From: an uncultured bacterium
GTDB taxonomy: Bacteria; CAIJMQ01
DNA length: 16,057 bases
Reading direction: 5' to 3'
Assembly: GCA_964573245.1 (NCBI GenBank)
Contig: CAZNJA010000031.1
Coordinates: forward strand, 1 to 16,057
Part shown: one piece after another, positions 1 to 16,057 of the stretch
Position numbering within the stretch: position 1 is the stretch's first letter
How the letters are laid out: each line of letters begins with the position of its first letter
The notes under the pieces: model-generated
The model's database searches: none
Told to the model about the DNA's origin: nothing
The model's input: the letters and a program-made list of their open reading frames with translations, nothing else
Translations under genes and position numbers: made by a program

Positions 1-550
1 TTCGGGTTTCTTGGGTGGCTTTGTGCCTTAATAAGAGATTTTTCTGCATCTTATCTCTTCTTAAATCAATATATCTGTATTTAAGCCGGACTTCTTCGCC
101 GATTTGCTCGGCATCAAGTTCAAAAGGAGGTGTTTCCGATTCGTTTAAAACTTTCATTTCATCAACAACAACTTCCAGTTTTCCCGTGGGAAGAGCTGTA
201 TTTACTGTGCCTTGAGGACGCGGTCTGACATCACCCCTTATGGCAATAACAAATTCGCTTTTTAAACTTTCGCCTCTAGCGTGTATTTCAGCACTCGTCT
301 GTGGGCTAAATACTATTTGTACAATACCCGTTTTATCCCACAGGTCAACGAAAATTACTCCGCCATGGTCTCGGCTTGTTCTAACCCAACCCATCAAGGT
401 AACAGTATCGCCTATTTCTGCGTTTGAAACTTCACCGCGCTCCGTCGCTGACGCCGTCGGACATAGCCCTATGGCGTCGGACGAAGCTATGGAGCGTAAG
501 CAACAATAATGCGTCCTTTTCCATCCGCCTAAACTTTCTATATTTGTCAT
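1..550 (-). CDS. aspS: Aspartyl-tRNA synthetase, N-terminal part (runs off the left edge); probably the non-discriminating Asp/Asn type
   Basis: Not in the ORF track. Manual translation from ATG at 550: MTNIESLGGWKRTHYC[22-aa insert]GEVSNAEIGDTVTLMGWVRTSRDHGGVIFVDLWDKTGIVQIVF...RPRPQGTVNTALPTGKLEV...PPFELDAEQIGEEVRLKYRYIDLRR. These are AspRS anticodon-domain and hinge motifs. The gene follows hisS, a common gene order. Confidence 0.96.
   Translation of the reverse strand, partial: MTNIESLGGWKRTHYCCLRSIASSDAIGLCPTASATERGEVSNAEIGDTVTLMGWVRTSRDHGGVIFVDLWDKTGIVQIVFSPQTSAEIHARGESLKSEFVIAIRGDVRPRPQGTVNTALPTGKLEVVVDEMKVLNESETPPFELDAEQIGEEVRLKYRYIDLRRDKMQKNLLLRHKATQETR
437..502. repeat. 66-bp palindromic in-frame insertion in aspS (encodes CLRSIASSDAIGLCPTASATER)
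   Basis: Splits the conserved RTHYC|GE motif. Outer arms cgctccgtcgct (438-449) and agctatggagcg (485-496) pair at 10/12. Inner arms are gacgccgt (450-457) and atggcgtc (471-478). Confidence 0.85.
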
Positions 551-572
551 GATTAAAATTTTTCCTTTAATT

Positions 573-629
573 TGTAGTGGCCGAGTTTACTCGGCAAAGA
601 CAGATAGCAAAGTAAACTTTGCCACTACA
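573..629. repeat. GTAG-type REP doublet (REPIN) 1
   Basis: tGTAGtggccgagtttactcggc ... agcaaagtaaactttgccaCTACa: two inverted units, each GTAG plus a hairpin. Confidence 0.8.
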
Positions 630-637
630 TTTTGACA

Positions 638-707
638 TTGTAGTTGCCGATTCATCGGCTCTGTTTTTGGGACATTTATTTAAAAGCCCATAAATGGGCA
701 ACTACAA
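638..707. repeat. GTAG-type REP doublet (REPIN) 2
   Basis: ttGTAGttgccgattcatcggct ... agcccataaatgggcaaCTACaa: an inverted pair with internal hairpins gccgat/atcggc and gcccat/atgggc. Confidence 0.8.
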
Positions 708-745
708 CGGCTACAAAACTATACTCATCCCTTTCCCTATTGTAT

Positions 746-822
746 TGTAGTGAGCGAGCTTGCTCGGGAAAGATAACGGCAAAGCAAGCTTTGCCCGCTT
801 CGCAGCGAGGCGAGCCACTACA
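746..822. repeat. GTAG-type REP doublet (REPIN) 3, with the right REP interrupted by a 21-bp hairpin
   Basis: tGTAGtgagcgagcttgctcg ... ggcaaagcaagctttgcc[cgcttcgcagcgaggcgagcc]aCTACa. Same family as REPIN 1. It abuts the hisS stop codon. Confidence 0.75.
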
Positions 823-2094
823 TTAAATTTTTATTTTACGCTTCAATTCACTAATTATATCCTTAATTTTTATATTTTCTTCACTACCGGTTTTCATGTC
901 TTTCAATTTCACTATATCTTTTTTAATTTCGTCTTCCCCGATAACAATAACGTAACAAGTTTTTAATTTATCGGCTTTTCTAAACTGCGATTTTAAACTG
1001 CCGTTTCTATAATCCATATCTGCGGATATGCCCTCGCGTCTTATTCCCTGCAATAGTTTAAACGCCGTTTTGAAACAATTATCGCTTATTGGAATTATAA
1101 AAACGTCCAAACCTTCCGAAACAGACGGTATCTTTTTTTCGTTTTGCAAAACCGAAATCAAACGTTCCATACCGCCGGCAAATCCGCAAGCGGGAACCGA
1201 CGGCCCGCCGAATTCTTCTACCAGTTTGTCATATCTTCCGCCTCCGATTACGGTGGACTGCGCTCCAAGACCCGAATATACAAACTCGAAAGTGGTGCGG
1301 GTGTAATAATCCAATCCTCTTACAAGATGCGGGCTGATAGTATAAGGAACTTTCAAAAGTTTTAGGTTTTCTTCCGTTTCGTTCAAGTATTTTTTGCACT
1401 CATCGCAAAGAGATTTCGAAAACGGAGGAATCTTTTTCAAATATTTTTTGCAGTTTTCGTTTTTGCAATCAAGCATTCTCAAAGGATTTGTCTTATATCT
1501 TTTTTGGCAATCTTCGCAAAGTTTTGAGTTGTCGTCTTTCAATGTGGAAACGATTAATTTTTCATATTCCGGCCTGCAATCGGAACATCCAACGCTTCCC
1601 AATAAAAGCTCGAAATTATCCACTCCTAAACTTTTCAGGATGAAATACCCCAGATAAATAATTTCAGCGTCTATTGCGGCACTTGATGCGCCCAATACTT
1701 CCACGCCGAACTGATGAAATTGGCGTTCCCTGCCTGCCTGCGGCCTTTCGTATCTGAAAAAAGGTCCCTTGTAATAAAGTTTCAAAATTTCGTCTTTTTG
1801 ATAAAGTTGGTTTTGCAGGTACGCTCTTACAACAGGCGCGGTCCCTTCGGGACGGAGTGTTAAACTTCTGCCTTTTCTATCGGGGAAAGTGTACATTTCC
1901 TTATTTACGATATCGGTTGCAGAACCGATGCTTCTTACGAAGAGCTCCGTCATTTCGAAAATCGGAGTCCTTATTTCCCGATAACCGAAATTCTTGAATA
2001 TTTCGGAAACTTTTCCTTCCACATATTGCCACAAACCTATGTCTTCGGGAAGAATATCCTTTGTTCCTCTTAATGACTGGTATTTCATCGCCAT
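823..2094 (-). CDS. hisS: Histidyl-tRNA synthetase
   Basis: Motifs RGTKDILP, KEMYTF, LRPEGTAPVVR, FRYERPQAGRERQFHQ, LVRGLDYY, GGGRYD and GMERL. The start is probably ATG 2094 or 2088 rather than 2205, which would overlap ftsY. Confidence 0.97.
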   Translation of the reverse strand: MAMKYQSLRGTKDILPEDIGLWQYVEGKVSEIFKNFGYREIRTPIFEMTELFVRSIGSATDIVNKEMYTFPDRKGRSLTLRPEGTAPVVRAYLQNQLYQKDEILKLYYKGPFFRYERPQAGRERQFHQFGVEVLGASSAAIDAEIIYLGYFILKSLGVDNFELLLGSVGCSDCRPEYEKLIVSTLKDDNSKLCEDCQKRYKTNPLRMLDCKNENCKKYLKKIPPFSKSLCDECKKYLNETEENLKLLKVPYTISPHLVRGLDYYTRTTFEFVYSGLGAQSTVIGGGRYDKLVEEFGGPSVPACGFAGGMERLISVLQNEKKIPSVSEGLDVFIIPISDNCFKTAFKLLQGIRREGISADMDYRNGSLKSQFRKADKLKTCYVIVIGEDEIKKDIVKLKDMKTGSEENIKIKDIISELKRKIKI

Positions 2095-2150
2095 AATATT
2101 AATTAAAACTCTTTGATTCTCATTAATAAAATTTTGTTGTTTGCTTTTAC

Positions 2151-2171
2151 TAGTATCTAGCATCAAGCATC
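2151..2171. repeat. Three imperfect tandem heptamers
   Basis: tagtatc-tagcatc-aagcatc in the ftsY-hisS spacer. Confidence 0.45.
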
Positions 2172-2179
2172 CCATTCTT

Positions 2180-3118
2180 TTATTCTTCAAACATCGAAGA
2201 TACAAAAACTTTCGGGTCGAAAATTTCGAAATCCTCCATGTTTTCCCCTGCCCCGATAAATTTTACCGGGACGCTCAATTCTTTTTCTATCACAGCTATT
2301 ATACCGCCTTTTGCTGTTCCGTCTAATTTTGTCATAACAATGCCTGTAACGCCAAGCTCATCTATAAAAACTTTGGCTTGAGAAAGAGCATTCTGTCCGG
2401 TAGTTGCGTCCAAAACAAGAAGAATTTCTTTCAACGCGCCAGGCATACGGTTATCAAGCACTCTTTTGATTTTCTTCAAACTTTCCATAAGGTTTTTATC
2501 TACATGAGACCTGCCGGCAGTGTCTATAATCAAAAAATCCGCCCCTCTTGCTTTTGCCGCTTCCATAGCGTCATAACATACAGCCGCCGCATCTGCGCCG
2601 TGGCTGTGTTTTATTACATCTATGCCGACTTTGTTTCCCAAAATACCGAGTTGTTCGATAGCTGCGGCGCGGAATGTATCACCAGCGCCCAAGATAATTT
2701 TCTTACCTTCGTTTTTTAATTTATAAGCCAATTTTCCCGTGGTAAGGGTTTTGCCCACTCCGTTCACGCCCAAAACGAGAACAATTGAAGGGGGCGTATC
2801 GCAAACATTCAAATCTCTGGTTGTGGGAAGAAAATTTTTTAAAATCTCTTTTTCCAAATTTTGCAGTATTTCGTTTTTGTCGGCTGTTCTTTTAGTGTGT
2901 GTTTTTAAATTTTCCAAAACTTCGCAAGCCAGTTTTACTCCCATATCGGCTTCAATAAGAATTCTTTCCATTTTATCCCATAAACTTTCTCCTTCTACTT
3001 GTTCTTTGAACAGCCCGGAAAGCTTTTCCAGAATTGAAGTGCGGGTTTTTAAAAGCCCTACTCGCATCCTATTGGAAGGATTCTTTAAAGAACCTGATGT
3101 TTTCTTTTTGAAAAACAT
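2180..3118 (-). CDS. ftsY: Signal recognition particle receptor FtsY (short form, NG domain only)
   Basis: GVNGVGKT, DTFRAAA, DTAGR, LDATTGQN and TKLDGTAKGG motifs; lies directly downstream of smc. Confidence 0.96.
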   Translation of the reverse strand: MFFKKKTSGSLKNPSNRMRVGLLKTRTSILEKLSGLFKEQVEGESLWDKMERILIEADMGVKLACEVLENLKTHTKRTADKNEILQNLEKEILKNFLPTTRDLNVCDTPPSIVLVLGVNGVGKTLTTGKLAYKLKNEGKKIILGAGDTFRAAAIEQLGILGNKVGIDVIKHSHGADAAAVCYDAMEAAKARGADFLIIDTAGRSHVDKNLMESLKKIKRVLDNRMPGALKEILLVLDATTGQNALSQAKVFIDELGVTGIVMTKLDGTAKGGIIAVIEKELSVPVKFIGAGENMEDFEIFDPKVFVSSMFEE

Positions 3119-3126
3119 TTTCAGAG

Positions 3127-6100
3127 TTATTTTGCCGTTTGAGAAACGGGTTTATCAGAGGATTCGGCAACCGCCGCATCTGCAGAAGGTTCGGATTTAT
3201 TTGTTTTTTTTGCGTCTTTTTTGCCCGAAGTAAATTTCACGGACACCACCCTGGAAACCCCTGGTTCCTCCATCGTTATGCCATATAAGACTTCCGAGAT
3301 GGATAATGTATTCTTGTTGTGGGAAATTATTATAAACTGCGTGTTATTTGCTAAATCTTTCAAAAAATTCGTGAATCTGCCGATGTTAGTATCATCCAAG
3401 GGCGCATCTATTTCGTCGAGGATGCAAAACGGAGAAGGTTTTACTTTAAAAAGCGCAAAAAGCAAAGCGATTGAAGTTAATGCTCTTTCCCCTCCCGACA
3501 TCAAACTAATGGAGGAGAGTTTTTTGCCGGGGGGTGAGACAATAATGTCCACTCCCGCTTCCAGAACGTCCTGCGAGCCCACGAGTTTCAAATCAGCTTC
3601 GCCGCCTTGGAAAAGGTTTATAAAGACGCTTCTGAACTCTTTGTTCACTTTGTTGAGGGTATCTCTAAATAAACTGCGAGCGGTGGAATTTATTTGGTTT
3701 ATAGTATCTCGCAGGGATTGCTCCGAGTCCAGCAAATCTTTCTGTTGAGATAAGTAAAAGTTATATCTTTCGTTAAGTTCTTCTTCCTCTTCTATTGCGG
3801 CAAGATTTACGTTTCCCATGCTTGTAAGTTTATCTTTTGAATCTTCTATTCTTTCTTTTATATGCTCTTGGACCGTTTCGGTTTCGGGAGGAGTGAAATT
3901 ATCCAGCGATACCGCGTAGTTGGAAAAAATATTTTCTTTTAAATCTTTGATTCCCGTTTCAATTTTGGTTTTTTCTATTTCTAACGACTGTAAAGCGTTT
4001 TTTCTGTTTTCCAGTTCGGAACTTTTTTCTCTTATGAAAGTCTCTTTATCTTTACTTTGTTCGCCTGTAATGACCCTTTTATCTTTCAGCTCTTCCAAGT
4101 TCTGTTTCAGGGATTCTATTTGTTGTTTTTGTTCTATGAGTTTGGTACTGCTTTCTTCCGTGTCCTTTTTTAAAGACTCTATTTTCTTGTTAACCTCTTC
4201 GGCTTCAGCGCTCAAGTTCGGAATTTCTTCCCGCAACACTTCTTTCTTATCCTGCAAATCTTTAAGAGCCCCTTCCGCGTTTTGGCGGGACTGTTTCAGG
4301 GTAAATAGTTTTATTCTCTTTTCCTCATAAATTTCTTTTGTTTTTTTCTCTTCTTCGTCCAGAGACTCAAAAGTTCCTTTTATAGAGCTTATCTGCGAAC
4401 TATGTTCGCTTATCTTTATCTGCATCCTTTCCAGTTCTTCTTCCAACTGTTTATGTTTCTCTTCTGCTTTTTGTCTTTCCTGCTCAAGATTTTTTTGCTC
4501 GTCTAACAAAAACTTATCTCTTTTCCCCAACTCGTTTAGTTTTTCCGAAATAGAACCGCTCTCTTTTTCTAAATCCGCTATGTTCCCGTTTCTACCTGCC
4601 AGAATTTTCCCTTCTTCCTGCAAATCCTGCTGTATTTTTCGCAGTTTGCCCAGTTCTTTGGTTTTTTCTTTTTCTACTGCCTTTAACTTTTCCTCGATAG
4701 AACCTACATCTTTTTGCATCTTATTTATTCTTTCTTTTCTACCGAGTAAAGCGCGCATCTGGTTTCTGGAACCACCCTGTATGAACCCGCCCGGATGCAA
4801 TAGGTCCCCGTCGCGGGTTACTATCTTGTAATCTTCGGACAAAGAATAATATAACCTCATCGCCTCTTCCCAATCCTTGGCGATGACAACTTTGTCGAGA
4901 AGATAATTGAATATGCCTTCAAACTCCTGCGGGAATTTTACCTTGTCTATCGCGAATTCATATTTTGAGTTGACGACAGCCCTGGTTCTTTTTATATTCT
5001 CAACGGGAAAGAAAGTGGCTCTTCCTCTCTCTTTTTCTTTCAATAATTTTATAAGTCTGGCAGCCGCATCGTTGTCTTTTACTATCAGACCATGGATGTT
5101 ATCCATCAACGCTATCTCGATAGCTTTTTGCAGTTCTTCCGGCGCCTGCAGAGTGTTGAACACCAAACCGTAAGCATGCGATTTCTCTTCGGAGTCCATG
5201 ATAAATTTGACGGAACTTTGCACTCCTTCTTCTTTGGAATGCATTTCCATCAGCGCGTCAAGATGCGTCCTTTTCATATGCAAAGAGGATTTAACCGCAA
5301 GCAGGTTATCTTCAACGCTTCTTAACGCTTCTTCTATTTTAACTGCGTTTTTTTCGAGGAGTTTAATTTGAGCTTCTGTTTCTTTAGCTTCTTTTTTTCT
5401 GTTTTCCAGTTCTCGTTTTTTAGAATCAAGTTCATTTTGCAAAGAAAGTTTCCGGGAAGACATGCCTTCTTTTTCGTCGGATAGTTTCTTCAATGCCACT
5501 TCAAGATTATGGATGTTCGCCTTCGAATTCTCCAAAGCATTTTTGAGGCGTGCTCGTTCGGATAATAACTCTATCAACTGTGAATTTTTGTCTTCGAGTT
5601 GTTGTTCGTTTGTTTTTTCGGTATCGGATAATTCGGAGATTTTTTTGAAGATTTCCTGTGTTTGTGCGCTTAACTCCTCTTCTTCTTTTTGCGCGTCTTT
5701 CAAAGTCTTCGTATGCGTTTCTATCCGTCGTGAAACATTAGCAAGTTCTTCGTCCAATTTTCTTTTCTCAACGCTCTCTTCCTGCAATTTAGCGGTTAAA
5801 TTTTTGATTCTCTCCTCATTGACGACAATTGTGGAATTGCCTCTTTCTATTTCTGACAATAAACGCAGTTGTTCTTCCCTTTTCTCTTCCAACTCCGTTT
5901 CGATTTTTCCCAATTCTTTCTGCAAATTTTTAAAAGTATCCTCTTCCTTTTTGAAAACGACGTCTATACCACTTTTTTCTTTGCTGGAGTTTTCTATAGC
6001 CGAATCTACTTTGCCTTTTTCTTTCTGAAAAGTTTTATATTGATAAAAAGCGTCCGTCACCTGAAGATTTTGTAATTCTTCTTTTATGCCCTGATAACGT

Positions 6101-6768
6101 TTGGCTTTGAAAGCCTGCCTTTTCAGCGCATTGCCCTGACGTTCCAGTTCGGCGATTATGTCCTGAATTCGCAGTAAATTTTGTTTGGTGAGTTCCAACT
6201 TGTGCAAAGCTTCGTTTTTCCGTTTGCTGTATTTCGTTATACCTGCGGCTTCTTCGAAAATATGTCTTCGCTCTTCGGGCTTGGAATTGAGAATCATGTC
6301 CACTTGGTCCTGGCTTATGACCGAATAAGCGTTTACGCCAAGCCCCGTGTCCATAAAGACTTCTAATATATCTTTCAAACGGCAGGGCGCCTTATTGATA
6401 AAATATTCGCTTTCGCCCGAGCGGAAAACTCTTCTGGTAATGGTAATTTCCGAAAACGTGAGTTCAACGCCGTTGCTGCCGCTTAAAGAAGGAGGAGCGT
6501 AATGACTGGGATTGGAGAATGTCAACGAGACTTCAGCCATGCCGAGCGGCTTGCGTGTTTGGCTACCGTTAAAGATAAGCTGTTCAGTTTGTCCCGCGCG
6601 CAGGGAATGGATGCTTTGTTCGCCCAAAGTCCAGCGAATTGCATCGACTACATTGCTTTTCCCGCAACCGTTGGGGCCGACTATCGCGGTAACGCCCGGT
6701 TCGAACTGAAATTTAGTTTCGTCGGGGAACGATTTAAAACCAAAAATTTTTAAACTTTTAAGTTCCAT
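3127..6768 (-). CDS. smc: Chromosome segregation protein SMC
   Basis: N-terminal GFKSF and Walker A GPNGCGKSN; two long coiled coils around a hinge (GRATF, GGFIQGG); signature MSGGE; Walker B/D-loop ILDEIDAPLD; 1213 aa. Confidence 0.98.
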   Translation of the reverse strand: MELKSLKIFGFKSFPDETKFQFEPGVTAIVGPNGCGKSNVVDAIRWTLGEQSIHSLRAGQTEQLIFNGSQTRKPLGMAEVSLTFSNPSHYAPPSLSGSNGVELTFSEITITRRVFRSGESEYFINKAPCRLKDILEVFMDTGLGVNAYSVISQDQVDMILNSKPEERRHIFEEAAGITKYSKRKNEALHKLELTKQNLLRIQDIIAELERQGNALKRQAFKAKRYQGIKEELQNLQVTDAFYQYKTFQKEKGKVDSAIENSSKEKSGIDVVFKKEEDTFKNLQKELGKIETELEEKREEQLRLLSEIERGNSTIVVNEERIKNLTAKLQEESVEKRKLDEELANVSRRIETHTKTLKDAQKEEEELSAQTQEIFKKISELSDTEKTNEQQLEDKNSQLIELLSERARLKNALENSKANIHNLEVALKKLSDEKEGMSSRKLSLQNELDSKKRELENRKKEAKETEAQIKLLEKNAVKIEEALRSVEDNLLAVKSSLHMKRTHLDALMEMHSKEEGVQSSVKFIMDSEEKSHAYGLVFNTLQAPEELQKAIEIALMDNIHGLIVKDNDAAARLIKLLKEKERGRATFFPVENIKRTRAVVNSKYEFAIDKVKFPQEFEGIFNYLLDKVVIAKDWEEAMRLYYSLSEDYKIVTRDGDLLHPGGFIQGGSRNQMRALLGRKERINKMQKDVGSIEEKLKAVEKEKTKELGKLRKIQQDLQEEGKILAGRNGNIADLEKESGSISEKLNELGKRDKFLLDEQKNLEQERQKAEEKHKQLEEELERMQIKISEHSSQISSIKGTFESLDEEEKKTKEIYEEKRIKLFTLKQSRQNAEGALKDLQDKKEVLREEIPNLSAEAEEVNKKIESLKKDTEESSTKLIEQKQQIESLKQNLEELKDKRVITGEQSKDKETFIREKSSELENRKNALQSLEIEKTKIETGIKDLKENIFSNYAVSLDNFTPPETETVQEHIKERIEDSKDKLTSMGNVNLAAIEEEEELNERYNFYLSQQKDLLDSEQSLRDTINQINSTARSLFRDTLNKVNKEFRSVFINLFQGGEADLKLVGSQDVLEAGVDIIVSPPGKKLSSISLMSGGERALTSIALLFALFKVKPSPFCILDEIDAPLDDTNIGRFTNFLKDLANNTQFIIISHNKNTLSISEVLYGITMEEPGVSRVVSVKFTSGKKDAKKTNKSEPSADAAVAESSDKPVSQTAK
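6475..6504. repeat. Probable degenerate in-frame insertion in the smc head (about 10 aa, HYAPPSLSGS)
   Basis: The loop between EVSLTF and SEITITRR is 21 aa, against about 11 aa that I recall for bacterial SMCs. It shares TTACGCTCC with the start of the aspS insert. The palindrome is weak. Confidence 0.45.
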
Positions 6769-6782
6769 TTTTTACTTTATAA

Positions 6783-6810
6783 GTTCCGACGCTCCTTTGG
6801 AAGTCGGAAC
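6783..6810. repeat. Intergenic palindrome gttccgac-N12-gtcggaac
   Basis: Perfect 8-bp stem whose arms resemble the insert at 13786-13809 (gttcccgac...gtcggga). Confidence 0.7.
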
Positions 6811-6872
6811 AAAAAAGCTTTTGGTTTATTTTATCAAAGATATGAGGAAAATACTATGACATGGGGAAAAAC

Positions 6873-6901
6873 ATTACAACATATACTACCCATTGCGCCA
6901 A
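6873..6901 (-). promoter_or_regulatory. Possible sigma70 promoter for smc-ftsY-hisS-aspS
   Basis: TTGGCG-N17-TGTAAT on the minus strand, about 105 bp upstream of smc. Pattern match only. Confidence 0.3.
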
Positions 6902-6911
6902 AGAATATTTT

Positions 6912-6959
6912 ACCCGCGCACCAGCCCGCCAAAGATACAATGGCAGGACGGTGCGGGGT
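6912..6959. repeat. Composite palindrome: outer arms enclosing a 27-bp miniature-element copy
   Basis: Outer arms acccgcgcacc and ggtgcggggt. The inner segment 6923-6949 reads GTCCTGCCATTGTATCTTTGGCGGGCT on the minus strand, similar to CTTGCCCGCATTATCTTTAGTGGCGGG at 14643-14669. Confidence 0.65.
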
Positions 6960-6980
6960 TTCGCTCCACGGGAAAAACCC

Positions 6981-7013
6981 AAAAGCAAAGACACCACGGC
7001 TGTAAGGCCGTGG
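6981..7013 (-). terminator. Possible intrinsic terminator of the GH115/TRAP operon (alternatively an IS200/IS605-like end hairpin)
   Basis: Minus strand, just after the TGA: ccacggc-cttaca-gccgtgg followed by tgtctttgctttt. Confidence 0.45.
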
Positions 7014-7017
7014 AGCT

Positions 7018-9996
7018 TCATTTTTGACAGAAACTTTCGGGAGGGCCTAAATAACTCAGGTCTACATCACCTGTTTCAATTACAATTTTCTGCAAAACTA
7101 TGCCCGGGTCAACGAACCAGAATTTCAGGACATGTTCACCCGGCTCTTTGATTTTATGGTTCGAAACCGCTATTTTAATACTATCACTTACCATCTGACT
7201 CCACCACCAAGCATATTTCCAGTCAGGCACGGTATTGTTTTCGTGAATGTTGATAATTTGAGGCAGTTCGTCATCAAACGAAATCCCGTAACGCAGTCCC
7301 TGTGTTTTGTTAAAATTTTGAACAGGTGACATATACGCATTAACTTTTACTTCACCGTTAGTAAAAAAATTAATAGTGTATTCCAGTCGTGAGCTATCGC
7401 CCTGCGGTGTTTGACTTTTTGCCGTCACCGGGACAGGAGTCACGCCTGAAAGTGTTCGACCTAAATCCGGAATCGTGAGCCATTCAACCGGCTCGGCATT
7501 GACCGTATGGGTATAATGTTCAGCCTCGATGGAAACATAACCGTTGCTCTCAACGAAACCCTTTAAAGAATTTCTTGTCGGTGTTCCGGGATTGAATGCA
7601 TTGACTTTAACGCTCACTTCTTTTCCGTCAGGGCCGGTAATAACAACAGAACCGCTCTTATTGCCCATAGGCACACTGCCCCATTCGGCACTAACCAAAA
7701 TGCGCAACTCCTTGTCAACCGTGCCTTGTGTTTTGCTCAGCTTAATCCAGGGTTCGCTCGATTTCGCCTTGAATTCAAACGGTTCTTGTCCACGATTAAA
7801 CACCTCGATGTACTTATCCTTCCGGTCGAAAACGTTCATCTCCGGCAGAACCGGCTGCTTTGAAGCACCGGGCCAAACCTGCTGCGAACCTTCAATCGCC
7901 ACACCCATATCCGCAGTACTGGGAACTTCGATATTGTTGACTTCGGGCATATTATTTTTGGGGGGAGGATTCCAGGATGTAAAGCCAATATGCGTTGCAC
8001 CCATTATATGGTTCCATTTCCCGTCTGCAAGTTTGTGATAATGTTCGGTGATTTCAGAATCTTTCGCAAATAACTCTATGACTTTCTGCGCCAAATCATT
8101 AGTCGCAGCGCGTCCCTGTTTTGCATAGAGGTGGTTCTTTCCAAGGGTCACATAAAGTTCATTTAGATTGGCACATGCCGAAACGGGATGCAGCACAAGC
8201 TGAAAAAAGGCGTCCTTGTATTCGGCAGGAAGAGCTTTATTAATCTGCTCTGCCTGTTCCAAGAGTTTATTGTAATCGGCCACAACTGTTTCTGCCTCGC
8301 GGTAATTTACCAAACTGTAGGTGTCAGGCTCCAACATAGCGGGTTTGCGGCGGCCGTTATATTTTGTGTATTTGGTGAGGATGTCTGCGATATCTGCAGC
8401 ATACTTCGAGCCAAACTGCTGCTGAGCCCACAATCGTGTATATTCCGGCAGACGTTCAGCAGGCCATTCGTCGGGATTCAATGCATAATCCAGAAAGAAA
8501 GAGATTGGAAACTCCATCGGTTTAAGGTCGCCGACGTTCACAATCCAGATTTTATCTGCTCCGTAACGATAAGCCAGATGCATCTGCTCCCATGTTTTTT
8601 GTATGGGGCTGGTATTGAGCCATTCGTATGAGCGGGGTCCGCCATGGAAATCGTAATGATAATATATACCATAGCCGCCAGACCGGGGCGGGTCACCCGG
8701 CTTGGGAAGCATTCGGATATTTCCCCAGTTGTCGTCGCACAATAACAAAGTAACATCATCAGGCACACGCATACCCTTATCATAATATTCCTGCACCTCT
8801 TTATATAAAGCCCATACCTGCGGGATAGTTGCTACATCCTTGCCGGTAACATCGCCGATAATTTTACGCTGGTCGACCACGATTTTTTCAAGCAGTGATA
8901 TATTCGTATCTTCGCTCATACCGATATCACCGTCGCCGCGCATAGCAAGGGTGATTATGTTCTCGTAATCTTTGTTGCGTTCGATACCCTTAGTCCAGAA
9001 CTCGCGAAGGACCTCTTCGTTTTTAGAATAATCCCACGGGCCTTCTCCATATCGTTTCCATTCTCTATGTGCCCTAATCATCGGTTCATGATGAGAAGTG
9101 CTCATTACAATTCCATATTCATCGGCAAGCTTCGGGTTGAGGGGGTCGTCGTCGCTAAATGCACTGCTCCACATCGCAGGCCAAAGGAAGTTGCCCTTTA
9201 ACCGAAGCAGGAGTTCAAAAACCTTGACATAGAATTCATGGTTGAAGCCCCCGAATTTTTCCACGACCCAGCCACCTAATGACGGCCATTCATCGTTTAG
9301 AAAGATGCCGCGATATTTAACAGCCGGCGGTCCCTGAACATATCTTCCGGCCTTTATGTAAAGATTGTCCTCATGCTCTACCGGCACATCCGCCCACCAG
9401 TACCAGGGTGATACCCCAATCTGCTCGGAAAGGTCGTAGATGCCGTAAATTGTCCCCCGTTTATCACTGCCGGCAATAACAAGAGCATTCTTAACTCCAG
9501 GCAATGGGTTCGGAACAACCTGAATGAGAAACGATTCCCATTTTCCCGCAATTTGCTCCACGTTAATTTTGCCGTTACGGATCAATTTATCAATTATCCG
9601 GTTTTTTCCTATCGTGCCTATGATTACGACATTTTTCCTAAGTTTGTTTTTTCTCCGTATAATTAGAGGAGTACGGCCTGTTACACGATGTATATCCGAC
9701 TGCAGGTTTCGGACAGCGCGGGTAACACCGGGATAGTCGCCTGAACCAACATAAATAACTGCAAGGTAATTCCTCTTTACAAGTTGAAAACTTCCTTCAC
9801 TATAAACGGTATCTACATAATGTTGACTGTCAATAGACAAAATTTCACGTTGCTCCTCGCACTGCGCGCAAGAAGAAAGAGTTAAAATAGAAATGCAAAA
9901 TAAAATTATTAGGTTAATTTTATTGGAACTTGCTAACTGCATGTGCTTCCCGAATAGTTTAGAAAGATACATCTGAATGAATGTGTTTCCTATCAT
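7018..9996 (-). CDS. Glycoside hydrolase family 115 (alpha-(4-O-methyl)-glucuronidase-like), exported, possibly a lipoprotein
   Basis: YRGIFLNDE, WPAMW, SHHEPM, MRGDGD, ALYKEVQ, DDNWGNIR, GGYGIYYH, IVNVGDLKP and C-terminal SYLGPPES. A hydrophobic signal region ends LSSC. The start is 9996 (ATGA overlap with dctM) or 9942. Confidence 0.93.
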   Translation of the reverse strand: MIGNTFIQMYLSKLFGKHMQLASSNKINLIILFCISILTLSSCAQCEEQREILSIDSQHYVDTVYSEGSFQLVKRNYLAVIYVGSGDYPGVTRAVRNLQSDIHRVTGRTPLIIRRKNKLRKNVVIIGTIGKNRIIDKLIRNGKINVEQIAGKWESFLIQVVPNPLPGVKNALVIAGSDKRGTIYGIYDLSEQIGVSPWYWWADVPVEHEDNLYIKAGRYVQGPPAVKYRGIFLNDEWPSLGGWVVEKFGGFNHEFYVKVFELLLRLKGNFLWPAMWSSAFSDDDPLNPKLADEYGIVMSTSHHEPMIRAHREWKRYGEGPWDYSKNEEVLREFWTKGIERNKDYENIITLAMRGDGDIGMSEDTNISLLEKIVVDQRKIIGDVTGKDVATIPQVWALYKEVQEYYDKGMRVPDDVTLLLCDDNWGNIRMLPKPGDPPRSGGYGIYYHYDFHGGPRSYEWLNTSPIQKTWEQMHLAYRYGADKIWIVNVGDLKPMEFPISFFLDYALNPDEWPAERLPEYTRLWAQQQFGSKYAADIADILTKYTKYNGRRKPAMLEPDTYSLVNYREAETVVADYNKLLEQAEQINKALPAEYKDAFFQLVLHPVSACANLNELYVTLGKNHLYAKQGRAATNDLAQKVIELFAKDSEITEHYHKLADGKWNHIMGATHIGFTSWNPPPKNNMPEVNNIEVPSTADMGVAIEGSQQVWPGASKQPVLPEMNVFDRKDKYIEVFNRGQEPFEFKAKSSEPWIKLSKTQGTVDKELRILVSAEWGSVPMGNKSGSVVITGPDGKEVSVKVNAFNPGTPTRNSLKGFVESNGYVSIEAEHYTHTVNAEPVEWLTIPDLGRTLSGVTPVPVTAKSQTPQGDSSRLEYTINFFTNGEVKVNAYMSPVQNFNKTQGLRYGISFDDELPQIINIHENNTVPDWKYAWWWSQMVSDSIKIAVSNHKIKEPGEHVLKFWFVDPGIVLQKIVIETGDVDLSYLGPPESFCQK

Positions 9997-11294
9997 TTAA
10001 CAAGCCCAAATTTTGCCGGAAGCCACATTGATATTTCCGGGACAAAAGTGCAAATTAAAAGTGTAATTATCATGGAAATAAAAAACGGCACAATATAACG
10101 AATCACTTTAGTTACTGTTGTGTTAGCTATACCGCAACCCAAGAAAAGACATGTCCCCACCGGCGGAGTGCACAGCCCTATGCATAAATTCATAATCATA
10201 ATTATGCCGAAATGCAGCGGATGCACGCCTAATCTCACGACAATCGGCAAAAAGATAGGAGTGAATATAAGAATGGCAGGAGTCATATCCATAAATGTTC
10301 CGACTATAAGTAAAATAGCATTAATCATAAGCAAAATGAGAATTTTATTATTTGTAAGGCTCAACAGGCTTGCGCTTATATTTTGAGGGACACTCTGCGA
10401 TGCCAAAACCCATGACATTGCCATGCTTGTTCCTATGAGCAAAAATACAACCGATGTGGTAACGCCGCATTGCAGGAGAATTTTAGGCAAATCTTTTATT
10501 TTTACTTCACGGTACACAATCACAGCTAATAATAACGAGTAGAGAACCGCAACCGCCGAAGCCTCCGTCGGGGTAAACCACCCCATAAGTATTCCGCCTA
10601 TTACGATAAATATCAACAACAGAGGAGGAATTGCATGGAGAAAACATAAAAATCCTTCCTTGAAATTAAAGGTTTCTCCTTTACCGTAATTATTTCTGAC
10701 CGATATCACACCGCTTACAACCATCAATCCAAGCCCCATCAAAATACCCGGAAGATACCCTGCCAAAAACATCGCTGCAATAGAAACCACGCCTCCTGTT
10801 GCAAGAGAATAGACAATCATGATGTTGCTGGGCGGGATTAATAATCCTGTTGTCGCGGCGGTTATTGTTACGGAAGCATTGAAATCCCTGTGATAGCCCA
10901 TCTTGTTCATCAGCGGCACCATAAATCCGCCCACCGCGGATATAGCAGCTCCCGCAGAACCGGATATTGCTCCGAAAAACATACATGTCAAAACATTTAC
11001 AAAAGCCAAACCGCCCCGAAAGCGCCCGACCAAAACATTTGCAAAAGCAATAAGTCGCCGTGCAATGCCGCCATGCCCCATCAACAGTCCCGACAAAATA
11101 AAAAATGGTATAGCCAAAAGCGAAAAACTGTCTATGCCCGTGGCTATATTGTGAGCCACGGTAACAAACGCAGGCAATCCGCCTATAGCCAATATCGCCA
11201 AAACAGTTGAAATGCCTATACAGAATGCCACAGGCACATTCAAAAGAACCAATACAATAAAACTTACTACCAACACCAATATGGGAAATTCCAT
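9993..11294 (-). CDS. dctM: TRAP transporter large permease
   Basis: 433-aa polytopic membrane protein with LLAIPFFIL, FGAISGS, IPPSNIMI, FTPTEA, GVHPLHFG and CTPPVG. Confidence 0.96.
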   Translation of the reverse strand: MEFPILVLVVSFIVLVLLNVPVAFCIGISTVLAILAIGGLPAFVTVAHNIATGIDSFSLLAIPFFILSGLLMGHGGIARRLIAFANVLVGRFRGGLAFVNVLTCMFFGAISGSAGAAISAVGGFMVPLMNKMGYHRDFNASVTITAATTGLLIPPSNIMIVYSLATGGVVSIAAMFLAGYLPGILMGLGLMVVSGVISVRNNYGKGETFNFKEGFLCFLHAIPPLLLIFIVIGGILMGWFTPTEASAVAVLYSLLLAVIVYREVKIKDLPKILLQCGVTTSVVFLLIGTSMAMSWVLASQSVPQNISASLLSLTNNKILILLMINAILLIVGTFMDMTPAILIFTPIFLPIVVRLGVHPLHFGIIMIMNLCIGLCTPPVGTCLFLGCGIANTTVTKVIRYIVPFFISMIITLLICTFVPEISMWLPAKFGLVK

Positions 11295-11334
11295 TAGGAC
11301 ATCCTCTTAAATTTTAATTTTTCAACCTTTTCTA

Positions 11335-11868
11335 TTAATCAATACATTTTTCTACGTGCGGAGATTGTTGTTGTGGAATGGGTTCATTTTTAAGCAGCGC
11401 TACTATCCTTTCAACCAATCCTATCACGGCATAGAGGACCAAAAAGAAACCGCTGATCGGTACTGCAAAATATACATACCCCATCTTGATTCCCAAAGCA
11501 GGCGAAACTTGCCCCAATCTTAATGTGTTTATAACAAGCTCGATACCGCCGAAAACCATAACGGTCAATGAAAACATTGATACGCAAAAAAAAGCAAAAA
11601 TTTCTGTATAAATCCTTTTCTTTGCAGAGAGCTTGCCTACAAAATAATCAATGCCAAGATGTGAGCCGCGATTCAACGCTACAGCCGCGCCTAGAAGAGA
11701 AATCCAGATAAGCATAAAGACAGCCAATTCTTCCGTCCATTTGCTCGGGTTCTTAAGAATAAACCGGGTAAATACCTGCCACAATACATCCAACACCAAC
11801 ACCGCCGCGACTGCCGTAACCAAGAATTCAAGCGAACGGTCTAATATCTTTTTTATTAATCTAAACAC
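11335..11868 (-). CDS. dctQ: TRAP transporter small permease
   Basis: Four hydrophobic segments; QVFTRF, WTEELA, HLGID and SPALGI motifs; GTG start preceded by AGGAGG. Confidence 0.94.
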   Translation of the reverse strand: MFRLIKKILDRSLEFLVTAVAAVLVLDVLWQVFTRFILKNPSKWTEELAVFMLIWISLLGAAVALNRGSHLGIDYFVGKLSAKKRIYTEIFAFFCVSMFSLTVMVFGGIELVINTLRLGQVSPALGIKMGYVYFAVPISGFFLVLYAVIGLVERIVALLKNEPIPQQQSPHVEKCID

Positions 11869-11871
11869 TTA

Positions 11872-12861
11872 TTACTTTACCTCCTGCACATCATTAATTA
11901 ACTCACCGATTTCAGTTCCTTTGAATTCAGCCCACATACTTTTAACCGATTCCTGAAATGGGGCCTTGTCCGGGTATGTTACTTTTACTCCTCCAGACTG
12001 CACCTTTTTTAAATCTGCTTCTTCGGCTTCAGCCCAAATCTTGCGTTGATATACTACGGATTCGTCAACAGCTTCCTGAAGTATTTGCTGAAACTCGGGC
12101 TTAAGATTATTCCATACTTGCGCGCTTATCATCAGGATATCAGGCAGTCTCGCGTGTTCATCTAAGGAATAAAATTTACACACTTCGTAATGTCTTGAAG
12201 TGCTGTATGAAGGCGGATTATTTTCCGCCGCGTCAACAACACCCTGTTCAAGCCCGGTATAAAGTTCGCCCCACGGCATAGGCGTGGGCGAACCTCCCAT
12301 TGCTTCGATCATTTTCATAGACATGGCACTATTCATAACTCTGACTTTCATTCCTTTCAAGTCTGCGGGAGTACTTATTTCTTTCTTTGCATAAAAACTT
12401 CTTGCTCCTGCATCATAGTAGCACAAACCTCTCAAACCCTGGTCCTGTCCCGCGAGAAGCAATTCCTTGCCTATGGGGCCATTCAAAACCTTCCAGTAAT
12501 GTTCGGAATTCCTGAAAAGATAAGGGATCCCAAATATTTTCATGCGAGGCACAAATCCTTCCATAACCGCTGTTGAAGTTTTTGTCATTGCAAGATATCC
12601 AAGTTGCAGAGATTCTATATTTTCTTTTTCCGTACCTAACTGTTCTCCCGGAAATATTTGGATTTCCATACGTCCATCGGATTTGTCTTTGGCTTTATCC
12701 GCCATATAAACCATTGCTTTATGCACGGGATGGGTTACGTCCAAACTATGGGCTAATTTCAACGATACTTCCGGCTTGCCAGCGCCTTTCTTGCCGCAAC
12801 CGGAAGACATTATTAAAACAGGCAACAAAAAACAAAACGATAATACGATTAACTTTTTCAT
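11872..12861 (-). CDS. dctP: TRAP substrate-binding protein, DctP family, probably a lipoprotein, probably uronate-binding
   Basis: LKLAH, QLGTE, DLKGMKVRVM (conserved carboxylate-binding Arg) and ELYTGLEQGVVDAAEN. The signal peptide ends SSGC. The substrate is inferred from the flanking GH115 genes. Confidence 0.94.
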   Translation of the reverse strand: MKKLIVLSFCFLLPVLIMSSGCGKKGAGKPEVSLKLAHSLDVTHPVHKAMVYMADKAKDKSDGRMEIQIFPGEQLGTEKENIESLQLGYLAMTKTSTAVMEGFVPRMKIFGIPYLFRNSEHYWKVLNGPIGKELLLAGQDQGLRGLCYYDAGARSFYAKKEISTPADLKGMKVRVMNSAMSMKMIEAMGGSPTPMPWGELYTGLEQGVVDAAENNPPSYSTSRHYEVCKFYSLDEHARLPDILMISAQVWNNLKPEFQQILQEAVDESVVYQRKIWAEAEEADLKKVQSGGVKVTYPDKAPFQESVKSMWAEFKGTEIGELINDVQEVK

Positions 12862-12870
12862 TTTACTTTT

Positions 12871-12878
12871 ACCTCCTT
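12871..12878 (-). promoter_or_regulatory. Shine-Dalgarno site of dctP
   Basis: AAGGAGGT, 9 nt upstream of the ATG. Confidence 0.8.
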
Positions 12879-12888
12879 TTTTTGTTTA

Positions 12889-12918
12889 ATACTACTATCT
12901 TAATTATAATACTGTCGA
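12889..12918 (-). promoter_or_regulatory. Possible internal promoter for dctPQM
   Basis: TCGACA-N18-TAGTAT in an AT-rich 91-bp spacer; weak match. Confidence 0.2.
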
Positions 12919-12952
12919 TAAATCATAATCTTTAGTTATTTAGTTTTGATTT

Positions 12953-15877
12953 TTATGCCTGATGAAAACTTTCAGGCGGACCTAAATAACTTGGCTTGTA
13001 GTAGCCTGTTTCTATTACTATTTTCTGCAGCACAACGCCCGAATCCACGAACCAGAATTTTAAGGTATGTTGTCCGGGGTTTGCTATTTTATGTTCGGAA
13101 ACTTTTATTATGATGTTCTCGCTTACCCATTTTTCCCATGCCTGCAGTGTCGTATCTTCATGAATGTTAATAATTTGAGGTTGTTCGTCATCAAAAGAAA
13201 TCGCGTATCTTAAACTTGTATTGTGGAAGTTTAATGTAGGAGAAAGATAAACGTTAACTTTGACCTTATCGCTGTTAAACAGATGGACTTTGTATTCAAG
13301 ACGCGGGCTATTGTCTTTTGGGAGTTCGCTCTTTGCTGTTACCGGAAAAGTCGTTATCGCTGATGATGTTCTGCCTAAATCGGGTATGATTTTCCATTTT
13401 ACTAATTCGCTGCCTATTGCTTTTGTGTAGTTTTCGGCTTCAATAGAAACGTATCCGTTACTTTCGACAAAACCTTTAACCTGCTCGCGTTTAGGAGATG
13501 TAGGATTATTGATAACGGCATAAATTACAGCTTTGTTTTTATTTGGACCCGTTATGGTTATCGGAGTTTTTTGTTTACCGGTCGGCGCTTTCTGCCAATC
13601 GACACTTACGAAGACACGTTGTTCTTTATCAACACTCCCTTCTTTTGGATTTATCTTCAACCAAGGCGTTTCTGATGTTACTTTATAATCAAAAGCATTT
13701 TGTCCGCGGTTAAAAATTTCAATATAAAATGTCTGCTGTTGGTATATATCGAATTCGGGCAGAATAGCTTCGCTCTTTTCCCTTGTCCCGACAGAATCGT
13801 CGGGAACGAGCCACCATTTGTCCGAATCTTCAACCATGATACCCATATCCGCTCCGTCCGAAATTTTAATCTCTTCGACTTCAGGCATAACACTCTTCGG
13901 GGGTTGCTGCCAATATGTGTATCCAATATGAATTTGGTCCATCATGTGGTTCCATTTTTCGCCAGATACAACTTTATTGTAATAGTTTGAAAGCTCACTG
14001 TCTTTGGCAAAAAGTTTTTTGGCTTTTTCCGCCAATTCATTCGTTAAAATCCTCCCCTGTTTTGCATACATTCGGTTCTTCGCAACGGTAAAGTAAAGTT
14101 CGTTTAAATTTGCGCACGCTTTTACGGGATAAAGCACAAGCTGATAATATGCGTCTTTGTATTCGGTAGGAATTGATTCATAAATCTTTTCTGCCTTTTC
14201 TGAAAGTCTATTGTAATCGGATACAACTTTTTCAGCTTCACGGTAATGAATTAAACTGTAAGTATCGGGTGCCAATAATTCTGGTTTTCTCCGAGCGTTG
14301 TATTTGGTGTATTTTGAAATAATGTCTGCAATATCTTCAGCATATTTTTCGCCGAACTGTTCTTGTGCCCAAAGTTTTGTGTATTCCTGCAGACTTTCCA
14401 CGGGAATTTGGTCGGGGTCCCACGCGAAATCCAAAAAGAACTGAATCGGAAATTCGAGCGGTTTGATATCGCCGACATTCACAATCCAAAGGTCTTTGAC
14501 TCCATACTTATAAGCCAGATTCATCTGCTCCCAAGTTCTTGATATCGGGCTTGTGTTTAGCCACTTGTAGTTTCGTGGACCGCCGACATAATCAAAATGA
14601 TAATAGATACCGTAACCGCCTTTTCTGGGTTTGTCCGCCACTCCCGCCACTAAAGATAATGCGGGCAAGGCTACTTCGGCGGATAGGTCATCTAATTTAG
14701 GCAGTTTTCGTATATTGCCCCAGTTATCGTCGCACAAAAGTAACATAATATCTTCGGGAACACGCATACCTTTGTCGTAATACTCCTGCACTTCTTTATA
14801 TAAAGCCCACATCTGCGGCGTTTCTTCAGCTTTCTTACCCGTCACTTCTTCGAGTATTTTCCGTTGGCCATTAATTATTCTTTCCAATAAATCAATCGCA
14901 GTCCCCTCGGCCATAGGCTCGTCGCCATCTCCGCGCATTCCCACAGTTACAACACTCTCATTAGAATTCATCCTTTCTATACCTTCCCTCCAAAATTTCC
15001 TTAATGTTTCTTTATTCGTTTCGTAATTCCACGCGCCCGAGCCGTAACGCCGCCATTCGTCGTGGGCACGCATCATCGGTTCGTGATGAGAAGTGCCGAT
15101 TACGATTCCGTATTCATTCGCAAGCTTTGGACTCTCCGGGTCATCATCATAAAAAGCCCTGCCCCACATTGCTGGCCAGAGATAATTGCCTTTTAAACGC
15201 AGTATAAGTTCAAACACATGTTCGTATACGTTATGATTGAAACCGCCGAACTTTTCGATGGTCCAGCCGGAAAAAGCGGGCGCTTCATCATTGATAAAAA
15301 TGCCCCTGTATTTTATTTTTGGTTCTTCCTGTATGTATTTACCGGGCAATACGAAAATTTCAGAATGTTTTTTTACCGGCACATCAGCCCACCAATATAG
15401 CGGCGAAACGCCTATTTGCGCGGAAATATCAAACATTCCGAATATCGTACCGCGTCTATCGCTGCCGGCAATAACAAGCGCGCGTTCTACATTTGGAAAA
15501 GGTTTTTCAACCACCTGAATAAGAAACACTTCCCATTTCCCTTTAATACCCGAAACGTCAATCTTCTTTTCCTGCACCAACTTATCAATAAGCGGACTTT
15601 TACCGAGCGTTCCGATTAAAACGATCCCGCCACTAAAAATTGGCGAGGCAAGTTCTTTGGCGGTGGGAATTTTATCTATAGAAAGTGTCGGCTCTACATT
15701 TGTTACATTTCTAATATCGATTTGGAAAAGTTTTGCAATACGCAGCACACCCGCATAATCCTTTGAACTAACACACAACGGCGCGGATTTGCCCGAAGAA
15801 GAAAGGAGAAAAGCACCTCGCCCAGCAGAATTTGGCGGGCAGGCTTCTTGTTTTTTAAAAGAAATATATTGCATCAT
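12953..15877 (-). CDS. Glycoside hydrolase family 115 (alpha-glucuronidase-like), no signal peptide, with four palindromic in-frame insertion sites
   Basis: YRGIFINDE, WPAMW, SHHEPM, MRGDGD, ALYKEVQ, YYHFDYVGGPRNYKWLN, RRKPELL, HIGYTYWQQP and SYLGPPES. Confidence 0.94.
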   Translation of the reverse strand: MMQYISFKKQEACPPNSAGRGAFLLSSSGKSAPLCVSSKDYAGVLRIAKLFQIDIRNVTNVEPTLSIDKIPTAKELASPIFSGGIVLIGTLGKSPLIDKLVQEKKIDVSGIKGKWEVFLIQVVEKPFPNVERALVIAGSDRRGTIFGMFDISAQIGVSPLYWWADVPVKKHSEIFVLPGKYIQEEPKIKYRGIFINDEAPAFSGWTIEKFGGFNHNVYEHVFELILRLKGNYLWPAMWGRAFYDDDPESPKLANEYGIVIGTSHHEPMMRAHDEWRRYGSGAWNYETNKETLRKFWREGIERMNSNESVVTVGMRGDGDEPMAEGTAIDLLERIINGQRKILEEVTGKKAEETPQMWALYKEVQEYYDKGMRVPEDIMLLLCDDNWGNIRKLPKLDDLSAEVALPALSLVAGVADKPRKGGYGIYYHFDYVGGPRNYKWLNTSPISRTWEQMNLAYKYGVKDLWIVNVGDIKPLEFPIQFFLDFAWDPDQIPVESLQEYTKLWAQEQFGEKYAEDIADIISKYTKYNARRKPELLAPDTYSLIHYREAEKVVSDYNRLSEKAEKIYESIPTEYKDAYYQLVLYPVKACANLNELYFTVAKNRMYAKQGRILTNELAEKAKKLFAKDSELSNYYNKVVSGEKWNHMMDQIHIGYTYWQQPPKSVMPEVEEIKISDGADMGIMVEDSDKWWLVPDDSVGTREKSEAILPEFDIYQQQTFYIEIFNRGQNAFDYKVTSETPWLKINPKEGSVDKEQRVFVSVDWQKAPTGKQKTPITITGPNKNKAVIYAVINNPTSPKREQVKGFVESNGYVSIEAENYTKAIGSELVKWKIIPDLGRTSSAITTFPVTAKSELPKDNSPRLEYKVHLFNSDKVKVNVYLSPTLNFHNTSLRYAISFDDEQPQIINIHEDTTLQAWEKWVSENIIIKVSEHKIANPGQHTLKFWFVDSGVVLQKIVIETGYYKPSYLGPPESFHQA
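13786..13809. repeat. 24-bp palindromic in-frame insertion splitting a Pro codon
   Basis: Perfect stem tcccgac-N6-gtcggga. Removal converts WWLVPDDSVGTREKSEAILPE to WWPREKSEAILPE, colinear with VWPGASKQPVLPE in the paralogue. Confidence 0.85.
14633..14686. repeat. 54-bp nested in-frame insertion (27-bp element inside a 27-bp element)
   Basis: Encodes LSAEVALPALSLVAGVAD. Removal gives LPKLDDKPRKGG against LPKPGDPPRSGG in the paralogue. Outer arms are tccgcc/ggcgga; the inner element is 14643-14669. Confidence 0.88.
15626..15652. repeat. 27-bp palindromic in-frame insertion (LASPIFSGG)
   Basis: Coding strand CTTGCCTCGCCAATTTTTAGTGGCGGG. Removal restores gap-free alignment with the paralogue. 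Confidence 0.85.
15818..15844. repeat. 27-bp imperfect palindromic in-frame insertion (ACPPNSAGR)
   Basis: Coding strand GCCTGCCCGCCAAATTCTGCTGGGCGA. Removal gives YISFKKQEGAF against YVDTVYSEGSF in the paralogue. Confidence 0.8.
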
Positions 15878-15890
15878 TATTTTAAACTAT

Positions 15891-16057
15891 TTATTTCAAA
15901 CCCCATTTATAGTCTGTTTTTTCTATTAAATCATTTACTGGAATACCTCCGGGTATATTCAGATTCTCAAAATTGAATTTTGAATCTTCAACTTTGGTTT
16001 CGGGGTCAAAACTTAATACTTCTATTTCTACTCTGTATTTTGTAGGTAATTTTTCTT
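15891..16057 (-). CDS. 3' end of a hypothetical protein (starts outside the window)
   Basis: Open frame ...EKLPTKYRVEIEVLSFDPETKVEDSKFNFENLNIPGGIPVNDLIEKTDYKWGLK*; the stop is 13 bp before the GH115 start. Confidence 0.7.
   Translation of the reverse strand, partial: EKLPTKYRVEIEVLSFDPETKVEDSKFNFENLNIPGGIPVNDLIEKTDYKWGLK

Follow-up and report, generated by a model that had tools for sequence, protein, structure and literature searches.

An in-frame insertion in the conserved RTHYCG motif of an aspartyl-tRNA synthetase shares its outer part with a dispersed GC-rich miniature repeat

INTRODUCTION

The aspartyl-tRNA synthetase (AspRS) gene, aspS, of an uncultured bacterium raises the question of how much foreign sequence an essential enzyme can carry. 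A 22-residue segment encoded by palindromic DNA lies between the Cys and the Gly of its RTHYCG motif, and since few N-terminal motifs of AspRS are more conserved, a loop of 22 residues might be expected to hurt. A preliminary description of the locus proposed a compound insertion that the enzyme tolerates as a new loop with two Cys residues or, less likely, a segment that is removed at the RNA level or bypassed. The best-known in-frame "selfish" palindromes in proteins are those of Rickettsia, and the Rickettsia palindromic elements (RPEs) were reportedly described by Ogata et al. in 2000. Here we ask whether the segment in aspS is real, where it comes from and what becomes of it.

RESULTS

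An in-frame insertion between the Cys and the Gly of RTHYCG

The stretch of DNA analysed here (the window, 16,057 nt) is the entire contig C31 of the MAG G000, which comprises 1.46 Mb in 110 contigs, has a GC content of 38% (0.384) and is 93% complete. The 5ʹ part of aspS lies at the start of the window (Table 1). Pfam analysis of this open reading frame identified the OB-fold domain tRNA_anti-codon (PF01336) at residues 50–135 (E 4.7e-17) and the start of tRNA-synt_2 (PF00152), and AspRS chains in the PDB matched the window protein down to E 1e-37, with alignments running only from residue 38–40 on. The host gene encodes a bacterial-type AspRS, with an N-terminal OB-fold anticodon-binding domain followed by the class II catalytic core. 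In the PDB alignment, residue 39 of the window protein corresponds to residue 7 of the E. coli enzyme (1c0a), and the insertion point is C6/G7 in E. coli AspRS 1C0A numbering. Read in the minus-strand frame from 550 to 2, the window protein has the order MTNIESLGGWKRTHYC-CLRSIASSDAIGLCPTASATER-GEVSNAEIGDTVTLMGWV.

Upon aligning the DNA with three genomes of the same genus and one of the same family, we found exactly 66 surplus bases at 437–502, which confirmed the 22-residue, palindrome-encoded insert of the preliminary description. Its length is 22 × 3 and it contains no stop in the aspS frame, so the ribosome most likely reads through it. The 66 nt had no match in the four family relatives. 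The motif RTHxCG had been said to be normally contiguous, and this was borne out in the AspRS of 29 of 29 relatives and in 60 of 60 AspRS homologues from a 5.8-billion-protein collection; the insert was thus present in 0/29 and 0/60, and a similar loop is not broadly carried by orthologues. The spacing from R[TS] to GW[V] was 20–21 residues in 59 of the 60 homologues, 12 in the other one and 42 in the window. Neither an insert-bearing AspRS nor the protein of L167 (the metagenome contig described below) was among the sequences returned from that collection. These comparisons show that the insertion is real and lineage-specific.

Table 1. Features of the aspS insert and its host gene, in window coordinates
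Feature	Position	Strand	Details
In-frame insert, 22 aa CLRSIASSDAIGLCPTASATER, between Cys and Gly of RTHYCG	437..502	-	Alignments; boundary ±1 nt
Outer 33-nt core, 5ʹ half, sense (T)GCTTACGCTCCATAGCTTC	483..502	-	nhmmer profile match 504..483, E 6e-4
Inner 33-nt unit, sense GTCCGACGCCATAGGGCTATGTCCGACGGCGTC	450..482	-	Nested between AGCTTC and AGCGAC of the core
Outer 33-nt core, 3ʹ half, sense AGCGACGGAGCGC	437..449	-	nhmmer match 451..438
Direct repeat CGTCGGACATAGC / CGTCGGACGAAGC	455-467 and 475-487	+	13 nt, 85% identity
Inverted repeat, outer tier	438-449/485-496	+	12 nt, 83% complementary
Inverted repeat, inner tier	450-460/468-478	+	11 nt, 82% complementary
aspS, 5ʹ part (aspartyl-tRNA synthetase)	2..550	-	ATG at 550, 183 codons; runs off the contig/window start

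The least probable of the explanations weighed here is that the insert is an artefact of assembly or binning, for example a chimera formed where a repeat lies close to the end of a contig. On both sides of the insert, colinear aspS sequence continues in one frame, and independent contigs from other runs span the two junctions without any difference (X3 record 12, 280–487; X2 record 4, 436–829). The insert does lie about 440 nt from the end of the contig, and all genomes seen with the core element described below are MAGs; however, the same structure is present in L167, on a contig of 319 kb, and core copies also occur in MAG records titled whole chromosomes (OZ252053.1 and OZ252215.1). A contig lacking the 66 nt was found in none of X2, X3, X6 and X9, although contigs drop rare variants, so that the absence of an insert-free form is not implied. 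The freshwater-sediment run X9 yielded a single contig of 172 nt, which was identical to the window over 436–541 and differed in the second and third codons of aspS. Past the insert, this contig continued with other GC-rich letters, 30 of which are shown, in frame and with no stop, and this continuation hints at a still longer nested version.

Nested repeats and an imperfect hairpin

The preliminary description had read the insert as a two-tier hairpin with an exact pair of cgtcggac (455–462 and 475–482). Both tiers were found, and the pair lies inside the 13-nt direct repeat. Folding of 91 nt as RNA gave −35.2 kcal/mol (z −2.31), with 3 of 200 shuffled sequences equally good, and folding of the 66 nt as DNA gave −14.7 kcal/mol (z −1.59), with 10 of 200 shuffles equally good. 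The hairpin is real but imperfect, and its energy is only modestly better than that of the shuffles. The GC content over 421–500 was 0.62–0.63, compared to 0.384 for the genome. Boundary alignments with relatives revealed no target-site duplication of more than 1 nt at aspS.

The outer part of the insert belongs to a dispersed repeat family

The outer parts of the insert, GCTTACGCTCCATAGCTTC and AGCGACGGAGC, are 33 nt apart in aspS and contiguous in an intergenic spacer of the same genome (G000:C17:455–489). The contiguous core was also found at G005:C84, in a genome from the same class but a different family. These contiguous copies match 28 of 30 positions around the point at which the inner unit is nested in aspS. 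Uninterrupted copies of the outer 33 nt, lacking the inner 33 nt, therefore exist at other loci, which supports the compound nature of the insertion that had been proposed. Beside the G005 copy there is what we read as a decayed, transposase-like ORF fragment.

About three core copies were detected in G000 by nhmmer and a split-insert search, with two to three lying outside aspS. The profile match of the 5ʹ half in aspS reaches position 504 and hence takes in 2 nt of the Cys codon. BLAST and megablast-type searches detected no full second copy of the insert in G000. Near matches at C50, C95 and C23 were considered as core copies and looked like chance on inspection. With up to two mismatches allowed, the core pattern was absent from G001–G004.

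The consensus of the core is about 34 nt long and reads GGTCGC(T/C)TACGCTCCANAGCTT(C/T)AGCGACGGAGCG. One genome per prokaryotic species was scanned with a 26-nt degenerate pattern, whose fixed form biases the copies recovered. The scan returned at least 127 stretches, compared to about 0.07 expected by chance for the 22 fixed bases, and the 80 matches listed fell in 37 MAGs, so that at least 37 MAGs carry the core. Among the matches listed were Terriglobia, Planctomycetota, Ignavibacteria, Bacteroidota, Sumerlaeota, Patescibacteria, Elusimicrobia, Dehalococcoidia, Thermodesulfobacteriota and others, and viral contigs gave no match to the core pattern. Around the constant core, the flanks were GC-rich and genome-specific. 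When the Terriglobia MAG G041 was searched by these flanks with the core left free, 130 composite copies were found, compared to none in the reversed control. Most of the copies were identical and the rest carried scattered single changes, which is the picture of a recently amplified repeat family.

We show here that the outer 33 nt of the insert are homologous to a dispersed repeat family. In aspS they are a copy of the ~34-nt core, which stays constant at the middle of REP/MITE-like repeats found in many uncultured bacteria from unrelated phyla.

The inner 33 nt had no other copy in G000 and were present in only two metagenome contigs, L167 (in aspS) and L168 (in another gene), at the same nesting point. 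In L168 the compound lies in an unrelated open frame and is read in the same frame as in aspS (...KASSDAIGLCPTASATER...), and an additional piece is nested in the 5ʹ part of its core. As the inner unit is nested at the same point of the core wherever it is found, the 66-nt compound probably moves as a unit. The second 33-nt unit is nested in the core between AGCTTC and AGCGAC, and we propose that the resulting compound travels as one.

Matches to the Y1 transposase family (PF01797) numbered 11 in G041, 7 in G043, one weak match in G000, one below the cut-off in G044 and none in G042, a multi-copy MAG. Within about 1 kb of 12 Y1-like loci (11 in G041 and G043 and the weak match in G000), no full core was found. 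A link to RAYT/Y1 enzymes is thus not supported, as no core lies near these 12 loci and the multi-copy G042 has no Y1 match.

Core copies inside genes keep the reading frame

Unrelated housekeeping genes border most core copies, and the Pfam matches flanking 128 copies included no transposase. For nine of the 128 copies, the reading frame stays open over 240 nt or more in both directions. The core is spanned by a Pfam domain in L048 (HemB/ALAD), L112 (CdhD), L141 (GDP_Man_Dehyd/Epimerase, an RmlB-like dehydratase) and L165 (Amidohydro_1, allantoinase-like, split as ...HINEPG / RTEWEG...), and in L063 the core lies in a DnaA-family gene, past the ATPase domain. The in-gene copies are read in three frames of the sense strand and one of the antisense strand.

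These copies bear directly on the possibility that the insert is not translated and is instead removed from the mRNA, as a mini-intron or ribozyme, or skipped by programmed bypass, which we regard as very unlikely. All in-gene copies seen keep the frame without a stop, and Pfam analysis of 237 flanking open stretches, inspected by eye, revealed no out-of-frame split gene; such preservation is predicted by selection for read-through and would be unnecessary under removal or bypass. Moreover, some copies within genes are antisense (L063 and L112) and others sense, a mixture incompatible with an RNA mechanism that acts on one strand. What speaks for removal or bypass is a GC-rich, structured insert in an AT-rich gene, placed in a very conserved motif, together with a nucleotide invariance between lineages with diverged flanks (see below) that would fit an RNA-level function. 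By our own reading, the core can also be drawn as an H-type pseudoknot, with GTCGCT:AGCGAC and CGCTCC:GGAGCG as the pairings. However, inspection by eye of 100 listed G041 copies revealed no compensatory changes, and a cmscan of three core-containing loci against Rfam 15, with E up to 5, gave no match to any family at the element. As read from the sequence, aspS offers neither a matching codon pair for take-off and landing nor a stop following the take-off site.

Hairpin inserts in G000 are not limited to aspS, as 17 of its 31 hairpin-like GC islands lie in long open frames. In a gene that we read from its sequence as LigA-like, a 19-aa hairpin insert lies directly before the KxDG motif and is absent from all four aligned relatives, and a gene likewise read as FolC-like carries GC-rich hairpin inserts of 13 aa and ~20 aa. 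The three GC-rich hairpin inserts of G000 that were checked were absent from most or all of the relatives compared.

Insert-bearing and insert-free alleles

L167 comes from a different species and a different metagenome and carries the identical 66 nt at the same aspS codon. Its aspS is complete and uninterrupted (656 aa) and keeps the invariant residues of the family. The flanks of the window and L167 are identical at 362 of 483 positions (75%) and at 86 of 161 third positions, with a dS of 1.70. In the 45 and 60 nt directly beside the insert, 34 and 37 positions, respectively, are identical, compared to 66 of 66 in the insert; at a per-site identity of 75%, the chance of such an identity would be about 6e-9.

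Insert-free alleles lie close to both. The protein P0003 is identical to that of L167 at 625 of 634 residues (98.6%) and lacks exactly the 22 residues, and six of the nine differences between the two lie close to the insert, no more than 14 residues upstream or 4 residues downstream of it. The insert is also absent from the closest relatives of the window, G001 and G002 (85% nt identity) and P0006 (first 16 residues the same). The insert is carried by at least three haplotypes, namely the window, L167 and X9. The existence of near-identical alleles with and without it indicates that the insert is polymorphic among very close alleles.

Taken together, the 66/66 identity at a flank dS of 1.7 and the near-identical alleles without the insert point to either a recent spread between lineages or constancy at the nucleotide level. 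Recent spread would mean either recombination that carried short stretches of flank along or a renewed insertion at the same site. Under the alternative history, the insert would be ancient, constrained in its nucleotides and precisely lost several times.

We also entertain, as a tentative and on balance unlikely proposal, that the 33-nt core is a cross-phylum, self-nesting mini-element which stays constant because conserved machinery recognises it, and which colonises conserved sites of essential genes. It would then spread between related lineages in a homing-like manner, by gene conversion with short co-converted flanks. Such a process would explain the identical 66 nt at a flank dS of 1.7, the sister alleles without the insert and the clustering of six of the nine differences beside it.

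Purifying selection and the predicted loop

The codons around the insert are under strong purifying selection, as the dN/dS of the 161 flanking codons was 0.071–0.086 in every comparison. This result bears on the idea that the insert-bearing aspS is decaying or non-functional and that the cell relies on another AspRS, which appears even less probable than removal or bypass. Compared to close relatives, the visible part of the gene has a dN/dS of 0.07–0.08 and contains no frameshift or stop, and the L167 orthologue with its identical insert is intact over 656 aa. The G000 gene is seen only to codon 183, which favours decay, as does the possibility that a second copy is unassembled in a MAG of 93% completeness. 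A search of G000 for a second aspS, which the preliminary description had suggested, found none. Just one further class IIb core was found in this genome, on C57, and was considered as a second AspRS; it has only 29–33% identity to AspRS and was read as LysRS.

An AF2 prediction of the complete L167 protein placed the insert as a low-confidence loop on an intact OB fold. Residues 16–36 had a pLDDT below 50, compared to about 75–89 for the OB fold in blocks of 10 residues. The model matched solved bacterial AspRS at E 1e-62 and folds like the T. thermophilus and E. coli enzymes. Short beta-bridges were predicted right before and after the insert, which suggests a loop that leaves and re-enters the domain at one point. 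Two further lineage-specific, GC-rich, hairpin-encoded inserts of the L167 protein, at 348–356 and 482–511, were also predicted with a pLDDT below 50.

It is very likely that a compound miniature GC-rich repeat was genuinely inserted, in frame, into aspS at positions 437–502 and that it is translated and tolerated as a disordered loop. The ribosome would read through the element and add 22 unstructured residues as a loop immediately ahead of the first OB-fold strand, and read-through would give the tryptic peptide SIASSDAIGLCPTASATER. AspRS with the insert appears to stay functional, and we infer a selfish or neutral element, not a useful one. Among the fates first proposed, tolerance of a new loop by an essential enzyme is the best supported, given the intact L167 gene, the dN/dS of 0.07–0.09, the single aspS found and the AF2 loop. 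The pair of Cys residues that had been part of this proposal fared less well, as the L168 copy encodes only one Cys and the two in aspS are probably incidental.

Several observations count against translation and mere tolerance. A coding segment of the same age that is merely tolerated would not show zero substitutions. We also count against it that aspS of G000 is visible only to codon 183, that only about three core copies are present in G000, that the hairpin energy is modest and that neither a transposase nor terminal repeats with duplication nor any other sign of mobility was found.

A different reading of the same constancy is that the insert has been co-opted, either as a loop with an extra Cys or as an mRNA or DNA hairpin that gives AspRS or its expression a new, selected property. 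We consider this improbable, but less so than removal or bypass. Structure about 50 nt into a coding region can modulate translation, and the aspS hairpin lies about 50 nt into the coding region; in addition, the 66 nt are identical between lineages with a flank dS of 1.7 and are kept in at least three haplotypes (window, L167 and X9). However, near-identical or close alleles do without the insert (P0003 compared to L167; P0006, G001 and G002 compared to the window), and other copies of the element lie in unrelated genes or, for the most part, between genes. Disorder is predicted for the peptide, and the single Cys encoded by the L168 copy also argues against a selected Cys pair.

DISCUSSION

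The results described above suggest that the phenomenon of in-frame selfish palindromes extends to free-living uncultured sediment bacteria, with a much smaller, modular unit of 33 nt. The element can occupy strictly conserved motifs of essential enzymes such as AspRS, as well as Pfam domains of HemB-, RmlB- and allantoinase-like genes. The aspS locus can be regarded as a natural experiment on the insertion tolerance of an aminoacyl-tRNA synthetase, and elements of this kind may be a source of new surface loops. They also call for caution in annotation and in marker-gene alignments from MAGs. The question raised is what moves a 33-nt element across phyla and why it is invariant.

Bypass elements such as T4 gene 60 and the mitochondrial "byps" need matched take-off and landing codons and need not keep the frame. 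The aspS insert resembles them as a GC-rich, structured insert in a coding sequence, but it differs in keeping the frame, with no stop and no matched codon pair.

The likeness to MITEs is broader, as both are non-autonomous, small, multi-copy and structured, and both can form in-frame fusions with host ORFs. In contrast to MITEs, the aspS site shows a duplication of at most 1 nt despite the inverted arms, no parent IS was found and the unit is much shorter than a typical MITE. Small dispersed repeats (SDRs) of cyanobacteria (Elhai et al. 2008) are reportedly shorter than 30 nt, mobile, self-nesting and occasionally located in conserved genes. They would be the nearest precedent for tiny self-nesting units, although they belong to other organisms and have another sequence.

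REP sequences are regarded as species-specific and as flanking their RAYT gene. The aspS element itself is palindromic, and most core copies are intergenic, while the aspS copy and several others lie in genes. REPs and REPINs are described as short (20–40 nt), imperfect, GC-rich palindromes with tens to hundreds of copies, which are mobilised by RAYT (Y1) enzymes (Bertels & Rainey 2011, PMC3116915). The core shares with them the short GC-rich palindromes, the copy number and the insertion in or next to one another, and the 130-copy composite of G041 looks REPIN-type. REPs are described there as overwhelmingly extragenic and linked to RAYT genes (PMC3116915), whereas the core crosses phyla, occurs within genes and was not found within about 1 kb of the 12 Y1-like loci.

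The closest comparison is with the RPEs, described as palindromic elements of ~150 bp that are found in frame in many unrelated genes and were reported in Rickettsia (PMC10969869). Both are dispersed palindromic repeats that lie in frame in unrelated housekeeping genes and also between genes (PMC10969869). In RPEs, translation of the insert adds a peptide segment that is considered compatible with the protein fold (PMC10969869); for the aspS insert, we infer translation. The core forms a dispersed multi-copy family with recurrent in-frame insertion into genes (aspS in the window, together with L167, L168, L048, L112, L141 and L165). The difference lies in size and range, that is, ~150 bp in Rickettsia compared to 33 or 66 nt, self-nesting, with the core in at least 37 MAGs of many phyla. 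The aspS element works like an RPE without being a member of that family, from which it departs in size, and is likened to it by behaviour. Among open-access texts, core sequence strings matched only unrelated primers, and keyword searches returned nothing on a cross-phylum core. What is new is an RPE-like, in-frame and probably selfish repeat that is built from a 33-nt unit, is modular and crosses phyla.

The compound element and its core in other genomes

The compound element that interrupts aspS in the window also occurred in a gene unrelated to aspS, within a 385-aa open frame of the metagenome contig L168, where the core itself contained, in its 5ʹ part, another nested GC-rich piece of roughly 30 nt. 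When contigs of X9, a freshwater-sediment sequencing run, were compared with the window, one 172-nt contig (depth about 4.6) was identical to it over 436-541, a segment made up of the insert plus 39 nt of 5ʹ coding sequence. Codons 2-3 of this contig were unlike those of the window, and other GC-rich sequence followed the insert.

Core copies were repeated within single genomes as well. The Terriglobia MAG G041 (handle of L040) carried a composite repeat of at least 59 nt with the core at its center at 130 places, and the majority of these copies were identical. Local clusters of core copies were observed in Sungiibacteriota and Sumerlaeota MAGs. G000, the MAG to which the window belongs, had a degenerate core copy, with AGCGTC replacing AGCGAC, directly 3ʹ of the 3ʹ end of a putative tRNA gene.

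Hairpin inserts within coding sequences

The full-length aspS of L167, a contig of another species, contained two additional lineage-specific inserts, at residues 347-357 and 484-513. Both were GC-rich hairpins (82% GC, -21.6 kcal/mol; 57% GC, -37.4 kcal/mol) for which the predicted structure gave a pLDDT below 50, and both were also present in P0003, the near-identical AspRS homologue.

In-frame GC-rich hairpin inserts were likewise found in two other G000 genes, which we read from their sequences as putatively LigA-like and FolC-like. The LigA-like gene had an insert of 19 aa immediately N-terminal of KxDG and the FolC-like gene had two, of 13 aa and about 20 aa; these inserts were missing from most or all aligned relatives. 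The FolC-like gene of the related genome G002 had its own inserts, at positions other than those in G000. Six more hairpin islands lay within long open frames of G000, several of which belonged to a CCTGCCCGC...GCGGGCAGG family encoding '...PAR(S/F)D..(S/K)(E)QAGG...'.

Locations of hairpin features and core copies
Feature	Location	Remark
Compound element, 385-aa frame	L168:733-931	region
Degenerate core copy	G000:C39:9344-9367	
Clustered core copies	L118	two copies, 64 nt apart
Clustered core copies	L100-L102	three on one 2.7-kb contig
GC-rich hairpin inserts (L169, L170)	G000:C22:10666-10723; G000:C2:22472-22529 and 22725-22754	LigA-like, FolC-like (putative)
Hairpin islands in long open frames	G000 C23:12166-12223, C44:8415-8444, C49:4759-4797, C92:1089-1120, C11:10146-10206, C21:5178-5212	
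Spacer module 1	window about 573-630	hairpin of hairpins
Spacer module 2	window about 637-712	hairpin of hairpins
Spacer module 3	window about 742-830	hairpin of hairpins
Double-hairpin repeat	G000 C1:12828-12895	example
Double-hairpin repeat	G000 C8:9966-10055	example
Double-hairpin repeat	G000 C12:21081-21190	example

Hairpin repeats between genes

The aspS-hisS spacer (window 560-830) harbored three hairpin-of-hairpins modules, all with TTGTAGT...ACTACA ends. No self-BLAST partners of these modules were found at E ≤ 1e-4, and the Rfam match of one module, to MIR9560, was at chance level, scoring 24.7 bits where the cut-off is 74. In G000, many double-hairpin repeats of 60-110 nt, centered on GGACT(T/A)AGTCC, were located between genes; 129 regions of the genome had at least five self-BLAST partners.

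Follow-up and report, generated by a model that had tools for sequence, protein, structure and literature searches.

How does a stretch of eighteen codons come to lie inside the catalytic domain of a glycoside hydrolase, in a loop of otherwise fixed length, and does it belong to the enzyme or to mobile DNA? The question is raised by a gene in the window, i.e., the whole 16,057-nt stretch of DNA analysed here (assembly GCA_964573245.1, contig CAZNJA010000031.1), which comes from an uncultured bacterium. The first-pass annotation had described an element inside an element within this gene and had read it as the product of two successive insertions. The features are as follows, with the basis of each assignment in brackets.

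12953..15877, minus strand: gene of a GH115 family glycoside hydrolase (xylan alpha-glucuronidase type), 974 aa, intact (open ORF)

14633..14686, minus strand: nested composite repeat of 54 nt, in frame, residues L398–D415 (sequence, codons, homolog alignment)

14643..14669, minus strand: inner 27-nt unit with tag CTTG, arm CCCGC(A), loop and 3′ arm AGTGGCGGG (nhmmer and tagged pattern)

14670..14687, minus strand: 5′ part of the outer unit with tag CCTA, arm TCCGCC and 8-nt loop (aligns with the outer parts of C27, C14 and L204)

14634..14642, minus strand: 3′ arm of the outer unit, AGTGGCGGA (9-nt arm directly 3′ of the inner unit in 9/9 composites)

15626..15652, minus strand: solo 27-nt unit in GH115, in frame, residues L76–G84, LASPIFSGG (nhmmer E 1.8e-3; codons)

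15817..15843, minus strand: decayed 27-nt unit near the GH115 N-terminus, residues A12–R20 (tagged pattern match; alignment)

790..814, plus strand: 25-nt copy resembling the family, in the spacer that separates two aminoacyl-tRNA synthetase genes (tagged pattern match; flanking ORFs)

By its domains and motifs the host gene is a GH115 glycoside hydrolase of predicted catalytic activity. The Pfam GH115 domain was found at residues 183–534 (E 1.5e-152) together with GH115_C (E 7e-62), the protein matches PDB 4zmh_A with E 1.2e-277, and alignment of relatives revealed that the invariant motifs of the family and the motifs flanking the insert are all intact. The AlphaFold model has a mean pLDDT of 88.9 and a pTM of 0.90; residues 400–413, within the insert, fall below a pLDDT of 50, and the inserted 18-residue loop is thus predicted by the model to be disordered. 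The codon positions place the insert between DDNWGNIR (383–390) and GGYGIYYH (420–427) in the GH115 domain, as had been annotated. No Rfam match was obtained for the entire window at gathering thresholds.

The minus-strand read of 14633–14686 reproduces exactly the string quoted in the first-pass annotation, with a 27-nt inner part within a 27-nt outer part; the TCCGCC/GGCGGA arms are present and so are CCCGC/GCGGG arms. The parse given there was 17+27+10, i.e., outer left 14686–14670, inner 14669–14643 and outer right 14642–14633, flanked on the minus strand by GAC (14689–14687) and AAA (14632–14630). The edges are uncertain by 1–3 nt because of the flanking C/GAC, and an 18+27+9 parse (14687–14634) matches the repeat family better. 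The flanking GAC itself was found where it had been reported, while its repetition at GH115 may be due to chance. As for a possible target preference, GAC/AAA flanks occur in 3/4 composites of this genome (G000), a small number, and are not common to all copies of the congener G002.

Comparison with homologs established the insertion. The stretch between the invariant P393 and G420 has 8 residues in 119/120 aligned homologs and 26 only in the GH115 of the window, so that the proposed series of relatives with 0, 27 or 54 bp reduces to one class, all 119 others having the 8-residue loop and none a 27-nt insert. The insert has no counterpart even in homologs of ~80% identity, it is missing from 13/13 aligned relatives, and alignment with the three best solved GH115 chains leaves a gap of 18 residues at the site in every one of them. 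At the DNA level the site is empty in L103, which carries the same repeat family; this was the one useful GH115 locus from a metagenome scan, the relatives from a scan of genome contigs being too distant for allele comparison (≤67% identity in the best-matching segment). From the aligned sequences, the 54 nt are a true, exact 18-codon insertion enlarging a strictly 8-residue loop, and the insert is predicted to be translated in frame.

The origin of the insert becomes apparent from the rest of the genome (1.46 Mb, 93% complete, 110 contigs). It carries a family of 27-nt units, each consisting of a 4-nt tag, CCTG/CTTG, and a 23-nt hairpin, CCCGCC-N11-GGCGGG; the layout is tag, 6-nt arm CCCGCC, 8-nt loop and 9-nt arm AGTGGCGGG. 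A strict core census gave 36 copies against 1 in the reversed-genome control, 31/36 being 23 nt long, and a tagged, relaxed pattern gave 61 copies against 2, with a modal unit length of 27 nt (41/61). Owing to the shortness of the unit, an nhmmer profile of it recovered no more than 23 copies at E <0.05, and the counts were taken instead from the pattern censuses with their reversed-genome controls. With an even stricter pattern, 15 matches were found in G000 and 4, 16 and 6 in three same-genus genomes, so the family occurs in 3/3 same-genus genomes searched; the one other genus of the taxonomic family gave 0, and 35/36 other genomes searched gave 0–1, the exception being G007, whose 7 matches belong to a different family.

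As 19/36 strict copies lie outside stop-free frames of at least 200 aa, compared with 19% of random intervals, the repeat family is enriched between genes. The other 17/36 are inside long frames, and overall 41–47% of copies are in long open frames. Within these frames, 12 copies are sense and 13 antisense (n = 25), and 20/25 are of 27-nt length. Intron-like or intein-like removal of the insert was considered and set aside, given the absence of strand bias and the dominance of 27-nt lengths inside genes. In-frame insertions were found in unrelated genes, such as GH115, LigA, IleS and the C43-type ORF, among others. The encoded peptides vary with frame and strand, the units being found in several frames, in both orientations, in unrelated genes and in spacers. 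The lack of strand bias and the presence of a composite also in a spacer argue that the family is a DNA-level entity and not one of RNA or protein.

The GH115 insert is related to this family beyond chance, judging from its matches. It is 87% identical over 55 nt (E 3.2e-13) to C27:10277–10331 of the same genome, and an nhmmer profile made from 17 other copies recovers its inner part (E 2.4e-4). As single-stranded DNA, the GH115 copy folds into nested stems at −11.6 kcal/mol (z −2.1; 7/200 shuffles fold as well) and the C27 copy at −15.8 kcal/mol (z −4.7). Solo copies had been proposed as a check, and these do exist: inner-type solos are many, one of them in GH115 itself (15626–15652), and three solo hairpins carry the TCCGCC...GGCGGA arms of the outer type (C11:9672, C17:5489, C23:18981).

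Whether the two units entered the gene one after the other is a separate matter. Nested 18+27+9 composites were seen in nine copies in two genomes, with a common junction and both units oriented alike, and 8/9 are exactly 54 nt long. Besides GH115 they occur in C27 (in a 131-bp spacer), C14, the C43 ORF and five fetched loci of G002. According to the two-step history, the outer 27-nt unit entered GH115 and the inner one later entered its loop. It finds support in the recurrence of nesting at one relative position, immediately 5′ of AGTGGCGG, in composites whose inner and outer sequences vary, which indicates that self-nesting is a real habit of the family and keeps this history alive; composites of other architecture in C11, C59, C64 and C70, the residence of solo units in genes, GH115 included, and the solo hairpins with outer-type arms also speak for it. 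Nevertheless, no 9-residue (27-nt) intermediate was found at the GH115 site in 119 homologs or in the contigs of four runs, contigs being known to drop rare variants. Moreover, the GH115 composite is nearest to the C27 composite in its inner and outer parts alike, and the C43-type composite is likewise all or nothing in five genomes. Two insertions within the gene are therefore an unlikely history, and since ready-made composites exist elsewhere and the intermediate was not found, it is more likely that the GH115 insert arrived as one pre-formed composite.

Related genomes provide filled and empty alleles of other members of the family. The 27-nt unit in LigA is filled in G000 and G001 and empty in G004 and G007, the unit in IleS occurs in G000 only, and G000 and G002 share the 54-nt composite in the C43-type ORF, which G001, G003 and G004 lack. 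The length difference between filled and empty C43-type alleles is exactly 54 nt, its placement being uncertain by no more than 1 nt. These comparisons showed that the repeat family is polymorphic among congeners.

We consider, with a probability of about 0.65, that the best overall explanation of the GH115 insert is selfish repeated DNA which landed as a ready-made composite, rather than sequence that evolved as part of the enzyme. REP-like 27-nt units of tag plus hairpin are a possession of the genus, scattered in spacers and genes in both orientations; such units also lodge in the loops of other hairpins, their own copies included, and the nested pair (18+27+9 = 54 nt) would spread as one unit. 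A composite copy would have entered the 8-residue GH115 loop between its Asp and Lys codons, and the enzyme may have survived because the insert is 18 codons long, is used in a frame without stop and sits in a connecting loop before a β-strand. The extra 18 residues would dangle as a disordered loop on the non-catalytic face of the barrel; this position relative to the active site is suggested by the (β/α)8 topology and secondary structure, the low pLDDT at residues 400–413 being what the modelling itself returned. The insert is probably neutral for the enzyme. The claimed route to new protein sequence stands only in a weak sense, that of 18 in-frame codons whose loop is predicted to be disordered.

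It is improbable that the 18 residues were selected for a role in GH115, e.g., in substrate contact, oligomer contact or regulation, with the likeness to the repeats being secondary. The preserved frame and intact gene would agree with selection, as would the C43-type composite, which is better conserved between G000 and G002 (51/54 identical) than its flanks (30/39), but this DNA is found in spacers too, and in unrelated genes, where it runs in either orientation, is used in several frames and gives different peptides, and the loop in GH115 is predicted to be disordered and is lacking in all 119 other homologs, including those of ~80% identity. Least probable of all is an assembly or binning artefact that would make the insert or the entire contig foreign to the organism. 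In its favour, the 8 closest of the genomes searched (3 of the same genus, 1 of the same family, 4 of the same class) yielded no GH115 gene, the sole other match being weak and in G026, and the nearest named homologs, from the genome contigs scan, are of Ignavibacteria/Bacteroidota type with ≤67% identity in the best-matching segment. Against it, the 54 nt are spanned with 0 differences by contigs from two further public runs, X1 and X2 (contigs from X3 and X4 do not reach across), and the window contig bears SMC, FtsY and HisS as well as four to five copies of the repeat family known from the other contigs of the genome and from congeners.

As to how the ready-made selfish repeats move, our tentative guess is that an IS200/RAYT-type HUH tyrosine transposase, acting in trans, copies them as single-stranded DNA. 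RAYT-like ORFs with the HUH motif and Tyr were found in the congener G002 (4 matches), and no family copies were present near the RAYT-like genes at the two of these loci that were fetched. An intact HUH transposase was not found in G000, where the lone Y1_Tnp match (32.7 bits) has its HUH histidines replaced; the gene could be missing from this incomplete assembly. A search of G000 for the TnpB-type domain PF07282 gave 0 matches.

The closest known kinds of element are intragenic REPs, Rickettsia RPEs and cyanobacterial SDRs, and the nested GH115 insert adds a case to a behaviour already known from small bacterial repeats. GTAG- and CGTC-tagged REPs are described as tag-plus-stem-loop elements in tens to hundreds of copies, mostly intergenic, some lying wholly inside genes, where the reading frame runs through them, frequently through pairs that contribute 20–30 residues; DNA ligase and tRNA synthetases are among the genes listed, and RAYT and the REPtron are described in the same paper (Di Nocera, De Gregorio and Rocco 2013, PMC3733652). 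The 27-nt family resembles them as a short palindrome with stem-loop potential (23-nt core, 6-bp arms, 4-nt tag), dispersed in many copies (36 strict, 61 tagged) and present also in DNA ligase and tRNA synthetase genes. It differs in its tag, CCTG/CTTG instead of GTAG or CGTC, in its fixed unit length of 27 nt, and in its pairs, which are nested in one orientation, while REP pairs as described there are head-to-head or tail-to-tail with a spacer. Furthermore, 41–47% of its copies are in long open frames, and no REPtron was seen for it in G000 or at the two RAYT-like loci of G002.

RPEs are presented in a MITE review as palindromic selfish DNA of ~150 bp (100–150 bp) that lies in frame in unrelated working genes and encodes a conserved peptide, the added peptide being tolerated by the fold (PMC10969869). 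Going by that review, the two share in-frame residence in unrelated genes and small genomes, and differ in size (27-nt unit, 54-nt composite) and in the several frames and both orientations used here, so that the 27-nt family has no conserved peptide. From MITEs the family differs in that its arms are the hairpin itself and that the filled and empty C43-type alleles show no target-site duplication. The SDR1–SDR8 repeats of Nostoc-type cyanobacteria (Elhai et al. 2008) are reportedly units of 21–27 nt with hairpin potential, nested in their own copies at precise insertion positions. Set against this description, the 27-nt family falls in the same size range and is self-nested, but its host is probably a different kind of organism; the IleS of G000 has ≤62% identity among the named matches listed, which come from Caldiserica-, Calescamantes- and Omnitrophica-labelled genomes and carry no cyanobacterial label. 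Frequent in-frame residence in genes is not known for cyanobacterial SDRs. BIMEs and REPINs are composites of two REP-like hairpins that are mobilised by a RAYT and spread as a unit, REPINs being inverted doublets that flank their RAYT. The 54-nt composite is similarly a pair of hairpins that probably spreads as a unit, with RAYT-like genes in the congener G002, but it is nested and direct, and the two of these genes that were examined have no family copies on either side.

It is possible, though we regard it as doubtful, that the nine-codon unit of 27 nt is among the smallest mobile DNA elements outside cyanobacteria and is still active, inserting copies of itself into hairpin loops of single-stranded DNA, its own loops among them, which would yield the uniform nested units of 54 nt, and into coding DNA, with no transposase recognisable to the present searches found in the host. 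If true, new loops of 9 and 18 residues would keep arising from it in the essential proteins of a streamlined genome. The GH115 insert illustrates that tiny palindromic repeats can enlarge a strictly length-conserved loop in a catalytic domain with the frame unbroken, and nearly half of the family copies in this lineage, a little-known one with small genomes, lie inside genes, housekeeping genes among them. The filled and empty alleles among congeners offer a natural series for studying the tolerance of proteins towards random loop insertions as well as the movement of the 27-nt DNA, for which the fixed nine-codon length and fixed nesting point may serve as handles in finding the responsible enzyme. 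For annotation, 27- and 54-nt inserts account for 'odd' extra loops of 9 and 18 residues in proteins of these genomes.

The GH115 gene holds two further copies. The solo unit makes the L76–G84 stretch 9 residues longer than in 104/120 homologs, a length unique to the GH115 of the window, and in L103 the DNA has no unit at this site. The site of the decayed unit, A12–R20, is filled also in the relatives P0004, P0006 and P0007, and residues 15–18 of the model have a pLDDT below 50.

The nested string quoted in the first-pass annotation is present exactly in the minus-strand read of window positions 14560-14760, inside a gene for a GH115 enzyme.

Features of the GH115 gene (window coordinates, all on the minus strand)
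12953-15877: host ORF, GH115, 974 aa, no interruption (ORF read)
15817-15843: third unit, decayed, residues 12-20 (tagged pattern, alignment)
15626-15652: solo unit, residues 76-84 (nhmmer E 1.8e-3, profile of 17 other copies)
14689-14687: GAC, directly before the left part
14686-14670: outer left part, 17 nt (sequence read)
14669-14643: inner part, 27 nt (sequence read)
14642-14633: outer right part, 10 nt, then AAA (sequence read)

The host ORF matches Pfam GH115 at residues 183-534 (E 1.5e-152), with GH115_C also present, as well as solved GH115 enzymes (top 4zmh_A, E 1.2e-277). The 54 nt encode L398-D415, between the motifs DDNWGNIR and GGYGIYYH. An 18-residue gap falls here in each of the three best solved GH115 structures, and all 13 other members of a 14-sequence alignment, among them six relatives at ~80% identity and the window's paralog at 7018-9996, lack the insert. 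The span between the invariant P393 and G420 counts 8 residues in 119 of 120 homologs and 26 in the window's GH115 only; without the insert, the loop resembles that of the relative P0005 in alignment. At DNA level, the site is empty in a metagenome locus (L103) with a 76% identical GH115. Contigs from two further public runs read through the 54 nt with 0 differences. In one contig from a third run, 93 nt around the insert give way to 39 other letters (54 fewer); the GH115 it encodes is diverged, and its loop has the usual length. On these comparisons the 54 nt are an insertion in the GH115 gene.

A 121-nt query around the insert matched three other places in the window's own genome (G000; 1.46 Mb in 110 contigs, 38% G+C, 93% complete), the best being C27:10277-10331 (87% identity over 55 nt, E 3.2e-13). 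Pattern work defined a unit of a 4-nt tag (CCTG or CTTG), the arm CCCGCC, eight loop bases and AGTGGCGGG or a variant, in which a 23-nt hairpin core and the tag add up to 27 nt.

Census of the repeat in G000
Strict core: 36 intervals; reversed-genome control 1; 23 nt in 31 of 36
Tagged, one mismatch per arm: 61 matches; reversed-genome control 2; 27 nt in 41 of 61

About four of the 61 tagged matches resemble chance by eye. The inner unit of the insert was recovered at E 2.4e-4 by an nhmmer profile built from 17 other copies. Judged by sequence, both halves of the insert are members of a dispersed repeat family. The solo unit at residues 76-84 is unique to the window's GH115 among the 120 homologs and absent from L103, while the decayed-unit site is also filled in the relatives P0004, P0006 and P0007. 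An independent insert of nine residues, LARQRFSGG, occurs at another site in relative P0008, in the C-terminal half, and reads like a 27-nt unit; some 18 extra N-terminal residues of P0004 read like a composite (unit nested in unit) in reverse orientation. On L103 (2776-2934, 4001-4093, 5342-8122), the metagenome contig whose GH115 is the closest of those fetched, two further short stretches resemble the GH115 N-terminus. The GH115 and one of these stretches each carry a unit after a common ...FKK motif, reversed relative to the window's N-terminal unit. G000 is rich in other short repeats, with ~41 words of the ACCCCGTTAGAGAT type and 15 occurrences of the palindrome CCGACGTTACGTCG, and the loops of its larger repeat palindromes house some 27-nt units.

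Stop-free frames of at least 200 aa hold 17 of the 36 strict copies and 25 of the 61 tagged ones. Since random 23-nt intervals fell inside such frames in 81% of trials (2419/3000), these counts indicate that the family favours spacers; despite this preference nearly half of it lies within genes. The 25 tagged copies in genes comprise 12 sense and 13 antisense, 20 being 27 nt long, and the encoded peptides vary by frame and strand (PATDTMAG, LARRSFGGG, LPAKCSVAG). This pattern marks the copies as a DNA element rather than an RNA signal or protein module.

A pattern stricter than that of the core census matched 4, 16 and 6 times in the three same-genus genomes searched (3/3), not at all in the sole other genus of the family searched, and 0-1 times in nearly all other genomes searched; seven matches in G007, of the same class, belong to a different family. 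Filled and empty sites were found among relatives.

Occupancy of orthologous sites
C43-type ORF, 54-nt composite: filled in G000 and the congener G002; empty in G001, G003, G004
DNA ligase (LigA), 27-nt unit: filled in G000, G001; empty in G004, G007
Ile-tRNA synthetase (IleS), one unit: filled in G000 only; empty in other genomes compared

By this distribution the family moves, or did so recently. G000 and G001 carry LigA units from different subfamilies, pointing to either a hot spot or turnover of units in place. Besides its unit, G000 LigA (C22:10270-12429, L169) has an extra 19-residue insert, PASPSSHPASPAKRGEQGG, absent from the G001, G004 and G007 orthologs (L175-L177). The empty C43-type sites read GAC-AAA, GAC-AAG or GAT-AAG, and three of the four G000 composites (GH115, C43-type ORF, C27 spacer) are immediately flanked by GAC on the 5' side and AAA on the 3' side; these flanks may be a target preference, though the number is small. 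Between G000:C43:8609-8662 and G002:C15 (L171, L179) the composite is 51/54 identical and 39 flanking coding bases are 30/39 identical; its better conservation could reflect recent spread, gene conversion or constraint.

Nested copies are frequent in the family. Nine composites (G000 C14, C27, C31 and C43 and five fetched G002 loci) consist of 18 nt (tag, arm, loop), a complete 27-nt unit and a 9-nt arm, AGTGGCGG(A/G); eight measure exactly 54 nt. In all nine, the inner unit immediately precedes the 3' arm of the outer one, while inner and outer sequences vary. Other units sit in loops of unrelated palindromes (e.g., C2, C17, C24, C42, C77); units of the family thus habitually enter hairpin loops, which hints at a structure-guided mechanism working on single strands. 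At G000:C14:12681-12754 (L004 1458-1570) a composite, preceded by another hairpin repeat, occupies the D-loop of a tRNA-Val-like 5' fragment, on which ARAGORN made no call, adjoining a tRNA-Cys/Leu/Val cluster. A second fragment downstream is broken by a CCGACGTAACGTCGG repeat, and the orthologous arrangement is present in G002 (L204).

The GH115 composite belongs to a subtype common to C27, C14 and L204 (outer arms TCCGCC/GGCGGA, inner tag CTTG, similar loops). Because C27 is its closest match in inner and outer parts alike, and because a half-filled allele was seen neither at the GH115 site, in 120 homologs (none with a 9-residue intermediate) or run contigs, nor at the analogous C43-type site, a single insertion of a ready-made 54-nt composite is favoured, with a probability of about 0.65 on sequence comparison. 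The first-pass annotation had proposed two successive 27-bp frame-preserving insertions that gave an 18-aa loop. Its nested, frame-preserving 27-in-27 insertion stands, whereas two steps in situ, which the lack of half-filled alleles at both sites speaks against, appear rather unlikely; the route keeps some weight since nesting recurs in the family.

Our best guess for what copies the family, a tentative one, is a RAYT-type enzyme that works in trans. The single Y1_Tnp match in G000 (32.7 bits) is a 436-aa ORF at C12:23856-25166 (L168 1429-2739) with an N-terminal IS200/RAYT-like domain whose HUH histidines are replaced, a membrane-like middle and, in frame, a repeat unit of its own (NLPATVSMAG); a TnpB domain was not found in G000. 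Four Y1_Tnp matches occur in G002, and the proteins encoded at the two loci fetched are RAYT-like and have the HUH and Tyr motifs; no copies of the family lie beside these genes. G003 has a classical IS200-type gene.

AlphaFold2 with a 120-sequence alignment gave a mean pLDDT of 88.9 and a pTM of 0.90 for the GH115. The low-confidence stretches, residues 400-413 and 15-18 (pLDDT <50) and block 71-80 (average 72), are the three repeat-encoded ones. The insert follows strand 378-383, at whose end the DD motif lies, and stands four residues ahead of strand 422-427. Strands of a (beta/alpha)8 barrel are entered from the side away from the catalytic face, and this topology would place the insert on the non-catalytic face. 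From this position and the invariant motifs, all intact, we conclude that it is, by prediction, a tolerated passenger.

Small palindromic repeats in frame within genes are an already-known phenomenon. Nearest in size and nesting are the Nostoc SDRs, reportedly described by Elhai in 2008 as 21-27 nt long and nested. The same phenomenon is met in REPs lying wholly within genes of several species, often as pairs encoding 20-30 residues, with DNA ligase and tRNA synthetases among the genes hit (Di Nocera et al. 2013, PMC3733652). As described there, those REPs are defined by a GTAG/CGTC tag, which the 27-nt family lacks, and pair as inverted dimers, in contrast to the nested pairs here; no REPtron was seen for the 27-nt family. 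The classic in-frame case, the Rickettsia RPEs, is far larger at ~150 bp (PMC10969869). What sets the 27-nt family apart is a fixed nine-codon unit together with stereotyped self-nesting.

Besides SMC, FtsY, HisS and a further aminoacyl-tRNA synthetase, the contig encodes, adjoining them, a GH115 paralog, the TRAP transporter DctPQM and the GH115 with the insert, so ordered that the two paralogs (window 7018-15877, 59% identical) flank DctPQM. Among the genomes searched, the eight nearest yielded no GH115, and its nearest named relatives come from Ignavibacteria/Bacteroidota-type genomes. The cassette of paralogs and transporter was probably gained by transfer, and it is plausible that the host's repeats then colonised the GH115. 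The IleS of G000 is at most 62% identical to named proteins among the matches listed.
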